A DNA stretch of 64,000 bases. It comes from a virus. Its lineage: Duplodnaviria; Caudoviricetes. The first letter of the stretch is position 1, and each line of letters opens with the position of its first letter. The stretch lies in IMG/VR virus record IMGVR_UViG_3300025849_003344, one strand, 5' to 3'. The notes beneath the pieces are model-generated. The model saw only the letters and a list, made by a program, of their open reading frames with translations. It ran no database searches and was not told the DNA's origin. The translations under genes and the position numbers were made by a program. Positions 1 through 64,000 of this stretch are shown here, in pieces.

Positions 1-416
1 TCTTTGTTAGCCTTTGCTGCATCAAGAATAGCACTAATACCTGTCAGGCCGGCAGTAGCCTTTAGCATCTCGCCTGCCTGCTGCATTGTACTTTGTGCAT
101 CGTTCACTGTTTGTAACGCAGCAACACCTGATGCGCCAAGCGCAACATTGTCAAATGACACACCGTCTTGCATCTGCAGTGCAGATGGCATATACAACAT
201 ACAAGATCCTCCTTTGGATCCATCATAGTTTGCACTATTATTAACGATAGTCAGAAAGTTGTTCACAAAGTTTTCAAAGAAATTACCTGAACTTGTAGGA
301 GTATTTGCATTCAGAAAATTAATAGTCTTCGTATCTTCAGACAATACACGAAACATAATCTTCGCTTTATAATCGTCTTGATCACTGAGTGGGAATCTGT
401 AACCCTGATTAGCCAT
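1..416 (-). CDS. gp48: Baseplate tail-tube cap gp48-like, 5' part only (runs off the window)
   Basis: Hand translation from ATG at 416: MANQGYRFPLSDQDDYKAKIMF...CMLYMPSALQMQDGVSFDNVALG, typical gp48 N-terminus; divergent from gp4; late promoter upstream. Confidence 0.75.
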   Translation of the reverse strand, partial: MANQGYRFPLSDQDDYKAKIMFRVLSEDTKTINFLNANTPTSSGNFFENFVNNFLTIVNNSANYDGSKGGSCMLYMPSALQMQDGVSFDNVALGASGVAALQTVNDAQSTMQQAGEMLKATAGLTGISAILDAAKANK

Positions 417-455
417 TTGAATTGTCCAATAAATACTGTATAGATTTGTTTAAAC

Positions 456-463
456 TATTTATA
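456..463 (-). promoter_or_regulatory. T4-type late promoter TATAAATA
   Basis: TATTTATA on + strand, 40 nt upstream of gp48 ATG. Confidence 0.8.
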
Positions 464-472
464 AGTATAATC

Positions 473-967
473 ATGGCATATTCTGGAAAATACACAGTTA
501 AGAACCCCGTAAAATATCAAGGTGACCCATCAAAGGTAATATATCGATCTTTATGGGAAAAATATTGCTTTAAGTGGGCTGATCTAAGTCCGGATGTAAA
601 GGGTTGGTCCAGTGAAGAGGTCGTGATTCCTTATTACTATGACATAGATAAAAAGTATCATAGGTACTTCATGGACCTAAAGGTTACATGGTCGAACGGT
701 AAGACTTGGTTGATAGAAATAAAACCTGAGAAAGAGACACAACCACCAAAGGGTGACAGACGCACAAAGCGATACCTGCAAGAAGGTATGACCTATGTTA
801 AGAATATGAACAAGTGGGAAGCTGCAAATAAATATGCGCTTGACCGCAAATGGGAATTTCATATATGGACAGAGAAGAAGCTACAGGAAATGGGACTAAT
901 GCCTAAGCCCCTTAAGAAACTAAAGCCTTTACCTAAACCTAAGAAAAAGCCAAAGAAAAAAGTATAA
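473..967 (+). CDS. gp4: Head completion protein gp4 (TnsA-like nuclease fold)
   Basis: MAYSGKYTVKNPVKYQGDPSKVIYRSLWE...WSSEE...RYFMD...IEIKP; start moved to ATG 473. Confidence 0.9.
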   Translation: MAYSGKYTVKNPVKYQGDPSKVIYRSLWEKYCFKWADLSPDVKGWSSEEVVIPYYYDIDKKYHRYFMDLKVTWSNGKTWLIEIKPEKETQPPKGDRRTKRYLQEGMTYVKNMNKWEAANKYALDRKWEFHIWTEKKLQEMGLMPKPLKKLKPLPKPKKKPKKKV

Positions 968-970
968 ATA
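963..970 (+). promoter_or_regulatory. Late promoter TATAAATA
   Basis: Exact motif directly before gp2. Confidence 0.75.
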
Positions 971-975
971 CCCGT

Positions 976-1560
976 ATGAGCAATATATTTAATCAATTAG
1001 AAATCGAAGCATTTCGTGCAGGCATTACGCCCCGGACCAAGGAATCAATTAAATGGTTCCAGAAAAAAGCCGGAGCAATGGGTAAGGTTAAACGTAGTGA
1101 GTTGATGAACGAAGATCCGATCAAGCTGAGAAATCGGCATGGCGTTGGACAAATGTATATGTACTTCTATGATCCTAAGCATAAAGCTACTCTGCCTTAT
1201 TATGATACCTTTCCTTTGACTATTGTTATTGGTCCGGCCAAAGGTGGATTTATGGGTTTGAACCTGCATTATCTACCACCTCCGCTGCGTGCAAGGATGC
1301 TAGATGGGCTTATGGGAATAACAAACAACAAGAAGTACGATCAGTCAACTAAGTTTGCAGTATCATACGAACTATTACAAAAAACATCGAAGCTTAAATG
1401 GTATAAACCATGTGTAAAACATTATCTTGGCTCTCAGGTAAGAAGTAGGTTTGCACATGTACCCGCACCTGAGTGGGAAATTGCTACGTTCTTACCGACC
1501 GCAGACTTCCAGAAGTCAAGCAAAGCAAATGTTTATAAAGCTTCACGGAGTATGATCTAA
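976..1560 (+). CDS. gp2: DNA end protector protein gp2
   Basis: MYMYFYDPKHKATLPYYDTFPL...GLNLHYLPP...CVKHYL motifs. Confidence 0.9.
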   Translation: MSNIFNQLEIEAFRAGITPRTKESIKWFQKKAGAMGKVKRSELMNEDPIKLRNRHGVGQMYMYFYDPKHKATLPYYDTFPLTIVIGPAKGGFMGLNLHYLPPPLRARMLDGLMGITNNKKYDQSTKFAVSYELLQKTSKLKWYKPCVKHYLGSQVRSRFAHVPAPEWEIATFLPTADFQKSSKANVYKASRSMI

Positions 1561-2141
1561 TGTCATTTTCAGTAGACGAATTTAAAGGTGCTATCAGTAA
1601 GGGTATTGCGGTACCTAATATGTTCCGTGTGTACTTACCTGCCTTACCAGGTGTTGTGACCACTCGTCAATTGAATTTACTATGTAAAGATGTACAGCTT
1701 CCGGGCAGACAGATATTAACTAACGAACGTGTCATTGGAATGAAGCAAGTCAAGCAAGCTTATGGCTATGCATCAGAAGATGTGAGTCTGACATTCTATG
1801 TAACTAACGACTATGGCCTGCGTCAATATTTTGAGAAATGGCAAGATCTTATTATAACAGATAAGGAACTGAATTACCCGGATGAGTATGGGTTTGAAGT
1901 ACGAATAGAGCAACTGCAAAAGGGTGCAGCGCTCGACTTACCGGTAGATATTAACTTCAATCTATTTGGTTTAAACATCGATATAGACTTTGATTTATTC
2001 AAAGACGCAAAGAGTATATACACGTGTGTACTTGACAAGGCATTCCCTACCACCATGAATGCTATTCAACTGAATAATGAGCAAGGTGGGCTCGTTGAAT
2101 TGAACGTACAATTGTCCTATAAGGACTGGAGATCAGTATAA
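1560..2141 (+). CDS. gp54: Baseplate-tail tube junction protein gp54-like (tail tube fold)
   Basis: PNMFRVYLP...LLCKDVQLPGRQI...LTFYV...FEKWQD...AFPT; position before gp26. Confidence 0.75.
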   Translation: MSFSVDEFKGAISKGIAVPNMFRVYLPALPGVVTTRQLNLLCKDVQLPGRQILTNERVIGMKQVKQAYGYASEDVSLTFYVTNDYGLRQYFEKWQDLIITDKELNYPDEYGFEVRIEQLQKGAALDLPVDINFNLFGLNIDIDFDLFKDAKSIYTCVLDKAFPTTMNAIQLNNEQGGLVELNVQLSYKDWRSV

Positions 2142-2142
2142 A

Positions 2143-2853
2143 ATGGCTTTACCTAAATTAAACTCTACACCAAAATACGATATTACCATACCGTCGACAC
2201 AACAAGCTGTCCGCTTTAGACCTTATCTTGTAAAAGAAGAGAAGGTTCTGATGCTTGCGATGGAGTCACAGGACCAAAAACAATCACTTGCTGCAATCGT
2301 AGATACTATTGTTGCGTGTGTTAGCGAAGATATTGAGCGCACAAAGCTTACGACGTTTGATGTTGAATATATGTTCACACAGATTAGATCTAAGTCAGTA
2401 GGCGAAACATCTAAGGTGTCTATCAAATGCAAAGAGTGCGATCACGCCAATGAGGTTGTGATTCCGCTCGAATCAATTAAAATTGATATGCCTGAGAATG
2501 TCATCAGTCTGATAGAACTAACTGATGAAATCTCGGTACAACTAAAATGGCCAACATATTCTGATCTAGGCGATCTTGACATGGCCGATGGAGCAAGTCA
2601 GGTTACTCAAACCTTTGACATGATTGCTAAGTGTATTGACTCAGTTCTTACTGGTGATGAACGCATTAGTATGAAAGATGAACCAAAACAAGAAGTCATG
2701 GACTTCATTGAATCACTCACATCTGAGCAGTTTGATAAGATCCGTGAGTATGTTGAGCTGATGCCTAAACTAAAACACGATGTGGAGTTTACATGTGTAT
2801 CATGCAGTGACACAAATAAAATTACCTTGGAGGGTATGAACGATTTTTTCTAA
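2143..2853 (+). CDS. gp26: Baseplate hub assembly protein gp26
   Basis: MALPKL...RFRPYLVKEEKVL...FDVEYMFTQIRSKSVGE, two CxxC pairs, ends EGMNDFF. Confidence 0.9.
   Translation: MALPKLNSTPKYDITIPSTQQAVRFRPYLVKEEKVLMLAMESQDQKQSLAAIVDTIVACVSEDIERTKLTTFDVEYMFTQIRSKSVGETSKVSIKCKECDHANEVVIPLESIKIDMPENVISLIELTDEISVQLKWPTYSDLGDLDMADGASQVTQTFDMIAKCIDSVLTGDERISMKDEPKQEVMDFIESLTSEQFDKIREYVELMPKLKHDVEFTCVSCSDTNKITLEGMNDFF
2844..2850 (+). other. Putative -1 ribosomal slippery site T TTT TTC
   Basis: X XXY YYZ heptamer immediately before the gp26 stop; the -1 frame is open into the gp51-like ORF. Confidence 0.65.
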
Positions 2854-2906
2854 TAGCCCTTTCTCACGAATCTCTGATCGGATACTTTAAGACGAATTTC
2901 TCCCTG

Positions 2907-3041
2907 ATGCAACATCATCATTATTCATTAACCGAAATAGAAGAGATGATACCATGGGAAAGGGAGGTATATTTAACAATGCTCATTGAACATATAAAAG
3001 AAGAAAATGAACGAGCCAAGGAACAGCAAAGTAAAAGATAA
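2907..3041 (+). CDS. gp51: gp51-like baseplate hub assembly peptide (probably made as a gp26 frameshift extension from 2850)
   Basis: Not in ORF track; MQHHHYSLTEIEEMIPWEREVYLTMLIEHIKEENERAKEQQSKR. Confidence 0.8.
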   Translation: MQHHHYSLTEIEEMIPWEREVYLTMLIEHIKEENERAKEQQSKR

Positions 3042-5131
3042 TGGCTGATAAAATAACACTGTCTGACTTAAAAGACGAAATTGCAAAAGGTAATAAAGCG
3101 CAGTCAAATACGACTGACGCTATTATGAAGCTTAATTCTACTTTTGCAAAGCAGTTTAAATTGCAGGCACGTGGTGCTGGTGACAGACTAGAAGATAAGC
3201 TAGAAGGATCTAAAACTCCTAAGGTCGTACAAAAAGAAATGACTGGCTTTAAGCCTCTTGACAATGCTAGCGGTAATATCAATGCTTTTTTTGGTAGACT
3301 TGCTAACATCGGAAAAATGCTTGCAGGCTTTACGGCAGGCCTTGCTGCTGTAGCTGCTGCATTTGCGGGCATGCGTGGATGGGAACTTCCTATTCTAAAA
3401 CGAATTAGTAATATTAAGTTTGACAATTTGTTTCCGGAGTCATTATCCAAAACCCTTAATCAAAAATTTCTAAATGTTCGGGCACGTGTATTAAGATTTT
3501 TTAATATGAGTGCGGTTCTTCCTAAGGGTGAAGATGGCAAACAGATCACATCTATTGGTGGGCAAATAGCTAATGCATTTAAGAATGCCAAAGCAAGCAT
3601 ACTCAAAGGATTTGGTATCGGCATTGATGGAAAGCTTATTGCTTTGCAGGGCGAAGATGGTAAATTTAAGTCTCCAAGGATAGGCAGATTCCTTATCCAG
3701 ATGAAATCGCTGTTTAGTCCTATCACTAAAACCTCGGCTGCGATTGGTGAATTCTTTACGAGTGGTTTTGGATCAAAGATAGTTACCTTTATGAAGGGTG
3801 GAGCAACAAAACTTTTAGCAGTATTTGGTAAAATACTTTGGCCTATCGGTGTTCTGGTGTCAGCCTTCAAAGGTGTCACAGACTTTATTGGCACCGAAGG
3901 AACGCTATATGAAAAGTTTACGGCCGGTATTAGTACTGCACTTGCAGACTTCATTGGCGCACCGCTAAACCTTTTAAAGGATCTGATGGCATGGGGTCTA
4001 AAGAAGCTTGGCTTTGATGAAGGCGCCGAATGGCTAAAAGGTATTGACTTTGTTAAACCAATAAAAGATATGATTACTAATGTCATGGAATGGTTCGGTA
4101 CGCTGTTCACAAATCCTGTAGAAGCATTAAAGCAATTATGGACAACACTTCTTGATGGCGTGGCCAGCCTAGGTATGTGGATATATGATAATACTATAAA
4201 ACCAGTGTTTGATTATTTTACTGGTATATTCAAGTGGTCTGTAGACGGTGTAACAAAGGTTACTGATAGCATCGCAACTATAGTAGGAGATATGGTAACC
4301 GGCGCATGGGATTATGTCAAAAAGCTATTTGTATTTGATGAGGGTGTCGAAGGCATTATTGCATCACTAATCAATGTGACGACAATCGTACCTAACCTTG
4401 TCAAAGACGCAATCTTAGGTATTACATCATGGCTAGCCAGCAAACTAGGGTTTAATAAAGAAGCCGAAGAGCTTTCTAAATGGAAAGACTATAGTATAGG
4501 TGATCTTGCTGTAATGGCATTTAACGGCGTTAAAAATTGGTTATCAAGTAAGTTTAGTAGTGAGGTTAATCTAGGCGGACTGTCATTTAGCCTGTCTGAT
4601 ATAGTCACAGCTCTTAGTGATAACATTGGCCTGATGAAGGATATTTTAGTAGCACAGATATCATTCAGTGTTAAAAGGTTGGTTAACGGATTTAAGGCAA
4701 GCTTCGAAAGGGCTGCTAACTTCATAGCAAATCTTGGTGATGAAATATACTTAATGATCTCTAAGAATTTCCGATTTAAACTTCCTGAAATTAATATTCC
4801 TGAAACATTTCTTACACCGGCGTTTAATCTTATCCCAGCAATTGATGTAGGTGTAGGTGATGCAGGCACTAGAGCTGCAGCCCAAACTCGTATTGATAAT
4901 AGGGACACCGAAAGCGCTTCAAGAGTCAATAAGCTACAGAGTGAAACTGGCAATGAATTAGCAAATCTTCAGTCATTGCAAGCTCAGCTAGCATCAAATT
5001 TACAATCGGTTGTTGTTAATAATAATACAACTAATACTGCAAACAATAATTCTTCTAGTGCTAACTCCACAAACTTAAATGGGACCGCCTCTGCAGGCGA
5101 TCCCTTTGCTCTTATGCCAGGGGCATTTTAA
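3041..5131 (+). CDS. Tape measure / baseplate hub protein (gp29 positional analogue)
   Basis: 696 aa, helical with periodic W/F, follows gp26/gp51. Confidence 0.65.
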   Translation: MADKITLSDLKDEIAKGNKAQSNTTDAIMKLNSTFAKQFKLQARGAGDRLEDKLEGSKTPKVVQKEMTGFKPLDNASGNINAFFGRLANIGKMLAGFTAGLAAVAAAFAGMRGWELPILKRISNIKFDNLFPESLSKTLNQKFLNVRARVLRFFNMSAVLPKGEDGKQITSIGGQIANAFKNAKASILKGFGIGIDGKLIALQGEDGKFKSPRIGRFLIQMKSLFSPITKTSAAIGEFFTSGFGSKIVTFMKGGATKLLAVFGKILWPIGVLVSAFKGVTDFIGTEGTLYEKFTAGISTALADFIGAPLNLLKDLMAWGLKKLGFDEGAEWLKGIDFVKPIKDMITNVMEWFGTLFTNPVEALKQLWTTLLDGVASLGMWIYDNTIKPVFDYFTGIFKWSVDGVTKVTDSIATIVGDMVTGAWDYVKKLFVFDEGVEGIIASLINVTTIVPNLVKDAILGITSWLASKLGFNKEAEELSKWKDYSIGDLAVMAFNGVKNWLSSKFSSEVNLGGLSFSLSDIVTALSDNIGLMKDILVAQISFSVKRLVNGFKASFERAANFIANLGDEIYLMISKNFRFKLPEINIPETFLTPAFNLIPAIDVGVGDAGTRAAAQTRIDNRDTESASRVNKLQSETGNELANLQSLQAQLASNLQSVVVNNNTTNTANNNSSSANSTNLNGTASAGDPFALMPGAF

Positions 5132-6027
5132 TCGTCTTGAGCAAGCTTGGCAAAGTATGATAGTGTGTCATCATCATTTGATTTCTCACTAATAGACTCT
5201 GCCGTTACCGGAGCATTAATCATTGGATCAGGTGCTGGCTCATTCATTTGAGCAGCCTGGGCCAATGACTGCTGACCGGCATCTGCAGATTCACCAAGAA
5301 CTTTCATAAGCTTGGCTTTAAGCTCAGCATATGTTTTATAATTCTTAGGATCTTCAAACTCTGCTAGATCGTACATACCATTATATAGAGCTTCAAGCTT
5401 ATCCTCATCGCTAGAGATAGCTGCAGGAGAAGCAAACTCAGACTTATCGTAATTACGATAGCCTTCAACGTTACGAATCTTAAGTTTAAAGTCTGCACCT
5501 TCCCACATATCAAACGGATTTGTAGGAGTTTCGTCCGCAAACTCTGGCTGCATCATATCCATGATTTTGTCATGGATTTTCTTACCATACTGATACAAGA
5601 AGGTTTTGCCTTCACGCTCAGGATTAGCAGGATCTGATACAATTAGAATATTTGAGACATAGTGTAACCGACGCTTTTGTTGGCGTGCAGTTCCTTTATC
5701 CTCTTCGATACCTGTATTCCATAACTTGGAATTCAATTCACCGACAGGATCTGTTTGGCCAATTGATGTAAGAGACCGTTCGATGTACCATTGGCCAGTT
5801 GGGCCTTTAAAACCGTGATCCCAATACCGAACCCAAGGAAGTTCTTGGCCTTCACCGGCTGGAAGGAAACGTAGGACAGCATAGCCGTTGCCGGCTTTAT
5901 CTACTGTTGGTTTCCAGATACGATCATCACCGTAGCTTTTCTTTTCTCCACCACCGCCAGCAGTTTCGGCTGCTTGGATGAGTTTAGAGATTGAGCTTTT
6001 ATTTCGTTTTAGTTCTGCAAAAGACAT
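5128..6027 (-). CDS. gp32: Single-stranded DNA binding protein gp32
   Basis: DDRIWKPTVDKAGNGYAVLRFLPA...HGFKGPTGQWYIERSLT...DDTLSYFAKLAQDD. Confidence 0.95.
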   Translation of the reverse strand: MSFAELKRNKSSISKLIQAAETAGGGGEKKSYGDDRIWKPTVDKAGNGYAVLRFLPAGEGQELPWVRYWDHGFKGPTGQWYIERSLTSIGQTDPVGELNSKLWNTGIEEDKGTARQQKRRLHYVSNILIVSDPANPEREGKTFLYQYGKKIHDKIMDMMQPEFADETPTNPFDMWEGADFKLKIRNVEGYRNYDKSEFASPAAISSDEDKLEALYNGMYDLAEFEDPKNYKTYAELKAKLMKVLGESADAGQQSLAQAAQMNEPAPDPMINAPVTAESISEKSNDDDTLSYFAKLAQDD

Positions 6028-6075
6028 ATGATAGTTCCTCTTATTTGCTGTAGTATTGCTGTATTGTGTTTTTGT

Positions 6076-6116
6076 ATTATACCACGTTCATGCGTCGTAG
6101 TACACCGCTATTTATA
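6076..6116 (-). promoter_or_regulatory. Tandem early (TGTACT-N17-TATAAT) and late (TATAAATA, 6109-6116) promoters of gene 32
   Basis: Motifs read directly on minus strand. Confidence 0.75.
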
Positions 6117-6118
6117 CT

Positions 6119-7150
6119 TTATTCTTCGAAGACAACGGAATCTCCATCGCTATACTGATCTTCGATCTTTTTCCAATGATCGGGATCAGCGTTATTTATG
6201 GTTTGACAGGCGCCAATAGTATTACATGGATAGCCAATCTTACCATAGTTATGCATCTTAATATTGTTCATAAAGTTTCGGCGTTCAGGTGAATTCCAAA
6301 CTTCTATTAAGGTTTGCTCTTTCAGATTTCCTACAACCAAGTCCTGATTATCATCAAGGCAGCATGCATAGAAATCTCCGTTAGGTGCTACATACATAGT
6401 TTCTGTCATAACATTAACCATAGGACATTTAGAATCTGGGTGAGCTTCAAATTCTCCTGATTTAAATCGAGGTCTTTCTGCCCACATACCTGAACTGCTA
6501 TGTCTAACTACACTCAGCGAGTTGAATATATCTTCGCCTAATATTTCTGTTAGGCTTTTACATACCAAACTGTATGAGCTAAATGGTACACTTGTACCAG
6601 CCGGAATTTGAATTGGGTTCTTGTCATATACCGAGAAGATTGTGGCAGCATATTCAAAGGCAGGCATTACGTTAATACCAAAATCTAAATCAGGATAATG
6701 TTCCATCCGCAAACCTAAGAAATGTTTTAGGTTTTTCATTACAGATTTAAACGGAATACCTTTGACAGCCTTATAAGATTCGTCGTTGTGCCCATCAATA
6801 TTAACTTGAATAGAATCGAACAGTTTCTCTCTCACAAGTATCTCAGCAACCTTCTTAGACATTAGTCCAAAGTTGCTTAGCATATCAACCTTCACATTAG
6901 GAAGTTTCTTTTTAATATATCGAAGGATCTCAACAAAGTCTCTATGATATAGTGCCTCGCCATTTTCACTCATATGCATACGCTGCAATTCATACGGAAA
7001 ATCAGGGTGAGCCGCTTCATCTATAATTTTAAATACTAACTCTTTGTCCATATCAAAATTACTTTTAGTGCCACGACTTGCCGGGCACCACACACAAGTA
7101 GCATTGCATCTATTAGACAGTACAAAATTTATATTCTGAAGTGGTTTCAT
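6119..7150 (-). CDS. Radical SAM protein with C-terminal SPASM/twitch domain
   Basis: CNATCVWC (CxxxCxxC); C-terminal CP...VAPNGDFYACC...GNLKEQTLIEVWNS...C. Confidence 0.9.
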   Translation of the reverse strand: MKPLQNINFVLSNRCNATCVWCPASRGTKSNFDMDKELVFKIIDEAAHPDFPYELQRMHMSENGEALYHRDFVEILRYIKKKLPNVKVDMLSNFGLMSKKVAEILVREKLFDSIQVNIDGHNDESYKAVKGIPFKSVMKNLKHFLGLRMEHYPDLDFGINVMPAFEYAATIFSVYDKNPIQIPAGTSVPFSSYSLVCKSLTEILGEDIFNSLSVVRHSSSGMWAERPRFKSGEFEAHPDSKCPMVNVMTETMYVAPNGDFYACCLDDNQDLVVGNLKEQTLIEVWNSPERRNFMNNIKMHNYGKIGYPCNTIGACQTINNADPDHWKKIEDQYSDGDSVVFEE

Positions 7151-7153
7151 TGT

Positions 7154-7384
7154 TCACTCAAATGTTAATTCATTACCGCGTGGTAAGTAATTTAGTTTCA
7201 TTGCTTCGGCTTCAATCTTATCTTTGATAGGCGCAGATATAAACTTGCGCACATCCTGAGTATCGATATTATGCTTTTCGCAAATGTCACACACCGCATC
7301 GATGTATGACATTTTTTGTTTAATTACGGCATTCTCAATAAGAACAGAGAATTTTGATTTTGTTAAAAATTGCGTTTCTATCAT
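7154..7384 (-). CDS. gp33: Late transcription coactivator gp33
   Basis: SYIDAVCDICEKHNID...ISAPIKDKIEAEAMKLNYL; upstream of gp32. Confidence 0.85.
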   Translation of the reverse strand: MIETQFLTKSKFSVLIENAVIKQKMSYIDAVCDICEKHNIDTQDVRKFISAPIKDKIEAEAMKLNYLPRGNELTFE

Positions 7385-7917
7385 TCAACCTCGTTTTCCG
7401 CCAAATCATTCCAGACAAAACCAAGGTCTGAATAAAATACGCCATGTGTTCGTTTAATATTACCTTCTTTATCATAGGCCGGATGCAGACATCTCCACTT
7501 TACTGCGTGTTCCCTATGTTCACCATAGAAGTCATCACAGTAATCTCCGGTACGTAAGAACCTATCTAGGTTTGCAATGTATCCGGCAGTAGCAGATACC
7601 TTTGCATAAAGGCCCTTTGTATTAGGTTCTTTACGGAGGAGAGATCTATCTTCTTTCAAGATCTCTTTCTGTGTTGCCTGCCACCGTCTGATATTTTTAA
7701 GAGAGAACACATCATCTTCAGGTAATGCCAATATATTATCAGCAATGTATGCATATGTCGGTGGATTTTTTAGTAGCTTTTCGGCCCGAGCTTTAGCAAA
7801 ACGCTCAGCAACCTGCTTGCGCTGTTCCTCTGACATAGGCTTGCGTGGCTTCTTAGACTTGATTTTTATAGTATTTCTCTTAACCATGGTATCCTCCAAA
7901 ACGTTGCTATAATACAT
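7381..7917 (-). CDS. Conserved hypothetical T4-like phage protein
   Basis: 178 aa, basic N-terminus KPRKPMSEEQR; early promoter motif at about 7916-7945. Confidence 0.65.
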   Translation of the reverse strand: MYYSNVLEDTMVKRNTIKIKSKKPRKPMSEEQRKQVAERFAKARAEKLLKNPPTYAYIADNILALPEDDVFSLKNIRRWQATQKEILKEDRSLLRKEPNTKGLYAKVSATAGYIANLDRFLRTGDYCDDFYGEHREHAVKWRCLHPAYDKEGNIKRTHGVFYSDLGFVWNDLAENEVE

Positions 7918-7952
7918 CCTACAACATTATTAATAGGTTGTACACACTTATT

Positions 7953-8165
7953 TTATAATTCTGCTTCCAGAGGAATGATTTCGATTTCACCGTCAGATAA
8001 ATGCCTATGCTTTATATAGCCTTCTTTACAAAGGTATGTGATAGTGTCCTCAATAGCTCTTTCATTATCTGCATCGTGATTTGTACGAGCAATTAGATAT
8101 CCGGTCAAAGCACTAAGCCCGACACATGCAAACGCTACCCAAAATGGTTCGATATAAAAATTCAT
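7953..8165 (-). CDS. Small membrane protein
   Basis: N-terminal hydrophobic helix, 70 aa. Confidence 0.6.
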   Translation of the reverse strand: MNFYIEPFWVAFACVGLSALTGYLIARTNHDADNERAIEDTITYLCKEGYIKHRHLSDGEIEIIPLEAEL

Positions 8166-8182
8166 AAGTCAGCCTTTTACTG

Positions 8183-8211
8183 TGTACAGATATTAGAAAT
8201 GGTGGTATAAT
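8183..8211 (+). promoter_or_regulatory. Early promoter oriented against all neighbouring genes
   Basis: actgTGTACA-17 nt-TATAAT with TGn extended -10. Confidence 0.75.
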
Positions 8212-8252
8212 TAAAGAGTTCCTTTGAGGGTGGATGGATGCTAAATACCTAT

Positions 8253-8513
8253 TTATAGACTTTCAAAATCGAGCACACTATCAACTCTGAAGGATCTCCA
8301 ACCGTCAGATCCTGTATCATATACTACAACAACTTCTTCATTCAATGCACGAACTTTTTTCTGACTTAGCGCATCGTCCTTTTTAGCCGTCGGTAAGACA
8401 GATGGATGCAGCGTGCAGTACATCACACGAGATGTACCGTCTTTTTTAGTGAATGTTACTTTGCACTCATTTTCTAGCAAAGCATTTACAAGCCATTCTC
8501 TTTCATATTTCAT
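8253..8513 (-). CDS. WYL_2/DUF2693-like Sm/SH3 beta-barrel protein
   Basis: CKVTFTKKDGTSRVMYCTL...VYDTGSDGWRSFRVDSV; start moved to 8513. Confidence 0.75.
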   Translation of the reverse strand: MKYEREWLVNALLENECKVTFTKKDGTSRVMYCTLHPSVLPTAKKDDALSQKKVRALNEEVVVVYDTGSDGWRSFRVDSVLDFESL

Positions 8514-8514
8514 A

Positions 8515-8784
8515 TCAATTCCAATCATTATCAAATTTCGTTGTTTCATGTGCAGTTTCGCCATAATACATCTTTGCATATTTCGGTGCATCGGTGTATG
8601 TATTGATATTAGTCATGTCATCAGTCGGAATGAAAATGCCATGAACAAGCTTACTCTTTTTTGGCAACATATCAGAATTTAATAGAGCCTTAGATTTAGC
8701 TTTAAGATTTGCCATTTTATTGCGACGATTACCAACTTTTTTGATTAAAGCCAAACGATCTTTCATTTGTTCATCAGTCATCAC
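8515..8784 (-). CDS. Hypothetical protein
   Basis: ORF tightly packed between neighbours. Confidence 0.6.
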   Translation of the reverse strand: MMTDEQMKDRLALIKKVGNRRNKMANLKAKSKALLNSDMLPKKSKLVHGIFIPTDDMTNINTYTDAPKYAKMYYGETAHETTKFDNDWN

Positions 8785-8954
8785 TAAATTCTTCCTCCGA
8801 GTGTGGATTTAATTGCATCAGTATTCTTACGAATACTACGAATATCATCATGGTGCGTTAAAACGCGTGCTTCAACCCTAGACAATTTTGTCTCGATGAT
8901 TTTTAATTTATCAATAATGTTCATAATCTCAACTTGCATATGCTCATTAGTCAT
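8784..8954 (-). CDS. Hypothetical 56-aa protein
   Basis: Hand translation MTNEHMQVEIMNIIDKLK...TLGGRI; overlaps both neighbours at start/stop. Confidence 0.55.
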   Translation of the reverse strand: MTNEHMQVEIMNIIDKLKIIETKLSRVEARVLTHHDDIRSIRKNTDAIKSTLGGRI

Positions 8955-9181
8955 TCTTTATTCCTTGTATGGAAACTGCCTTCCGGCTGTTTGAGTGCTA
9001 GTAATAGTTCAGCGAACATCATAGGAGACATGATAATCAAGTCGTGCTCGTCCCGTGATACATTCCACTGTCTTATGTATACTTCATTTTCGTCGATGAA
9101 CATTTGCACGTCTTCGTAAGCATCGGCCTCACATAAGACAGTAGTAATACTTTCATCCCAATCAATTTCGTTTGTAAACAT
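8951..9181 (-). CDS. Hypothetical protein
   Basis: Part of coupled small-ORF run. Confidence 0.6.
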   Translation of the reverse strand: MFTNEIDWDESITTVLCEADAYEDVQMFIDENEVYIRQWNVSRDEHDLIIMSPMMFAELLLALKQPEGSFHTRNKE

Positions 9182-9363
9182 TAATCGACCACATCCATTT
9201 CTAGAGGTTCATTTTCATCCTCAAAAGTTTTGAATTCTAGCTCCTTACGTGCCAACAAGTCCGTTAACATAGTCATTGCACTACGCTTCTCATCTGAAGC
9301 GCCTTCACTAATTCCAATAATAACACTCCGAAGTGTTTCAATATCTCTGATTAAACCAACCAT
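9181..9363 (-). CDS. Hypothetical protein
   Basis: Part of coupled small-ORF run. Confidence 0.55.
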   Translation of the reverse strand: MVGLIRDIETLRSVIIGISEGASDEKRSAMTMLTDLLARKELEFKTFEDENEPLEMDVVD

Positions 9364-9527
9364 TACGCACTCTCCTCAGTTAAACATAAATCTGTCCATT
9401 GTACTTCAGCGGTAAATTGTGCACCACTCATTTCACTCATATCCAAAAAACACATTTTATCAAATATGATTTTGGCATAAGCCTCATCACATTCTAAAAT
9501 TTTCATAATCAGCTGCAGATAAAACAT
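9363..9527 (-). CDS. Small early protein, paralog of 50886-51047
   Basis: Hand translation MFYLQLIMKILECDEAYAKIIFDKMCFLDMSEMSGAQFTAEV... Confidence 0.6.
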   Translation of the reverse strand: MFYLQLIMKILECDEAYAKIIFDKMCFLDMSEMSGAQFTAEVQWTDLCLTEESA

Positions 9528-9703
9528 CACATACCTCCTCTGCGCAATGCATTAAGAAAGCCATGCTGAAAAGAACTGTCTGCAGGATCATCCTCAAAAG
9601 ATTTAATCGCGGCGAATAAGTCGAAGTCCGGATGTTTCATTTCTTCGGTGGCCGCAGCTTGACCGCTTTGATAGTTATGAAAATTAGTTAAATCAGGTTT
9701 CAT
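9527..9703 (-). CDS. Hypothetical 58-aa protein
   Basis: Hand translation MKPDLTNFHNYQSGQ...LRRGGM; ATGA overlap. Confidence 0.55.
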   Translation of the reverse strand: MKPDLTNFHNYQSGQAAATEEMKHPDFDLFAAIKSFEDDPADSSFQHGFLNALRRGGM

Positions 9704-10047
9704 GCCGCCACCTCGATTTTTTCAAAACCAAAGTTACACACCATGAAGAATTCGCCGTTATCCATTTCAAGGATATCGCCAACTGATGTTGAATGATTAC
9801 GATCGCCAATAACTTCTACAATGTGTTGGTTGTTCCAAAGATTAGTATATTCAAATGCAAGATTTTTATCATCTGTGTGAACTTGGAATGCTTCTGAGTA
9901 GAAAGCAAAGTTTTCGGTTTTAAACTTAGATGCACCAAAGAATGATACGGCCAATTTAGCTGATTGAGCAGGAACTGCATCGTGACCTTCTGCATTGATA
10001 AGGTCTACTTGAGCTTCTGTCAATTGAATTTGGTGAATCTTGATCAT
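9700..10047 (-). CDS. YodL-like domain protein
   Basis: HSTSVGDILE...FFMVCNFGFEKI; early promoter at 10080-10108. Confidence 0.5.
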   Translation of the reverse strand: MIKIHQIQLTEAQVDLINAEGHDAVPAQSAKLAVSFFGASKFKTENFAFYSEAFQVHTDDKNLAFEYTNLWNNQHIVEVIGDRNHSTSVGDILEMDNGEFFMVCNFGFEKIEVAA

Positions 10048-10079
10048 CTTGTTTTCTCCTAATCACTGTTTCTGTAATT

Positions 10080-10108
10080 AGAATAATACATCTGGAATCA
10101 TATGTAAA
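10080..10108 (-). promoter_or_regulatory. Early promoter
   Basis: aaattaactgTTTACA-N17-TATTCT. Confidence 0.7.
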
Positions 10109-10119
10109 CAGTTAATTTG

Positions 10120-10485
10120 CTATTTTTTCACTTTTTTTTCTTTTACAGTGCCATCAGTTCTGCCAATCTGTTCAATTGGTCTATCTGGCCCGCATATTTT
10201 TCTACATGCCCGCGGTGCATATTCAAGACCTTCGTTTGCTCCTTTTACTACAGCATCAGAAAAAGCTAACCATTCATCTGTCAATAGAATATCTTCGATA
10301 GACTCATTATTTGAAAGTTTAAGCTCTTCGTTCAATAATGCGCTATATAGCGGATCTGGCGGTTTGTGCTCATAGTCAATGTGACAACACGGTATTAAAT
10401 ATCCGGTAGCAGTATGAGCAAATCCTTCTTTTTTCATAAGCAAGGATTTTTTAATGAGACACATAGGTTCAAATTCATTTACCAT
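10120..10485 (-). CDS. Stand-alone SPASM/twitch-like Fe-S domain
   Basis: C...TATGYLIPCC...ACRKICG; no CxxxCxxC. Confidence 0.7.
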   Translation of the reverse strand: MVNEFEPMCLIKKSLLMKKEGFAHTATGYLIPCCHIDYEHKPPDPLYSALLNEELKLSNNESIEDILLTDEWLAFSDAVVKGANEGLEYAPRACRKICGPDRPIEQIGRTDGTVKEKKVKK

Positions 10486-11213
10486 ATTTCTTCACTTCCG
10501 TCAGGATAATATACTTTATTTAACATTGGTATCGTAGATTGGAATTCTGTGTCTGGCCTGAATTCTTCGGACGGAAATCGGTTTGAATATACCACGTTAA
10601 ATATGACGCCGATATCACGTGCCATTTTTTTACAAGTTTCAATATCATGTTGGTTGTATTTGAATACAATGTATTTCCATATGATATTATTAGGATCCAT
10701 GTATTCTGTAGACATCTTCATCATATCAAAAAGCTTTTTGCCGTCTTGCCTTACACGATACTTGTGTGAATCTTCTGGTAGTCCGTCTATTCCAAAAAAC
10801 CACGAAATATTTTCATTAGTACATTCTTCATATATTTCTTTGTACCACTTTACTGGCTTATGTGATGCTGCTGTGTGTACTGAGGCACTTTTACCATACT
10901 CTATAACCTTGTGCAATATGCCTTTAAAATCTGGATGCATAGACGGGTCTGAAACTTGTCCACTAAAATCAAAATGGTCAAAATACTTAAGATACTTTTC
11001 AAAGTCTTTTATAGAAAGTGTCTCACCTAAAACTTTACCATATTTTTTCATATGCTGTAAGCGTCTGCAACATGGGCATTCTAACGTGCATTTATTAGAT
11101 ATATCCATGTTGATAGTACGAGAAAAGTTTACGTGCGGATTAGATCTTTCAAGAAAGTGGAGTAGTGTCTGGTTCATCACAAAAGGTCCTGCATGCAGAT
11201 GGAAGAGTTTCAT
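10479..11213 (-). CDS. Radical SAM core protein (no SPASM domain)
   Basis: CTLECPCC; SGQVSDP in place of the GGEP motif; FGIDG. Confidence 0.85.
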   Translation of the reverse strand: MKLFHLHAGPFVMNQTLLHFLERSNPHVNFSRTINMDISNKCTLECPCCRRLQHMKKYGKVLGETLSIKDFEKYLKYFDHFDFSGQVSDPSMHPDFKGILHKVIEYGKSASVHTAASHKPVKWYKEIYEECTNENISWFFGIDGLPEDSHKYRVRQDGKKLFDMMKMSTEYMDPNNIIWKYIVFKYNQHDIETCKKMARDIGVIFNVVYSNRFPSEEFRPDTEFQSTIPMLNKVYYPDGSEEIW

Positions 11214-11523
11214 AGCTTTCCCATGATTCAGGAAGATCTACGTTAAACCAATCAGAAGTCAATATTTCTTCAAGGGTGTGGCCATTCAAATTATACTTAT
11301 GCCTATTCTTTTTATACTTATTTAATACAGACCCATCCTTATCCCAGCCAGACCTGTTTGATGGATCTGATAGGTTTAAGAAATTGGTATTACCTAAATA
11401 GCAACACGGTAGTACCTGACCATCTGGGTTTACGAGTATTTTTTCTTCATTTAACCACTTGCACGTAATGCATGGTTTATTCTCTGTGAGATCTGTGTCC
11501 ATGGATTGTCCAATCTTTAGCAT
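11149..11523 (-). CDS. Stand-alone SPASM/twitch-like Fe-S domain
   Basis: C...VNPDGQVLPCCY...ACRTFC. Confidence 0.75.
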   Translation of the reverse strand: MLKIGQSMDTDLTENKPCITCKWLNEEKILVNPDGQVLPCCYLGNTNFLNLSDPSNRSGWDKDGSVLNKYKKNRHKYNLNGHTLEEILTSDWFNVDLPESWESYETLPSACRTFCDEPDTTPLS

Positions 11524-12277
11524 ACTTGCTTTTGTCAGTTTTATTATGTGTTGCCATCATATTCTTTGAAGCATTATCGATCCAAGGATTTTGAATTATG
11601 TGATTTAAGTCTTTAGTTATTTCTTCAAGAACTTCTTTTTCACCAAACTCATTAATAAACTCAAACCTATCATTGATCAAAAATCTATCAGACTTAATAA
11701 TATAGACTTCTTGGGCACCGTACATTCTACACATTTTTCTTATATCATAGACATAATCTTGATTGTGTTTGAATAGAATTATAAACGCTTTTGTATGAGC
11801 ACGTGTAATAGAAAGTGCTTCCATGTTGTTAAGCGTTATGTTTAAATCTACACCTTTCCTGTACTTCTGATGCATTTCGTTATCAACACCATCAATATCA
11901 AAATATACCGTCAGGCGCTCTTTACAATAGTTTCCAAGATCTTCCCACCAAGTTTCTGTTCGCATTCCACCGTTTGTATTCAAATGTATTTGAGCATCCG
12001 AGTTATCGATAATATATTTACATATTTTGCCAACATCTTTACTCATAATAGGATCACCCCAAGTTCCACAAATTTCAAACTGTGAAACAAAGTCTATTGA
12101 TCCTGGCGGAAACTTTCGTGTAAAGTCTTCTAACGACCATTTTATAAGTGGAAGCCATGGCATCTTACCAAGCCCGTTAGGATCAGTACGGTGACATTGT
12201 GGGCAAGCTGCATTACAATATGTAGAAAGGTCTAGCGCAATTCTAACTTGCTTATTTACTAAATCAGCAAATGACAT
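11477..12277 (-). CDS. Radical SAM core protein
   Basis: YCNAACPQC, GTWGDP, LNTNGG, FDIDG. Confidence 0.9.
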   Translation of the reverse strand: MSFADLVNKQVRIALDLSTYCNAACPQCHRTDPNGLGKMPWLPLIKWSLEDFTRKFPPGSIDFVSQFEICGTWGDPIMSKDVGKICKYIIDNSDAQIHLNTNGGMRTETWWEDLGNYCKERLTVYFDIDGVDNEMHQKYRKGVDLNITLNNMEALSITRAHTKAFIILFKHNQDYVYDIRKMCRMYGAQEVYIIKSDRFLINDRFEFINEFGEKEVLEEITKDLNHIIQNPWIDNASKNMMATHNKTDKSKYAKDWTIHGHRSHRE

Positions 12278-12876
12278 GATGTTAACGCCTCCAGATACTC
12301 TAATGTTTTTTCAGGCTCTTCAAAATACCTCATCTTGTCTTCGCGCGATTCAAATACTTTATGATTTGGGTAGGTATGTAGTTGTAGTCCGATAACTTCT
12401 TCAAAAGTAATCTTCTTATCATATTGCGTCATTTTTCCTAAAGTGCGAGCTTGCATTAGATGGTAAGCAGAAACAACCGTCACATATTCATACGGTACCT
12501 TTATATCGCCAAGATTGTTTAACACTTTATTTTTATCTCTATCATATGATACTGACCAATATTGGCCATAGCCATCAGTCTCTTGTTTATATTGCATTAT
12601 AAGATTTGACATTATGTGATCAACCATATCTTCTCTTGGGGCTAGTACATGTATTTCACACTCTTTAATAATATCCTGGTAGTGTACGATATAGCGCCCC
12701 AATTGTAAAAACATCACTTTAGCGATATAAGGGTTTATATTGCTTCTATCAATTGAGTTAATAGTTTCAAGCTTTTCACCGGCATCAATAAGATTGTGTT
12801 CTTGAGCCATAGCCCTTTGATAATATGTAGATGCAGTTCTTGGTACCGATACTATCAAAATATTTTTACGGGTCAT
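12259..12876 (-). CDS. Sulfotransferase-like P-loop protein
   Basis: ILIVSVPRTASTYY resembles the 5'-PSB loop; start moved to 12876 (ATGA overlap). Confidence 0.55.
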   Translation of the reverse strand: MTRKNILIVSVPRTASTYYQRAMAQEHNLIDAGEKLETINSIDRSNINPYIAKVMFLQLGRYIVHYQDIIKECEIHVLAPREDMVDHIMSNLIMQYKQETDGYGQYWSVSYDRDKNKVLNNLGDIKVPYEYVTVVSAYHLMQARTLGKMTQYDKKITFEEVIGLQLHTYPNHKVFESREDKMRYFEEPEKTLEYLEALTSCHLLI

Positions 12877-13922
12877 GGATGTAAATCGTCTGGTTTTGAT
12901 TCTGTATAAGAATCCATTAACCAATTTGCAATTTGATCTTCTACTAAATGTCGGAGTTTATTATATTCATTGAGCTTTTTTCGCCGAGCAGTCATAGTAG
13001 ATAACTTATCATAAATGACCTTAAGCTCATCCGTAGGCAGGTTCCATATCGATAGGTGCCTCGGATAAAGCACGGTATTAAACCAAAGCTTTACATCATG
13101 CTTATGACAAAAGTCTAAGAACGATGGCATCTCTTCCCAGTTATTACGCATAGGATTTACCATAACCGATATTTGTACATCCTTCTTCTTACAGTGATCC
13201 TTAAAGATTTCTAAGTTTTCCATAACTTTACTGAGATCGCCGTTAATACGAATTTTTGAATATGCCTCAGGAATTAAACTATCAATACTAATGTTGATTT
13301 GGATGTTACAGATATCTAATAGATGGCGTACTCGCTTATTCATCACAGTACCATTTGTAGCAATACTAATAGGAAGACCAGGATTGATTTCTGCTATGTC
13401 TTCGCAAATATCTAACACTAGTTTTTGAGCAAATGGTTCTCCGCCATTAAATCGAAGCTCTTTAAGATGCGGATAGTATTCCTTTAATTGCTCTCTAAAT
13501 GAATCATCATACGGTTCTAGCATTCCACGATGATCGCCCATACCGGCTTTCTTTGCAAGGCCATTACTTAATAGTGGTGAACACATTATACATTCGAGAT
13601 TACACTGGTTGCTTACCTCAAGCTCAATCATGCTTGGATAACCATTCTTATTCACAGGTAATTCGCCATATGCCTTTGCAAGAGGCCATACGTCATTATC
13701 CATTTCGTGCTTGCACTCTTTACATCTATCTAAGAATTTGTTTTGTAATAGCGCATCACGATACTTTTGAAAATGCTCACCATTCCATATATCATTTACA
13801 GATCGATCCTTAGACCACTTGTCACCAAATCCAGGAAGCTTCCAACACGGAGCAACTTCACCTTGGGTGTTAAAATACATATTATTAAATGGAGCATTAC
13901 ATGGGGAAAATTCACCGTACAT
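12873..13922 (-). CDS. Radical SAM protein with N-terminal SPASM/twitch domain
   Basis: N-terminal CNAP...GEVAPC...CKEC; core CNLECIMC, NGGEP, TNGT. Confidence 0.9.
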   Translation of the reverse strand: MYGEFSPCNAPFNNMYFNTQGEVAPCWKLPGFGDKWSKDRSVNDIWNGEHFQKYRDALLQNKFLDRCKECKHEMDNDVWPLAKAYGELPVNKNGYPSMIELEVSNQCNLECIMCSPLLSNGLAKKAGMGDHRGMLEPYDDSFREQLKEYYPHLKELRFNGGEPFAQKLVLDICEDIAEINPGLPISIATNGTVMNKRVRHLLDICNIQINISIDSLIPEAYSKIRINGDLSKVMENLEIFKDHCKKKDVQISVMVNPMRNNWEEMPSFLDFCHKHDVKLWFNTVLYPRHLSIWNLPTDELKVIYDKLSTMTARRKKLNEYNKLRHLVEDQIANWLMDSYTESKPDDLHP

Positions 13923-15024
13923 TATCTAATATCTCACTCCATTCAGGAAAAGCTTTTGCAAAATTATTGTCTCTCAGTTCATCATAGTATTTTATATGTG
14001 CTCGAAAGTGTTCGATCTTATTAACGCCTTCTAAGTTCATTCTATTAAGTATCAACTGAATTCGTTCGTCTTTATTATCTTTAAACTTCTTGTTTACGAT
14101 TGCTTTTACTTCAACCGGCAAATTAGTGATATTTAGATTCACCGGTTGTTCAACATATTGAATTGAAACCGGTGTGCCAAAATCATCAGCATATTCTAAA
14201 AACTCATCTATGTAGTATATATTGTACCAGTTCATAGTACAATTAAACATTACTTTATCCGGAAAATTGTTTATAAATTTTATAAAGTTTTTTTCTATAA
14301 CTTCAAAGTCTGAGCCTTCACGCTGATAGTTATTTCTTTCATAGATATCATCTAAACTTATTCTAATATCAAGCGACTTCAGTTTTTTTAGCTGAGAGAC
14401 AAACTTAGTATTCCAGTGAGTTCCGTTTGTGACCATTAAAGTTCTTATGTCATTAAGACCTTCTTCGTCTATGTAATCCATAATCTTTTTAATTTCTTGA
14501 TTTACAAATGGTTCGCCACCTGCAAATAGGATATAATCAGCTTGCTTCAGCCAATCGCGTATGATTGGCTCGTGATGTGTGCCGAGTATTTTATGAGCTA
14601 GATAATGTGCTCTCACGTCAGGCGTTTCGGTTTCTTTTGCAATTTGACTAGAATTGAATGATCCACACATACGGCATTTAAGGTTGCACACATTTGTAGT
14701 TTTAAATTCCCAAAATACAGGCGGAGTATCTAAAACGGCGGACTTGAATTTTTCGGGCAGTAACTTATCATCGGTCCAACGATTTATTACCTGCCTAAGA
14801 CTTTCAATACCTGATTCTTCGGCCTTCCAGCAATCATTACATTCTTTAGGTTTTTCACCATCTAAAAACCTTTGACGAAGATCTTGGAATTTTTCATTAT
14901 TCCAGCCTTCATCAATTCGCTCATCTTTCATATCCGATAATGATTTTGGATATCGACAGCATGGCAATAGCACGCCCCTGGGATCTATAGACAATTGTGT
15001 AAAAGGTGCACTGCAAAAGCTCAT
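13912..15024 (-). CDS. Radical SAM protein with N-terminal SPASM/twitch domain
   Basis: N-terminal CSAP...GVLLPCC...CNDC; core CNLKCRMC, AGGEP, TNGT. Confidence 0.9.
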   Translation of the reverse strand: MSFCSAPFTQLSIDPRGVLLPCCRYPKSLSDMKDERIDEGWNNEKFQDLRQRFLDGEKPKECNDCWKAEESGIESLRQVINRWTDDKLLPEKFKSAVLDTPPVFWEFKTTNVCNLKCRMCGSFNSSQIAKETETPDVRAHYLAHKILGTHHEPIIRDWLKQADYILFAGGEPFVNQEIKKIMDYIDEEGLNDIRTLMVTNGTHWNTKFVSQLKKLKSLDIRISLDDIYERNNYQREGSDFEVIEKNFIKFINNFPDKVMFNCTMNWYNIYYIDEFLEYADDFGTPVSIQYVEQPVNLNITNLPVEVKAIVNKKFKDNKDERIQLILNRMNLEGVNKIEHFRAHIKYYDELRDNNFAKAFPEWSEILDNVR

Positions 15025-15066
15025 AACAAATCCTTAATTAAATAGGCTATTAGATACAAAAGTATA

Positions 15067-15074
15067 TATAAATA
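15067..15074 (+). promoter_or_regulatory. Late promoter TATAAATA
   Basis: Exact motif upstream of 15146 ORF. Confidence 0.7.
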
Positions 15075-15145
15075 GTTTTGACTCATATTATTTTATATCA
15101 TTTCTTTGTGACTTGAAAGGGAGAAAATACAAGGTAATATAGTTC

Positions 15146-15628
15146 ATGATAGATCCGGTAACTGCAATTGGCTTGGCATCGGCTGCATACCGTGGCATCA
15201 AATCAGCCATACAAACAGGAAAAGAACTGCACGATATGGCCGGCCAACTTTCCCAATGGGCCGGCGCTATGAGCGACTTAGACTTTTCGCACAAGCAAGC
15301 TGAAAATCCACCAATGTTTAAGAAAATATTTGGAGCAAGTAAAATAGAAGCTAATGCTTTAGAAGTGTGGGGACATAAGCAAAAGGCAAAAGAATTGCGT
15401 GAAGATTTGCGCAGTCATATATCCTTATATTACGGACCATCGGCTTGGGATGAAATTGTACGCATTGAAGGTCAAATGCGGAAGAAACGTGCTGCAGAAG
15501 TTTATGCAGCCGAAGAACGCAAACAAATGATAATTGAATGGATAGTGGGCATTGTAATGGCAGTAGTATTATCTAGTGTATTAGGTGGCATCTTGTATTT
15601 GGTGGGTGCCGGAACAGGGAAATGGTAA
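15146..15628 (+). CDS. Hypothetical protein with C-terminal transmembrane helix
   Basis: MIDPVTAIGLASAA...; C-terminal WIVGIVMAVVLSSVLGGILYLV. Confidence 0.7.
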   Translation: MIDPVTAIGLASAAYRGIKSAIQTGKELHDMAGQLSQWAGAMSDLDFSHKQAENPPMFKKIFGASKIEANALEVWGHKQKAKELREDLRSHISLYYGPSAWDEIVRIEGQMRKKRAAEVYAAEERKQMIIEWIVGIVMAVVLSSVLGGILYLVGAGTGKW

Positions 15629-15629
15629 C

Positions 15630-15809
15630 ATGTGGTTATTAATATGGTTTGTGTTTATACCTGATCAAGGTATCAAATATTATCATTTAGATACTTTTAC
15701 ATCTGAGACGATGTGTAAGGTTGGAATGTCCCAGGCTGTGGTTTTGGCCTATGACAAAAAAGAAGTACTAGAGTGCATTTATATAAAGCCTACTAAAGAT
15801 AAGCTATAA
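15630..15809 (+). CDS. Small membrane/secreted protein with two Cys
   Basis: MWLLIWFVFIP...C...C; start moved to 15630. Confidence 0.55.
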   Translation: MWLLIWFVFIPDQGIKYYHLDTFTSETMCKVGMSQAVVLAYDKKEVLECIYIKPTKDKL

Positions 15810-16031
15810 ATTAAATTTTTTACATTTTGCAATGAAGGTAGTGCGCTTCAAGCCAAGGCGTTCACTTGCCTTGGTTTTATTCCAATCGTGATCTATTAAT
15901 GCTTTCTTGACTTTTTCGTAAATTATATCGTCAATCTCTTCATTTAGAGAGACAAATTCAGGCTCTGGCCAAATCTCATCGAATGTATCAAAAAATACCT
16001 CTTGTTCTATTTTTGTATCAGGTTCTAACAT
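15804..16031 (-). CDS. Fis-family HTH_8 DNA-binding protein
   Basis: KKALIDHDWNKTKASERLGLKRTTFIAKCKK. Confidence 0.8.
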   Translation of the reverse strand: MLEPDTKIEQEVFFDTFDEIWPEPEFVSLNEEIDDIIYEKVKKALIDHDWNKTKASERLGLKRTTFIAKCKKFNL

Positions 16032-16036
16032 GTGAT

Positions 16037-16075
16037 TATTTATACTGTCAAAAAGTGGACAGTTGGGTATAAATA
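16037..16075. promoter_or_regulatory. Back-to-back late promoters (minus 16037-16044, plus 16068-16075)
   Basis: Two TATAAATA motifs on opposite strands. Confidence 0.75.
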
Positions 16076-16105
16076 ATACCTGAGGGATATAAGGAAACTA
16101 GAAGT

Positions 16106-17098
16106 ATGCACAGATTTTTACTGATAGCCGCTTTTCTTGCGGCCGGGCCAGTCTATGGTCAAGTGGCTAATGATGCTGATGGTAATTATGATTCTACAAG
16201 TTATGTGAACACAGATAGCAATACGACTACTACGACCGATAGCACAGTAAATAGCACCAATACTAATAACAACACATCTGCTATTACGAGCACAAATACT
16301 AATACAAATAACAATAATAACACCTCGAATTCAACTTCGACTAATACTAATACTAACGCAAATACCAACACTAACACTAACACTAATACCAATAATACGA
16401 CAGTAAATTCTACTGGAAACAACACCAATACAAACACTAATACAAATACTAATACAAGTAATAACACAAATAATAACACAAATAATTCTACCGTAAACTC
16501 AACAAGTAATAACACAAACAATTCAACTGTAAATAGTACGTCCACCGTTGACCAGACGGTAAATTCAACTGCTACTAACACTAACACCAATACTAACACT
16601 AATAGTAACACAAATAATACCACAGTAAATTCTACTGGAAATAACACAAACACAAATCAGAACACATCCGATATTACTCAAACATTAAAGACTCCACCTC
16701 CATCGGCCATTGCGCCGACTGTTATGCTAGGCGGAAATGATACATGTACTGTTTCTTATTCAGCTGCAGTTCAAACTCAGATCTTAGGTGCTTCTGGTGG
16801 TGGTACAGTTCGTGACTTAAATTGTGAACGTCTTAAAAATGCCAAAACACTTTATAACATGGGCATGAAGGTAGCATCGGTTGCTTTGATGTGTCAAGAA
16901 AAATCAATATTTGAAGCTATGGAAATGGCCGGAACTCCATGTCCGTTCAAAGGTACTATTGGAACTGAAGCTCAAGCGTTGTGGGATAATGATCCTGCTC
17001 GGAAACCTGTGGCCCAAAGAGGAAATCAAGATAATGATGCAGTCAAGAAGATTCTTGCTGGTGTGTTATTTGTTGCTTTGTTGTCACTCGGCCTATAG
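16106..17098 (+). CDS. Exported Asn/Thr-rich protein with Cys-containing domain and C-terminal anchor
   Basis: Signal peptide, about 150 aa of TN repeats, PPPSAIAP...C...CERLK...MCQ...PCP, hydrophobic tail. Confidence 0.8.
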   Translation: MHRFLLIAAFLAAGPVYGQVANDADGNYDSTSYVNTDSNTTTTTDSTVNSTNTNNNTSAITSTNTNTNNNNNTSNSTSTNTNTNANTNTNTNTNTNNTTVNSTGNNTNTNTNTNTNTSNNTNNNTNNSTVNSTSNNTNNSTVNSTSTVDQTVNSTATNTNTNTNTNSNTNNTTVNSTGNNTNTNQNTSDITQTLKTPPPSAIAPTVMLGGNDTCTVSYSAAVQTQILGASGGGTVRDLNCERLKNAKTLYNMGMKVASVALMCQEKSIFEAMEMAGTPCPFKGTIGTEAQALWDNDPARKPVAQRGNQDNDAVKKILAGVLFVALLSLGL

Positions 17099-19157
17099 CC
17101 AAACTACAACTAATGCTGAACTAGCGCCCGAAGATCCTTATGAGGCAGTGCCTGGTGTTCCGTATATCAGTGACAATTTAGTTGAAGATCCTCTATCGTG
17201 GAGTGGGCCCGAAAGTCAAGGAGATTGTACGTATCGTCCGGCTGGTCATGGAGCGTACGCTAGCGATGAAAGAATTTTTGCGGGTGATTGGTATTCTAAT
17301 CCAGGCTATCGTGGTTGCCCCCAAATATCTGAAGATGGTACAATGCGGTTTAGTTGGCGCCCTGAAGATAATATGGGGCTGGTTAATACCATTGATGATA
17401 ATAGTATGGACAGTAAGATCGCGGCTTACGCTGCAGCCTTTGGTGATCTAGGTATCACAGTCAATGGATACACATACTCATGGATAATTAAAAGTAAAGA
17501 TGCCGAGAATGCTGAGAATACAATAGCCGAAGGGCCTTATGATAAGAAGGGTTTGGGGTATAGTCAGGATTTATTATCTATTCAAGTTGAGTTTCTAGGT
17601 GAAACTAACGAAGATGTTCTGTTCGATAAAACGTATGATTATGACTATCAAATCGCAAACTGGACCACTTTTAGTGGACAAGAAGATTTTGAACTAGATG
17701 GCAAAGATGTTAGTAAGATTCGTATGACTATCAATGGATATGATGCTGGCTATAGTATGGGGTATTATGGACCTGAAGTTCGAGATGTACAATTACAGTT
17801 GTTGTTTACTGTAAAGGAAGCGCCTATTGATTGCGCCGCTGATCCTGGATCTAGTCCTACATGCTATGGCTATCAAGATGCTTTCAATGAATCAATTGGA
17901 TTACCGACTCAAGCTGAAATGATAGCTGATCTAGAAAAAGAGTATGGAGGTTATGATGATGGTATTCCAGAGTTTGATGGGCAAGATGATGGTATTCCAG
18001 AGTTTGATGGACAAGATGATGGTATTCCAGAGTTTGAATTGACTGAAGCTGAGAAGCAAGGTATGGATGCTGAAATAGAAGCAATGGGTAGCATTGTAGA
18101 TGATGGTTCTATGAATGGGTCATTTGAAGATGACGGTTCTATACCAATGGATGGATCATTTCCTGAAGATAGCTTTTCTGGGAATTTAGCGGAAGACTAT
18201 AGCGGCATTCCTTTGGATGATTTTAGTAGTAAGCCAGAAGAGGCCTTTGATAGTGAGCCTGACCAATTCTTTGAACCACTAGAAGAAATTGACGCCACAG
18301 GCCTCCCACCGGTTGATGAGGTGTTCATAGAAGAGCTTCCAATTTTAGATGATAACTTACCAACAGATATATCCAATGAAACACAAAAGGCGCCTAGCAT
18401 TTCTATTAATCCTATTGCTATTGCAAAAGGTGCAGCAAATGCTGGAAATGTTGTGGCAACTGAAGCAACGAGTGAGGCGCTTACTTCGTCAGCTGTATCA
18501 TCAGAATCCGATATAACATTTAGCACTAATCAAAGTCTTACTGCATCAATAAACAGCAATACAATAGATGCAAACCCTGGACAGACTAATGCTTTTGGCC
18601 AGATTGAAAGTAATATGGGCGGAGGATTTGATGGATCGGATAGTGGATATGGTGATGGTGCCGAAAATATTGGATCTAATGGTGATATTGTTATAGATAA
18701 TAATGCTATTGATTTTAGTCAACAGGATTTTAATTCCAACTTTGATAATACTAATGAATATGAAGTTGTTGGAATTACTGTAGAGATTGAGATTGACGCG
18801 ATTAGTTCTAAGCTCGTAAATAATGCTATTAAAAATATAGTTAACACACTTATCGAGCAAGGACAAATAGTGCCTGAAGAAGAACAGTCTCCAGGCCTAG
18901 ATAATAATGCAGAAGACGCTTTAGTTGAAGCGGCAATATCTGGTGATACTAGTGAAGATGCTCAGTCTGCATTACTTGGTTATAATCCAAACTTTCGAGT
19001 CTATGTAACTCCTCAGATGCCAGATAATACTTTCTATCTGCCAAAGGACATTTACCCTGGACAAGAAAATTATGATAACCCGGCCGGGCGTTTCTTTAGC
19101 GGTGCTTCGGATGAAAAGCATAAAGAAATGGTCCGGCAGCAATACGAAAGAAATTAA
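17034..19157 (+). CDS. Large acidic exported protein with putative carbohydrate-binding (FBA-like) domain
   Basis: Signal peptide MMQSRRFLLVCYLLLCCHSAYS; GYDAGYSMGYYGPEVRDV; D/E-rich C-terminal half. Confidence 0.7.
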   Translation: MMQSRRFLLVCYLLLCCHSAYSQTTTNAELAPEDPYEAVPGVPYISDNLVEDPLSWSGPESQGDCTYRPAGHGAYASDERIFAGDWYSNPGYRGCPQISEDGTMRFSWRPEDNMGLVNTIDDNSMDSKIAAYAAAFGDLGITVNGYTYSWIIKSKDAENAENTIAEGPYDKKGLGYSQDLLSIQVEFLGETNEDVLFDKTYDYDYQIANWTTFSGQEDFELDGKDVSKIRMTINGYDAGYSMGYYGPEVRDVQLQLLFTVKEAPIDCAADPGSSPTCYGYQDAFNESIGLPTQAEMIADLEKEYGGYDDGIPEFDGQDDGIPEFDGQDDGIPEFELTEAEKQGMDAEIEAMGSIVDDGSMNGSFEDDGSIPMDGSFPEDSFSGNLAEDYSGIPLDDFSSKPEEAFDSEPDQFFEPLEEIDATGLPPVDEVFIEELPILDDNLPTDISNETQKAPSISINPIAIAKGAANAGNVVATEATSEALTSSAVSSESDITFSTNQSLTASINSNTIDANPGQTNAFGQIESNMGGGFDGSDSGYGDGAENIGSNGDIVIDNNAIDFSQQDFNSNFDNTNEYEVVGITVEIEIDAISSKLVNNAIKNIVNTLIEQGQIVPEEEQSPGLDNNAEDALVEAAISGDTSEDAQSALLGYNPNFRVYVTPQMPDNTFYLPKDIYPGQENYDNPAGRFFSGASDEKHKEMVRQQYERN
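17955..18037 (+). repeat. 30-bp in-frame tandem repeat, about 2.8 copies (DDGIPEFDGQ)
   Basis: gatgatggtattccagagtttgatgg(g/a)caa units at 17955, 17985, 18015. Confidence 0.95.
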
Positions 19158-19502
19158 ATGGCACAGAAAAAATTAGCCGTCAATTCAAAATATGCGGCAT
19201 ACGATTTAGATGGTGATGGAACAGTGACGGATGAAGAAATGGCAAAAGCCGAACATATGATTACAGTTGAAAATGAAGATAAAAAGCAGGACGCACAACG
19301 TAACATGGCATGGTTTGCTTTGTTTGGTATGTTGTTGTACCCATTTGCAGTAGTTATTGCAATTGCATTTGGACTTGACTCTGCCGGTACTATTCTAGGT
19401 AATATGGCACCAACATACTTTGTATCAGTTGCTGCAATTGTTGCTGCATTCTATGGTACTCAGGCATATGCAAGTAAGTCTACGAAAACAGAAGATTACT
19501 AA
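19158..19502 (+). CDS. Holin-like membrane protein with EF-hand-like loop
   Basis: DLDGDGTVTDEE followed by two transmembrane helices. Confidence 0.6.
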   Translation: MAQKKLAVNSKYAAYDLDGDGTVTDEEMAKAEHMITVENEDKKQDAQRNMAWFALFGMLLYPFAVVIAIAFGLDSAGTILGNMAPTYFVSVAAIVAAFYGTQAYASKSTKTEDY

Positions 19503-19514
19503 AAGGAGAATAGT

Positions 19515-20189
19515 ATGGCCGAGGTAGAATTTGGTGGAGTTAAATTTACTGGTGGGAAGATGGTTGCCGTGTTAACTGCGCTATCTACTCTCGGTGGTGC
19601 TACGTGGGGAGGATTTGAAGTCTATAAAGATTATATGGATATGAAAGAAATCATCCAAAATATCGATATAGATGAAATTGATGCCCGCAACAACGAAATA
19701 GAAATAAAACTCGATGCAGCTATTAGCTACACTCGAGACATTAAGAACGACCTTAAAGATGATATTGGTAGGATAGATGTTGGCTTAGATAAACTAAAGG
19801 CTAAAGTAGAAGCATCTAAAATTCACGTTGAATCTAGCGTAGAGAAATTCGAGGACAAGACTGAGATTGCTATAGAAAATTTTGAAGCAAAAACTAAAGC
19901 TCAATTAAGAGAAGCTGAGCAGGATCTTAAAAAAGCTCAGGCTGAGTTAGAAGCTATGGCAGACGAGCTTGATGCTGAGCTCGAAAAAATACGTGATACT
20001 ATGGGTGAAATCAGGTCTGAAAGCGGTGCAACCCTGCGAGACGTAGAAACGACAATGCGCGAATCTGAGAAAGACACGCGCGATATAATGAAAGGAACTA
20101 CTAAAGATATAAACGAAGCTATGGCTGCACTTAAGAAAGATATACAAGAGAGAATTGAGGAGGCCCTTGATAATCCACTAAATGACTAA
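19515..20189 (+). CDS. Membrane-anchored coiled-coil protein
   Basis: N-terminal hydrophobic segment, long charged helical body. Confidence 0.7.
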   Translation: MAEVEFGGVKFTGGKMVAVLTALSTLGGATWGGFEVYKDYMDMKEIIQNIDIDEIDARNNEIEIKLDAAISYTRDIKNDLKDDIGRIDVGLDKLKAKVEASKIHVESSVEKFEDKTEIAIENFEAKTKAQLREAEQDLKKAQAELEAMADELDAELEKIRDTMGEIRSESGATLRDVETTMRESEKDTRDIMKGTTKDINEAMAALKKDIQERIEEALDNPLND

Positions 20190-20389
20190 TATAGATCCTT
20201 AAGATCTTTGTCAGTATCCCAATGGTAACATGTGTATCCTACTATAGTCCACCCATTTTCCTCAGCTTGCGTATATCCTGCAGCTAGACTTTCTAGACAT
20301 GCTTCTAATGTAGGAAGTGGCTGGGGAAATGCCATAACACGACAGTTGCCCATTTCTAATGAACAGCCTAATATTATTGCGCTAAACAT
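20186..20389 (-). CDS. Small Cys-containing protein
   Basis: 67 aa, four Cys, hydrophobic N-terminus. Confidence 0.55.
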   Translation of the reverse strand: MFSAIILGCSLEMGNCRVMAFPQPLPTLEACLESLAAGYTQAEENGWTIVGYTCYHWDTDKDLKDLY

Positions 20390-20473
20390 TTCACTTACCT
20401 CCTAAATATTTTGGAACATCTGATTCCTTTTTAACTAGCCAAGAATCGTATGAAGTTTTAATCCATTTAATCA

Positions 20474-20716
20474 TTAGTCACCTTTATAGATTTTAGTCAA
20501 ATGCGTTTCAAACTCTTCAACCTTAGCAAGGCGATTTGGCCATAAGATATAATCCTTTTGTGGATTAGCCTTAAGATTGTTAAGCAATGGCGTTATAGCA
20601 TTATACAATGCATCAAGACGATCTTCAGCAGTTCCGGCAGCTGACGCTGCCGTTTGTACTGACTCAAGTTCATTTTCGTCTACTGCTGTAAAACCAAAAT
20701 CGAATATGTCTGACAT
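20474..20716 (-). CDS. Conserved hypothetical phage protein
   Basis: FDFGFTAVDE...PLLNNLKANPQKDYILWPNR. Confidence 0.7.
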   Translation of the reverse strand: MSDIFDFGFTAVDENELESVQTAASAAGTAEDRLDALYNAITPLLNNLKANPQKDYILWPNRLAKVEEFETHLTKIYKGD

Positions 20717-21219
20717 TATTTTGCCCTTAGTGAAACTTCTACAGGAATACGATTTCCTACTTGGTATTTATTATAAGTCATGGCAGTGCCTTCATGTCCA
20801 TTCCATGTGAACCATATTTTATAGTGTTTAATAGTTTTTTCATTGTGTGAATCATATACCGTTTGGCATTGTTGCTCTAAACGGTAGCCAGTAACCACTT
20901 GCGATGTTTTACCGCCTTGCTGAGAATTAGCGCCCATGATAGCACCAAGAACAGTCATAATGTCTTTGCCTTGTCCGCTACCAAACTGGTTACCAATAAC
21001 ACCGCCGATAATAGCACCGCCCAAAACTTCACCATCACTACTACGACGTTGGACGTTACCGTAAATAGGAACCTCAACATTCTGACATATATTGCGAGGC
21101 GTATTTACGGTCGAATTTGTATAGATTGGATCTACACGTGAAATTGTAGCGCGAACAGTGTCCGCATAAGCTGGCAATGCAATTGCAATTGCTGTCAATG
21201 TAGTCATTAAAAGTTTCAT
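20716..21219 (-). CDS. Glycine-zipper 2TM envelope protein
   Basis: Signal peptide; GGAIIGGVIGNQFGSGQGKDIMTVLGAIMG. Confidence 0.8.
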   Translation of the reverse strand: MKLLMTTLTAIAIALPAYADTVRATISRVDPIYTNSTVNTPRNICQNVEVPIYGNVQRRSSDGEVLGGAIIGGVIGNQFGSGQGKDIMTVLGAIMGANSQQGGKTSQVVTGYRLEQQCQTVYDSHNEKTIKHYKIWFTWNGHEGTAMTYNKYQVGNRIPVEVSLRAK

Positions 21220-21247
21220 GATATTTTTCCTTATGCGAACATTAAGT

Positions 21248-21397
21248 TTAATTAGGTAATTTTTTACTTTTTCGTCGGAGCTTTCTCATCTTTGAGAAAA
21301 GCCTGCTAGATTTTCCTAGCATGACTTCCTTTAAGTCTCGTCGTCGTAATCTTGCTGACTCTGACTTGGCGATACGTTCTGATCTAGTAGTTTGCAC
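21248..21397 (-). CDS. Small highly basic protein (49 aa)
   Basis: GTG start with SD; (M)QTTRSERIAKSESARLRRRDL...RKLRRKSKKLPN; early and late promoter motifs at 21427-21462. Confidence 0.5.
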   Translation of the reverse strand: MQTTRSERIAKSESARLRRRDLKEVMLGKSSRLFSKMRKLRRKSKKLPN

Positions 21398-21478
21398 TTC
21401 CTATTCCTTTCGTATGAGAGCAATAATATTTATACAATAACATATGTTATATGAGATGTAAACACTTTTTTTAATGTT

Positions 21479-21554
21479 TGGTACTCCCGGTAGGACTCGA
21501 ACCTACAACCAAAACGTTATGAGCGTTCTGCTCTGACCATTGAGCTACAGGAGT
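21479..21554 (-). tRNA. tRNA with CAT anticodon (Ile2 or Met), CCA encoded
   Basis: Cloverleaf ACTCCTG...GAACG CT CAT AA CGTTT...TTCGAGT...CGGGAGT A CCA, 76 nt. Confidence 0.92.
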
Positions 21555-21560
21555 ATTATT

Positions 21561-21638
21561 TGGTGATCTCTGTAGGACTCGAACCTACGACCTAGTCATT
21601 AGAAGTGACTTGCTCTAATCCAGCTGAGCTAAGAGACC
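21561..21638 (-). tRNA. tRNA-Arg(TCT), CCA encoded
   Basis: GGTCTCT...AGTCA CT TCT AA TGACT...TTCGAGT...AGAGATC A CCA. Confidence 0.93.
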
Positions 21639-21728
21639 AATTCTGCTATAGGAACTTAGATGTGATATTCACTACATTTGCTATAACGAGCAATATTACT
21701 ATAACCTCAAAAGAGCGCATAATATAGG

Positions 21729-21935
21729 TCAACCTACAATCTCCATTCCGTCATACTCTGTTTCAATAAGAGGTTCAGATGGATTATTATCTGCCATAAA
21801 ACCACTGCGAACCATAGCAGAGTATTTAGACAAATCCATATGGATTTGGCGGGATTGCTCTCGCGTCAGACCTTCCCATATTTGGGTTTTGCCGTCTTCC
21901 CAATTCTCTATTAACTCAACATACCACATTATCAT
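21729..21935 (-). CDS. Hypothetical protein
   Basis: ORF track; directly follows 21937 ORF. Confidence 0.55.
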   Translation of the reverse strand: MIMWYVELIENWEDGKTQIWEGLTREQSRQIHMDLSKYSAMVRSGFMADNNPSEPLIETEYDGMEIVG

Positions 21936-21936
21936 A

Positions 21937-22326
21937 TCAATCCTTATATTTTACAATAGCCAAAAGTTCTTTGACTAAAGTCTTTCCATAGTCAGTAAAT
22001 AAAATACCTTGATCCCAGACGAAGTGTTCCACACACTGTCCGCTCCAAAAGGTTTCGCTTTGGGTTAACCAATCTAATGCTTGCGTACGTGACTTAGCAC
22101 CAGAAGATATTACTTTAGCAACAAGCTCTTCAAAAAGAATAACATCTTTTTCCGCTTGATTTTTGTTGCTAATTTCGTTTTGCTTGAGTTGTTCGCAGAG
22201 TTCATCGAATATGGTATCTTTACCCGCTTTATCAAGCGAGTCAAAAGAATTTAGATAATCAGCATTAGGCCTGAAGCCGTGTACATCTTTATGTAAATCC
22301 GATATTAGATCATAATCGCCTTGCAT
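21937..22326 (-). CDS. Hypothetical early protein
   Basis: SDLHKDVHGFRP; SD and early promoter (22357-22385) upstream. Confidence 0.7.
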   Translation of the reverse strand: MQGDYDLISDLHKDVHGFRPNADYLNSFDSLDKAGKDTIFDELCEQLKQNEISNKNQAEKDVILFEELVAKVISSGAKSRTQALDWLTQSETFWSGQCVEHFVWDQGILFTDYGKTLVKELLAIVKYKD

Positions 22327-22603
22327 TAACTTTCTCCTCTTGCATCTGATATGTCCTTTATAATAGGTTTCTCAGGCAAAGTAAACAGTTAATTTCACTT
22401 ATTTTCAAGTCTTTCTTCACGGAACATCCGTAAGATCCACTCGTGGTATCGTTCTTGCTTCTCTTGGTTCATCGTGTACGTACCTTATCCATAATGTAAT
22501 GTTATCTATAATGTTATCATGCGGGTCATCAAGCTGCGCCTGCCATAGGCGCTGCTCGTCGTCATCCATTCATAATTCCGTTTATAATTTCTATTATTCA
22601 ATA

Positions 22604-23020
22604 TTATTTATAATATAGCGCAATTAGACTCTTTTCTAATGAGTTCGCTTCTATTTCCCAAGGCCTATCATCGTATTCCATGTCTAGGGGATATAGAACT
22701 TTCTCATAAAACACATCTCTTGCCCACTCTTGTTTCATCTGCTTAGTCACATATTGTTTGACGTGCACAAGCTCGTGTATTACAGTTGAGATGAGTTCGT
22801 ATTCTGATTGTGCTATATCAAGCCTAATCGTAAAGTCTCTATCTTCTTCATCCATGCAATCGCCATGAATACCTTCATTGGCTCTTAGTTTTCGCATAAG
22901 TTTAAATGTTACGCACACATTTTTGTGGCGTGGAAATAGATTCTTCTTAGCAAAAAACGCAGCTTCATATATGACATCTTCTAACTTTGCATTACGAGCG
23001 CCAATAAAATCTATTTCCAT
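22604..23020 (-). CDS. Zincin-like metallopeptidase domain protein
   Basis: HELVHVKQY...PWEIEA. Confidence 0.75.
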   Translation of the reverse strand: MEIDFIGARNAKLEDVIYEAAFFAKKNLFPRHKNVCVTFKLMRKLRANEGIHGDCMDEEDRDFTIRLDIAQSEYELISTVIHELVHVKQYVTKQMKQEWARDVFYEKVLYPLDMEYDDRPWEIEANSLEKSLIALYYK

Positions 23021-23021
23021 A

Positions 23022-23627
23022 CTATTTTAATTTATTCACGACTACTTCTACATTGTCAGGCAATGAGACCTTTGGCTTACCGTGCATGTGATGTACGACG
23101 AATTGTGTGTTAGGAAACTCACGAAATAAGCCTTCCCAAATAGGTCGCCAGTTTACGGCTAATCGGTGTGTGTTAAATGCATCTCTATTTGAATTAAGTA
23201 CAAAGTCAGTGGTACTAATTAGATTAAAGTCAAATATTGAATCAAATCCGTACATATGGATCTCATCGCAGTTAAGCTTGTTTGCTGTATAATGAGTACA
23301 CATATGCCCACAGTTAAAGTCGGTGTAGTTATTAGCATATCGTGGTAGATCTAAATAGAAATCTTTAATATGCCTAGAAAAGCGCATATGGAATTGTGGA
23401 TTCATCTCAGTGAATTTTTTAGGCCTTGCACCCATAATCCAATCGTATCCACGTAAGTCCACACTACCCTCTTCAATAGCGCGACACATTTTAAAATCTA
23501 CGATAGCTGTACCATACACATTATCAATGGCGGTAGGTGGCAGATTGCATGTGAGCTTTAAGCCCTTAGCGGGTTTATAGAACCTGTAACTATCACCATT
23601 ACCAATAATATGAGCAACCTTAGGCAT
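23022..23627 (-). CDS. Glycan-cluster protein with IIGNG motif (DUF115/GT-like)
   Basis: AHIIGNGDS...NCG...EIHMYGFD. Confidence 0.55.
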   Translation of the reverse strand: MPKVAHIIGNGDSYRFYKPAKGLKLTCNLPPTAIDNVYGTAIVDFKMCRAIEEGSVDLRGYDWIMGARPKKFTEMNPQFHMRFSRHIKDFYLDLPRYANNYTDFNCGHMCTHYTANKLNCDEIHMYGFDSIFDFNLISTTDFVLNSNRDAFNTHRLAVNWRPIWEGLFREFPNTQFVVHHMHGKPKVSLPDNVEVVVNKLK

Positions 23628-24288
23628 TCATTAAACTCCGAATATGTTCTTTACCCTTCGCACCAGTGTGATGCTTAATGCGGATATCTTTAACTTTGTT
23701 ACCATCAAGTCCATCTAATCGTAGGTAGTTATATTGTGGTGGTAACCTGTTTATGTATATAGCCTTTGCAAGAGGATCTAACATAGCGTGTAAGACTTCT
23801 TGATCTCCACGTTGCTGTGGATTTTCGAAGCATGCCTGTGCCCACCTTCTTAGCATCTCAGGTTTACCCTCAAATGCGACAACGCCTGAGTTGTACCATT
23901 CTTCTCCTGACCGTTTAGTCCATGGTGTATCCATACACATATTCAGTTTTTGTGCTAAACAATGATTCCAAATATCTGAAATATTACCAACCACTTCACA
24001 ATCAACATCAACCCATACTGTTCGTTTGTATGGTGAGTTCATCATTGCGCCAGGTTTTTTAAACCATGTTGCTTGACCAGTTGCTTGCTCAAGGTGTCCA
24101 ATAGAACTAACTTTTGTTTCAACATAGTCAATCATTTTTTGGGACATACCAAAATTTATAACTGACAATGGCATATCATTATGTTTATAATAATTCTCAA
24201 TAAACCAAGGGAGCATCCATTCAGCTTCTCTATCACATCCGGTTAGGACGCATTCACTTAAATCAGGTTTAGACATCAATAATCTCAT
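23620..24288 (-). CDS. GT-A glycosyltransferase (GT8/GT77-like)
   Basis: WFKKP...VWVDVDC (DxD)...YNSGVV...GDQEVL...HHTG. Confidence 0.8.
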   Translation of the reverse strand: MRLLMSKPDLSECVLTGCDREAEWMLPWFIENYYKHNDMPLSVINFGMSQKMIDYVETKVSSIGHLEQATGQATWFKKPGAMMNSPYKRTVWVDVDCEVVGNISDIWNHCLAQKLNMCMDTPWTKRSGEEWYNSGVVAFEGKPEMLRRWAQACFENPQQRGDQEVLHAMLDPLAKAIYINRLPPQYNYLRLDGLDGNKVKDIRIKHHTGAKGKEHIRSLMNA

Positions 24289-24922
24289 ATCTTTGGTTAA
24301 AATTATGTTTGGCTTGACAACCGGCCGGAGCTTGAATTGTAGTAAATGTATCTTTGGCTTCTACAGGCCATGGATATATTTCTTCAAGGAAGGGAAAAGT
24401 CGCTTTATTTAGAAACACGTCTGTAGGACGAGCTTCCATAATTGCTTGTTGAATAAGCTGTTCAGCTCCCGCCGGATTTACTCTATACGCATGCGCACCA
24501 GGGAAATACGGTTTAGACACCAACGGTTGAACACCAAACCGTATAGGTTGATTGAACCTGCCATAAGACGGTTGTCCTAACGATACACATCCTTTAAACA
24601 CCATATTAGAACTAATATTATTAATACATATTGCGTCATGTTCAAAGATAGTAATCGATTCTTTGGTGCGTACACATTCTTGCCATAAGCTGAAATGTGA
24701 TAGGAATGCAGCAATACAATTTTCCGTACGAGAATATACTTCATCCATTGCTGCAACATTAATGCCAAAGGCTTTTACTATACCATTTAAATCATCGGCC
24801 GGAGTAGTAGCTTTCCATTTTTCAATAGTAAGTCCACCTGTGCTTAAACCAGATTTAATACACCGCTCTGCAGCCTTAACAGACTTTTCGTTATCAGCTA
24901 TAGTAATTACGTAATGTTTCAT
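24269..24922 (-). CDS. Glycosyltransferase family 25-like
   Basis: AFLSHFSLW...IFEHDA...GAHAYRV. Confidence 0.8.
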   Translation of the reverse strand: MKHYVITIADNEKSVKAAERCIKSGLSTGGLTIEKWKATTPADDLNGIVKAFGINVAAMDEVYSRTENCIAAFLSHFSLWQECVRTKESITIFEHDAICINNISSNMVFKGCVSLGQPSYGRFNQPIRFGVQPLVSKPYFPGAHAYRVNPAGAEQLIQQAIMEARPTDVFLNKATFPFLEEIYPWPVEAKDTFTTIQAPAGCQAKHNFNQRYEIIDV

Positions 24923-25617
24923 AATGTAGTTGTACTAGGAAGTCCTTGTACCCTTGTATAATATCGTTTGGTGACCCGTAGGAAATTAAAGTTCTGATAA
25001 CAAAGAAGCGCGTCGTTTGGCCATGCTCCAATTCTATTAACAGTTTCGATAACCTTCTTAGCTGCGCTTGGTGTAATTATATATGCACTGTTTCCGGCTA
25101 ACCCTTGAGGCACATCCCATGTGTCAATCTTAGGTAATTGTTGTATTACCTTATCATTTTTTTGTATAATATCGTGGAATAATCCTGCCATACGTGTAGC
25201 ACCACGAGGATCATTGATGCCCAGCACACAGTCATATCCTGGCTCAGCCTCGCCAGGATCAACTAGCTTATTAGTAAATATTGCATCATGTTCTAGAATT
25301 AAATAATTCTCAGATGATTTAGCAGCTTCTTTCCACAACCTATAATGACTCATAAAACATGCTACGCGTTTACGCGGATCTGCACCAGAGTATGCACTTA
25401 GTTTCAAACCTGTTGCTATATCAGATTGCTGACCTTCCCACGGATAAGTCCAACGTAAACCTTCACGTGTAAAAAGCTTATTACTTTCATCTGCCGTAAT
25501 AGCATCGAAGGTTTTAATATCAAACTCATTCTCAAATAAGGCCGAAGATTCTCTTAATACTCCGGCCCCTGTTTCAGAAAGATGATTGCCTTTAATAGTT
25601 ATTACTCTAGCTTGCAT
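24919..25617 (-). CDS. Glycosyltransferase family 25-like
   Basis: ACFMSHYRLW...ILEHDA...GNSAYIITPSAA. Confidence 0.8.
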   Translation of the reverse strand: MQARVITIKGNHLSETGAGVLRESSALFENEFDIKTFDAITADESNKLFTREGLRWTYPWEGQQSDIATGLKLSAYSGADPRKRVACFMSHYRLWKEAAKSSENYLILEHDAIFTNKLVDPGEAEPGYDCVLGINDPRGATRMAGLFHDIIQKNDKVIQQLPKIDTWDVPQGLAGNSAYIITPSAAKKVIETVNRIGAWPNDALLCYQNFNFLRVTKRYYTRVQGLPSTTTL

Positions 25618-26239
25618 TTCTTAACTCAATAATATAACTGTCAGGTGCTCCAGTTAGCTTACGCTGATCATGACGCTTGATATTCATACCAGATTTTTCT
25701 ATTGTTCCAAGGAACATCTCATTATCAAGATGGTTATATCGGTCAGGATATTTCTGTAACCATTCTAGTTGTAGTTCTTTAGTAGTCATAATCTCTAGTG
25801 GAAACACATCTTCAATAAAGAAGACACCATCGTCAGCTAAAAATTGTGATAGATTTTTAAACGTCTGCATGTTGGCTTTAGGTGTATGCATTCCGTCATC
25901 AATGATAACATCAAACTTAATGTCTCCCCACTTCGAACGAATTTCACGTGCAATAGATGGATCAGTACTACTCGCTTTAATCCAATCAGCACGGTCATAC
26001 GTGTAACAATTTAAATCTTGAGGTTTAGTTCGAGTAAAAATGTCTACTCCATACATATTAGCCATAGGTAAGTATTGGAGAAAAGCTTCTGTGCTATGGC
26101 CGTTAAATACGCCGACCTCAAGAATGTTGATACGCTTATTCATCATCGTATCCATCACTGGTGCATATACACGATCATATTGATGCTTACGCGTTTTGTC
26201 ACATCCATACTTATTAAATAGATCGCCTAGTTCACTCAT
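25607..26239 (-). CDS. Class I SAM-dependent methyltransferase
   Basis: ILEVGVFNGHS...GVDIF...FDVIIDDGMH...GVFFIED. Confidence 0.85.
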   Translation of the reverse strand: MSELGDLFNKYGCDKTRKHQYDRVYAPVMDTMMNKRINILEVGVFNGHSTEAFLQYLPMANMYGVDIFTRTKPQDLNCYTYDRADWIKASSTDPSIAREIRSKWGDIKFDVIIDDGMHTPKANMQTFKNLSQFLADDGVFFIEDVFPLEIMTTKELQLEWLQKYPDRYNHLDNEMFLGTIEKSGMNIKRHDQRKLTGAPDSYIIELRNAS

Positions 26240-26927
26240 TATCTAATCTCCAATAGTTTTTGGTCGCAGCACTATTAAAATCAAATCCCCAATGGTCAAT
26301 ATCTTTCTTGTACCAATCAGCGACAATTTGAATCGTCTTATCATTATATATCTTCTGATAAGTGCCCTCATTTAGTGCTGTTACATTCCTAGCACGAGAC
26401 ATTTGCGGAATTTTAAAATACGCAATTAATTCGGCATTAAGATGTTCGAATCTTAACATATCGCATTTAACATTACCCTTTTCATCTGAGACGTGGTCAA
26501 ACGCCGGATACCAACCACGAATAGCACGATGCCACATGAATGGATGATTCCCCCATTTGTGACGCTCTTCAAGAAATGCTTCAAAGCTAGAAACATCTGC
26601 ATAGGTTGGGTCAGCCTTTTTTTCTACTTGGATTACTTTTTTTGCGAAAAAATATCGAGATACCACACGACTCCAAGGGTTCCTAATAATGCCGAAAGCT
26701 CCAAATTGTTTAGTGTAATCTGGGTTAAGATCTCTCCAACGGGCATGCTCAATTCCATGATGATCTCCTGTCATTGCCATAGTATCTAGTAGCTCTTGAG
26801 TATATTCACGACTCTTGTGTGTATTTTGATTATTGACTAAAATCTTATCTCTTAAGAATGGGCTATGACGAATGGTCATGCCAGCATTTTTAGGGATATG
26901 AACAAAAATCTTTTTATTATCCAACAT
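26232..26927 (-). CDS. Sulfotransferase family 2 protein
   Basis: FVHIPKNAGMTI (5'-PSB) and RNPWSRVVSRY (3'-PB). Confidence 0.85.
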   Translation of the reverse strand: MLDNKKIFVHIPKNAGMTIRHSPFLRDKILVNNQNTHKSREYTQELLDTMAMTGDHHGIEHARWRDLNPDYTKQFGAFGIIRNPWSRVVSRYFFAKKVIQVEKKADPTYADVSSFEAFLEERHKWGNHPFMWHRAIRGWYPAFDHVSDEKGNVKCDMLRFEHLNAELIAYFKIPQMSRARNVTALNEGTYQKIYNDKTIQIVADWYKKDIDHWGFDFNSAATKNYWRLDNE

Positions 26928-27714
26928 GTTTCATTAATTCCTCTACATTTTCTCCACGGTTTGGCAACTTGTCTTTCAAAAAGAAGTGTACAAAATTGCA
27001 CTCAGGAACTTTATTCATTTCAATTCCAGTAAACAAACCATTCCAATTGAAAGTTAGGTTTTTTACCATCATCTTTGATTCCTTTACCCAAACATTTAGT
27101 AGCGTCTGATCTGTTGACCATTTCCAATTACCAATTCCATCTATGAAAGCTTTAAATTCAGGACGCATAAGAAATTGCATCGGCGTTTGATTACGAGTAT
27201 GTTGTAGGATACCTTTATTTAGTACCATCATCCCCATGTTGTAAAAGTCAGCCCCAGCTCCACTCTTATGCTTCCAATCAAACAAATGATTAATGTTTGA
27301 CATGCCATATTGCATACGAGAATAGTTTGCAATCTTATGAAGGTACTGTGGAGTGACAGGCATGTCTCGTTCAAGTACTCCGCCAAAATCATATTCCATC
27401 GGCACTTCATCAAAAATATTAGGAGATCCTGGACGAATCCAAATATCTGAGTCAATGATTGCCACAGAGTCATATTCTTTTAGATAAGCAAAAGCATTTT
27501 CTTTTTCAAAAATAGGCAGATATCCGCCATGCTTTTCATAAGATTCTTTACTACGATTTGTAGCAAAAACATCAGGCTTAATGCGCAAAATAGGCTGGCG
27601 CTGAATAACATGGTCTATATTATGTGCTTTACAATATTCTGCTACAGAAGCCGTACACGCATCATATAACTTTGATTTCTTACCGACATATACCTGGTAG
27701 ATCAAACGTTTCAT
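26917..27714 (-). CDS. GT-A glycosyltransferase (GT8-like)
   Basis: FEKENAF...IIDSDIW...YNMGMMV...DQTLLN...FVHF. Confidence 0.8.
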   Translation of the reverse strand: MKRLIYQVYVGKKSKLYDACTASVAEYCKAHNIDHVIQRQPILRIKPDVFATNRSKESYEKHGGYLPIFEKENAFAYLKEYDSVAIIDSDIWIRPGSPNIFDEVPMEYDFGGVLERDMPVTPQYLHKIANYSRMQYGMSNINHLFDWKHKSGAGADFYNMGMMVLNKGILQHTRNQTPMQFLMRPEFKAFIDGIGNWKWSTDQTLLNVWVKESKMMVKNLTFNWNGLFTGIEMNKVPECNFVHFFLKDKLPNRGENVEELMKHVG

Positions 27715-27717
27715 TAT

Positions 27718-27942
27718 TCACTCCCCTTCAAATTCGCAAATAATATATTTTGCGATATGCATTGCTCTATCATATGATGGTCTAAGTCTATTAGAAGATC
27801 GACTGTTATTAATAAACCATATGAGACTATGTATACCACTGTTCTTATGCTCTTCAGGAATCTTATAGTTTCGTGTAATAGAGTCGAATTCAGTTCTAAG
27901 ATTTAGAATATTAGCTAGGCTGATAGGGTGTGATAAGTTCAT
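27718..27942 (-). CDS. Hypothetical protein
   Basis: Start moved to MNLSHP at 27942. Confidence 0.5.
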   Translation of the reverse strand: MNLSHPISLANILNLRTEFDSITRNYKIPEEHKNSGIHSLIWFINNSRSSNRLRPSYDRAMHIAKYIICEFEGE

Positions 27943-28531
27943 AGAGTGACTTCCAATCTGTGCAAACCTGGATACTATTTGGATTATGTTTTTCTTCCCG
28001 CATGTGCATATTATGTCCATGTTCTATAAGATATGATTCAAGACCTAGTTTAGAACCAAGCTCAGCATTCTCAACCTTGTCTTCAACCCAAATTAATCCA
28101 CTATCTCTATATGGTTCTAGCACTTCATCCTTATCGGCCCCAGTATCACAAAAAATAAATTTAGTGAATGTTGTTTCGCCAAATAGCTTTTTAGTATTAG
28201 CAATGCGTAAATCCTGAGCATGAGTGTCTAAGGACAAGGAAGTAATCATATGAAATGTAAAACCATGCAGCCTATGAAGGAGATCTACGTAATACATTGC
28301 ATCACGAAGAGGTGGAAGAAATCCAATTGCGGCTGATTCGTTGAAGATCTTAACTACACTCTTTTTTTCAGTATTATTTAAACCATATCGTTCACCCATA
28401 TCATAGGCATATTTGTTCTCAGGTTTAATAGTATAACCTCTGTGCGACATCCAAGTATTGAACGCAAATTCCCAATTCATTAGTACGCCATCACAATCTG
28501 TGAGTATTACTTTATCCATATTGTTAATCAT
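27911..28531 (-). CDS. HAD-family phosphatase / 5'-nucleotidase
   Basis: TDCDGVL (DxDG), ITS, VEDK. Confidence 0.85.
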   Translation of the reverse strand: MINNMDKVILTDCDGVLMNWEFAFNTWMSHRGYTIKPENKYAYDMGERYGLNNTEKKSVVKIFNESAAIGFLPPLRDAMYYVDLLHRLHGFTFHMITSLSLDTHAQDLRIANTKKLFGETTFTKFIFCDTGADKDEVLEPYRDSGLIWVEDKVENAELGSKLGLESYLIEHGHNMHMREEKHNPNSIQVCTDWKSLYELITPYQPS

Positions 28532-29211
28532 CCGAACAACACCTCTTTCTTTTGGCTATTATATAGTTCAATAGTTTCATGCAATTTTTGTGTCCAATTG
28601 TCTCTATGCTCTTTAAAGACAATAGGTTTGCCACCATCTACGTCCATAAGAATAGCAAGATTAGGAATAGCCATTCCGGTTTGCTCTTCCCACATGATAG
28701 CATATGCCGCGGCTTGTTGAAAATATCCACCAATCATAGATTTTTTCTTAGGCCATTTAGAAGTCTTAAAGTCTACGATAGTAGGAACACCTTCAAATAT
28801 ACAAACACAATCACATGTGCCTGCCATTTTGAGATGATCACTAAAAAGCGCAACCTCTAGCTCATAGATTTTTTCTATGCCATCATTTAAAATTGGTTTT
28901 AGATTTACTAGACTTTGCATAATATGTGGCGAGATGCCCTTAGCATAGTCTGGATTATTTGAAAGATATTGCTCTATCAAATCGTGAACTGCGGTTCCAC
29001 GCTTGGCGGCTTTACTGCCGATCTTATTGGCCTCTTCTTCGCCTACTCTTGCTTTCCATTTAGCAATACTTGCAGCGCTTAGAATGCCAGTAACTGTTGT
29101 TACTGAAGGATAGGCCACTCCATCGGGTGTAACGTATCGTCTGCCATTGTCTGTAGTTTCTCGATTAAGAGTATCATAACCCTTTGAGATCTTTTCATGT
29201 ATAAACTGCAT
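28528..29211 (-). CDS. PD-(D/E)XK exonuclease (RecB/Cas4-like)
   Basis: YPSVTTV...RGTAVH...AGTCD...IVDFKTS...QAAAY; early promoter 29237-29265. Confidence 0.9.
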   Translation of the reverse strand: MQFIHEKISKGYDTLNRETTDNGRRYVTPDGVAYPSVTTVTGILSAASIAKWKARVGEEEANKIGSKAAKRGTAVHDLIEQYLSNNPDYAKGISPHIMQSLVNLKPILNDGIEKIYELEVALFSDHLKMAGTCDCVCIFEGVPTIVDFKTSKWPKKKSMIGGYFQQAAAYAIMWEEQTGMAIPNLAILMDVDGGKPIVFKEHRDNWTQKLHETIELYNSQKKEVLFG

Positions 29212-29268
29212 GTGATTCCTAACATAATATTTTACTATTATACCATATCACATGCAGCTTGTACACAC

Positions 29269-30135
29269 TTAACCTAGAAGTTTTTCTAACGTATTTGGTC
29301 CAGCAATACCATCAGGAGTTAAACCTTTTGACGCTTGCCATTTTTTAAGCGCTCGCTCAGTTCCTGGTCCAAACGAACCGTCAGCTCCGATGCCTAATGC
29401 TTCTTGCATCATTTTTACACCAGCACCACGTGAACCTTTACGCAATACACCAATGTCATCAACATCAGGTGCATCATCATTATCATTTAATGAGTCAAGC
29501 ACGACAGGAGCACCAAGGACAGCCATCGCTTTTACATAACGAGCTTGGCGATCAGCCAAACCAATATTACCACCATTGATTTTTTTGGTCATACGTACTA
29601 CATCATCAGTGTCTGCAATATCATTTAGATTGTTTGCATCCCAAAACCAACAAGCACTTTCGACAGCGCCTTTTGGCGTAGCAACATACCGTGAAGCTTT
29701 TTCAGCATCCATACCGACTGACTTACCAAATCGCGTATAGTTCTCACGACCAGTAAGTTGTTTCAATCCACGACCTCGGAACATCCATCCATCTCCTGGA
29801 TTTACGTTACCCATTTTATATTTACGAAACTCATCCTGATATACGTAGTTTGCAATCTTTTCTGGTTTGCGTGCATATTCGGCAGCATTACGTTTAGTTC
29901 CGCCTGTACCAAAATACCGGCCGAATACAGCGTTCAAAGCTTTTTCACTATAGTTTAGATTTTCAGATAAACTACGGAAGTTGTTTGATTCGTGTGCACA
30001 CTGAGAAATGAAATGTGCGATCCTTCGTTTAGAAGTAATACCATACTTTGGCATAATGGCAGCCAAGGCTTCATGCCACGCTTTCACATCTTTGTTACCT
30101 GGGATTAGTTTTGCTAGTTCTGCTTCGTTTAGCAT
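29269..30135 (-). CDS. GH19 endolysin with C-terminal peptidoglycan-binding domain
   Basis: QCAHES...FRGRGLKQLTGRENY...TKKING; DGSFGPGTERALKKWQ...DGIAGPNT. Confidence 0.92.
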   Translation of the reverse strand: MLNEAELAKLIPGNKDVKAWHEALAAIMPKYGITSKRRIAHFISQCAHESNNFRSLSENLNYSEKALNAVFGRYFGTGGTKRNAAEYARKPEKIANYVYQDEFRKYKMGNVNPGDGWMFRGRGLKQLTGRENYTRFGKSVGMDAEKASRYVATPKGAVESACWFWDANNLNDIADTDDVVRMTKKINGGNIGLADRQARYVKAMAVLGAPVVLDSLNDNDDAPDVDDIGVLRKGSRGAGVKMMQEALGIGADGSFGPGTERALKKWQASKGLTPDGIAGPNTLEKLLG

Positions 30136-30144
30136 AGTGATTCC

Positions 30145-30846
30145 TTATAGGTTTAACATTTCTTTTGTCATAATATAATCTCTAACAAAATCAGATCGGA
30201 CAATATCTTCCCACCCAAAATTGATAATATCAAAATTCTTAAGTTGTTCTACAATCGATACAAATTTGTATATTCCTGATCTGTCATCGCTGTATTTAAA
30301 ATCAGTTTGAACCGAATCTCCTGAAAAGATTATTCTTGAGTTTTTGCCGACACGGGTTATTACGGAATCAAGTTCGTGGAAGTTAAGATTCTGCATTTCA
30401 TCAACAAGGATAACAGCATTATCTATAGTCACGCCACGAATAAATGATGTTGATTGAAATTCTATTCGTTTAGTATTTATCGCTTTACTCCAAGATCCCT
30501 TATCACCAAACAATTCATCACAAATTGCTTTGTATGGCGCAGTGTAAACATCTTCTTTTTCTTCTTTAGTGCCAGGAATGAATCCCATGTCACGCGTGGG
30601 AACCATAGATCTAATTACGATTAACCTATCCTGTAATGTTTCAGCATCAAGAATACATTCAAGTCCGAGATACATTCCCATAAAAGTTTTACCTGTTCCG
30701 GCAGATCCAGTAAGTATTAGATTATCACCTTCATCCCAACTTTCATAAGCTCTTGCTTGATTGTTAGTAAGAGGTTCATATTCCAATAGATCATCGATTC
30801 TAACCTGCATAGTTCGGTGCGGCTTTGCCATTTTACGAGTCTTCAT
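30145..30846 (-). CDS. phoH: PhoH-family ATPase
   Basis: GSAGTGKT...FIRGVT...VDEMQN...GDSVQTD. Confidence 0.92.
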   Translation of the reverse strand: MKTRKMAKPHRTMQVRIDDLLEYEPLTNNQARAYESWDEGDNLILTGSAGTGKTFMGMYLGLECILDAETLQDRLIVIRSMVPTRDMGFIPGTKEEKEDVYTAPYKAICDELFGDKGSWSKAINTKRIEFQSTSFIRGVTIDNAVILVDEMQNLNFHELDSVITRVGKNSRIIFSGDSVQTDFKYSDDRSGIYKFVSIVEQLKNFDIINFGWEDIVRSDFVRDYIMTKEMLNL

Positions 30847-31079
30847 AATTTAATTGTGTTTCCTCTTCCCGAGCCCTTTTTGATTTCACCTAGATGATCT
30901 TTCCAAGCATTATCGGTTTTGTTAATCATATTTCCTGTACTAGTAACAAAATTTGGCGTGGAGAGACATTGCTCTAACTTATATTCTTCGCACATTTCTT
31001 GTAATTCTTTATAAGAACATCGTACTTCCCAAGAATTACTATCTTCTATGTCACTGCGCTTTACTCGATAAATCGGCAT
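30843..31079 (-). CDS. Hypothetical protein (FmdB-like N-terminus, no CxxC)
   Basis: MPIYRVK...; usual position before phoH. Confidence 0.55.
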   Translation of the reverse strand: MPIYRVKRSDIEDSNSWEVRCSYKELQEMCEEYKLEQCLSTPNFVTSTGNMINKTDNAWKDHLGEIKKGSGRGNTIKL

Positions 31080-31089
31080 TATGAATTCC

Positions 31090-31350
31090 TCACTTTTTTC
31101 TGCGTGATGCTATAGACTCAGCAGTTTTTTTCCACTTTGACCAAGCTTCATCAACATTGTATCTATACATCACATTCCATTGCTTAGACATATTAGACCA
31201 AAGTTGGATGTGTTTTATTTCGGCCTTATTAGAAAGGCAAACGAGTCTAAGCATAGTGTCACCTATGTTGACATTTTCAAGAATGTCGTAGTCTCGTTGA
31301 AAGAACCCAGCGTCCTCGGCGGTGCGTTTTTCTTTTTTACCTTTGACCAT
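31090..31350 (-). CDS. Hypothetical protein
   Basis: ORF in operon. Confidence 0.55.
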   Translation of the reverse strand: MVKGKKEKRTAEDAGFFQRDYDILENVNIGDTMLRLVCLSNKAEIKHIQLWSNMSKQWNVMYRYNVDEAWSKWKKTAESIASRRKK

Positions 31351-31645
31351 ATTTATCCCTTAATGATTCTAATCCACCTTGCACTCTAGATGGATAATCT
31401 CCAATAAAAGTGCCAGCAGTGAGTGTATCTATCGATAGGTAATCTTTATGAAAGTGGTGAATATTCATCCAATCGTCAAGCATAACTTTAGACATATTAT
31501 CAAAAAACGCATCAGACAATATTGGATTATCTTCGACATAATAAGCATATGATGCCATAAGATACCATGGCACCATCATACTAATGTTTTTGTCAAACAA
31601 AGATTGAGCTTGAGTATCAAGCATAAGCATTGATGAAGTTTTCAC
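31337..31645 (-). CDS. Stand-alone LigA domain Ia-like protein
   Basis: YAYYVEDNPILSDAFFD matches YYxxDxPxxSDxEYD. Confidence 0.6.
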   Translation of the reverse strand: MKTSSMLMLDTQAQSLFDKNISMMVPWYLMASYAYYVEDNPILSDAFFDNMSKVMLDDWMNIHHFHKDYLSIDTLTAGTFIGDYPSRVQGGLESLRDKYGQR

Positions 31646-31874
31646 CAGCTAATGTGACGTATGCATAACCGTCTGATGGGCTAATGTGACGAGAAATAAA
31701 ACCAGCATCAATAAGCTGCTCCATTTTAGCACAATATGTTGCATATGATTTAGAGAAACCAGAAAGATCTGTACCAAAGTTGCTAACGTGAATCGGCTTA
31801 CGTACGCCATGTTTTGCTTCAGAAGCAACTGCGTTTTCAAGGATTTCACGCTGGATTTTTACGAGCTTTTTCAT
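31617..31874 (-). CDS. Hypothetical early protein (possible winged helix)
   Basis: QLIDAGFISR...YVTLAG; early promoter 31910-31938. Confidence 0.55.
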   Translation of the reverse strand: MKKLVKIQREILENAVASEAKHGVRKPIHVSNFGTDLSGFSKSYATYCAKMEQLIDAGFISRHISPSDGYAYVTLAGENFINAYA

Positions 31875-31972
31875 TTTGATCTCTTTCTTGTTATCTTGTT
31901 TCTATAACCAGAATAATACATTTGAGAAGTCTTGTACACACTTATTTTCACTTATTTTCACTTTTTTTGCAT

Positions 31973-32539
31973 TTAAGCGGCAATAATATTAAACCATTGT
32001 GGAATAGAACGCTTTGACCATACCATATTAAAACGATCTTGTTTAGTCTGATAGTATTCTTTATAAGATCGAACAGGATCACCCTCATACATACATTGTG
32101 GTTCATGTTGCATAGCAAGAGGAAAGTCTGTATATAGGTTAGACCATTTAATACCGCTAGGTGGTTTACTTAGCATATCACGTAGCTTAGTCTCTGTGGC
32201 ATGGATTTTACCATAACGATGTGTGTATTCTTCGCACAGCGCCACAAAATGTTTATAATGCCATTCGTAATTAGCATTTGTCTGCATAGTCCATACAGTA
32301 CACGGGTGACCATGATGTACTGCTTTATATAGTAATTCTTCGTGTGAATGCTTTGGATGGACCCAGTAATTAGACATACGTTTGCCTGATTTCGATGGGC
32401 GTTTTTCCACGTAGCCGTCAAGCATACGGTGTGCAGTAGATAGCATTTGTGCTGACTCTACAATCATTTTTACAACATGTTTGTCACATTGTAGTTGTGC
32501 CGCTTTTACTGGGCAAGTATCTAGTATAAAGATATTCAT
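31973..32539 (-). CDS. denV: Pyrimidine dimer DNA glycosylase / endonuclease V family
   Basis: MNIFIL...CDKHVVKMIVESAQMLSTAHR...HPCTVW...EYTHRYGKIH. Confidence 0.85.
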   Translation of the reverse strand: MNIFILDTCPVKAAQLQCDKHVVKMIVESAQMLSTAHRMLDGYVEKRPSKSGKRMSNYWVHPKHSHEELLYKAVHHGHPCTVWTMQTNANYEWHYKHFVALCEEYTHRYGKIHATETKLRDMLSKPPSGIKWSNLYTDFPLAMQHEPQCMYEGDPVRSYKEYYQTKQDRFNMVWSKRSIPQWFNIIAA

Positions 32540-32569
32540 GTATTATCCCCTCCAACAGAGTACACTCTT

Positions 32570-32597
32570 ATTATACCACGTTGGAGGGAAATGTAAA
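32570..32597 (-). promoter_or_regulatory. Early promoter embedded in an RBS-sequestering inverted repeat
   Basis: TTTACA-N16-TATAAT; 9-bp arms at 32548-32556 and 32580-32588. Confidence 0.7.
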
Positions 32598-32604
32598 CCC
32601 CTTA

Positions 32605-32760
32605 TTAAGTTAAAGATTGATTAATGCGACTGTCAAGATAGACTTGTTTTGCTAAGATCTTTTGGTAAAGAACATCCTTGCCACGTTGTTTGAGCTTTTC
32701 TGCATATTCACGTAGCTCAGTGGAATCTTGGATCAAGCGGTCTAATTGAATTTTTGACAT
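32605..32760 (-). CDS. Hypothetical 51-aa protein
   Basis: Hand translation MSKIQLDRLIQDSTELREYAEKL...NQSLT. Confidence 0.55.
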   Translation of the reverse strand: MSKIQLDRLIQDSTELREYAEKLKQRGKDVLYQKILAKQVYLDSRINQSLT

Positions 32761-32802
32761 TCATATTTCCTTAATTTACTTAAAGTTTATAATATCACTT
32801 TC

Positions 32803-33237
32803 TCATAACGAATCTTTCAACAACCCTGGAAAAGCTTCTTCCACGGCGGGTCGTGAAATTCCTTTAGGTGCTCGCTTGTTCGTCATATCAACGACAAGCT
32901 GGGCATCCTTTGGATGAATTCCTTCGATGATTTCAAAGAAAATTCTCTCTCTTTTATATGCAGGCATAGCATCATGTTGCGTACCCTTTACAAAGTATAC
33001 AAAACGCTTATGCTCTTTAATTAAATTTTTTGGTGCGCTATGATCCTCTCCTGGCGTGTATGGTGGATCGCCAGGGGGTAACGCAAACTCTACGGTAGAA
33101 TCCATAGATCCTCGTAGTATGTCTTTAAGTGCCCAAGTTTCGTTTGCTTGTAGTACAGCAACAACTTCGGCTTTCGATCTTTTTCTTCGTGCTTCGTCTA
33201 GCACTTCATGAATCATTTTAGGGTAGCTATCAGCCAT
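32803..33237 (-). CDS. Conserved hypothetical T4-like protein (DUF6433-like)
   Basis: LPPGDPPY...KRERIFFEIIEGIHPKDA. Confidence 0.7.
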   Translation of the reverse strand: MADSYPKMIHEVLDEARRKRSKAEVVAVLQANETWALKDILRGSMDSTVEFALPPGDPPYTPGEDHSAPKNLIKEHKRFVYFVKGTQHDAMPAYKRERIFFEIIEGIHPKDAQLVVDMTNKRAPKGISRPAVEEAFPGLLKDSL

Positions 33238-33261
33238 CTTTTCACCTCACTATGTTTTTAT

Positions 33262-33678
33262 TTATACTTTTACTTTTACGTGTTTTGAATGTATTTTACA
33301 TCCTATGAACTCGTTATAGTAATCATCACTAAGTAATACATCATATTGAAACTGTAGCTTTGCTTCATAGTATGAGCATTCACCTTTACTTATGCATAAT
33401 CTTAGTATCTCTTTATGGTAGTTGTCTATACCCTTTTGCTCAATGAGCTTCTGTACGGCCACGCTGGAGCCCGTGTATGTGTACCAGTCAGACATAACGC
33501 GAGTCTTTACCCGCCTCTTCCTTGTCTTAGTAACGGGTAAGATTTTCGGTTTCCAGAAGAATTTCTTACCGATGTATTTTTTACCGGTATCTAACTCGGT
33601 AATGCAATAGACAAAGCCCTGATAATCCTTAAGATCATCAGGGCCAAGCTCAAAGTTTTTGTTTTCATATAACCACAT
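33262..33678 (-). CDS. GIY-YIG-like endonuclease
   Basis: GFVYCITELDTGKKYIGKK...YTGSS...YYEAK. Confidence 0.8.
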   Translation of the reverse strand: MWLYENKNFELGPDDLKDYQGFVYCITELDTGKKYIGKKFFWKPKILPVTKTRKRRVKTRVMSDWYTYTGSSVAVQKLIEQKGIDNYHKEILRLCISKGECSYYEAKLQFQYDVLLSDDYYNEFIGCKIHSKHVKVKV

Positions 33679-33691
33679 AAGGCTATCTATA

Positions 33692-33829
33692 CTAGTATTC
33701 GTCTGAGTCCATTTCTATAGCATTAGTAGTATTACCACAAAATGGACAATAGTCTGGTGCCATACCAGACTCACTTTCGACTTCACAATCTTCATCACAA
33801 AAACTACATTCAATTTCGTACTTACTCAT
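33692..33829 (-). CDS. Small zinc-ribbon protein (45 aa)
   Basis: Hand translation MSKYEIECSFCDEDCEVESESGMAPDYCPFCGNTT... Confidence 0.7.
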   Translation of the reverse strand: MSKYEIECSFCDEDCEVESESGMAPDYCPFCGNTTNAIEMDSDEY

Positions 33830-33832
33830 TAA

Positions 33833-35479
33833 TTATGCCTCACAGCTCGCGCAGTTCATGATGTCCCGTACCAACTCTTGAGCTGGATTAGCAGAACGTT
33901 GATAGTAAAAGGTCTTGACTCCAAGTTTCCAACCTTCGATGATAAGAGCATTCACGTCTTTTGCCGATACTTCTGGATGTATCATAATATTTAATGATTG
34001 CGCTTGGTCTATATATTTCTGTCTGGCAGCAGCTTGTTGGACAATAACCAGTGGTGTGATTTCGCTAAATGTTTTAAACACGCTTTTTTCGTGCTCAGTT
34101 AAGAAATCAAGATGCTGTACAGATCCACCGCGCTTTAGTATTGTTAGCCAAGTATCTTCGTCATCTCTGCCATATGTTTCTAATACAGTTTTTAGATATG
34201 GGTTTCGATAAGTAAACTTACCTTTGGCCAGATCCTTTGTAAAGTAGTTAGATGCCAGTGGTTCGATAGATGGGCTAACTTGTCCTAAAATGAAGCTGGA
34301 TGATGTCGTAGGAGCCACAGCAGTCCGCGTGAGGTTACGTTGTCCATAACCTAACATTCCAACAGGCTCTCCATATTCAATCGCTAATTCCTTAGAAGCT
34401 TCTAAGGATTTCTCATCGATGAATTTAGAAACCTTTGTTGCGGTCATATGTGCTTCAAATGATTCGAATGGAATAGATTTCGACTGCAAATAAGAATGCC
34501 AGCCAAGTTGACCTAAACCGAGAGCTCGCCACTTCATAGCAAAGTTACGGGCCGAATCCATGAACTTGATGCCATCAGTCTTCTCAATATACTCTTCCAT
34601 AACAGCATCAAGAAACCAAATCATAGTTTCGACAGCATCAGTTTCCATCCACTCGTCTGCAGTTAGAAGATTCATTGATGCTAGGTTACATACAAATGAT
34701 TCTTCTTCATTAGCAGGCAGACATATCTCTGAGCATAAATTAGATGCCCAAATATTGATGCCCTCATCTTTAAGAACTTGTGGCTTGTTATTGTTTACTG
34801 TATCCTTAAAGAACAAGTAAGGATAACCACTCTCACGGCGCTTGCGAAGTATGCGAGCCCACACAGTGCGCTTATCATTATCTCCTTCAATCATATCCTG
34901 CATCCACTCATCACCAATCGTGACGCCAAGACTTAGGTTTATAATAGAAGAACCTTCTTCACGCGCATCTAGAAATTCCATAATGTCAGGTGATTCTACA
35001 TCAAGATATGCAGCAAATGAACCACGGCGGACATTGCCTTGTGCAACAACATCTACAGTAGTTTCAGTTAAGTTCATAAAGTGTACAGGACCGTCTGCTG
35101 TACCACCAGATTTAATAGGCGTACCACGTGGACGCAAAGCACCAAAGTAACCAGAAGTTCCGGCACCCATTTTAGTTTGCATGCCAACTTCTGCTACTTT
35201 CGTTAGAATAGATTCCATATCATCATTAATGAATACACCATTACATGAGATAGGTAATCCCTTCTTAGTTCCAAAGTTTGACCATACCGGAGACGATAAG
35301 CTATAAAACCCTCGACTCATATAGTCATAAAACTTATCGGCAAAACCTTCTTTATCCAAGATGGTTTCTGCTGTCTGTGCAATACCCCGCACACGTTCCT
35401 CGGCGGTCATGTTACCGTCGATATATCCACGACTTAGGAAGAGTCGTGAATCGTCATTGAGCCAATCAAATGCCATCAT
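33833..35479 (-). CDS. nrdA: Class I ribonucleotide reductase alpha subunit (no ATP cone)
   Basis: LPISC, SNLCSEI, APTTSSS, KTFYY, C-terminal CASCEA. Confidence 0.95.
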   Translation of the reverse strand: MMAFDWLNDDSRLFLSRGYIDGNMTAEERVRGIAQTAETILDKEGFADKFYDYMSRGFYSLSSPVWSNFGTKKGLPISCNGVFINDDMESILTKVAEVGMQTKMGAGTSGYFGALRPRGTPIKSGGTADGPVHFMNLTETTVDVVAQGNVRRGSFAAYLDVESPDIMEFLDAREEGSSIINLSLGVTIGDEWMQDMIEGDNDKRTVWARILRKRRESGYPYLFFKDTVNNNKPQVLKDEGINIWASNLCSEICLPANEEESFVCNLASMNLLTADEWMETDAVETMIWFLDAVMEEYIEKTDGIKFMDSARNFAMKWRALGLGQLGWHSYLQSKSIPFESFEAHMTATKVSKFIDEKSLEASKELAIEYGEPVGMLGYGQRNLTRTAVAPTTSSSFILGQVSPSIEPLASNYFTKDLAKGKFTYRNPYLKTVLETYGRDDEDTWLTILKRGGSVQHLDFLTEHEKSVFKTFSEITPLVIVQQAAARQKYIDQAQSLNIMIHPEVSAKDVNALIIEGWKLGVKTFYYQRSANPAQELVRDIMNCASCEA

Positions 35480-35487
35480 ATACTCCT

Positions 35488-36471
35488 TTAAAATAAATCA
35501 TCTACGCTAATGCCTTTTCCTTTAGCGTATTCAACAGGCCGCTTCTGAAAGAAGTCTGTCATGTTTGCGCCATACAATTCTTCATCAAACCAAAACGTTT
35601 CGTCTGATAAGGCTTTGTCATACACAATTTCACTACTATCAAATCCAATTGAATCAATTGATTCTGCCATACGTTTAGCGATAAAGGCCTTAAGAATATC
35701 AGCACTTAGACCTGGAGCAGAATATCCGTCCATAATCCAATCAATTACCTTGCTCTCTGCCTTTAATGCTTCGATGCACTCTTCTTGTACACGGGCCTGT
35801 AGTTCTTCATCAAATAATTCTGGATACTCTTCACGTAGCGTCTGGATCAGCTTGATGCCTACCTGAGCATGAAGCATCTCTTCGTTACGTGTATATTGTA
35901 CCTGTTGAGCACAATCTTTCATTACTGCTTTATTACGATTAAGGTGCATAATGATATAGAATTGGCTAAACAGAGATACGTTTTCAACAAACAATGTAAA
36001 TAGCATAATAGAATAGATATATTGTTTTTTGTCATCCGCATATACTTTTTGATTGTATTTACGTAAATAATCAACACGCCCCTTAATCACATCAACGTTT
36101 AAGTTCTCTTCAAATACGTGTGTGAGATGCAATACATCTAGGATTTTTTCATAGGCCATGTTGTGAATGACTTCTGAATTGGCCATAGCGTAGCCAAGAT
36201 CCTTGATTGATGGATGTGGCAAATGATTTCCAATATCTGCCCAAAACGATTTTACTGCTATTTCAATTTGACCAATTGCGCTCATAGTCTTAACAACAAC
36301 TTCTTGCTCGGCTGGAGTCAAATCTGTTTTAAACTGCGAGTAGTCTGACCGAAAATTAAATTCATCCGGCGTCCAAAACCCCTTCCAAATTGCTTCGATG
36401 AACTGCTTCGTCCATGGATACAAATCGGGTTTTCGTGCAATTTGTTCTTCAAATAGCATTCGTATCTCCAA
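35488..36471 (-). CDS. nrdB: Class I ribonucleotide reductase beta subunit
   Basis: FWTPDEF, EVIHNMAY, ENVSLFSQF, NEEMLH, DFFQKRPVEY. Confidence 0.95.
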   Translation of the reverse strand: MEIRMLFEEQIARKPDLYPWTKQFIEAIWKGFWTPDEFNFRSDYSQFKTDLTPAEQEVVVKTMSAIGQIEIAVKSFWADIGNHLPHPSIKDLGYAMANSEVIHNMAYEKILDVLHLTHVFEENLNVDVIKGRVDYLRKYNQKVYADDKKQYIYSIMLFTLFVENVSLFSQFYIIMHLNRNKAVMKDCAQQVQYTRNEEMLHAQVGIKLIQTLREEYPELFDEELQARVQEECIEALKAESKVIDWIMDGYSAPGLSADILKAFIAKRMAESIDSIGFDSSEIVYDKALSDETFWFDEELYGANMTDFFQKRPVEYAKGKGISVDDLF

Positions 36472-36569
36472 AATTTTTGTGATTTCTTTTTACATATGGT
36501 GTATTATATATTAGAAATAATACTTCGTACATCGAATAATAGCTAATATGTCACAACATATTTTATATT

Positions 36570-36953
36570 TTATTCGTCTAATTGTGTAATAGATTTTTCA
36601 TAGTACGCAATGATTTCTTTTTGCTGTAGGACATACCTACGCAAATCATTAATACCTATCGCAAGGTTTTCATAGCCCTTTGGCGTAATAGCAATAAATG
36701 CCGGAACACCGCCTTCGGCTTCAACACGAGTAATAAACTCATCAAGATTATCTTCATTAACTACAAACCATTCAACGTCCGGCATATCAACCGGTTTCGG
36801 TGGTTCTTGTAATGCAATATTTGGTTTGACGTATTCAGTCTGAGTTACTATCTCCGGGATCAGCATCCCCGACAGGCAACCGCTCAGCGTCATCGCTAGG
36901 GTCAGTAGGAGTAGTATCTTCCAAAATTTGTTTAATGAGTCTGTCAACACCAC
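36570..36953 (-). CDS. o-spanin-like lipoprotein
   Basis: Lipobox LSGC, proline-rich, overlaps upstream i-spanin. Confidence 0.75.
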   Translation of the reverse strand: MVLTDSLNKFWKILLLLTLAMTLSGCLSGMLIPEIVTQTEYVKPNIALQEPPKPVDMPDVEWFVVNEDNLDEFITRVEAEGGVPAFIAITPKGYENLAIGINDLRRYVLQQKEIIAYYEKSITQLDE

Positions 36954-37284
36954 GGTTTATCCTTTTTTCTAAATCAGCCGGGTCAGCAAGCGCTTCCCGT
37001 GTAATATCAATTTCACTAAACCGCTTTCTAAGTCTGCTCAAACCTGCTTCAGATTTTTGCAATGCTTTTTGCAGTTCTCTGTTATTAGCTTCTTGCTGTT
37101 CAGCTTCTTTTTCTAATGTATCTATAGTATCATTTAATGTATCAGCTGCATTTTGAAGTACAAGATTATTGGCGCTCAGAGTAGCAATCTTCTCCTGGGT
37201 ATCCTCATAATACCATTTAGCTCCATAAACAACAGAACCCATAGTACCTATAACAAATAAAAAGATATAAATTCTAATCATCAA
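36835..37284 (-). CDS. i-spanin-like protein
   Basis: N-terminal transmembrane helix plus coiled coil. Confidence 0.75.
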   Translation of the reverse strand: MMIRIYIFLFVIGTMGSVVYGAKWYYEDTQEKIATLSANNLVLQNAADTLNDTIDTLEKEAEQQEANNRELQKALQKSEAGLSRLRKRFSEIDITREALADPADLEKRINRGVDRLIKQILEDTTPTDPSDDAERLPVGDADPGDSNSD

Positions 37285-38107
37285 TATACTTTCTAAACCT
37301 CTTTAGAAGTTTTGGTTGCCTGTGTGGCCCGCGTCTCCTGTCGACTACTACAATACCCTGGGGATTTGATCCGGCACCTGCAACTGAAGTTGTAGCAGTA
37401 CCAGGGGCTTCTTCCACTTTAAATTTCTTATCAGGAGTGCTAAAGTTCTTTTTGCGCATAATAGTTTTTGCGTACATCTCTAACTCCTTCTTCTTTGGAT
37501 TCCAATTAAGTACAAACGGAATATTAACATCAGATGCCAAATCGCTCATGACGCCTTCTGCATCATCGCCCATTTTAGCAATAGGTTTACCCCATTTTAT
37601 ATATTCTTTTTTAAACAAAACTGCTAACTCTTTAACAGTAATTTGTTGCTTATTACGGATATCATTTACCCGATCTAAGAAATGCTTAGTGAATTCTACG
37701 TCCATGCCTATTCTAGCAAAGACTTTATCTAAAACCTTTTCTAGTGCATTCAGCTGAAGCTTAGTGACTTTATCTTCGTTTAGCTTATAATCTACAGATT
37801 CATACCTAAACATATTTGAATAGTCAGCAACCTTTTTCCCTTGGTTATTCCATTGTCCCATTTTCATAGCTTGCTCTTTAGCATAAGCCTTCGGACTATA
37901 TGTTTCGTGCCATTCAAACTCTCTTGTGCGTTTATCCCACTCCATAACTTTCCACTCACCTCGGTGGCGTTCATTATGATCAAGTTGCTTTTCAACCATA
38001 AATCTCCGGCCGGTAGGAAACTTAATTTCCTGCTCGCCGTTTGGTCCAGCTCTTTTCCATTTAGGGATAACAGTCATGCTACTTAACCAACTCCATAGAA
38101 GATACAT
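37274..38107 (-). CDS. Hypothetical protein (probable virion-internal)
   Basis: VEFTKHFLDRVNDIRN...KTIMRKKNF. Confidence 0.65.
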   Translation of the reverse strand: MYLLWSWLSSMTVIPKWKRAGPNGEQEIKFPTGRRFMVEKQLDHNERHRGEWKVMEWDKRTREFEWHETYSPKAYAKEQAMKMGQWNNQGKKVADYSNMFRYESVDYKLNEDKVTKLQLNALEKVLDKVFARIGMDVEFTKHFLDRVNDIRNKQQITVKELAVLFKKEYIKWGKPIAKMGDDAEGVMSDLASDVNIPFVLNWNPKKKELEMYAKTIMRKKNFSTPDKKFKVEEAPGTATTSVAGAGSNPQGIVVVDRRRGPHRQPKLLKRFRKYIDD

Positions 38108-38645
38108 ATATCTCTTGATTTGTGTTTATATGTGTGGCTTTGTAAATATCAATGCCGTTAATATTTCCAACTGGGAATGAATGTTCTAATATACGAATCT
38201 TATCATTACGTCTGACTACTTCTTCACATGTCAGATTTATAGCTTTATCAGTAACAACCCGGTACGTTCCTGGTGATAGCTGTTTGCCTTCTAACATAAA
38301 CCACTGACTTTGCTCAAATAATTCTATACTATTATCTTTGTTAGACTCTATAATTATCTTATTAATACTGGAATCTGATAGCTCAAACTTCTCTTTAAGT
38401 AAAAATAAGGCTGAAGCGTATGAACCGATTTTACCGCCTGGGATAAGTTTCTTAATGTTAAACACCATCCGCATGAACGGTGTCATGGCATCTCGCTCTT
38501 CGGACGTTTTGGATTTTCTTAATCTCTTACCGTTTTCATCAATAAGACCAAGCTCAAAGGCTTTAGTCTTGTTAAACGGCGTAACAAGCAATTTTAAAAA
38601 ACGGAAGGTATAGACAAGATCTGCCGATTTCTTTAGAATACCCAT
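38079..38645 (-). CDS. Conserved hypothetical T4-like protein
   Basis: DLVYTFRFLKLLVTPFNKTKAFELGLIDENG. Confidence 0.75.
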   Translation of the reverse strand: MGILKKSADLVYTFRFLKLLVTPFNKTKAFELGLIDENGKRLRKSKTSEERDAMTPFMRMVFNIKKLIPGGKIGSYASALFLLKEKFELSDSSINKIIIESNKDNSIELFEQSQWFMLEGKQLSPGTYRVVTDKAINLTCEEVVRRNDKIRILEHSFPVGNINGIDIYKATHINTNQEIYVSSMELVK

Positions 38646-39010
38646 TATATTTTCCTTAGTGCCTCTACTACGCTCTTATTCATATGAATATCCGCGTACT
38701 TCGTATTTTCTATATATCGTAAGAAGATTAAAAAAGGCTTTATAACTGGCCAATGTTCATCATCAAGTTTTAATTCCAAGATCCTACAAGCTGGCTCAAT
38801 ACCAAACACATTAAATATAACGATAAGATGATTTAGAATCAATCTATCTGGTAAATCTTTTGCCTGTAGATACTTATTAACTAATCGTTTTACGTAAGTA
38901 AACCTTTTCAGATCTTCATAAAAGTCCTCTGAGCTTGCACCCAGAGGATTATGATAATGCTTCGCTGCGAACAGCATAACATTATGTTCGTTTATATTGT
39001 CAAAATTCAT
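38645..39010 (-). CDS. Conserved hypothetical T4-like protein
   Basis: FAAKHYHNP...FYEDLKRF...RLILNHLIV. Confidence 0.75.
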   Translation of the reverse strand: MNFDNINEHNVMLFAAKHYHNPLGASSEDFYEDLKRFTYVKRLVNKYLQAKDLPDRLILNHLIVIFNVFGIEPACRILELKLDDEHWPVIKPFLIFLRYIENTKYADIHMNKSVVEALRKI

Positions 39011-39049
39011 AATATTCTCATAAGCTATGTTTCAAACTTATTTATGTAA

Positions 39050-39400
39050 TTACTCAGTGAGTGTTTTCAACTCAGCAAGAAGTGCAGTTTTTGATTTTCT
39101 ACGATCAAGCTCAACTCCATGTTGACGCCCTACAGCTTCTAGTTGAGTCTTAGACATATCATCAAGAGCTACATTGTTTTGTGGTGCTTCGTTTAATTGT
39201 TGCACTATAACTTCCTCTACTACAGGCTCAGGGACGTGAGCTGGAGTCGGTGCAGGAGCACTAACTTCAACTCCGTTATATACATCAATATCTTCCTGCG
39301 TAAGACGTTGCGATTTAAGTAGTTCACCGGTACGAGGCTCTTGCCAACCATTTGGAGTTGGCACAGCATTCTTCGCCCAGCTTGGTGGTTGAATTGCCAT
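39050..39400 (-). CDS. Hypothetical protein with C-terminal Rho-N/LEM-like helical motif
   Basis: LDDMSKTQLEAVGRQHGVELDRRKSKTALL. Confidence 0.65.
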   Translation of the reverse strand: MAIQPPSWAKNAVPTPNGWQEPRTGELLKSQRLTQEDIDVYNGVEVSAPAPTPAHVPEPVVEEVIVQQLNEAPQNNVALDDMSKTQLEAVGRQHGVELDRRKSKTALLAELKTLTE

Positions 39401-39401
39401 A

Positions 39402-39953
39402 TTATGTTGTTCCTTTCACTGGATTAATAATAGCCTTATCACCCTTCATGTTATCACCATTACGTGCAGCCGCTTTTGGACCAACTCGCCCGGCCGCTGC
39501 TGCGTCAGTGTGACCTTTTTCTTCGGTGTCGTTAACTTCTGGTTTATGATCTGCCCGCATTTTCTTTGCAGTAACCGAATCTTTCGAGTCGATCTCTTCA
39601 GCAGGTGCGCCCTCTTTACCGTGCGACGCTTTTTCCCACATTTGCATCATAGCATGTCGCATACCTGACTGAACGCCTACGTATGTTTCTTCGATCTGTG
39701 TTTCAAGGCTTTCAAGCTCGGTAGACTCTTTAGTAGCTTCTTCCTGGCTTTTATCAGTATCCATTTTCTGAGTAGGCTTAACTTCGACTTCAGACTTCTT
39801 ATCTTTTTTGCCTTTATTACGCAGGCCTTTAAAGTCTGCAGCATCAATGTCACCATCTTTGTCGTGATCAAGTTTGTGCTGATCTCCGGCTAGTTTCTTT
39901 TCAGTGACCGCTTGGAATGCAAGGGCCATGTTTCTTATATCTTGAGTTTTCAT
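39402..39953 (-). CDS. Probable internal head protein
   Basis: KLAGDQHKLDHDKDGDIDAADFK; charged, low complexity. Confidence 0.6.
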   Translation of the reverse strand: MKTQDIRNMALAFQAVTEKKLAGDQHKLDHDKDGDIDAADFKGLRNKGKKDKKSEVEVKPTQKMDTDKSQEEATKESTELESLETQIEETYVGVQSGMRHAMMQMWEKASHGKEGAPAEEIDSKDSVTAKKMRADHKPEVNDTEEKGHTDAAAAGRVGPKAAARNGDNMKGDKAIINPVKGTT

Positions 39954-39962
39954 TTTTTATCC

Positions 39963-40244
39963 TTACATAAAAACTTGTGTTGCAATTGCACCTGTGACAG
40001 CGATTATCGTGACCCAGAATAATTTATTAATTAGCATAACAGTGTGCGCGTTGTCCTGCACCTGCTTTTCTATATTGTCGAGCTTCTCCGAAAACTTATT
40101 CATACGATTCCACGAGTCTTCCCTATAAACATTGTATGCTTCTAGTTTCTCTTCGAATCGGGCTATTTGAATAAGAGCATCTGCCAACTTATCAATCTTT
40201 TGTTCTATTCGGTCGAGCCGGGCTTTACCGTCATTACTATCCAT
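39963..40244 (-). CDS. Coiled-coil protein with C-terminal transmembrane helix
   Basis: RLDRIEQKIDKL...FWVTIIAVTGAIA. Confidence 0.65.
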   Translation of the reverse strand: MDSNDGKARLDRIEQKIDKLADALIQIARFEEKLEAYNVYREDSWNRMNKFSEKLDNIEKQVQDNAHTVMLINKLFWVTIIAVTGAIATQVFM

Positions 40245-40265
40245 ATTACTAAACTTCCAATTAAA

Positions 40266-40556
40266 TTAACATTTCCAGCGGCGTAGGCTCATAGCCTTAC
40301 GTGTGGGTCTACCTTGGTCGTCTTTCATTGGACCTTTATTCCCGCTCATTCTTGCACAGAAGGATTTTCTCCTACCAGCTGCGGCACTACCTGCTTTAAC
40401 TTTACCAGTCACAGCAGTCTTCAGGTTTCCACCTGTCTTTCTATTGACGGCATCAACACCCTTTTGTGTCATACCGGCACCCTTTTCGGTTGAGATATAG
40501 TGGCCTTTGGCATCTTTACCTCGTTCAATAATAAAATGTTTAAAACTAATCATCAT
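40266..40556 (-). CDS. Basic internal head protein (DUF6321-like)
   Basis: MMISFKHFIIE...GMTQKGV...RRKSFCARM...SLRRWKC; start moved to 40556. Confidence 0.75.
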   Translation of the reverse strand: MMISFKHFIIERGKDAKGHYISTEKGAGMTQKGVDAVNRKTGGNLKTAVTGKVKAGSAAAGRRKSFCARMSGNKGPMKDDQGRPTRKAMSLRRWKC

Positions 40557-40668
40557 CGTTATTTTCTTTACTATTTTCAGAAGTATCACATTCACCACAA
40601 CAGTCCACTGTCCCGCACTTATCATGAGTCTCGGCCAAAATAGGTACAGGAGTTTCTGTAGTTGTCAT
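40546..40668 (-). CDS. Cys-rich 40-aa peptide
   Basis: Hand translation MTTTETPVPILAETHDKCGTVDCCGECDTSENSKENNDDD; overlaps both neighbours. Confidence 0.6.
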   Translation of the reverse strand: MTTTETPVPILAETHDKCGTVDCCGECDTSENSKENNDDD

Positions 40669-41858
40669 TACTGCTTTCCAAACAATCTGTTCGTGTCCAT
40701 CTTATCCATAGCTTTAGATACACCTTTTACTCTTGCTTTAGCTTTATCAGTATCTCCGGCTCCCGCCTTTTTTGCAGCATCGTCAGCAGCTTTACGTACG
40801 TATTGACCCATCTTATAATTTGAAATTTCGCTAACATTATCTTCTTTTGCAGGTACTTTAGCTTTACCAGTCAGTTTATCAACAGCGGTAGACGTACCTT
40901 TATTACGATTAACAAATGTCTTAATACCTTTTTTAGCTTGATTACTTCCTGCTTTAGCAATATCACGATCGGGTGAGCGAGAGTCAGCATATCCACGTTC
41001 AGTACTCTTTGCAGCATCTGCTGTACTTACTTGCGCCTTTTTGATATAACGGCCGGCCATACCTTTTGAGATCTCGGCAAATGTTTTAAGGCCCTCGTTC
41101 TGACGTTTTAGTACAGCTTTAACTTGAGGATGATCTGACAAACCTTTTGAAAGTTTATTAATCGTCTTAGTTGCGCCTGTCATATTTCCGCCCTTGTATC
41201 TGGGATCAGATGCAATACCGACTGCCTGCTTGACGTGCTTAGGATCGTGGGCTTCGTTCGTAGGTTTGTCATGAGTATATCCCATCTTCTTCATGCGAAG
41301 ATGATCGGCTTCCTTTTCGGCCTTATAAGCTTTTCCAGTCTTAGGATCGTACATCATGTGAGGCTCAAATGATTCTTTCTTAGGCATACGTGCTGCAAGA
41401 TCAGCCGTTGATACACTTTTCTTTCCAGCTTTACGTTCTTTTTCTTGACGTTTCTTTGCCATCGCAGTAGCCTTTTGAACGTCAGCAATTGTTAGCTCGC
41501 TAACATCTTCTTTACGAGACTTACATTTAGACTGTTCAGTCGTACATTGCGATGCTTTAAGCTGAGCATTATCATTTGGACATGTGCAGTTAGGATCTGG
41601 ATTACCTTTTTCACAACCACAATCTTTACAATACATAGTAGCTTCGGCCTGCTCTTCCATATCATCTTGGCGTGGTTTAGTAGCCTTAGCTTCTCTAGCC
41701 AATGCGGACTTAAGCCATTCAAGAGTTTTCTCTTGCTTGATAACTTCTTTATCAACCGGGACCATACGTGTGCCCTTTTTACCATCAGGCTTTGTATAGA
41801 TCTCTGGTTTTTTGTCAGCGGTCTTTACGTTTTCTCTGATCTCTTTAAAATTTTTCAT
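40668..41858 (-). CDS. Probable internal head protein with E-I-S repeats and Cys cluster
   Basis: MKNFKEIRE; SELT/AEISK/SEISN repeats; CKDCGC...CTC. Confidence 0.65.
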   Translation of the reverse strand: MKNFKEIRENVKTADKKPEIYTKPDGKKGTRMVPVDKEVIKQEKTLEWLKSALAREAKATKPRQDDMEEQAEATMYCKDCGCEKGNPDPNCTCPNDNAQLKASQCTTEQSKCKSRKEDVSELTIADVQKATAMAKKRQEKERKAGKKSVSTADLAARMPKKESFEPHMMYDPKTGKAYKAEKEADHLRMKKMGYTHDKPTNEAHDPKHVKQAVGIASDPRYKGGNMTGATKTINKLSKGLSDHPQVKAVLKRQNEGLKTFAEISKGMAGRYIKKAQVSTADAAKSTERGYADSRSPDRDIAKAGSNQAKKGIKTFVNRNKGTSTAVDKLTGKAKVPAKEDNVSEISNYKMGQYVRKAADDAAKKAGAGDTDKAKARVKGVSKAMDKMDTNRLFGKQ

Positions 41859-42097
41859 TACGCTAGATCCTTATCGTGGTTGAGACCACCTTTTTTCTTT
41901 TTTACAATAAAGGCATTGACTCTTGCATGTCCCCACTGAGATGGCGTGGTGCCAGGTCTATGACCGGTTTTCCATGCGGCAACACCGCGATTATATACTT
42001 TACGAAGCGTAGCCACAGAAATTCCAGACTTTTTAGATTTATCTGCAAACGAAGTACCTGCTTTATCTTCACTAATATAGTGTTTAAAGTTAATCAT
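41858..42097 (-). CDS. Small basic internal head protein
   Basis: MINFKHYISE...LRKVYNRGVAAW...WGHARVNAF. Confidence 0.75.
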   Translation of the reverse strand: MINFKHYISEDKAGTSFADKSKKSGISVATLRKVYNRGVAAWKTGHRPGTTPSQWGHARVNAFIVKKKKGGLNHDKDLA

Positions 42098-42267
42098 TTT
42101 GTGGCCTTATTTTTCTTTTTTGTATCTAGGATTCTTGCTCTATCCATCATACGATCATGCTTCGCCGCGTCAGTTTTCTTCTCGCGATCGATTTTCATCT
42201 TTGCAAGATCTGCAGCTTTATCTGTATCTTTATCTTCAGCAAATGTTTTGAATTTAATTATTTTCAT
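42094..42267 (-). CDS. Small charged protein (57 aa)
   Basis: Hand translation MKIIKFKTFAEDKDTDKAADLAK... Confidence 0.6.
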   Translation of the reverse strand: MKIIKFKTFAEDKDTDKAADLAKMKIDREKKTDAAKHDRMMDRARILDTKKKNKATK

Positions 42268-42614
42268 TTGCCCATCATATCCATATGGTCTCTGTCTACA
42301 TACTCAAGTTCTTTTTCAATTAAACCTATTCTTCCTTTGAGCTGTATTTGATCCCGTAGTATTTGCTGAAAAGATGCTTCCATCTCCCATAGCATTACGG
42401 TTTCCTCCCACAGCTCTTCGAGATCATCCGCATTCTCTTCAACATCTCTACGAAGATTTATATTCTCTTCAATAGCCATCTTTGAGCTCATTTCAGCTAC
42501 TGTACTTTCAAGATCAGAAATTGTTGCAGCTTGCTGAGATACCCACCACACGCCAGCTGATATCTGAGCTATCATAGCTGCAACTAATACTACTGGAAGT
42601 TTTAAATTTTCCAT
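42264..42614 (-). CDS. Membrane-anchored coiled-coil protein
   Basis: N-terminal transmembrane helix VVLVAAMIAQISAGVWW. Confidence 0.65.
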   Translation of the reverse strand: MENLKLPVVLVAAMIAQISAGVWWVSQQAATISDLESTVAEMSSKMAIEENINLRRDVEENADDLEELWEETVMLWEMEASFQQILRDQIQLKGRIGLIEKELEYVDRDHMDMMGK

Positions 42615-43744
42615 TACTCTTTGTCCCCGTACATCTTTTTAAACTTTTTAGTCCATTGAGATGTTTTAGTTTTTCCTTTTGCATCACCAGGCGCTGGCTT
42701 ATAAGCACTAGCATCATTATCTGCTTTTTTCCCGTGTTTCTTAAAGTGCCGGTCTCTAGCAACTTTTGTAGCTTTCTTTAGGCCTTTATGATACGCTTTA
42801 GGCTGTGATCCTTCACGATCCTTAATGTCAGAATCTTGAGGTGTACTCTCATTCTGTCCAGGTGTAGTCTTTTTCATATACTTTACTGAAGCATCAGTTC
42901 CATAATCATACTTTGCTTCTTCTACAATCTTCTCAACAGAATCCAGCCATTGTCTTGTAGTCTTATCAGAGGTTTCTACAATTACATAATTAGATCCAAT
43001 GACCGTAATTTTACCAACTTCGGATGTGCTTTTAATAATGACATGTTCACCGAGCTCAAAGAGTTCACCTTTAACAAAAGCTTCTCTAGTTTCTGATACA
43101 GATTCTAATTGAACATGTCTTTTAAATTCGTATTCTTCTTTTAAACCCATACCGCTGCGAACGGCATTAAACATTTTACGAGCATCAGGATTTGATATAG
43201 CTTTAGTTAGACCTTGGGCAAATCCTGTAAAGTCATTATCTTTAGCATACCCTCTTTGCTTAGTACCAGATGCACCTTCGGCACCTTTACCATCTGGATC
43301 TCTCTGCCCAGCACTTACAACCTTAACGCCACCGTCAAAGTTATAGAACCCATGACCACCCTTTTTACCATTATATTTGTTTAAGCGCAAATCATATTCT
43401 TGTACACGATCTGAACCGGCAACTAAAATGACTTTCTTAAATCCTGCATTATACATAGCCGACAAAGCATGAAAGGGTGTTGTTACCTTAGCATCGATAA
43501 TAATAGATCTTGCATGCCTAGTAAACATCTTACGAGCAAACTTTACTTTGTCTGAATAAGTAAGAGGATTGTCTTTTTTATCATTAGATTGTGACAAATA
43601 GATACGATATTGTGCTCGACCAGCAACCGCTGCGAGCTTGTCTAATAACTTACCATGTCCAATAGTAGGAGGATTCATTCGGCCAAACACCAAATAACCA
43701 ACCTTTTCTTCTTCAACTAAGTATTGACTAAATCTATTAATCAT
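42614..43744 (-). CDS. Cytidylyltransferase-like (HIGH-family) nucleotidyltransferase
   Basis: FGRMNPPTIGHGKL...VAGSDRV...SGTKQR. Confidence 0.85.
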   Translation of the reverse strand: MINRFSQYLVEEEKVGYLVFGRMNPPTIGHGKLLDKLAAVAGRAQYRIYLSQSNDKKDNPLTYSDKVKFARKMFTRHARSIIIDAKVTTPFHALSAMYNAGFKKVILVAGSDRVQEYDLRLNKYNGKKGGHGFYNFDGGVKVVSAGQRDPDGKGAEGASGTKQRGYAKDNDFTGFAQGLTKAISNPDARKMFNAVRSGMGLKEEYEFKRHVQLESVSETREAFVKGELFELGEHVIIKSTSEVGKITVIGSNYVIVETSDKTTRQWLDSVEKIVEEAKYDYGTDASVKYMKKTTPGQNESTPQDSDIKDREGSQPKAYHKGLKKATKVARDRHFKKHGKKADNDASAYKPAPGDAKGKTKTSQWTKKFKKMYGDKE

Positions 43745-44175
43745 TTACCGTGTGCCGCCTTACGTACCTGAGGAAGGAGTTTCCTTGTAATACGATTTAC
43801 TCTAGGCTTCATTTTCTGAATACGCTTTTCGAGTTCAGCCTTTTTGCCCGGTGTTAAATCTTTACGAGGAATACCTTTTGTTAATTTCTTATAGATGGTA
43901 TCTATCGCTTGCTTCCGAGCACGTTTCTTAATGCGCTCAGGATTAGCAATACGCTTACTCATTCGAGCACGGCCAATTTTTAATTTATTTTTATTTTTGC
44001 GCATGTCACGAGAACGCTTACGGCGAGACGCCATAGATAACGCCTCGTCAGTAGATTCTTCTTCTACTGCTGTTTCTTCGTACATGTGTTTGCGACGTTT
44101 CATCGCACGATACTTTAGGTACTCGTCTTCGCCATCTTCAATAGGCGTAATCATTAGTTCTTTAAAACTATACAT
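43741..44175 (-). CDS. Basic hypothetical protein
   Basis: EALSMASRRKR...RARKQA; Arg/Lys-rich. Confidence 0.7.
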   Translation of the reverse strand: MYSFKELMITPIEDGEDEYLKYRAMKRRKHMYEETAVEEESTDEALSMASRRKRSRDMRKNKNKLKIGRARMSKRIANPERIKKRARKQAIDTIYKKLTKGIPRKDLTPGKKAELEKRIQKMKPRVNRITRKLLPQVRKAAHGK

Positions 44176-45422
44176 TAGTTTCTTCCCGGTTTATCCCATC
44201 CCTTTAATATATCCTTGCTAAAGTTGTTGTACGAAAATTCCATTCGATCAACAATCTTAACAGCATCACCACCAAGTTTATCAATTGCAACGTAACCTTC
44301 TTCTCCGGTTACTTTGTATCCATTCTGCGTCTTTACAAAGGTTTTTACCTTTGCTAAACCATTTAATATATTTATAAGTTTTAATTTCGCTAATACAATA
44401 ACTTTTTGCAGCTCAAACATTTGTTGTAAACTTTTTTTGTTTTCATCAGAAAAAAAATCTAAAATAGTTGTTAGTTTATCTCGTTGAGCTGTTTTACCTT
44501 TTTCGGTTTTACGCTTAGCAATTTCTTTTCCATATCGTAATCTAATCCACCTAATGAGCATGGATACGTGTCGCCTTGTATCTGTAATAACATCTCCGCG
44601 TCTGACGTATTTGTTTCCGAATGTTTCAATGAGGCCCGGTAACTCACTATGCGATTCGAGCTGTCGTAGGGTTGTCCCTGAAATTTTGTTAAATATTTTC
44701 CCAGCTTGCGATAAATATTCGTCAACATCATTAGTGTCCTTTTTACTCATAGTCATATTAGTCAAATCACGTAGCATGGCATCTTGTGACCATACCTTTT
44801 TTGATTTCTTAAACTTAGATACATCTACTCCGTAACTTGCTCTAAGTCCTTCAAAGGTGTTACCTTTATATGTTGTGTGCCAGACAATTCCGATTTGAGC
44901 GGAACGTACGGCTCTCGCAGCTTCAGAATTACTAGGGACAGCATAAACAATAGTATTAGGATGAAAAGTAATATACGACTCACCATTAATCTTTTCTTTC
45001 TTTAAATCGCCAGGTCCATATAAGAAGTCACCTTGCACGATACCCTTGATACCCAAGGAAGGGAGCTCTCGCAAAGCGACTTTGAGCTTGTCAGCAAGAT
45101 CACCACTTGTATCAGCGTCAACATCAGCAGGAGTCTTATAGACCTTGGGATTCTTGTTAAAAATACCTTTCTTTGCAACAAAGAAACGTCCGTCATTAGG
45201 ATCAGTGCCTGCAAAAATAGCAGGAGCGCCATCCCATTTAACAGATACATTACCAGCATGATCACCTTTCAACATATTACGAAGTTCGCGTAGTGCATTA
45301 ATTGCCTCGCGAGTTCCTTTTACGCCACCATAAATTACTTTATCCTCAACATGAGTCATGTGAGTGTTCTTCTGTTCAGACAAATACGACTTAAAGCTTT
45401 CCATATTAATCTTCGTTGCCAT
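44175..45422 (-). CDS. DUF6267-like protein with ligase-type nucleotidyltransferase motifs
   Basis: KNTHMTHVED; KWDG, QGD, EGYV, VKIVDR. Confidence 0.7.
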   Translation of the reverse strand: MATKINMESFKSYLSEQKNTHMTHVEDKVIYGGVKGTREAINALRELRNMLKGDHAGNVSVKWDGAPAIFAGTDPNDGRFFVAKKGIFNKNPKVYKTPADVDADTSGDLADKLKVALRELPSLGIKGIVQGDFLYGPGDLKKEKINGESYITFHPNTIVYAVPSNSEAARAVRSAQIGIVWHTTYKGNTFEGLRASYGVDVSKFKKSKKVWSQDAMLRDLTNMTMSKKDTNDVDEYLSQAGKIFNKISGTTLRQLESHSELPGLIETFGNKYVRRGDVITDTRRHVSMLIRWIRLRYGKEIAKRKTEKGKTAQRDKLTTILDFFSDENKKSLQQMFELQKVIVLAKLKLINILNGLAKVKTFVKTQNGYKVTGEEGYVAIDKLGGDAVKIVDRMEFSYNNFSKDILKGWDKPGRN

Positions 45423-46792
45423 TACGCTTGCTCCGCTTTTACATATGCTGACGAATCATTTGTTTTCGCAGCCATAACATTTACTACTTCAGATGTGAAT
45501 GCGTTTCTTTGTGTTTGACTAGCACTCATAATAGCTGTACCTATATGAGCTGCAGCAAGTAATGTATGAACAAAGCCTGCATTTTTTTGTTTCATTTCAG
45601 ACTCGAATTGTAATCTGTCAGTTTTAGGATGAATTTTTTTGACAAGATTAAAGAAGTCTGTTACTAATTTTTCGGGAGGTTTATTACTAACTAATAATTT
45701 TGCTTGTGTTATAAGCTCTTTGTTTGTTGGTAAAATCTTTTTTAAATGTATAGCAGAAGAATACATTAATTGACCATAACCAGTTCTACCTGCTCTAGCA
45801 CCTGTACCTTTTAGTTCAAAGTTTAATGCACCAAATACACTAGGAGATCTGACTTCAGCCTTTTTACTATTGTCATAAATGAAAAAACCGTATTTAGACG
45901 ACCAAATGCTTTTACCTGCTGCTGTTTCTAACGTGAATCTAGAAAACTTATGAGTGTCTAATATTGCGTCTTCAATATTATAATCACCTAATTTTACTCT
46001 TTTATTTTTTCCAACCTTTTTAAGCGAAATGCCAACTATAGTCTTATTTTGAAAATGCTTTAATATTAATATATTTAGCTCAGCTAATGTTTTAGCCTTT
46101 GCAAATAGAGCTTTAGGATCTATTCCTCTTTTTACTGCCCAGATATCACCTGGATTCCATTTGTCGCTATTAAGGCTTGGTTTACCCTCTAATTTTCTTA
46201 CTCTATCTTTTGCTTTATAAATTGCTTCCATGACAGAATCACCCCTATGAAGAGTATGATTTTTTGTTACATATTTTTTCTTAATTAAAGCTTGGGCTAT
46301 TTGATACGCAGATGCATGCCAATCGCCATCAATAGTAACATAAGATTTGAATGACTCACTTACTGAAACTTTATCTTTATATTTTTCTAATGTATTATAT
46401 GTGAAATGTGAAAACTCATTATTCATACCCTCGCCTAGAATAGCTGCTATGTACAAACAATGTAATGATTCAAACCTTGCTGTGTCTCCTGTAGCTCCAC
46501 CACCGGCACCTTGTCCACCAAATAATGGAGATTTGCCAATCATATTAGAAAGTATTGTATTTCCATTTTTTAAGTCAAAGGCAACAGTTGGACCTGAATC
46601 AGGATCAGCAACATAATTTTTTATAGCATCTATGTTTTTCTTAGTATTAGCAATAAATACGTCTTTTCCGTTAATATCGCTTACGGGATCTCCTGCCTTT
46701 ATTGCATTAATAAAGACTTCAACTCTTTCTTGATTAGATCCACGCACAGGTTTATCCCACTCTGCACGAGCCATTTTAGCAAACGTAGCCAT
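45422..46792 (-). CDS. Hypothetical protein, possible PD-(D/E)XK nuclease fold
   Basis: FESLHC...WNPGDIWAV...GISLKK; late promoter at 46817-46824. Confidence 0.55.
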   Translation of the reverse strand: MATFAKMARAEWDKPVRGSNQERVEVFINAIKAGDPVSDINGKDVFIANTKKNIDAIKNYVADPDSGPTVAFDLKNGNTILSNMIGKSPLFGGQGAGGGATGDTARFESLHCLYIAAILGEGMNNEFSHFTYNTLEKYKDKVSVSESFKSYVTIDGDWHASAYQIAQALIKKKYVTKNHTLHRGDSVMEAIYKAKDRVRKLEGKPSLNSDKWNPGDIWAVKRGIDPKALFAKAKTLAELNILILKHFQNKTIVGISLKKVGKNKRVKLGDYNIEDAILDTHKFSRFTLETAAGKSIWSSKYGFFIYDNSKKAEVRSPSVFGALNFELKGTGARAGRTGYGQLMYSSAIHLKKILPTNKELITQAKLLVSNKPPEKLVTDFFNLVKKIHPKTDRLQFESEMKQKNAGFVHTLLAAAHIGTAIMSASQTQRNAFTSEVVNVMAAKTNDSSAYVKAEQA

Positions 46793-46825
46793 ATCTTCTC
46801 CATAGAAACTTATCTCTATTTATAT

Positions 46826-46850
46826 AAAAAGAAAGCAGCCGAAGCTGCTT
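46826..46850 (-). terminator. Intrinsic terminator with UUCG tetraloop
   Basis: AAGCAGC-TTCG-GCTGCTT-TCTTTTT on minus strand. Confidence 0.85.
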
Positions 46851-46940
46851 AGTTGAGGGAGAAAAGGGTGCTAGTGAGTGCCATGACTAACCATGAGTCC
46901 ACTCACTAGCTCGCGACGGGCGTCCCCGAGAACCTTAGTC

Positions 46941-47183
46941 CTATCTCTCATAAATGTACGCATCGACTCTGTCGGCATACTTGAGAGGTAATGACTGGTT
47001 GTACCGGCGAACGCCGCGGCGATGACCACGTGCTTGAAGTTTGAGATAGTACCGTTGGTACTTACCGTCCTCTTTCAGCATTCTGTTACACTTAGATACG
47101 AAGGATCTAAGATCAGCAATTTGAGGATCTTGACAATCACTAAAAGTTGCTATATACGAATCAGATGTCCGGGTCGTGTACAT
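46941..47183 (-). CDS. Hypothetical early protein
   Basis: 80 aa, coupled to upstream ORF. Confidence 0.6.
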   Translation of the reverse strand: MYTTRTSDSYIATFSDCQDPQIADLRSFVSKCNRMLKEDGKYQRYYLKLQARGHRRGVRRYNQSLPLKYADRVDAYIYER

Positions 47184-47401
47184 TATAATACCTCCGCTTG
47201 GAGGTTACGCTCTTCACGATCAATGTTTTTTATGAGATCTTCGATAATCATATCGAGTTCAACTTGAATGTCTGACTTAGACATGTTAAACGTATTCGAG
47301 CGGCGAAGTACGCTTGCAAGCTTATTCTTCATTACAAGTGCATCGTGTAGGTCTCTTACTATAATCATACTATTCTCCTTATCATGTAACCATACTACCA
47401 T
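47183..47401 (-). CDS. Hypothetical early protein
   Basis: Early promoter 47392-47420; true start probably the MIIVRD downstream of the SD. Confidence 0.55.
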   Translation of the reverse strand: MVVWLHDKENSMIIVRDLHDALVMKNKLASVLRRSNTFNMSKSDIQVELDMIIEDLIKNIDREERNLQAEVL

Positions 47402-47439
47402 ACTTTTAACGAGATGTACATAAAAAAATGCGGTTAAAG

Positions 47440-47467
47440 CCGCATTAATTTAGAGTGTATCATTTAT
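47440..47467. repeat. Direct repeat R copy 1 (ccgcattaatttagagtgtatcatttat)
   Basis: Identical 28 bp at 47440, 47761 and 48890. Confidence 0.95.
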
Positions 47468-47468
47468 A

Positions 47469-47684
47469 TTACAATAATTCGTTTGGATTGTTTTTGTAAG
47501 TTTTAATAAGTTGTGAAAGTGTTAGATTGAAAAAGATAGTGGTTTGAGGGTTATGAGGAGGGAAGATTAGAAAATCGGTAGTAGATGGAAGTTTAAGTGA
47601 TTTGATATATTTAATGATTTCGGGAATAGTGTTGAAAGATAGTGGTTGATTGTAGTTAGATGGGTTAATAAGTGTATAAGTCAT
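47469..47684 (-). CDS. Small protein encoded by an almost G-free coding strand
   Basis: 71 aa; SD AGGAG and early promoter 47713-47741; 5 G in 216 nt. Confidence 0.65.
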   Translation of the reverse strand: MTYTLINPSNYNQPLSFNTIPEIIKYIKSLKLPSTTDFLIFPPHNPQTTIFFNLTLSQLIKTYKNNPNELL

Positions 47685-47760
47685 GTATTTCTCCTTTTTG
47701 ACTGATATAACCTTTCTACCACATGTTAAATCGTTTGTACATAAATTAATGCGGCGTTAA

Positions 47761-47794
47761 CCGCATTAATTTAGAGTGTATCATTTATGTTACT
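47761..47794. repeat. Direct repeat R copy 2, one arm of a 13-bp stem-loop adjoining an early promoter
   Basis: taaattaatgcgg-cgttaa-ccgcattaattta; 34 bp shared with copy 3. Confidence 0.95.
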
Positions 47795-48833
47795 TTACGA
47801 CGGAAGTTTCCTCTAATACTATTTCGTCACCGTCTTTATACGTATCAGACATTCGTTGTAAGGCATTATCGGTTATACCGAGTGTTTGACAAGCACCAAC
47901 AGTGTTGCATGGATATCCTATTTTATCGAACCTTTGCATCTTTAAATTATTAACAAAGTTTATACGATCTTGAGACTTCCAGATTTCTAACACAGTGCTC
48001 TCTTTAAGGTTACCAAGAACCTTGTCGTTATTATCATCTAAGCAACAAACATAGTAATCTCCGTTTGGAGCAATAAACATTTCCTCTTCAACTCGCTTGA
48101 TTAAGGGGCACTTCAAATCAGCATCGATTGCAAACTCACCAGTCTTAAATCGTTCTCTCTCTGCCCACAACCCAGGTTTGCTATGTCTAAATGTAAACAA
48201 TTCGTCATACAAATCTTGGCCCAAATAATCTAATACAGATTGTTGTGTTAGTTCAAAGGAACTAAAAGGAACAGATTCGCCGGGTGGGTGTTGGATAGGG
48301 TTCTTATTAAAAGCGTTAAACACAGCTAGTGAATATTCAAATGCTGGCATAACATTAATGCCAAAAAACATTTCAACGCCAAGTTCTTTTTTGATCTCTA
48401 AGAACTCTTTTACATTCTTCATTACAGAAGAGAAGCTAATCCCTTTTACCGATCTATATGCTCTATCGTTGTGCCCATCTACGTTGACTTGAATAGAGGT
48501 CAGTAGATTCTCTTCAAGTAATACACGCGACATTCTCTTAGACATTAAGCCAAAGTTGCTCAACATATCAATTTCTGTGTTGGGCAAATTCTTTTTAATA
48601 TAACGGAGAATGTCTACATAACTTTTATGATAAAGACCCTCACCATTCTCACTCATATGAATATTTTTAATCTCATATGGAAAATCAGGATGTGAGACCT
48701 CATCTATAATTTTATAGACAAGTTCAGCATCCATATCAAACGCAAGTTTAGTGCCCCGTGAAGTAGGGCACCAAACACATTTTGCATTACATCTATTAGA
48801 TAGCGCAAAGTTTAAGTTACGTAGTGGTTTCAA
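47790..48833 (-). CDS. Radical SAM/SPASM protein, paralog of 6119-7150
   Basis: TTG start; CNAKCVWC; IAPNGDYYVCC; 53/69 identities over the N-terminus by manual alignment. Confidence 0.9.
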   Translation of the reverse strand: MKPLRNLNFALSNRCNAKCVWCPTSRGTKLAFDMDAELVYKIIDEVSHPDFPYEIKNIHMSENGEGLYHKSYVDILRYIKKNLPNTEIDMLSNFGLMSKRMSRVLLEENLLTSIQVNVDGHNDRAYRSVKGISFSSVMKNVKEFLEIKKELGVEMFFGINVMPAFEYSLAVFNAFNKNPIQHPPGESVPFSSFELTQQSVLDYLGQDLYDELFTFRHSKPGLWAERERFKTGEFAIDADLKCPLIKRVEEEMFIAPNGDYYVCCLDDNNDKVLGNLKESTVLEIWKSQDRINFVNNLKMQRFDKIGYPCNTVGACQTLGITDNALQRMSDTYKDGDEIVLEETSVVK

Positions 48834-48853
48834 TTAAAATTCCTGTACTTAAG

Positions 48854-48923
48854 TTTAGGCAGCAGTGGCATACGCCACTGCTGCCTCTGCCGCATTAATT
48901 TAGAGTGTATCATTTATGTTACT
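48854..48923. repeat. Copy of the DUF932 gene 3' end fused to direct repeat R copy 3
   Basis: 48854-48894 matches 49935-49975 at 37/41; R at 48890-48923. Confidence 0.9.
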
Positions 48924-49884
48924 AGTATAGTCCGTTAGGAACTATGGCATAATGGATTGCTAATACAACACCGACTGATGCTGCAAGACCAACCATCATT
49001 TTCAGAAAGTCTTTTCCAATAAGTGGGAATACCACTTTGAATTTTTCTTTTCCAGTTACAGTAGCCATAGCAAGTTCACGTCCACACAATAAGCCAACAA
49101 ATACCCATGTCGTTGACATTGGAATATCATTCAACTCTTTAAAGAAGAATAAGATAAGCCAATAAACACCATCAATAATTGTAGCAGATCTTACATAACG
49201 AGTATTATGTTTTTCGAGAACGATCTGCTGGATTTTACCACCACCTTCTCTGAACATATACCAAAGACCAAGTACGAAGACTGCACTAACGACAATCATT
49301 AGATCGACCGGTATTTGTCGTGGTAAGAATACTGCGATGTTAGCTACATCATGCGAAAGCCATGTAAACCACAAAAATCCTGTAGTTACCCATTGACCGA
49401 TTCGCCAATATCGTTTATGTTCTTCTTTAACAGGTTTTGCTTCGTCTAATATTTTACTTACTACGATCCATATTGCATATGCCGCTACTGCAGCGACTGC
49501 ATATCCCATCATAGATTTCATAAGCATTTTTTCTAAAATAAATGTAGAAGCAAATGCAGATAAAACTAAAAAAGACGTGCTTACTGGTACGCCTATTCGA
49601 GTCAAGATTAGCAATAAACCTGGTGCCATTGCATGATACCATTGGATTTCTTGAAACGGAATCTTATTCAAACGACCATAACTAATGTCGCCTCCGTTCA
49701 TATACCAACCGTACCATAAGGTGTAAAGCAAGACAGCCGAAGCTGATCCCCACATTACTTTCCAGTTTACTCTCTCATTGTTTGATGCGATCCATGTACC
49801 GAGAGTCTGTACAGAATCATTAGCAATAACTGAATAAGCCGCGAATAAAAATCCGACGGCCATCCAGAGAGTTACAAGTTCCAT
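48922..49884 (-). CDS. PiT-family-like inorganic phosphate transporter
   Basis: Polytopic; ANDSVQTLGT and SHDVANIA resemble the two PiT signatures; PVSTS and PMSTT. Confidence 0.65.
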   Translation of the reverse strand: MELVTLWMAVGFLFAAYSVIANDSVQTLGTWIASNNERVNWKVMWGSASAVLLYTLWYGWYMNGGDISYGRLNKIPFQEIQWYHAMAPGLLLILTRIGVPVSTSFLVLSAFASTFILEKMLMKSMMGYAVAAVAAYAIWIVVSKILDEAKPVKEEHKRYWRIGQWVTTGFLWFTWLSHDVANIAVFLPRQIPVDLMIVVSAVFVLGLWYMFREGGGKIQQIVLEKHNTRYVRSATIIDGVYWLILFFFKELNDIPMSTTWVFVGLLCGRELAMATVTGKEKFKVVFPLIGKDFLKMMVGLAASVGVVLAIHYAIVPNGLY

Positions 49885-49935
49885 TGTAATTTTTCTCCTA
49901 GTTGTTACAATGAAACTATATATGTAAAATTAACT

Positions 49936-50886
49936 TTAGGCAGCAGTGGCGTATGCCACTGCTTTCTCTGCCGCAGTTACTTTTTTGGATTGATTGTAAC
50001 CAAACCACTGATTGTGAAGACGATTCTCTGAGTTCCGTCCTTGCAGGTGATCAGTGTAGTAAGTCACACTGTTGAATGCCTGCCACCATGTACCAGCGGC
50101 GAACTGAGCACCTGGCTGAACCTCAAGAGCATCGTAACACATCTTTGCAGCTTTAGACAAATCATCATAAACTGCAACCGGAGTTTTTTCCTCTTTACGA
50201 GATGTAGTTGGAAACACATCGTTGTAATATTGGATAAGAGACTCTGCGGTAATTTTACGGGAACCTAAGAACTGAGCCATCTCTTTGTACTTAGCAAACT
50301 TTTCAGAAGCAATACCAAGAGTTTCTTTTACAGTATCAGCATCAAATGCTGTACGATGACCAACTTTGACAGAACGCTTTGCATCCTGCTGGAGAGAGAA
50401 AGTCAATGTGTTATTGCATACAACACGAATTGGAGTAAACCGAACGTCTACTGCTTTTCCGTACTGATGCGGATTTGAAAAGAGAAGGAAAGATTCGATA
50501 GTGTCTTCACCAAACACATCAAAAGACTCTTTGACTTTTGCCAAAGCCCACACATTACGACCTTCTTTCAAAGATCCTGCTGTGTGCATTTCCATATCAC
50601 CAGCAGCAACAAACTCTGAGAAGAAAGTAAATGCTTCTTCGTTCTGTACTGGCTTCCAATCTTTACCTGTGACGTCAAGCAAAGTATTATCTGATGTACG
50701 GACAAGAGCAACCTTGTCATTGATTTCGAGACCAGATTCGGTAACGATTTTTTGCTGTTCAACTTCCCAGTCGACTCCAGCTTTTTGCATCATTTGTAAT
50801 GGTGTCAAGTCATTGCTAACTTCTGTTCCAAGACCGTGCCATGGAAGTTCACCTGCGTAAGCCATTGTTTCTACTTCATGTGACAT
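49936..50886 (-). CDS. DUF932/DUF945-family protein
   Basis: MAYAGELPWHGLG...VQNEEAF...TAGSLKEG...TPIRVVCNNTL. Confidence 0.9.
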   Translation of the reverse strand: MSHEVETMAYAGELPWHGLGTEVSNDLTPLQMMQKAGVDWEVEQQKIVTESGLEINDKVALVRTSDNTLLDVTGKDWKPVQNEEAFTFFSEFVAAGDMEMHTAGSLKEGRNVWALAKVKESFDVFGEDTIESFLLFSNPHQYGKAVDVRFTPIRVVCNNTLTFSLQQDAKRSVKVGHRTAFDADTVKETLGIASEKFAKYKEMAQFLGSRKITAESLIQYYNDVFPTTSRKEEKTPVAVYDDLSKAAKMCYDALEVQPGAQFAAGTWWQAFNSVTYYTDHLQGRNSENRLHNQWFGYNQSKKVTAAEKAVAYATAA

Positions 50887-51047
50887 TATATAACTCCTTG
50901 TTCAATTAGTTCATTAACCATCTTTACTTCAGCATTAAACTGTCTTGTAGTAGACTGCGAAAAGTCAAGCACCATATTATCAAATACTTTTTCTGCTTTT
51001 TCCATATCGCAGCTTAACAGCTTCATGATGTCTTTTAGATATAACAT
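50886..51047 (-). CDS. Small early protein, paralog of 9363-9527
   Basis: Hand translation MLYLKDIMKLLSCDMEKAEKVFDNMVLDFSQSTTRQFNAEV...; early promoter 51079-51107. Confidence 0.65.
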   Translation of the reverse strand: MLYLKDIMKLLSCDMEKAEKVFDNMVLDFSQSTTRQFNAEVKMVNELIEQGVI

Positions 51048-51197
51048 TAACGATTCCTCTCATTCATTTGATAAGACCATTATAGCACAGTACTTATCAT
51101 ATGTACACAGTTAATTTGCGTTTTTTAAACTTTTTTTTCATTTTGTTAGCACTAACATTTTATAGATATTTACATCTTAAACAAAAGGTGTGACAAA

Positions 51198-51452
51198 ATG
51201 TGCAGCCCATGGAAACGTAAAGAAGCCAATCGATTATTTTGGATGGTTAAAGGACATCTTATTCCTAAGAGTGAACCAGATGATGTTGTTGAAGGTTACT
51301 ATGAAAGTTATTTCAAAAGATTATGGAACAACGAATCGCAGTGTTTAAGCGAATATGAAGCCGGATTTGAACAAGCTTACAAATTAAGAGAAATAGAAAT
51401 GCTTAGTGAAGAAGTCTCACGTGTAGCAGTGCTAGGCGGGCACTTTGATTAA
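51198..51452 (+). CDS. Conserved hypothetical phage protein
   Basis: RLFWMVKGHL...YESYFKRLWNNE. Confidence 0.65.
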   Translation: MCSPWKRKEANRLFWMVKGHLIPKSEPDDVVEGYYESYFKRLWNNESQCLSEYEAGFEQAYKLREIEMLSEEVSRVAVLGGHFD

Positions 51453-51458
51453 ACCCGC

Positions 51459-51668
51459 CTAGTCAGTCCACTTCGAATCAACCGCTGAAGCATCCCAAAC
51501 CCATTGTCTGTAAGTTGGATCTCCAACTACAACAACGTCTTTGTCTCCAACTTCAGTCCAGACACGATCGTCCATCCATCTGTGATAGTATGCTGGACCA
51601 CCCCAGACTCTACGAGCTCGTTGATAAGTCGCTTCATCCATTCCTACATAGTGTACTGTTCGCATAAT
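51459..51668 (-). CDS. Hypothetical protein
   Basis: MRTVHYVGMD...; SD AAGGAG before 51668; converges on hairpin ctaggcggg/cccgcctag. Confidence 0.55.
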   Translation of the reverse strand: MMRTVHYVGMDEATYQRARRVWGGPAYYHRWMDDRVWTEVGDKDVVVVGDPTYRQWVWDASAVDSKWTD

Positions 51669-51874
51669 ATAACTCCTTACCTCATACGCCCAAGCTAGTA
51701 TATCCAATCTCTCCGCACGGCCTTATTGACATTGCCGCTCTAGTTTGATTGAAACTAACATCTCATAAAAGATTGTGCTTTCAGGTGGCCTGCCCTCCAC
51801 ACGGACGTATGAGGAAAAGAGTTATGCTACTAACTCTTTAAACCTCTTAATCTGTAACCCAATCCCAAAAGGGA

Positions 51875-51913
51875 TCATAAACTTCCATCATAAACTTCCA
51901 TCATAAACTTCCA
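51875..51913. repeat. 13-bp tandem repeat, 3 copies (tcataaacttcca)
   Basis: Exact copies at 51875, 51888, 51901. Confidence 0.95.
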
Positions 51914-52133
51914 TTCCTGTAAAACCTTCTTGAGTCCAACCACGAGCGTCAGCATGAGCGGCGACCATATGAATATAATCCATTTGAGGCCAATGACCTT
52001 CCTTCAAAGCCCACTGTTTCATATCTGATTGAACAGCGATTGACTGCTCGCCTTGAGCAGTCTCGGCATAAATACGTTCAGCCTCAGACTCAACCATGTT
52101 CCATTCGGTGTTTTGCGTTTCAAAATTTGTCAT
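51888..52133 (-). CDS. Hypothetical early protein; C-terminus lies in the 13-bp repeat
   Basis: ORF track. Confidence 0.6.
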   Translation of the reverse strand: MTNFETQNTEWNMVESEAERIYAETAQGEQSIAVQSDMKQWALKEGHWPQMDYIHMVAAHADARGWTQEGFTGMEVYDGSL

Positions 52134-52375
52134 TATACTGTTTCTCCAAAAAAGTTATCAACTAGAACTTCAAAGCACTCATACAGATATTCTGAAGTGT
52201 ACCACAATGAAAGTTCTAAGTTTAGGTCAGCGTCAACAAAGTTCCAGTTAATACCACCCGATGAATTAATATTCTCAGGATTCGTAGTAGCTTTGTTAAA
52301 AGCTTCGATTACGTCATTCTTGATCATTGCACCGTTTGATAATAACATGGTTATCTCCTCATTTGATATATACAC
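52133..52375 (-). CDS. Hypothetical early protein
   Basis: INWNFVDADL; early promoter 52374-52402; true start probably near 52345 after GAGGAG. Confidence 0.6.
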   Translation of the reverse strand: MYISNEEITMLLSNGAMIKNDVIEAFNKATTNPENINSSGGINWNFVDADLNLELSLWYTSEYLYECFEVLVDNFFGETV

Positions 52376-52440
52376 TATACACTATCTAAAAGGTAATGTA
52401 CATAAAAAAATGCGGTTTTTTAAAAAATAGTTTTGTTTAA

Positions 52441-52626
52441 AAGCAAAGGTTTATAATTTTATGCGAGAATTTAATTAGTGGTATAGAAAAAGCTCCTAAT
52501 ATGTGTCAAATATTCTGTAAGAAGATACATACTAAAACCATAAATGGCTCTCCTAACTGTGCGATAAATAGAACTAGAGTTAAATTAAAAGATGATAACA
52601 ATTATTTGGTGAAGTATGACAATTAG
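52441..52626 (+). pseudogene. Possible remnant of a SPASM-domain C-terminus
   Basis: Open frame ...LCENLISGIEKAPNMCQIFCKK...; stop overlaps the oxygenase start. Confidence 0.4.
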
Positions 52627-53272
52627 CGAAGAACGATTAGAAGAAGTAATTTATTGGAACAGACTCCAGAGCATGTCTGACTGGCAGGAGTTTCACGGAT
52701 TTAGCGCAAACAGAATTAAAGAAGAGCTTAAGCCGTTTGAAAATGATTGGGTACGATATAATCCTAAGAAACCAAACAACCGCTGGGGCTTAAGTGTTAC
52801 TAGTTTAGATGGTGGACTTAGTGGCATTCCAGATCTCACAAGTTTAAAAGACTGGGAACTTCAAACAGGTGAAGTATTAGCAAACCACGACATTACAACT
52901 CCCACCCGTGTGTGGACGGAAAGTGAACATCTTTCGCAGATGCTCGAACCATGGAAACAGTGGATAACGCGTTGTCACTTTCTTAGAATGGACCGCGGTA
53001 GCTTTTTTCCAGATCATCACGATATAAACAAATCAGACTTATCATATGATGAAGTAAGACTAACTGCGTTTATCGATTGTGATGAATATAATTTTAAATG
53101 GATTTACGACGATAAAATTGTAAAGTGCAATCCTGGTTCAATGTGGTATTTTAATGCTAACAAGCGCCACAGCGTTCATTCAACACGAGATGGAGTAATC
53201 ATCTTAGTGATTTGTTTAGCGTTTGACAAGGATCTTTTTCTATATATGCAGGACGCTGGACTAGTTAGTTGA
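52616..53272 (+). CDS. Asp/Asn beta-hydroxylase-like 2OG-Fe(II) oxygenase (cupin)
   Basis: RCHFLRMDRGSFFPDHHD (HxD)...GSMWYFNANKRHSV. Confidence 0.8.
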   Translation: MTISEERLEEVIYWNRLQSMSDWQEFHGFSANRIKEELKPFENDWVRYNPKKPNNRWGLSVTSLDGGLSGIPDLTSLKDWELQTGEVLANHDITTPTRVWTESEHLSQMLEPWKQWITRCHFLRMDRGSFFPDHHDINKSDLSYDEVRLTAFIDCDEYNFKWIYDDKIVKCNPGSMWYFNANKRHSVHSTRDGVIILVICLAFDKDLFLYMQDAGLVS

Positions 53273-54528
53273 TTTATGCGCTATTCGGCATTCTTGCCGG
53301 AACAGTCTTTGGCATTATTCCAGGCGCTGGTCCTTTCCTAGCAATTGCCACACTTTATCCCATACTTGCCACATTTGATCCAATTGGGATTATGATATTT
53401 TATGTGGCTTTGCTTATTACATCAAACTATACAAACAGCGTAACTGCTATTCTTTATGGAATACCAGGAGATGCAGGAGCTGTAACTACTGCAAGATACG
53501 GCCATAAAATGTTTCTAGAAGGCAAAGGACATTATGCGGTAAGTAGTAACGCAATATCGAGTACGATAGGATCTATTTTTGCAATCGTGGTATTTCTAAT
53601 ATCACTTCCATTTATATTTCAGTTATTTAAATTTTACAATTCTACGATTCAATTAATTGTTATCAGCATTGCTATTATATTCCTAACAATAATGACAAAG
53701 CAGGCTTATTGGAAAACCATAGTTCTTTTTATTCTTGGTGGAATATTAGCCAAGATCGGATATGATAATCTGACAAAAGAAACATGGGGAACATTTGGAT
53801 TTACATATCTAACCCTTGGCATACCTTTTAGCACAATTATGATTGGTCTCTATATTGTCCCTGAGTTACTTAAGTTTGCTGAGAAAGATTTTACTGGTAA
53901 AAATAAAATTACAAAGTTTGCGTATGATCTAAGCACTTGGAAGGCTACGGCCACCGGTAGTTTTGTAGGATTTTGGTGTGGCTTAGTTCCTGGAATTACA
54001 AATGTTTTAGGCAGCTATCTAAGCGCTAATTTTATGAAGAAGGACATAGATAAAATAGCTGCAGCAGAAGCTGCTAATAATAGTGGAGCATTAAGTTCTC
54101 TTCTTCCGCTTATTATTTTAGGAATACCGATTGTTGGAAGTGAAGTACTAATATATTATCTTGTAGTTACTCGTGGATTTACTTTTGATTTAGAAAACAT
54201 TTACATGCTACAAGACGTATTGTATTATATTCCAATCGTATTAGTAGCATGCTTAGTTTTATCATGGTTGTATTTTAATCAACTAGGATATATTGCGGAT
54301 CTATATAAAAGATATAAGCACTATTTTATTATTGGCATTTTTGTATTCATCTCTGTTATGAGCATATACATATACCCAATAAAATTTTGGATAATAACAT
54401 GTCTGATAGTCACAACTGGAATTGGATTTCTTATAAGAAAGTGGGAAACGTTCCCAATTCTGTATGGATTCTTTTTAACTGATTTATTCTATAACAACCT
54501 ATTACGAGTCATAGCGATATACACATGA
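53269..54528 (+). CDS. tctA: Tripartite tricarboxylate transporter large subunit, TctA family
   Basis: FGIIPGAG...YGIPGD...GLVPG...AAAEAANNS...LIILGIP. Confidence 0.85.
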   Translation: MIYALFGILAGTVFGIIPGAGPFLAIATLYPILATFDPIGIMIFYVALLITSNYTNSVTAILYGIPGDAGAVTTARYGHKMFLEGKGHYAVSSNAISSTIGSIFAIVVFLISLPFIFQLFKFYNSTIQLIVISIAIIFLTIMTKQAYWKTIVLFILGGILAKIGYDNLTKETWGTFGFTYLTLGIPFSTIMIGLYIVPELLKFAEKDFTGKNKITKFAYDLSTWKATATGSFVGFWCGLVPGITNVLGSYLSANFMKKDIDKIAAAEAANNSGALSSLLPLIILGIPIVGSEVLIYYLVVTRGFTFDLENIYMLQDVLYYIPIVLVACLVLSWLYFNQLGYIADLYKRYKHYFIIGIFVFISVMSIYIYPIKFWIITCLIVTTGIGFLIRKWETFPILYGFFLTDLFYNNLLRVIAIYT

Positions 54529-55679
54529 ATAATTTAATATTAGGATACAAACGAGGGTATTATCGGTGCCAGGCTATTCAAACAGCGTTAGCTAAATTTC
54601 AGCAGAAGTCAACTATTATAACTGATGAAGATGATTTTGAAAAGATCGAAGGCAACTATGATCGAATATTTACAATGTCAGAAAGCTTACTGCCATTACA
54701 ATACAAATTAGAACAGCAATTAGGAATTAATAACCTAACAAAAGAGTCAGTTGAAATACTTACTAATAAATTTAAAATGGATGAATACGCCAGATCTTTA
54801 GGGTTTACTATTACACCTAAAAGTGTATTGCCTGAAAATGCTGAAGATCTAAACGCATTTGGAGATAAACCTGTTTTTGTAAAACCTGTTGTTGGATCTG
54901 GCACAAAAGATCAGCATCATAACTTTCCATACACTGCATTTAAAAATAAAGATGAATTGTTAAAGCATGTAAGTTTTAATACATGGATTGATAAAGACTT
55001 TAACAACACGCAAAATCAATTGATGGTTCAAGAACATTTACCAGACAACTCAGAGATATACGCGCTTTATGCTTATGTCAATTCTTCTGGAAGAGTCACA
55101 CCTCTCTATTGGTGTAAAGGCATCATAATGGTGAATAATAGGACTGAGACACATTGGCAACCAAGAAATTACTCATTTGAAGGAATACCCACAAATGAAG
55201 TTCCAGGAAAAATAAAACATACCGTGACTTATTTCTATCAAAAATTAGTAGACGGACTTAAAATAAAAAATCTATCAATGGTTGCTGACTTTTATTATTT
55301 TGATGACACGATTAAATTCATTGATTTAAATCCACGTATCGGCCAAGGAATGGTTATGTACGACGATTTATGTGACAATGAATTTTTACCTAATGTCTTT
55401 GCAGAAATGCCTTTACCAGAATTTAAAAGACATTTGTGGAAAGAAACTAAGTTAAAGGCCGGAACCATAAAAAGTGTTGGCGATTATAAATCTGTAGAAG
55501 GAGCGGGCGTTGCTTCAAATTTTCATTTGCATGATGGTGTTGTAATACCGGAAGAATACTGTTTATCAAGTCAGGATTTTCATTTTTCATTATTCGTATC
55601 TGGAAAAGAAAAAACCGATATGTACGAAACATATCGGTCTTCCCATAATCAATTACAAGCTTGTATAGAATATTATTGA
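54525..55679 (+). CDS. ATP-grasp domain protein
   Basis: LTNKFKM, VFVKPVVGSGT, VQEHL, FIDLNPRIG. Confidence 0.85.
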   Translation: MNNLILGYKRGYYRCQAIQTALAKFQQKSTIITDEDDFEKIEGNYDRIFTMSESLLPLQYKLEQQLGINNLTKESVEILTNKFKMDEYARSLGFTITPKSVLPENAEDLNAFGDKPVFVKPVVGSGTKDQHHNFPYTAFKNKDELLKHVSFNTWIDKDFNNTQNQLMVQEHLPDNSEIYALYAYVNSSGRVTPLYWCKGIIMVNNRTETHWQPRNYSFEGIPTNEVPGKIKHTVTYFYQKLVDGLKIKNLSMVADFYYFDDTIKFIDLNPRIGQGMVMYDDLCDNEFLPNVFAEMPLPEFKRHLWKETKLKAGTIKSVGDYKSVEGAGVASNFHLHDGVVIPEEYCLSSQDFHFSLFVSGKEKTDMYETYRSSHNQLQACIEYY

Positions 55680-56443
55680 GTATTGAGAGCTACAGCAGCT
55701 TTAACTTTATCAACAATCATATTTGCATTTGCATCATTTACGACATAAGTCTCAGTTCCTTCAAATGCTGCCAACCATTCATCAGTTGACATTAGTTCGG
55801 CTACGGCTGCGCGCGCTTGCCATACAACGGCCTCTGATGCATTAACGGCAAGAATAATATCAACAAATGCAAAGTCTAGATCACCATTTGCGCTAAAGGC
55901 AAAACAATTTCCGTCTGCTTCAATTTTTTCTTGTCGTGTTTGAATAGTAAAAATAGTATCTGCATCATTAGCAAGATAACCACGAGTTGTTCCGCCTGAA
56001 CCTTCATATGGAACAATCTCAAAATTTACATTATTTGCTTCACCTAACTCATTAATAAATTTAGTTACAGCATCAACGCCACCCCAAGTTGCGACCTTTA
56101 CGGTCTGACCTGCCATATCATCAACCGAGTTGAATGTACGACTGCACATTACTGTTTCATATGTTTGAAGAGCTACGATGGTTGAATCATCAATTGCCAC
56201 TGTTGGCATTTCTGAATCACCTGGCCATTCTGTACTCCACATTGTGAGCACATCGCCACCATCAAAGTAGGTAGACGCTACCACTGGATTTCCAGCTTGT
56301 ACAAAATTATGATCGATTTTAGTACCAACCATATCTAGTACTGCTTTAAACCCGCCCGAATCAGATCCGGTATTAACAATTGTAGTAGCATTTGCGAGAG
56401 GAGCAGCCAAGGAAAAGGCTGCGGCTAGAATAACATTTTTCAT
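55673..56443 (-). CDS. TctC-like periplasmic substrate-binding protein
   Basis: Signal peptide (ANA-T); FEIVPYEGSGGTTRGYLANDAD resembles the TctC PYxG motif. Confidence 0.65.
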   Translation of the reverse strand: MKNVILAAAFSLAAPLANATTIVNTGSDSGGFKAVLDMVGTKIDHNFVQAGNPVVASTYFDGGDVLTMWSTEWPGDSEMPTVAIDDSTIVALQTYETVMCSRTFNSVDDMAGQTVKVATWGGVDAVTKFINELGEANNVNFEIVPYEGSGGTTRGYLANDADTIFTIQTRQEKIEADGNCFAFSANGDLDFAFVDIILAVNASEAVVWQARAAVAELMSTDEWLAAFEGTETYVVNDANANMIVDKVKAAVALNTQ

Positions 56444-56532
56444 TATCAGTCCTTATTTACAAAAAATTATAAAGTGTGGGGCTAACCTCGGCCCCACGCG
56501 CATCCGATAGTGGATGATACTTCTTCTATATA

Positions 56533-56901
56533 TTAGAAAGAAAAGCTAGCGCCAATTACGACATCGCCGCGAGTTTCGTTTTCTAAATCATAATCAGTTT
56601 CAACATATACTTCTGCGTTGTCGAAGATACCATAACCGACTTTAAAGTCAAGTGTTGGATTTGTATCCATGAATACAAACTCGTCGTTGTAAATCATGAG
56701 ATCAGTTGAAAGTGTAAAGTCCATGCCGTAAAGACCATAACCCATTTCTGGAGTAAGTTCAACGGTCATGTTTTCAACATCGACATTATATTCAGCAGTT
56801 GTTGTAGCACCAAGTGAGATACCAGTGGCTCCAAGCTCAGCGGCTTGAATAGTTGTTGCTGAGGCCAGCAACACAGCAGCAGTAATAGCAGCAAATTTCA
56901 T
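56533..56901 (-). CDS. Small outer-membrane beta-barrel/porin-like protein
   Basis: Signal peptide, amphipathic beta strands, C-terminal IGASFSF. Confidence 0.7.
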   Translation of the reverse strand: MKFAAITAAVLLASATTIQAAELGATGISLGATTTAEYNVDVENMTVELTPEMGYGLYGMDFTLSTDLMIYNDEFVFMDTNPTLDFKVGYGIFDNAEVYVETDYDLENETRGDVVIGASFSF

Positions 56902-56925
56902 TAGTTTATTTCCCTTATAAGAAAG

Positions 56926-57156
56926 TTATTTTCGATTCCAGATTTCGTATAGAACCCAAACAGCAAGTAAACCTACAAGGCCTTGTGATCCCAATGCGGC
57001 TATCATAGCACTTACATTAGCCACAACGCTTACAGCAGGAATGAATGGAAGTGTTCCCACGCCCAATACTTCAAGTACAATCATGAGAGCGGCGATACTA
57101 ATACCGACTTCTGCTAGTCCAGCAGCCCATGTTTTTACTTTGTTTAGAATGTCCAT
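56926..57156 (-). CDS. Small membrane protein
   Basis: Two hydrophobic helices. Confidence 0.65.
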   Translation of the reverse strand: MDILNKVKTWAAGLAEVGISIAALMIVLEVLGVGTLPFIPAVSVVANVSAMIAALGSQGLVGLLAVWVLYEIWNRK

Positions 57157-57174
57157 AGTTGTCCCCTTAGAAGT

Positions 57175-57430
57175 TAAAACGCCACACTTCTGTTACTAGG
57201 CAGTGGCCGCCCTCTTAATTATGCAGCTAGTGCGTAATCAGATGGTGCAAAATTATTGTTTGCATTTGTAGTGATTGACCTATTTCGCAGTCAGCCGGTA
57301 AACTCCACGTCACTTTCACACCTGTCGATCCTATTTCAGCCCCATCAAAAATACACATTATGTACTTATGGTGGAGCTGCCGGGTACCGCCCCCGGGTCC
57401 AGTATGTGTCTACGTTGCTTCAACGTTTAC
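57175..57430 (-). ncRNA. ssrA: Circularly permuted two-piece tmRNA
   Basis: Acceptor piece ...GACCCGGGGGCGGTACCCGGCAGCTCCACCA (ends 57369), 25-nt spacer, coding piece GGGGCTGAAATAGGATCGAC from 57343, tag ANNNFAPSDYALAA* (57263-57219); outer ends approximate. Confidence 0.92.
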
Positions 57431-57524
57431 AAGATTATTTATGACGTATTTGGCGTAATCCCTGACTATACGTGGGCTGTGTGATATAATTATCACTCGT
57501 CCGTCTTCGCCATAAGCTGTGTAT

Positions 57525-57881
57525 TTATTCTTCCTCTTGACTATCGTGTACATGTAATTGTAATAGCGCGTAATGAATGACTTTTAGAAGATCCTTGCGC
57601 GCATCCTCTCTAGTACCTTTTTTGCCATAACGATTTGCGTACTTGTCAACATTACCCATACAGAAACCAGTACCGTGACCTCTAGCAATAATAACTTCAG
57701 TCGATTGAAACTTATTTGTAGCGTAGTGACCTTTATACGTCGAGTCAATATATTCTTTTAGCTCTTGCATATATTTATCTTCACCGAACTTATAATCAAT
57801 TAGATCGAGTTCTGGGAAATCAAATGTAGTATCACCTAGAGTTATAGTTAAGTTGTCTGTCGTCATGATTGAATCCTTCAT
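57525..57881 (-). CDS. DUF3310-like protein
   Basis: YKGHY...GFCMGNVDKYANRYGKK...DLLKVIHY. Confidence 0.75.
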   Translation of the reverse strand: MKDSIMTTDNLTITLGDTTFDFPELDLIDYKFGEDKYMQELKEYIDSTYKGHYATNKFQSTEVIIARGHGTGFCMGNVDKYANRYGKKGTREDARKDLLKVIHYALLQLHVHDSQEEE

Positions 57882-58370
57882 TTATTTTTCCCAGTAAAAT
57901 ATGTGTGCTCCGATACGAGCAATACGGTTAAGTTTCTTTGACCAGAATGGTTTAGCATAAGTAGCGTGATAGTGTGTTGCGCCTTCAGTAATTCCACGAA
58001 ATTCACCATGGATATACATGTCCCGAGCAAACTTACGTGATTTTTCCCATGCTTCATCATCGTGTGGAGTATCTGATTTGCCATCACAATACCAGCTAAA
58101 TTGGCAATAACGGTTGCCTTTTTTATATCCTTGATGAACTACATCGCATGGTGTGTTTGGATAACGTGTGCTTTCTACACGATTTAAAACAACATCAGTG
58201 ACTGCCATTGCATCCGCTAAGCTACGAGAATGTGTCTCATAATAAACGTTAAGCGCTAAGCATTCTAATTGTTTTTCTTGTTCTACCTTTTCTGCCGCGT
58301 CTACTCCGATAGCCATAACGCTTGTTGCAACTATAGTGTTAATCATTACTGATGCGATTAACTTTTTCAT
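57882..58370 (-). CDS. SleB/Hydrolase_2 cell-wall hydrolase
   Basis: CLALNVYYE...VVLNRV...CQFSWYCDG...GATHYHA...IGAHIFY; early promoter 58402-58430. Confidence 0.9.
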   Translation of the reverse strand: MKKLIASVMINTIVATSVMAIGVDAAEKVEQEKQLECLALNVYYETHSRSLADAMAVTDVVLNRVESTRYPNTPCDVVHQGYKKGNRYCQFSWYCDGKSDTPHDDEAWEKSRKFARDMYIHGEFRGITEGATHYHATYAKPFWSKKLNRIARIGAHIFYWEK

Positions 58371-58433
58371 GGTACTGCCTCATTTTTTTATATATGAGTA
58401 TACCTTAACATGTTTTAAAAGCAATGTACACAG

Positions 58434-59114
58434 TTAATTTAGCTTTATTGGAAATATTTTTTCAATAGCTTTACCTACTTCGATAGCCAAATCCATATGT
58501 TCTTTCTGTGTTCCATTTGCAGATCGAAGTTCGATATAATGAATCCATGATCTAATAGTACCATTCACATACAATCTAGAAACGGTATTGCCTTCTGGCA
58601 GAACAGCTCTGGCTTGCTCTTTGGCAATGCCTGCTTCAATAGCCCAGTCATAAGCATGCTTCGCCGCTTCGATTACTTTTTGCTGATGGGCATGCCACGC
58701 TCTTTGAAGATGTTTATCATCTGTATCAATTGAGTTCTGGCGGTTCTTAGTATCTTGTAGGCGCGCCTCTCGAATTACAAAATTATTACCAAGATCACGT
58801 ACATCAGCATAGCGCTGACTAAACTCCTGAAAAGAAAACGAACGATGCCGGAGTAACTGTCTGGCGATGTCTCTTGTCGTGGTGACTTCGATGCACGCTG
58901 ACGCCATTTCGAATGGTGACCAGTGCTTGTGCTTGACGAGGTACTCCAAGAGTTTTTGTGTTGTCTTTGTGTTCCGCTGATTCGACGGATTGGAGACACG
59001 GGCGGCAAACGCGATGAGATCCGCAATGTTATCTAAACCTCCTATTGCCAATTCTCCGCCATGAATACGGTAAGATGGCTGACTGTGTGAAATTAGGCGA
59101 GCTTCCATGGTCAT
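58434..59114 (-). CDS. thyX: FAD-dependent thymidylate synthase
   Basis: HWSPFE...RQLLRHRSFSFQEFSQRY...RSWIHYIELR. Confidence 0.95.
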   Translation of the reverse strand: MTMEARLISHSQPSYRIHGGELAIGGLDNIADLIAFAARVSNPSNQRNTKTTQKLLEYLVKHKHWSPFEMASACIEVTTTRDIARQLLRHRSFSFQEFSQRYADVRDLGNNFVIREARLQDTKNRQNSIDTDDKHLQRAWHAHQQKVIEAAKHAYDWAIEAGIAKEQARAVLPEGNTVSRLYVNGTIRSWIHYIELRSANGTQKEHMDLAIEVGKAIEKIFPIKLN

Positions 59115-60475
59115 AGTTTAAAGTCCTCAAATCTTTTATTTGCTTCTGATTTATCAAATACTGGAGTATCATCCATTAGAGATTGGTTATTTTCGTCTAC
59201 GTCAAATAGACGCATCTTAGATCTATCTATTCCTAGAATAAACCTTTTCTTATATGTTGGATCATTATAGCGATTCTTCAATTGCTTAACCATCAGTTGT
59301 CCTTGTTGTTCAAGTTCTTCGGTTGAAACAAGTGCGAACATAAGGTCGGCCGTTGCGGGTAATCCAAAAGACTCGGACGTATCTTCAAGCCCAACATCTG
59401 AGTTAGAGTAACCACTACGCGTCGTCTGAGTTGCAGATACGACCGGAACGTCAAATTCAACTGCAAGGCCTCTAAGTTCTTCTGCAATCGCTTTGACATA
59501 AGTGTAAGAGTTGATAGCACCGCCCATACCTTTCATACGTGAAGACGAACAGATATTTAAATAATCAATAAAGATAATATCTGGTTCAAATTTCTTTTTA
59601 AGTTTTAACTCATTTAGTAATGCCCTAAAGTGCCCAGAGTGTGCTGAACCCGTTGGATATTCTTTTACGATCAATCGGCCAGTTGTTTGTTTTGCTAGTT
59701 GAGATACCTTTTGTGAAAACATATCTTTCGAAAGTTTGTCTAGCTGATCAATAGGGATATTAAGAAGATTAGCATCAATGCGTTCAGCGATACGTTCTTC
59801 TGCCATTTCCATAGTAATATACAAAACATTTTTTTGGTCAGTCAATGCTGCAGCGCCCATGTGGCACATAAACAAAGACTTACCGACACCGGTGCCAGCC
59901 AAAGCAATATTCAATGTCTTGTTTGGCAAGCCGCCCTTAGTAATCTTATTAAAGTAGTCGAGATCAAAGGCAATACGTTCTTCTTCTTTATGGTAAAACT
60001 CATAACGATCATTGAAGTTTTCAATATAGTCATGACCGATATTCGCGTCAAAGTTAACTGCCAGAGCATCAGAGAGGATCTCTGGTAGCGCATTCTTTGA
60101 AAGCGTTTGGTGTTTACCGTCAATAATACTGATAGATTCCATTACTGCATTGTGCAATGCTCTATCTTGACACCACTTCTCGGTTTTATCGATTAGCCAT
60201 TCATAATCAATATCTTCGACTTTAAAGATCTCTGGTAGGATCTCAACAGCATGCCGATATTGTTCATCGTTAAAGCTATCAGAATCATCTAACTCAATCT
60301 TAAATGATTCCTGAGTTGGTAGTTTATTATATTTAGAAACGTATTTGCCGACTTCCTTAAACAGCTGACGATAGACACCTTCAAAATATTCATTATGTAT
60401 AAAAGGTAAAACCTTCCGCATGAATTTATCATTCACCAAAAGGTTTCTCAAAATTGTTTGTTCAATGTTCGTCAA
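59111..60475 (-). CDS. gp41: Replicative DNA helicase gp41
   Basis: AGTGVGKS, ITMEMAEE, IDYLN, ESFGLPATAD, QLKNRY. Confidence 0.95.
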   Translation of the reverse strand: MTNIEQTILRNLLVNDKFMRKVLPFIHNEYFEGVYRQLFKEVGKYVSKYNKLPTQESFKIELDDSDSFNDEQYRHAVEILPEIFKVEDIDYEWLIDKTEKWCQDRALHNAVMESISIIDGKHQTLSKNALPEILSDALAVNFDANIGHDYIENFNDRYEFYHKEEERIAFDLDYFNKITKGGLPNKTLNIALAGTGVGKSLFMCHMGAAALTDQKNVLYITMEMAEERIAERIDANLLNIPIDQLDKLSKDMFSQKVSQLAKQTTGRLIVKEYPTGSAHSGHFRALLNELKLKKKFEPDIIFIDYLNICSSSRMKGMGGAINSYTYVKAIAEELRGLAVEFDVPVVSATQTTRSGYSNSDVGLEDTSESFGLPATADLMFALVSTEELEQQGQLMVKQLKNRYNDPTYKKRFILGIDRSKMRLFDVDENNQSLMDDTPVFDKSEANKRFEDFKL

Positions 60476-60882
60476 AGCATTCCCTCTTCACGCATTTTTG
60501 CACGGATTTTTGTAGCACTAATATTATGAATATCATTACCAAGATCGTGCTGCGTGAAGGTATATCCGACGCCACGACCATAGCTAATGTCTACGATGTT
60601 TGGTACCTCCATTATAACATATTCTTTATTGATAGTAAACCCCTCACGGGCCAATCCTTCAACAATTTGTGAAGAAACAAAATCAAATCCAAAGGGATTA
60701 TCAGTTTGAGCTTCTGTCCTTCCACCGCCAGCATCTTCACCAACAATCCCGCCAACATCACGAACCATAATAACAACTTGCCCGGTTTGACCCAAAGCTT
60801 TTTTAAATAATTCCGTGTGGCCTTTATGCCAAGGCTGCCATCGCCCTAACATTTGCGCCGACGGCTTTTTCCAATCAAACAT
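60472..60882 (-). CDS. Cytidylyltransferase-like HxGH nucleotidyltransferase
   Basis: MLGRWQPWHKGH...ISATKIR. Confidence 0.8.
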   Translation of the reverse strand: MFDWKKPSAQMLGRWQPWHKGHTELFKKALGQTGQVVIMVRDVGGIVGEDAGGGRTEAQTDNPFGFDFVSSQIVEGLAREGFTINKEYVIMEVPNIVDISYGRGVGYTFTQHDLGNDIHNISATKIRAKMREEGML

Positions 60883-61294
60883 GGTATGTCTCCTTCATCC
60901 GGTTAGCTAAATCTAGGATCCACTCATCAGATTGAAATGCGTCAATAACATAATCAAAGTCGGTTGGCTCTTCGAAGATCTTGTTGGTATCATCAAACCG
61001 GCCTGCTTCGATAGTGTTCATCCAAATTATGATATCGGCGTTGAACTCTTGACGAGTAGCACCTGTTGGACAAACAAAGTCACATATGACAGTACGACCT
61101 CTAGTACCTTCAAATGTTGCAATCGTATTCATACGCTCTGATTGTCGCCTACGACCAGCATCACTAAAGTCCCAGTCATTCGCCATTTCCCGTACTTTAT
61201 CAGCATTGTACCAAGCACAATTCAGATGGATCTGTAGCCGCTTGGCTAGATGTGTTTTACCAGAACCTGGCAATCCCATTATTAGTATTTTCAT
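60875..61294 (-). CDS. cysC: Adenylylsulfate (APS) kinase-like protein
   Basis: MGLPGSGKT...NADKVR...WDFSDAGRRRQ...DFVCP...FEEP. Confidence 0.75.
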   Translation of the reverse strand: MKILIMGLPGSGKTHLAKRLQIHLNCAWYNADKVREMANDWDFSDAGRRRQSERMNTIATFEGTRGRTVICDFVCPTGATRQEFNADIIIWMNTIEAGRFDDTNKIFEEPTDFDYVIDAFQSDEWILDLANRMKETYHV

Positions 61295-61596
61295 TTTTTG
61301 TCTTCCATAAGCAATTCATCTTTTAAGATTGCCATTTCAATCACGTCGTGCAGTACTAATCCGGTATATTGTTGAAAGTTTTCGTCGTCAGTATTTAAGG
61401 TATCATCAGGCGTTTCAATGATTTCAAAATTATAATGAATAGCTTCATCTGGCCCATTAATTGTAATAGCGCCAAATTGTATTACTGTTTCAACGTATGG
61501 ACCAGTAAGAACTCTGATCCACCAAGACTGATCGTTTTCTGGTGATGGAATTAATTCGTAATCTACCCCTTCTGAGAGTTTGTCGATATTAATCAT
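61291..61596 (-). CDS. Hypothetical protein (position of T4 gp40)
   Basis: Between uvsX and gene 41. Confidence 0.55.
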   Translation of the reverse strand: MINIDKLSEGVDYELIPSPENDQSWWIRVLTGPYVETVIQFGAITINGPDEAIHYNFEIIETPDDTLNTDDENFQQYTGLVLHDVIEMAILKDELLMEDKK

Positions 61597-62642
61597 TATG
61601 CTTCCTCAATGATTTCATCCATGGATACTTGTTCTCTGTGGCCGATCGTGTATTGCTTTTTCAAGAACTCTTTAAAATCCGTATCAGCAAAGATTGGGTC
61701 CCAGAAGGACTGATCGAGAGTGGCATCGTGCCGAACTTTTGGTCCAACTTCGCCAGTAGTTTGATCGACCATAGCATACCAGCCATTGGAAGGCTTAGTA
61801 ACATAACCACCAGCAAGAGCGCAATCGAGCAAACCAGAATACTTACGGACACCACCGTCCCAAGAAACAGTAATAGGAATTTTAGATTTTTCTTTAACAT
61901 AGCGTGATTTCTCTACATTGATTACAAAATGGTACCCTTGAATCTCTGTACCCTTTTTGTCTTGCTGACGACCAAGGATCCAAATATTATCTGCAGAATA
62001 ATAAATGCCTGTGCCACCAGAAACAATAGCTTTAGGGAACAAGCCGATTTCTTGGTACGTATGATTAACTGCTAACATAGGAATGTTTTTCATAGCAAGA
62101 TATGGCGTGGCCATACGGAACAATCCTTTAAGAGCTTTTGCTCTTGACATATCAGCAACTGACTTTTCGTTTAGTGCATCTTCCATTTCTTTTTTAGAAG
62201 CAAGGTTGCCAATAGAATCAATGACGACAATTACTTTATCACCGCGGTCTAACGATTCTAATTGACCAATCATATCGAATTTTAGTTCTTCTACGTTTGT
62301 AATTGGTGTATGAAGAACACGAGATGTATCAACTTCAAATTGCTCAAAGTATGCCTGAGGTGAACCAAACTCTGAATCATAGAACAACATTACAGCATCT
62401 TTATGCTTTTTCAAATATGCTGCTGCCATAATCAAAGCAAAAGAAGTTTTAAAATGCTTTGAAGGACCTGCAAGAACTGTAAGACCAGAAGCCAAACCTC
62501 CATCTACAGATCCAGATAGCGCCACGTTAATCATTGGCGAATCTGTCGGAGTCATATCTTTTTCATTAAAGAATTTTGACTCAGAAAGAACCTCCGTGTT
62601 TTTTAACTTAGAATTCTTTTTGAGTTTGTCCATTACTGACAT
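61596..62642 (-). CDS. uvsX: UvsX RecA-like recombinase
   Basis: AGPSKHFKT, YDSEFG, IDSIGNLASKKE, VNHTY, EKSRY. Confidence 0.95.
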   Translation of the reverse strand: MSVMDKLKKNSKLKNTEVLSESKFFNEKDMTPTDSPMINVALSGSVDGGLASGLTVLAGPSKHFKTSFALIMAAAYLKKHKDAVMLFYDSEFGSPQAYFEQFEVDTSRVLHTPITNVEELKFDMIGQLESLDRGDKVIVVIDSIGNLASKKEMEDALNEKSVADMSRAKALKGLFRMATPYLAMKNIPMLAVNHTYQEIGLFPKAIVSGGTGIYYSADNIWILGRQQDKKGTEIQGYHFVINVEKSRYVKEKSKIPITVSWDGGVRKYSGLLDCALAGGYVTKPSNGWYAMVDQTTGEVGPKVRHDATLDQSFWDPIFADTDFKEFLKKQYTIGHREQVSMDEIIEEA

Positions 62643-62653
62643 ATGTGTGTCTC

Positions 62654-63592
62654 CTAATTTACGTTATAATATTGTTTGTACCATGATACAAATTCAGCAA
62701 TACCAGTTTCAATATTTGTCATAGGTCTATAACCCAGTTTCTTGATCTCTGATATATCAGCTAATGTGTGACGAATGTCAGCTTTATGCATATCACAATA
62801 ATTAATGTCTGCTTTACGTTCTAGATTTTCTTCAATAAGATTTACGAATTTCATAAGCGGAATTGATTTTCCGCTGCCAATGTTATAGATTTCGTGAGAC
62901 TTACTTCTAAGCACTTTATCTATTAACAATTGTACACCATTTACGATGTCTTGTACATAGGTAAAATCGCGGGACATTTCGCCAAAGCCATAAACATCAA
63001 TTGGTCTACCTTTGATGATATTGTTTGTAAATCCATGTAAAGCCATGTCAGGTCGTCCATAAGGTCCATAGACTGTAAAAAATCTAAAGCCAATTGACGA
63101 AGGCAATTTACTGCTTTTAAATTGGCATTCATTTGCATATTTAGTCCAAGCATAAGGATTTAAATGATGCTTGAATTGCATATCCTCAACAAATGGAGGT
63201 TCTTGTCCTGCATAGACGCTAGAACTAGAAGCATAGACAACAGGAATATTAAGTTTTTCTGCCTGATCAATTACTCGTTGTGTTCCATTGATATTATTAT
63301 CAATATAGGTGTACGGATCGTCCAGCGAGTTTCTTACTCCAGCCCAAGCAGCCAAGTGAACAATTACATCTACGTCATCTAGATAATCTTGAAGGTAATT
63401 AAAATGCCGTATATCATCAGCATACGTTTGTATAGCCGAATCATTTAAAATCTTTGCTCGATCCATTTTTAGGTTTTTATCATAATAAGCGTTAAAGTTA
63501 TCTACACCTAAAATAGTATGCCCGAAAGCTTTAAGCTCACGGGCCAGATGAAACCCGATAAAGCCAGTTATTCCTGTTATGAATACTTTCAT
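62654..63592 (-). CDS. NAD-dependent epimerase (UDP-glucuronate 4-epimerase-like)
   Basis: TGITGFIG, HLAAWAGVR, YASSSSVY, YAWTK, FFTVYGPYGRPDMA. Confidence 0.9.
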   Translation of the reverse strand: MKVFITGITGFIGFHLARELKAFGHTILGVDNFNAYYDKNLKMDRAKILNDSAIQTYADDIRHFNYLQDYLDDVDVIVHLAAWAGVRNSLDDPYTYIDNNINGTQRVIDQAEKLNIPVVYASSSSVYAGQEPPFVEDMQFKHHLNPYAWTKYANECQFKSSKLPSSIGFRFFTVYGPYGRPDMALHGFTNNIIKGRPIDVYGFGEMSRDFTYVQDIVNGVQLLIDKVLRSKSHEIYNIGSGKSIPLMKFVNLIEENLERKADINYCDMHKADIRHTLADISEIKKLGYRPMTNIETGIAEFVSWYKQYYNVN

Positions 63593-64000
63593 CGTTCATT
63601 CACGTGTGCTATTTCGCCAGTCATATTATACTGAATGTTTTGTTCTTTTTCTCTATCATCTTTTTCATATTCAGATCGATACTTATTATTACGATCCATG
63701 ACATATTCAAGCAACGGCATACGTGTAGTAAAGTTTATAAACGCCGAAACATCTTTTGGAAAACAAGCACCGCCAAAACCACGCTTGCCGTCAAAGCCAG
63801 GGACACGAGTATGGGCATGCCCAATTCTTGGATCAGTACCAATTGCATTTGCGATACGACCATAATTACCTCCGAACTCTTTTATCGAATCATAAAATTC
63901 GTTAAAGAATGTTAGTTTAGTTGCTAGAAAAGTATTGATTCCATATTTAACAAAGCTAGCATCAGTTGCTGCCATATGATATGAAGGACATGGTTTACAT
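63589..64000 (-). CDS. ugd: UDP-glucose 6-dehydrogenase family, C-terminal part (starts beyond window)
   Basis: VKYGINTFLATKLTFFNE...DPRIG...GFGGACFPKD. Confidence 0.9.
   Translation of the reverse strand, partial: CKPCPSYHMAATDASFVKYGINTFLATKLTFFNEFYDSIKEFGGNYGRIANAIGTDPRIGHAHTRVPGFDGKRGFGGACFPKDVSAFINFTTRMPLLEYVMDRNNKYRSEYEKDDREKEQNIQYNMTGEIAHVNER

What the first reader, a model, noticed from the sequence alone, without database searches (positions are those of the whole stretch)
52616..56901. Candidate new system: hydroxylase + ATP-grasp ligase + complete uptake chain
A plus-strand operon (Asp/Asn beta-hydroxylase-like oxygenase, TctA, ATP-grasp) converges with a 7-nt overlap on a minus-strand pair (porin-like protein, TctC-like binding protein). 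Biosynthetic enzymes interleaved with outer-membrane, periplasmic and inner-membrane transport parts suggest the phage makes a small hydroxylated carboxylate or peptide and re-imports or senses it. TTT systems carry carboxylates, ATP-grasp enzymes form amide bonds, and beta-hydroxy-Asp is a known metal ligand. A metallophore or an arbitrium-like signal are the leading inferences. No TctB is visible and the TctA is short (419 aa).
Basis: partly seen in the sequence, partly recalled or inferred. Interest (0 to 1): 0.85.

Follow-up and report, generated by a model that had tools for sequence, protein, structure and literature searches.

The report
Phage import-and-convert gene cassette
Uncultured marine T4-like phages carry a four-gene unit that always travels together (a periplasmic binding protein, a membrane permease of the TctA family, an oxygenase and an ATP-grasp ligase), most likely to take up a small organic acid from seawater and convert it inside the infected cell; the "porin" and the "make-and-re-import" idea are not supported.

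Summary
All five ORFs exist at the stated coordinates, with the stated overlaps. Four identities hold. The permease is a complete TctA domain (Pfam E 7e-62). The 256-aa secreted protein folds as a TctC/Bug binding protein (Z 15.9; the top 11 PDB matches are all TTT binding proteins). The 218-aa protein is a 2OG/Fe(II) oxygenase with an invariant HxD...H, closest to small-molecule beta-hydroxylases (Cpz10, Z 17.5). The 384-aa protein keeps every ATP-grasp motif.

The 122-aa "porin" has no family match. It occurs only in the nearest relatives, and a hairpin separates it from the binding-protein gene. It is not part of the unit.

The other four genes stay together in about 100 IMG/VR contigs, in six gene orders and in unrelated genome neighbourhoods. 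They are under strong purifying selection (dN/dS 0.06-0.11).

A distant phage pairs the same two enzyme families with a 2-aminoethylphosphonate-type ABC binding protein instead. This points to scavenging plus conversion, not to synthesis and re-import.

There is no TctB, exporter or precursor gene. No cellular or isolate-phage relative of the ligase was found. The substrate is unknown.

The scan's notes report a similar binding-protein/ATP-grasp pair on another phage genome; that note is unchecked.

Viral tctA was noted in 2014 without an assigned role. The cassette itself is undescribed.

The parts
52376..52615 (.). 240-nt spacer ahead of the plus-strand operon, divergent from minus-strand genes 51888-52375. 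It presumably holds the promoter region.
   Evidence: ORF map and sequence. A 151-nt contig from an RNA library is identical to 52394-52544; this shows presence only.
52616..53272 (+). 2OG/Fe(II)-type oxygenase, 218 aa (P0001), closest to small-molecule beta-hydroxylases of the AspH/proline-hydroxylase group.
   Evidence: AF2 model pLDDT 90. VIA Z 17.5 to Cpz10 (7v4m, rmsd 2.3 A over 160 aa), 14.2 to L-proline cis-4-hydroxylase and 13 to AspH. H134, D136 and H185 are invariant. 31% identity to the Asp_Arg_Hydrox protein of Pelagibacter phage Mosig.
53269..54528 (+). TctA-family permease, 419 aa (P0002). TTG start overlapping the oxygenase stop. No TctB partner.
   Evidence: PF01970 E 7.2e-62, model positions 2-415 of 423. 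The start is ATG at the same position in L007. dN/dS 0.056. The best cellular TctA among 300 alphaproteobacterial genomes scores 151 bits, against 741 bits for the phage type.
54525..55679 (+). Phage-specific ATP-grasp ligase, 384 aa (P0003), with a family-specific C-terminal domain.
   Evidence: Invariant K120-P121, G124-S-G126, Q169, D255 and D267-x-N269-P-R271. NCBIfam PRK12767 E 4.5e-5, below cut-off. Atlas neighbours carry ATP-grasp_4. Only 77 representatives among 1.84 billion proteins. dN/dS 0.11.
55673..56443 (-). Secreted TctC/Bug-fold solute-binding protein, 256 aa (P0004), convergent with the ATP-grasp gene and overlapping it by 7 nt.
   Evidence: AF2 model pLDDT 79.8. Foldseek top hit TctC 4x9t, E 1e-8. 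VIA Z 15.9; the top 11 are all TTT binding proteins and the next family scores 11.3. Hydrophobic N-terminus. dN/dS 0.08.
56476..56497 (-). GC-rich hairpin (7 pairs, 6 of them G-C) between the 122-aa gene and the binding-protein gene, followed by TATAAT and a Shine-Dalgarno sequence for the binding-protein gene.
   Evidence: Terminator scan and sequence. A function as terminator or promoter is inferred.
56533..56901 (-). 122-aa secreted, beta-rich protein ending in SFSF (P0005). A lineage-specific neighbour, not part of the conserved cassette and not a porin by any test run.
   Evidence: No Pfam, PHROG or NCBIfam family. Found only in loci at least 88% identical in TctA.
56926..57156 (-). 76-aa protein with two hydrophobic helices (P0271), upstream of P0005. 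Lineage-specific. Not a recognisable TctB.
   Evidence: Translation. Hydropathy and distribution.

Best explanation
This is a self-contained 'import-and-convert' cassette of uncultured marine T4-like phages.

Proposed mechanism:
1. The secreted TctC-fold protein captures a small solute that bears a carboxylate, probably an amino-acid-like one, in the periplasm of the infected Gram-negative cell.
2. It hands the solute to a divergent, TctB-less TctA permease, which moves it across the inner membrane using an ion gradient.
3. In the cytoplasm two co-inherited enzymes process it: a 2OG/Fe(II) hydroxylase and an ATP-grasp ligase. The ligase would form an amide (or ester) bond through an acyl-phosphate, which also traps the solute.

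The purpose is either nutrient gain during infection or supply of a building block for a phage-specific product.

Shown: the gene identities at family or fold level, their tight and shuffle-resistant linkage, purifying selection, and restriction to phages.

Inferred: binding protein-permease cooperation, function without TctB, the direction of flux, the order of the two enzyme steps and the substrate class.
For: Identities:
- TctA, Pfam E 7e-62.
- Binding protein: Z 15.9 to TctC, with the top 11 PDB matches all TTT binding proteins.
- Oxygenase: invariant HxD...H. Its seven best PDB matches are small-molecule or free-amino-acid hydroxylases: Cpz10 at Z 17.5 and proline hydroxylases at 14.2 (PMC9814697).
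- ATP-grasp: motifs invariant across a family that diverges to 31% identity.

Linkage:
- In 60 IMG/VR loci seeded with the binding protein, the ATP-grasp gene abuts it convergently and TctA is adjacent, wherever the contig allows.
- Seeded with the oxygenase, TctA follows directly in nearly all loci with at least 57% identity.
- Six gene orders occur, including an inversion of the binding-protein/ligase pair and an oxygenase placed between them.
- L068 has a non-orthologous PF05118 oxygenase in the same slot ahead of TctA.
- The flanking genes differ completely between lineages.

Analogous replacement: L158-160 carry rSAM, a homologue of the ATP-grasp (hhalign 97%, E 9e-11), a PhnS2-type ABC binding protein (TIGR03261, E 2e-103) and a P0001-family oxygenase.

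Selection: dN/dS 0.06-0.11.

Precedent from established knowledge: phage PstS, a binding protein used for nutrient scavenging. TTT systems are abundant and highly expressed in SAR11-type hosts (PMC11796062).
Against: - No TctB in any locus; bacterial TTT systems have one (PMC5812351).
- The binding protein has no Pfam TctC hit and only a partial match to the family's P-F-x-A-G-G-x-x-D signature.
- The complex prediction for TctA plus binding protein gave no verdict.
- The ATP-grasp fold was not modelled, and neither its substrate nor its class is known.
- In the L075-like clade the oxygenase lies 4-7 kb away, or beyond the sequence fetched, so it may be less tightly tied than the other three genes.
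- Nothing shows the direction of flux.
- RNA-library contigs show presence only.
Confidence: 0.5

Rival explanations
1. Make and recapture. The oxygenase and the ATP-grasp build a hydroxylated amide product, either a metallophore or a signal. It leaves the cell, and the binding protein and TctA take it up again or sense it.
For: - ATP-grasp enzymes and AspH-type hydroxylases do occur in natural-product pathways; Cpz10, the closest structure, is biosynthetic (PMC9814697).
- TTT binding proteins can carry metal-citrate (bioRxiv 10.64898/2026.07.27.740893, abstract).
- A scan note (e1-4121753, unchecked) describes a bacterial unit of ATP-grasp, exporter, TonB receptor and TctCAB.
- Radical-SAM genes recur near the cassette.
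Against: - No exporter, TonB-dependent receptor, NRPS/NIS synthetase, precursor peptide or regulator is linked in any lineage.
- The 'porin' is not part of the unit.
- The analogous cassette uses a PhnS2-type binding protein for a common environmental phosphonate.
- A lytic T4-like phage has little time to benefit from a secreted public good.
Confidence: 0.1
2. Transporter and enzymes are neighbours without a shared substrate. TctA and the binding protein import a nutrient, while the oxygenase and the ATP-grasp modify a macromolecule (ribosomal or virion protein, lipid A or ornithine lipid, DNA).
For: - AspH-family enzymes include protein hydroxylases and lipid hydroxylases (OlsC is rank 8).
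- A P0001 relative in Pelagibacter phage Mosig sits among sugar/lipid-type enzymes with no transporter.
- Some oxygenase loci show no TctA within 7 kb (L123, L131 and others).
- Phage operons overlap genes regardless of function.
Against: - The binding-protein/ATP-grasp pair is never separated in any locus.
- The cassette keeps all four genes while the flanks change completely.
- A different PF05118 oxygenase fills the same slot in L068.
- The enzyme pair re-appears with another class of binding protein in L159.
- The best structural matches of the oxygenase act on small molecules.
Confidence: 0.15
3. The binding protein is not a transport component. It is a periplasmic receptor or decoy, for example for sensing, for superinfection control or for host recognition, and TctA has another role.
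For: - Scan notes (e1-2306680, e1-5349492, unchecked) report phage Bug-like proteins paired with ATP-using ligases without TctA, one of them travelling with tail-fibre tips.
- The binding protein lacks a Pfam TctC match.
- The complex prediction gave no verdict.
Against: - TctA is adjacent to the binding protein in every lineage where the contig allows.
- It is under the strongest purifying selection of the four genes (dN/dS 0.056).
- The fold matches transport binding proteins best.
- The cassette is not near fibre genes in the window.
Confidence: 0.08

Closest known systems
[quoted passage not shown]
   Same: - TctA-family permease with a complete PF01970 domain.
- Secreted two-lobed binding protein whose best structural matches are TctC/Bug proteins.
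- Gly-rich strand-turn-helix loops at the two 'pincer' positions (GSDSGG at 26-31, PYEGSGG at 145-151).
   Different: - No TctB.
- TctA is about 80 aa shorter than cellular ones. It scores about 200 bits on the Pfam model, against 380-470 bits for cellular TctA in the same MAG.
- The binding protein is about 40-50 aa shorter, has no Pfam TctC hit and keeps the domain-1 signature only in part.
- The genes are interleaved with two enzymes, and the binding-protein gene is convergent with the ligase gene.
- Found only on phage contigs.
Viral tctA 'auxiliary metabolic gene' on SUP05-associated viral contigs (Roux et al. 2014, PMC4164917)
   Same: A TctA-domain gene on uncultured marine phage contigs, next to 2OG-Fe(II) oxygenase genes. 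Its role was stated to be unknown.
   Different: That report lists a domain hit only. Here the gene is shown to be one part of a conserved four-gene unit with its own binding protein and two enzymes. Whether the 2014 contigs carry the same cassette was not checked.
Phage-encoded PstS and other single binding-protein AMGs of cyanophages (from established knowledge)
   Same: A phage-supplied periplasmic binding protein that boosts uptake of a scarce solute during infection. The L159 variant, with only a PhnS2-like binding protein, fits this model directly.
   Different: The window's cassette also brings its own membrane permease and two downstream enzymes.
Cpz10 (caprazamycin beta-hydroxylase) and free L-proline cis-3/cis-4-hydroxylases; AspH/PF05118 group
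   Same: Double-stranded beta-helix fold, an HxD...H iron site and small size. Z 17.5, 14.2 and 13 respectively.
   Different: 10-13% sequence identity. P0001 itself does not reach the PF05118 threshold. The 2OG-binding residue and the substrate are unknown.
ATP-grasp carboxylate-amine ligases (ATP-grasp_4, PRK12767 'CPSase-like', ATPgrasp_ST)
   Same: Lys-Pro strand, Gly-rich loop, hinge Gln/Glu and the D...D-x-N-x-R magnesium/catalytic motif.
   Different: No HMM reaches its threshold. The profile finds nothing in the PDB. The family has a C-terminal domain of its own of about 90 aa. Only 77 representatives exist among 1.84 billion proteins.

Membership tests
TTT transporter (TC 2.A.80) | TctA large membrane subunit (PF01970) | tested here: met
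   E 7.2e-62, 209.8 bits, model positions 2-415 of 423.
TTT transporter (TC 2.A.80) | TctB small 4-TM subunit encoded with TctA | tested here: not met
   No small 4-TM ORF in the cassette, either in the window or in any of the six gene orders. The 76-aa 2-TM P0271 is lineage-specific. DUF6580 precedes TctA only in the L075 clade.
TTT transporter (TC 2.A.80) | TctC/Bug-type periplasmic binding protein | tested here: met
   Fold: Z 15.9 to 4x9t, with the top 11 matches all TTT binding proteins. Sequence HMM PF03401: no hit.
TTT transporter (TC 2.A.80) | Domain-1 signature P-F-x-A-G-G-x-x-D in the beta1-alpha1 loop (PMC5812351) | tested here: inconclusive
   P0004 has N-T-G-S-D-S-G-G-F-K-A at that loop. 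G26, S27 and G30 are invariant, but P, F and the trailing D are absent.
TTT transporter (TC 2.A.80) | Binding protein docks on TctA and drives uptake | tested here: inconclusive
   Complex prediction scored 0.31 against a mark of 0.32, so no verdict. Transport cannot be tested with these tools.
2OG/Fe(II) oxygenase, AspH/proline-hydroxylase group (PF05118) | Double-stranded beta-helix fold with an HxD/E...H iron triad | tested here: met
   Model pLDDT 90. Z 13-17.5. H134, D136 and H185 invariant in 29 sequences.
2OG/Fe(II) oxygenase, AspH/proline-hydroxylase group (PF05118) | Sequence match to the PF05118 model | tested here: not met
   Only Cupin_2 at E 0.023. Indirect links: 31% identity to the Mosig protein annotated Asp_Arg_Hydrox, and atlas clusters in which 16-25% of members carry PF05118.
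ATP-grasp superfamily | Conserved ATP- and Mg-binding motifs | tested here: met
   K120-P121, G124-S125-G126, Q169, D255, D267, N269 and R271 are invariant in alignment A3. The assignment of roles to these motifs rests on my knowledge of the superfamily.
ATP-grasp superfamily | Three-domain ATP-grasp fold or a significant HMM match | tested here: inconclusive
   NCBIfam PRK12767 at E 4.5e-5 and 22 bits, against a cut-off of 218. Pfam finds nothing. The profile finds nothing in the PDB.
Porin / outer-membrane beta-barrel | Barrel-family HMM or enough length for a pore (general porins have 16 or more strands and about 300 aa) | tested here: not met
   P0005 is 122 aa, about 100 when mature, and matches no family. 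It does have a signal-like N-terminus and a C-terminal Phe. A minimal 8-strand barrel is not excluded.
Siderophore/metallophore locus | Scaffold synthetase (NRPS or NIS), exporter and TonB-dependent receptor | tested here: not met
   None lies in or beside the cassette in the window or in L012, L015, L068, L075, L124 or L159.
Arbitrium-like phage communication | Short secreted pro-peptide gene plus an intracellular peptide receptor/regulator | tested here: not met
   No such pair lies in the cassette. Its four conserved genes are a permease, a binding protein and two enzymes.

The most novel reading that the evidence does not exclude
The phage enzymes build a hydroxylated amide compound that leaves the infected cell and is recaptured through the phage's own binding protein and TctB-independent TctA. 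That would be a virus-encoded metallophore or small-molecule signal with a private uptake route.
Probability: 0.08. Interest if true: 0.9.

Novelty: new variant of a known kind. Interest (0 to 1): 0.6.

Why it matters
Phage auxiliary genes for nutrient uptake are so far mostly single binding proteins, such as PstS, that plug into host transporters. This cassette would be different: a phage-borne, complete, binding-protein-dependent secondary transporter wired to its own two-enzyme pathway.

- It is widespread in ocean viromes: about 280 oxygenase-bearing and 60 binding-protein-bearing IMG/VR stretches were found here.
- It is absent from the 50,697 phage records searched.
- It gives a concrete context for the viral tctA gene, whose role has been open since 2014.
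- It offers a natural test of whether TctA can work without TctB.
- It defines an unstudied ATP-grasp family.
- The TctC-type and PhnS2-type binding proteins swap around the same enzyme pair. This suggests a modular way for phages to tap different dissolved organic compounds.

Tried and rejected
- PHROGs gave nothing for any of the nine ORFs.
- blastn of the region against the phage collection found no match.
- tblastn against the phage collection:
  - TctA hit only seven unrelated or contaminant-like records at 23-28% identity.
  - The ATP-grasp and the binding protein hit nothing.
- The nearest held virus record, G001, is an 18-kb fragment without TctA.
- Single-sequence and profile searches of PDB sequences gave nothing useful for the ligase or the binding protein. 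For the oxygenase they gave only a weak Cpz10 hit.
- Genome-contig scans:
  - No cellular relative of the ligase.
  - The only TctA hits were two GC-34% contigs that carry the whole cassette, inside a Rhodobacteraceae MAG. I read these as mis-binned phage.
- Complex prediction for TctA plus binding protein gave no verdict (score 0.31). This is not evidence either way.
- The plus-strand ORF 52053-52430 was rejected as a gene, because it lies antisense to two minus-strand ORFs.
- The 98-99-aa acidic protein upstream of the oxygenase in L012/L015 was considered as a precursor or TctB substitute. It is soluble, absent from the window and only patchily present.
- N-terminal extensions of two ligase homologues (P0274, P0275) gave no informative domain.
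- Metatranscriptome contigs match parts of the cassette exactly, but at depth 2-6 and without strand. They show presence in RNA libraries, not transcription.

Full report
**Setting.** The window is part of a marine T4-like phage genome.
- It encodes ribonucleotide reductase and a gp41-type helicase, plus many small co-oriented ORFs.
- The helicase is 71% identical to that of uncultured-type 'Phage C48C1' and about 62% identical to cyanomyophage helicases.
- GC content is 33-41%.
- The window's own assembly is not held. The nearest virus record shares 21% of k-mers and is an 18-kb fragment.

**The observation.**
- The plus-strand genes are translationally coupled: TTGA at 53269-53272 and ATGA at 54525-54528.
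- The ATP-grasp gene and the 256-aa gene converge with a 7-nt overlap.
- The TTG start of TctA is supported in two ways. The Pfam alignment begins at residue 2, and relative L007 has an ATG at the same position.

**What each gene is.**

*P0002 (permease).* It is a full TctA domain (PF01970, E 7.2e-62, model positions 2-415 of 423). It is unusually divergent.
- In a MAG that holds both kinds, cellular TctA genes score 380-474 bits on the Pfam model and the phage type scores about 200 bits.
- A profile of phage TctAs scores 717-741 bits on phage-type copies. Its best score in 300 sampled alphaproteobacterial genomes is 151 bits, and all of those copies sit in open frames of roughly 490-820 aa, most about 500, against 419-430 aa in the phages.

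*P0004 (binding protein).* It has a hydrophobic N-terminus and no HMM match.
- Its AF2 model (pLDDT 79.8) matches TctC/Bug proteins best. Foldseek gives 4x9t at E 1e-8.
- VIA-align gives Z 15.9, rmsd 3.4 A over 236 residues. The first eleven entries are all TTT binding proteins (Z 11.7-15.9), ahead of MetQ/SsuA-type proteins at 11.3 or below.
- The family signature P-F-x-A-G-G-x-x-D described in PMC5812351 is only partly kept: N-T-G-S-D-S-G-G at the beta1-alpha1 loop.
- A second Gly-rich loop, P-Y-E-G-S-G-G at 145-151, sits at the other 'pincer' position.
- The strand-end loops that should line the cleft carry invariant Trp69, Trp73, Tyr146 and Glu72, and nearly invariant Trp120 and Asp28. I read this, as inference only, as a site for a ligand with a carboxylate plus a cationic or polyhydroxy part.

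*P0001 (oxygenase).* The model (pLDDT 90) is a 2OG/Fe(II) oxygenase fold.
- H134-x-D136...H185 is invariant in 29 homologues.
- Best matches: Cpz10, the caprazamycin beta-hydroxylase (Z 17.5, rmsd 2.3 A over 160 of 168 residues; PMC9814697); free L-proline cis-4- and cis-3-hydroxylases (Z 14.2 and 13.5); then AspH (Z 13).
The nearest structures, however, act on small amino-acid-like molecules and not on proteins.

*P0003 (ligase).* It keeps every ATP-grasp motif across a family that diverges to 31% identity. It reaches only sub-threshold HMM hits, and its atlas neighbours carry ATP-grasp_4.
- An exhaustive HMMER search of 1.84 billion representatives found just 77 relatives.
- The ten hits scanned carry no ATP-grasp or other Pfam family above its curated cut-off, apart from one weak ATPgrasp_ST hit.
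- No relative was found in one genome of each of 185,579 prokaryote species.
- Its fold was not modelled.

*P0005 (the 'porin').* It is 122 aa, has a signal-like start and ends in SFSF.
- It matches no family.
- It occurs only in the window's nearest relatives.
- A GC-rich hairpin plus a TATAAT/Shine-Dalgarno arrangement separates it from the binding-protein gene.
- It may be a small envelope protein, but it is not a porin by any test run and not part of the unit.

**Do the genes belong together?** Yes, for four of them.

Seeding IMG/VR with the binding protein gave 60 loci.
- Wherever the contig reaches far enough, the ATP-grasp gene abuts the binding-protein gene convergently and TctA is adjacent.
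- The P0001-type oxygenase sits directly upstream of TctA in most of them.

Seeding with the oxygenase gave 282 stretches. In the 80 kept, TctA follows directly in nearly every locus with at least 57% identity.

Six arrangements occur:
1. Oxygenase, TctA, ligase, then the convergent binding protein (the window's order).
2. The same with an FkbM-type methyltransferase after TctA.
3. Oxygenase, TctA, methyltransferase, binding protein, then the convergent ligase.
4. TctA, binding protein, oxygenase, then the convergent ligase.
5. Oxygenase 4-7 kb upstream, with radical-SAM and other genes in between.
6. A non-orthologous PF05118 oxygenase (165 aa, E 4e-5) in the slot ahead of TctA.

In about 30 distant loci with at least 11 kb of sequence, none of the window's flanking genes is nearby, not even the helicase that lies 4 kb away in the window. 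The single exception is L041. Conserved T4-like synteny therefore cannot explain the linkage. The unit moves and is kept as a unit.

All four genes are under purifying selection. dN/dS is 0.056 for TctA, 0.11 for the ligase and 0.08 for the binding protein. For the oxygenase dN is 0.11 and dS is saturated.

**An informative variant.** Contigs L158-160 carry, in one operon:
- a radical-SAM enzyme;
- a 456-aa homologue of the P0003 family (hhalign probability 97%, E 9e-11, aligned through the family-specific C-terminus);
- an ABC-type binding protein that matches the PhnS2 model for 2-aminoethylphosphonate (TIGR03261, E 2e-103, 346 bits, just under the 393-bit cut-off);
- a P0001-family oxygenase at 37% identity.

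They have no TctA. So the same enzyme pair is tied to a binding protein of a different class. The constant requirement is therefore 'periplasmic capture plus these two enzymes'. Where the host can supply the membrane part, the phage brings only the binding protein.

This is the pattern known for phage PstS, and it favours scavenging of an environmental solute. It also hints, no more, at a small amino-acid-like or aminophosphonate-like substrate class.

**Mechanism proposed.** The steps are capture by the TctC-fold protein, ion-coupled import by TctA without TctB, then hydroxylation and ATP-dependent ligation in the cytoplasm.
- Archaeal TctA homologues also lack TctB and TctC (PMC5812351), so TctB independence has a precedent, though an untested one.
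- The order of the two enzyme steps, the co-substrate of the ligase and the fate of the product are unknown.
- Two fates are plausible: assimilation for nutrients, or use as a building block for a phage-specific product. For the second, radical-SAM, methyltransferase and PP-loop genes recur beside the cassette, and a first-reader note places a DNA-hypermodification operon just beyond the window.

I put 0.5 on import-and-convert. The other readings get:
- 0.15 on 'neighbours with unrelated substrates';
- 0.10 on make-and-recapture;
- 0.08 on a non-transport role of the binding protein;
- the rest unassigned.

**What is known.** Viral tctA was listed as a putative AMG ('protein domain hit only', role unknown) on SUP05-associated viral contigs in 2014 (PMC4164917) and repeated in a 2019 review (PMC6359870). 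Full-text searches found no description of the cassette. The pelagimyophage survey does not mention TctA, although it lists an AspH-type gene as core.

None of the four proteins has a close match in 50,697 phage records. The one link is a 31% oxygenase relative in Pelagibacter phage Mosig, which has no transporter beside it.

**Earlier scan notes.** All of these are unchecked leads and are not used as evidence.
- The same stretch was noted from another window (e1-5375401).
- Another phage genome was noted to have a Bug-like binding protein coupled to an ATP-grasp gene without TctA (e1-5349492). This agrees with the inseparable pair seen here.
- Other notes describe phage Bug-like proteins next to ATP-using ligases or 2OG oxygenases (e1-2306680, e1-5380868).
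- One note describes a bacterial unit of ATP-grasp, exporter, TonB receptor and TctCAB (e1-4121753), which keeps the make-and-recapture rival alive.

**Expression.** Four marine metatranscriptome runs hold short contigs identical or near-identical to parts of TctA, the ligase, the binding protein, P0005 and the upstream spacer. Depth is 2-6. These are assembled contigs without strand, and DNA carry-over cannot be excluded.

**Verdict.** It is wrong on the outer-membrane part. The idea of a functional unit is well supported. The specific metallophore and signal reading is not.

This is a new, phage-restricted variant of a TTT uptake system fused to a two-enzyme pathway, with the substrate unknown.

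Noticed in passing
window 48922-49884 (-): 320-aa polytopic membrane protein (P0349) with only a weak PHO4/PiT hit (E 0.0019, below cut-off). In L028 and L079 its homologue (74-75% identity) lies directly divergent from the cassette's oxygenase gene, so it may be a fifth, facultative member.
   Followed up: partly
L159 3511-7588 (also L158, L160): An operon of radical-SAM enzyme, P0003-family ATP-grasp (456 aa), PhnS2-like 2-aminoethylphosphonate binding protein and P0001-family oxygenase, without TctA. It may be a phage phosphonate-scavenging unit.
   Followed up: partly
L075 4263-8451: Between the oxygenase and TctA lie a B12-binding radical-SAM protein (586 aa), three unknown ORFs and a DUF6580 membrane protein (172 aa, E 9e-42) directly ahead of TctA. 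The DUF6580 protein could be a small-subunit substitute or a cofactor transporter.
   Followed up: no
L124 1547-4422 and 9564-11540: A twitch-domain radical-SAM protein, a PP-loop ATPase-like protein and a second radical-SAM protein lie just upstream of TctA. A 658-aa protein with an Mtd_N (major tropism determinant) domain lies just downstream of the cassette.
   Followed up: no
L079, L080 (FZLS01000023.1, FZLS01000099.1): Two GC-34% contigs binned in a 'Rhodobacteraceae bacterium Water_Bin34' MAG each carry the full four-gene cassette. They are almost certainly mis-binned phage contigs from two different phages.
   Followed up: partly
Many contigs run on into unlike sequence, so much of the signal comes from related tmRNAs of other organisms.
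   Followed up: no
L012 11304-16574: The neighbourhood of the cassette in a 54-235-kb phage lineage holds an SbmA/BacA-like membrane protein, a second PF05118 oxygenase, ribosomal protein L33 and ClpS.
   Followed up: no
window 47790-48833 (-), 57882-58370 (-), 58434-59114 (-), 60875-61294 (-): Context genes: a radical-SAM/SPASM protein, a cell-wall hydrolase (Hydrolase_2), ThyX and an APS-kinase-like P-loop protein.
   Followed up: no
P0274, P0275 (homologues of the ligase): Two ATP-grasp homologues carry N-terminal extensions: 111 aa, Cys-rich, with similar small ORFs elsewhere in these phages including window 10162-10422; and 259 aa of unknown kind. They may be real fusions or gene-call read-through.
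   Followed up: partly

Follow-up and report, generated by a model that had tools for sequence, protein, structure and literature searches.

The window, by which the whole analysed stretch of 64,000 nucleotides is meant, carries on its minus strand a gene for a tmRNA, the RNA that releases stalled ribosomes, and this identification is near certain. With a rough probability of 0.8, the gene specifies a functional, phage-encoded two-piece tmRNA (ssrA) of the alphaproteobacterial type, belonging to an uncultured marine T4-like myovirus, that would function in trans-translation during infection. On this reading, a widespread uncultured group of marine T4-like phages keeps a ribosome-rescue RNA of its own under selection while relying on host SmpB, which adds to the case for phage management of translation quality control during infection. 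Two-piece tmRNAs of phages have been published for Melnitz, pelagimyophages, and roseophages (PMC9004378), so the window copy adds a data point and no new concept; its contributions are a distinct tag, the lack of a riboswitch, and a minimal spacer.

In an ARAGORN search, 57128-57462(-) comes out as a permuted tmRNA carrying the tag ANNNFAPSDYALAA, and two Rfam covariance models match the same region: RF04321 (tmRNA_permuted) at 126.2 bits against a gathering score of 47 (E 2.8e-24, span 57219-57430), and RF01849 (alpha_tmRNA) at 106.1 bits against a gathering score of 50 (E 5.8e-28, span 57178-57475). Both scores lie far beyond chance. An earlier note on this DNA had proposed a permuted tmRNA at 57175-57430 and had named ARAGORN and covariance-model searches as its check, the lack of a match being grounds for rejection; both searches found the gene, and every feature that the note had listed lies where it was placed. 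The gene is circularly permuted, so that on the minus strand the CCA-ending acceptor piece comes first, followed by the spacer and then by the tag-coding piece (Table 1). GGGGCUG and CAGCUCC form a perfect 7-bp acceptor stem that includes the G3·U70 wobble, an alanine identity element, and the T-stem has 5 bp. The proposed T-loop variant is the alpha-type GGCGGUA, and the proposed hairpin spacer between CCACCA and GGGGCTG is exactly 25 nt long and folds as a hairpin, its stem pairing 57367-57360 with 57356-57349 and a U at -1 preceding G1. Following the GGGGCUG strand, the coding piece contains GAAAUAGGAUCGAC, the 3' strands of P2, the PK1 region, the tag frame, and a 3' pseudoknot; the tag ends in ALAA, as had been claimed. 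The pseudoknot covaries among relatives and surrounds a conserved AACAGAA within its conserved loop, AGUAACAGAA. Folding of the single sequence recovers the T-arm, the acceptor stem, and the spacer hairpin, at an MFE z-score of -1.64, which is not significant.

Table 1. Features of the window around the tmRNA gene, and sites of open reading frames in the spacers of related tmRNA loci (positions within each contig)
Feature	Position	Strand	Sequence or remark	Basis
gp41-type helicase	59111-60475	-
ThyX	58434-59114	-
SleB-type cell-wall hydrolase	57882-58370	-
DUF3310/phrog_480 protein	57525-57881	-
Late-promoter-like motif	57436-57443	-	CATAAATA; T4/cyanomyovirus form NATAAATA	sequence reading
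Acceptor piece (3' part of standard tmRNA)	57369-57430	-		Rfam alignments, sequence
Start of acceptor piece	from 57430	-	reads GUAAACGUUG	probable 5' end, from model start and promoter position
P2 5' strands	within 57369-57430	-		Rfam alignments
Local hairpin in acceptor piece	57426-57412	-
T-arm	57396-57380	-	CCGGG / GGCGGUA / CCCGG, alpha-type loop, preceded by GAC	direct reading
Acceptor stem, 3' strand	57379-57373	-	CAGCUCC
Discriminator	57372	-	A
Encoded CCA	57371-57369	-	CCA
Intervening segment, 25 nt	57344-57368	-	UAAGUACAUAAUGUGUAUUUUUGAU; predicted removed hairpin	sequence, folding
Coding piece	57178-57343	-	opens GGGGCUGAAAUAGGAUCGAC; 3' end approximate (RF01849 model end 57178)	ARAGORN, Rfam
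Acceptor stem, 5' strand	57343-57337	-	GGGGCUG, including G3
Tag frame, 14 codons	57219-57263	-	ANNNFAPSDYALAA; GCA resume codon (57263), UAA (57221-57219); GCA AAC AAU AAU UUU GCA CCA UCU GAU UAC GCA CUA GCU GCA UAA	ARAGORN, direct reading
3' pseudoknot	57181-57212	-		alignment covariation
3' pseudoknot, stem A	57212-57209 with 57201-57198	-	GGGC/GCCU
3' pseudoknot, stem B	57207-57203 with 57185-57181	-	GCCAC/GUGGC
76-aa predicted two-helix membrane protein	56926-57156	-	directly downstream, co-oriented, accompanies tmRNA in relatives
Spacer ORF, L023	1677-1868	-
Spacer ORF, L058	3837-4028	+
Spacer ORF, L049	4844-4969	+
Spacer ORF, L059	4194-4319	-
Spacer ORF, L088	1730-1918	+
Spacer ORF, L107	873-1061	-
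Spacer ORF, L108	4123-4311	+
Spacer ORF, L030	475-573	-
Spacer ORF, L091	2760-2855	-
Spacer ORF, L109	9337-9444	-
Spacer ORF, L100	3113-3340	-
Spacer ORF, Melnitz (L266)	1624-1788	+

The motif CATAAATA, a putative promoter, stops 5 nt short of the point where the tmRNA model begins, and TATAAATA or a close variant stands at the equivalent spot in most related contigs, usually as a fusion with a strong sigma70-like TTTACA/TTGACA-N17-(TG)TATAAT. Such putative composite promoters precede the tmRNA in L006, L014, L025, L031, L034, L060, L070, L119, L003, L109, and Melnitz (L266:1500-1560), and suggest early plus late expression in those relatives. The window and its closest kin (L099 and L073) have CATAAATA alone (window 57436-57470), and no recognisable sigma70 -35/-10 pair lies upstream of the window tmRNA.

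The tmRNA sequence is present in assembled RNA-library contigs from four studies, where carried-over DNA is a possible source. One RNA run yielded a 161-nt contig (57181-57341) and a 58-nt contig (57369-57426) that resemble the two predicted pieces, with breaks that fit the borders of conserved sequence equally well. RNA-library contigs also bridge the 3' part of the tmRNA and the 76-aa ORF, again possibly through DNA carry-over; they would fit read-through as well as a processed 3' end, and prove neither. As evidence of processing, the RNA-library contigs were set aside, because assembled contigs can neither show RNA ends nor separate RNA from DNA.

The arrangement of the gene suggests the following course. 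A single precursor transcript would be made, probably from the CATAAATA late-type promoter, by read-through, or by both, and would fold so that GGGGCUG pairs with CAGCUCC and the 25-nt hairpin spacer forms the loop. Host RNase P would then cut 5' of G57343, and host 3'-end trimming would expose the CCA at 57369, yielding an acceptor piece of ~62 nt and a coding piece of ~166 nt that are held together by P1 and P2. Host AlaRS would recognise G3·U70 and charge the molecule, which SmpB and EF-Tu of the host would deliver to stalled ribosomes, where translation would resume on GCA and add ANNNFAPSDYALAA, a putative C-terminal degron of the ClpXP type. The likely benefit to the phage would be sustained rescue, with recycling of truncated products, while host RNA synthesis shuts down. 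A role against defences that cleave mRNA or tRNA, raised in the earlier note, is speculative.

The absence of smpB from the window, already remarked on in the earlier note, was borne out by a profile HMM of five SmpB proteins from bacteria, which had no match when the window was translated in six frames (best E 0.34). The same HMM found nothing in 121 viral loci, and no Pfam SmpB match occurs in five related contigs of 68-152 kb with the same tag family, the largest of which is an estimated ~86% complete. Since the window has no smpB, the gene would require the SmpB, RNase P, and AlaRS of the host; dependence of the window phage on host SmpB is well supported, although not proven.

The tag and the tRNA-like domain bear on whether such an RNA, once made, would serve ordinary rescue. 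It might instead act as a decoy or inhibitor of SmpB, as a precedent from DS6A illustrates: this tmRNA, phage-encoded like those of other mycobacteriophages but of the standard non-permuted form and without a tag frame, inhibits the endogenous tmRNA in E. coli (PMC11915505). Alternatively, it might exchange the host tag for a phage-specific one, with altered adaptors or proteases recognising the tagged proteins, or with host proteins tagged for amino-acid recycling; selective tagging of host proteins has been proposed (PMC9004378). The window gene, in contrast to that of DS6A, is of the permuted form, with a full tag frame, a standard ALAA degron, and a complete tRNA-like domain, so that nothing marks a defect of the kind expected of a decoy. 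For a phage-specific tag, the exact pattern ANNNFAPxxYALAA has 0 matches in 185,579 bacterial species genomes, and at least 119 IMG/VR contigs contain the wider family AN[D/N]NFAPS[D/G]YALAA. However, the scanned pattern is fixed to N at position 3 and would overlook the D variant of the sister phages, which makes it weak evidence for a phage-only tag, and the tag of the bacterial copy L257 (locus GC 31%), ANDNFAPVAVAA, has the start ANDNFAP in common with sister phage copies. An RNA of either kind is therefore considered unlikely, and ordinary trans-translation is the preferred function.

The carrier is an uncultured marine T4-like myovirus. The flanking genes are T4-like and include UvsX with a T4_UVSX_C domain, a gp41-type helicase, ThyX, a SleB-type hydrolase, and DUF3310; the helicase shows 71% identity to its counterpart in phage C48C1 (Kyanoviridae) and ~62% identity to cyanomyovirus helicases. 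The GC content is ~38%, and the DNA was found in marine metagenomes of many studies. Upstream of the tmRNA, the co-oriented block 57525..60475(-) precedes the gene in an order that is repeated in related contigs. Downstream, the AAGGGG ribosome-binding site of the 76-aa ORF (57168-57163) lies within 9 nt of the tmRNA; the 76-aa protein has no Pfam or PHROG match. The SleB-type hydrolase, DUF3310 protein, and 76-aa membrane protein together resemble a lysis-type cassette in which the tmRNA is embedded.

A scan of IMG/VR with the alpha-type T-arm/acceptor sequence matched at least 120 contigs. In at least 18 independent viral contigs the tmRNA occupies the same position in the same gene order as in the window (helicase, ThyX, hydrolase, DUF3310, tmRNA, 76-aa ORF), at protein identities of 56-100%, and the locus is kept even among phages whose proteins are just 56-75% identical. 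The acceptor stem is fully complementary in all 19 sequences, by way of CUG/CAG, GCG/CGC, GUG/CAC, UUG/CAA, and CCG/CGG, and G3·U70 never varies in the window and its relatives (7/7 in the RNAalifold alignment). In that alignment of 7 sequences, the T-arm is invariant and the acceptor stem is compensatory, with positions 5-6 changed on both strands. The first pair of P2, read from the alignment, alternates among U-A, A-U, and C-G, and P2 duplex energies show no difference between cognate (-9.95 kcal/mol) and non-cognate (-9.83 kcal/mol) combinations. One PK1 stem changes from UGAC/GUCA to UGAUC/GAUCA or UUAAUC/GAUUAA, while both stems of the 3' pseudoknot covary, stem B with cognate and non-cognate energies of -10.96 and -7.28 kcal/mol, respectively. 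Tag codons are also conserved among the related phage copies. The shared locus, the compensatory helix changes, and the conserved tag codons point to long purifying selection inside phages and mark the tmRNA as a stable, selected phage gene.

As a side observation, the coding pieces of L034, L015/L031, L023/L058, L119, L060, and L106 are compact, lacking a PK1 stretch of ~40 nt that lies between P2 and the resume codon; the window has the long form.

These patterns also bear on the idea that the gene is a non-functional passenger, that is, a host ssrA picked up by imprecise prophage excision, or a remnant of an integration site, that is now drifting. tmRNA genes are common integration sites and leave fragments in prophages (PMC9004378; PMC4383910), and C48C1, the nearest sequenced phage, has no alpha-type tmRNA, which indicates that the phage group can do without the gene. 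(The nearest record, G001, an 18-kb fragment, has neither a tmRNA nor SmpB.) Yet the window gene is complete rather than a fragment, no integrase family was found among the scanned flanking ORFs, the T4-like context is of the lytic type, and a drifting copy would not be expected to keep its locus at 56-75% protein identity together with compensatory helices and conserved tag codons, so that a passenger is very improbable. Bacterial DNA mis-assembled onto phage DNA, or a prophage edge beside a host ssrA, is effectively refuted by recurrent synteny: proviral contigs in IMG/VR do often terminate at a tRNA or tmRNA gene of the host, and the at least 120 pattern-matching contigs may include some of this kind, but here phage genes lie on both flanks within the 64-kb window, and the same junctions recur in independent contigs of different metagenomes and in DNA runs of at least 10 studies. 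A selected tmRNA of the phage itself thus remains the favoured reading.

Phylogenetic analysis suggests a long history of this gene among viruses. In a tree of 189 tmRNAs, the window belongs to a well-supported clade whose 14 rows are exclusively viral and include 10 with the gene order of the window. The 25 rows nearest to the window are likewise all viral, at path distances of at most 0.9, and the nearest bacterial copy lies at 2.06 in a bacterial sample that is biased, as it consists of genomes sharing an exact 32-mer and of the best matches from 401 sampled alphaproteobacterial genomes. This sample includes the unpublished genome G046, on which no claim rests. Among the genomes with the exact 32-nt T-arm/acceptor sequence and the 401 alphaproteobacterial genomes, no close donor or host copy was found, since the conserved core alone matches: the best bacterial matches cover query positions 80-170 at 77 bits or less in the 401 genomes, and one genome sharing the exact T-arm 32-mer reaches 108 bits in the tRNA-like core only. 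Clearly, this lineage has a long evolutionary history within phages.

Judging by its alpha type, the gene originated in Alphaproteobacteria. The nearest bacterial copies are found in small, low-GC genomes, and copies of the L257 type would fit a source among streamlined marine Alphaproteobacteria; a SAR11-like source has been argued by Buchholz et al. (PMC9004378). The earlier note went further and read the likely class of the host from the gene, which is an unsafe step: Melnitz, a phage with an alpha-type tmRNA, infects OM43, a non-alphaproteobacterial host, and the window gene sits in a virus-only clade. The gene would therefore record ancestry and not necessarily the present host, a practical warning that the type of a phage tmRNA tells of the source of the gene. 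Separately, the exact 32-nt alpha-type T-arm/acceptor sequence was observed in Candidatus Saccharibacteria (L129, L132, L134, L152, L174, L181, and L197), in a Bdellovibrionales MAG (L123), and in an Acidobacteria MAG (L175); either alpha-type permuted tmRNAs occur outside Alphaproteobacteria or these MAGs are mis-binned.

Among known tmRNAs, the closest counterpart is provided by Melnitz, an OM43 myophage (host order Methylophilales) with a two-piece alpha-type ssrA (Buchholz et al. 2022, PMC9004378). The same study reported permuted tmRNAs for 17 of 47 related contigs and 53 two-piece tmRNAs, mostly marine, among 402 tmRNA-bearing phage genomes; the 2025 tmRNA database holds 79 unique phage tmRNAs (PMC11915505). 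Melnitz (EXVC044M, MZ577097) and the window both represent marine T4-like myophages filed under Kyanoviridae with alpha-type permuted tmRNAs. Their RF01849 scores are nearly equal (106.7 bits for Melnitz, 106.1 for the window), their coding pieces are 73% identical over 139 nt, and their tags, ANDNYVPVDYALAA in Melnitz and ANNNFAPSDYALAA in the window, both end in DYALAA. Both have ThyX and a cell-wall hydrolase within a few kb, a TATAAATA-type motif directly upstream, and a homologous type of closing stem in the spacer. They differ in T-arm sequence, in their downstream neighbours (gp33/gp59 in Melnitz, the 76-aa membrane protein in the window), and in the sigma70 promoter TTGACA-N17-TATAAA, which is clear in Melnitz and absent from the window. 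The Melnitz spacer is 142 nt long with an RBS-led ORF, whereas that of the window is a bare 25-nt hairpin. Melnitz also has a glutamine riboswitch at the 3' end of its ssrA, for which the window has no equivalent: a riboswitch search returned none in 55500-59500 at E up to 1 and none in the whole window at the gathering score. Downstream of the window gene, a 256-aa and a 122-aa ORF were considered as CsgG and CsgF, the curli genes beside Melnitz ssrA, and rejected for want of any Pfam or PHROG match.

The two-piece tmRNA of the Caulobacter crescentus type (RF01849) has the same order of acceptor piece, intervening sequence, and coding piece, and shares with the window the T-loop GGCGGUA, GAAAUAGGAUCGAC after the acceptor strand, the 3' motif CCUxGxAACAGAA, and an AN(D)N... 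tag ending in AA. Removal of the window spacer is predicted from the biology of two-piece tmRNAs (Keiler, Shapiro & Williams 2000, as cited in PMC9004378). The Caulobacter type is bacterial, whereas the window copy is phage-carried and at a tree distance of at least 2.06 from the sampled bacterial copies. Phage-borne alpha-type tmRNAs with ~90% identity to the window across the tRNA-like core (query 20-116) occur in roseophages and relatives, namely Ruegeria phages DSS3P8 and vB_RpoS-V10, DSS3_MAL1 (annotated ssrA), Phaeobacter phage MD18, Rhodobacter phage RcXuper, and Sinorhizobium phage Phosso. These belong to other phage groups, their tags and 3' domains have no similarity to those of the window, and ssrA is annotated in one record. 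A blastn search of the window tmRNA against GenBank phages gave no match at E 1e-5 and core matches only at E up to 1.

The mini-genes that some spacers bear in relatives are a more interesting lead than the window copy itself. Among the matches listed, 109 viral copies have spacers of 8-266 nt (mode 29), always closed by a covarying stem, and the 25-nt hairpin of the window (57344-57368) corresponds to this closing stem alone. L073, with flanks that match the window at 96-99% identity, has an 85-nt spacer between homologous stem arms. A recombination junction at the L073 spacer was considered and rejected, as upstream proteins are 97-99% identical and identity falls further up, at ThyX. Many spacers of at least 100 nt have an RBS immediately after the CCA followed by an ORF of 30-75 codons, and the Melnitz spacer contains an RBS-led ORF that is unannotated (Table 1). 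The 63-codon ORF shared by L023 and L058 has 8 nucleotide differences, all 8 synonymous, and further families (L049/L059, L088/L107/L108, and L030/L091) are likewise kept from contig to contig, with amino-acid substitutions scattered along them. Small spacer genes of relatives thus often appear to be under selection, and no publication describing protein genes within tmRNA intervening sequences was found. Tentatively, and at somewhat less than even odds, the excised, stem-closed spacer of this virus-only lineage may be a slot from which small protein genes are expressed, and the window would carry the "empty-slot" allele; if so, tmRNA maturation would be coupled to mini-gene expression in these phages.

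Elsewhere in the window, adjacent genes for tRNA-Met(CAT) and tRNA-Arg(TCT) were observed at 21479-21638(-), and L073 has a tRNA-Arg region, 77% identical to that of the window, near its tmRNA locus. Additionally, eleven back-to-back ORFs of 201-288 aa at 23022-30846(-) might represent a paralogue array.
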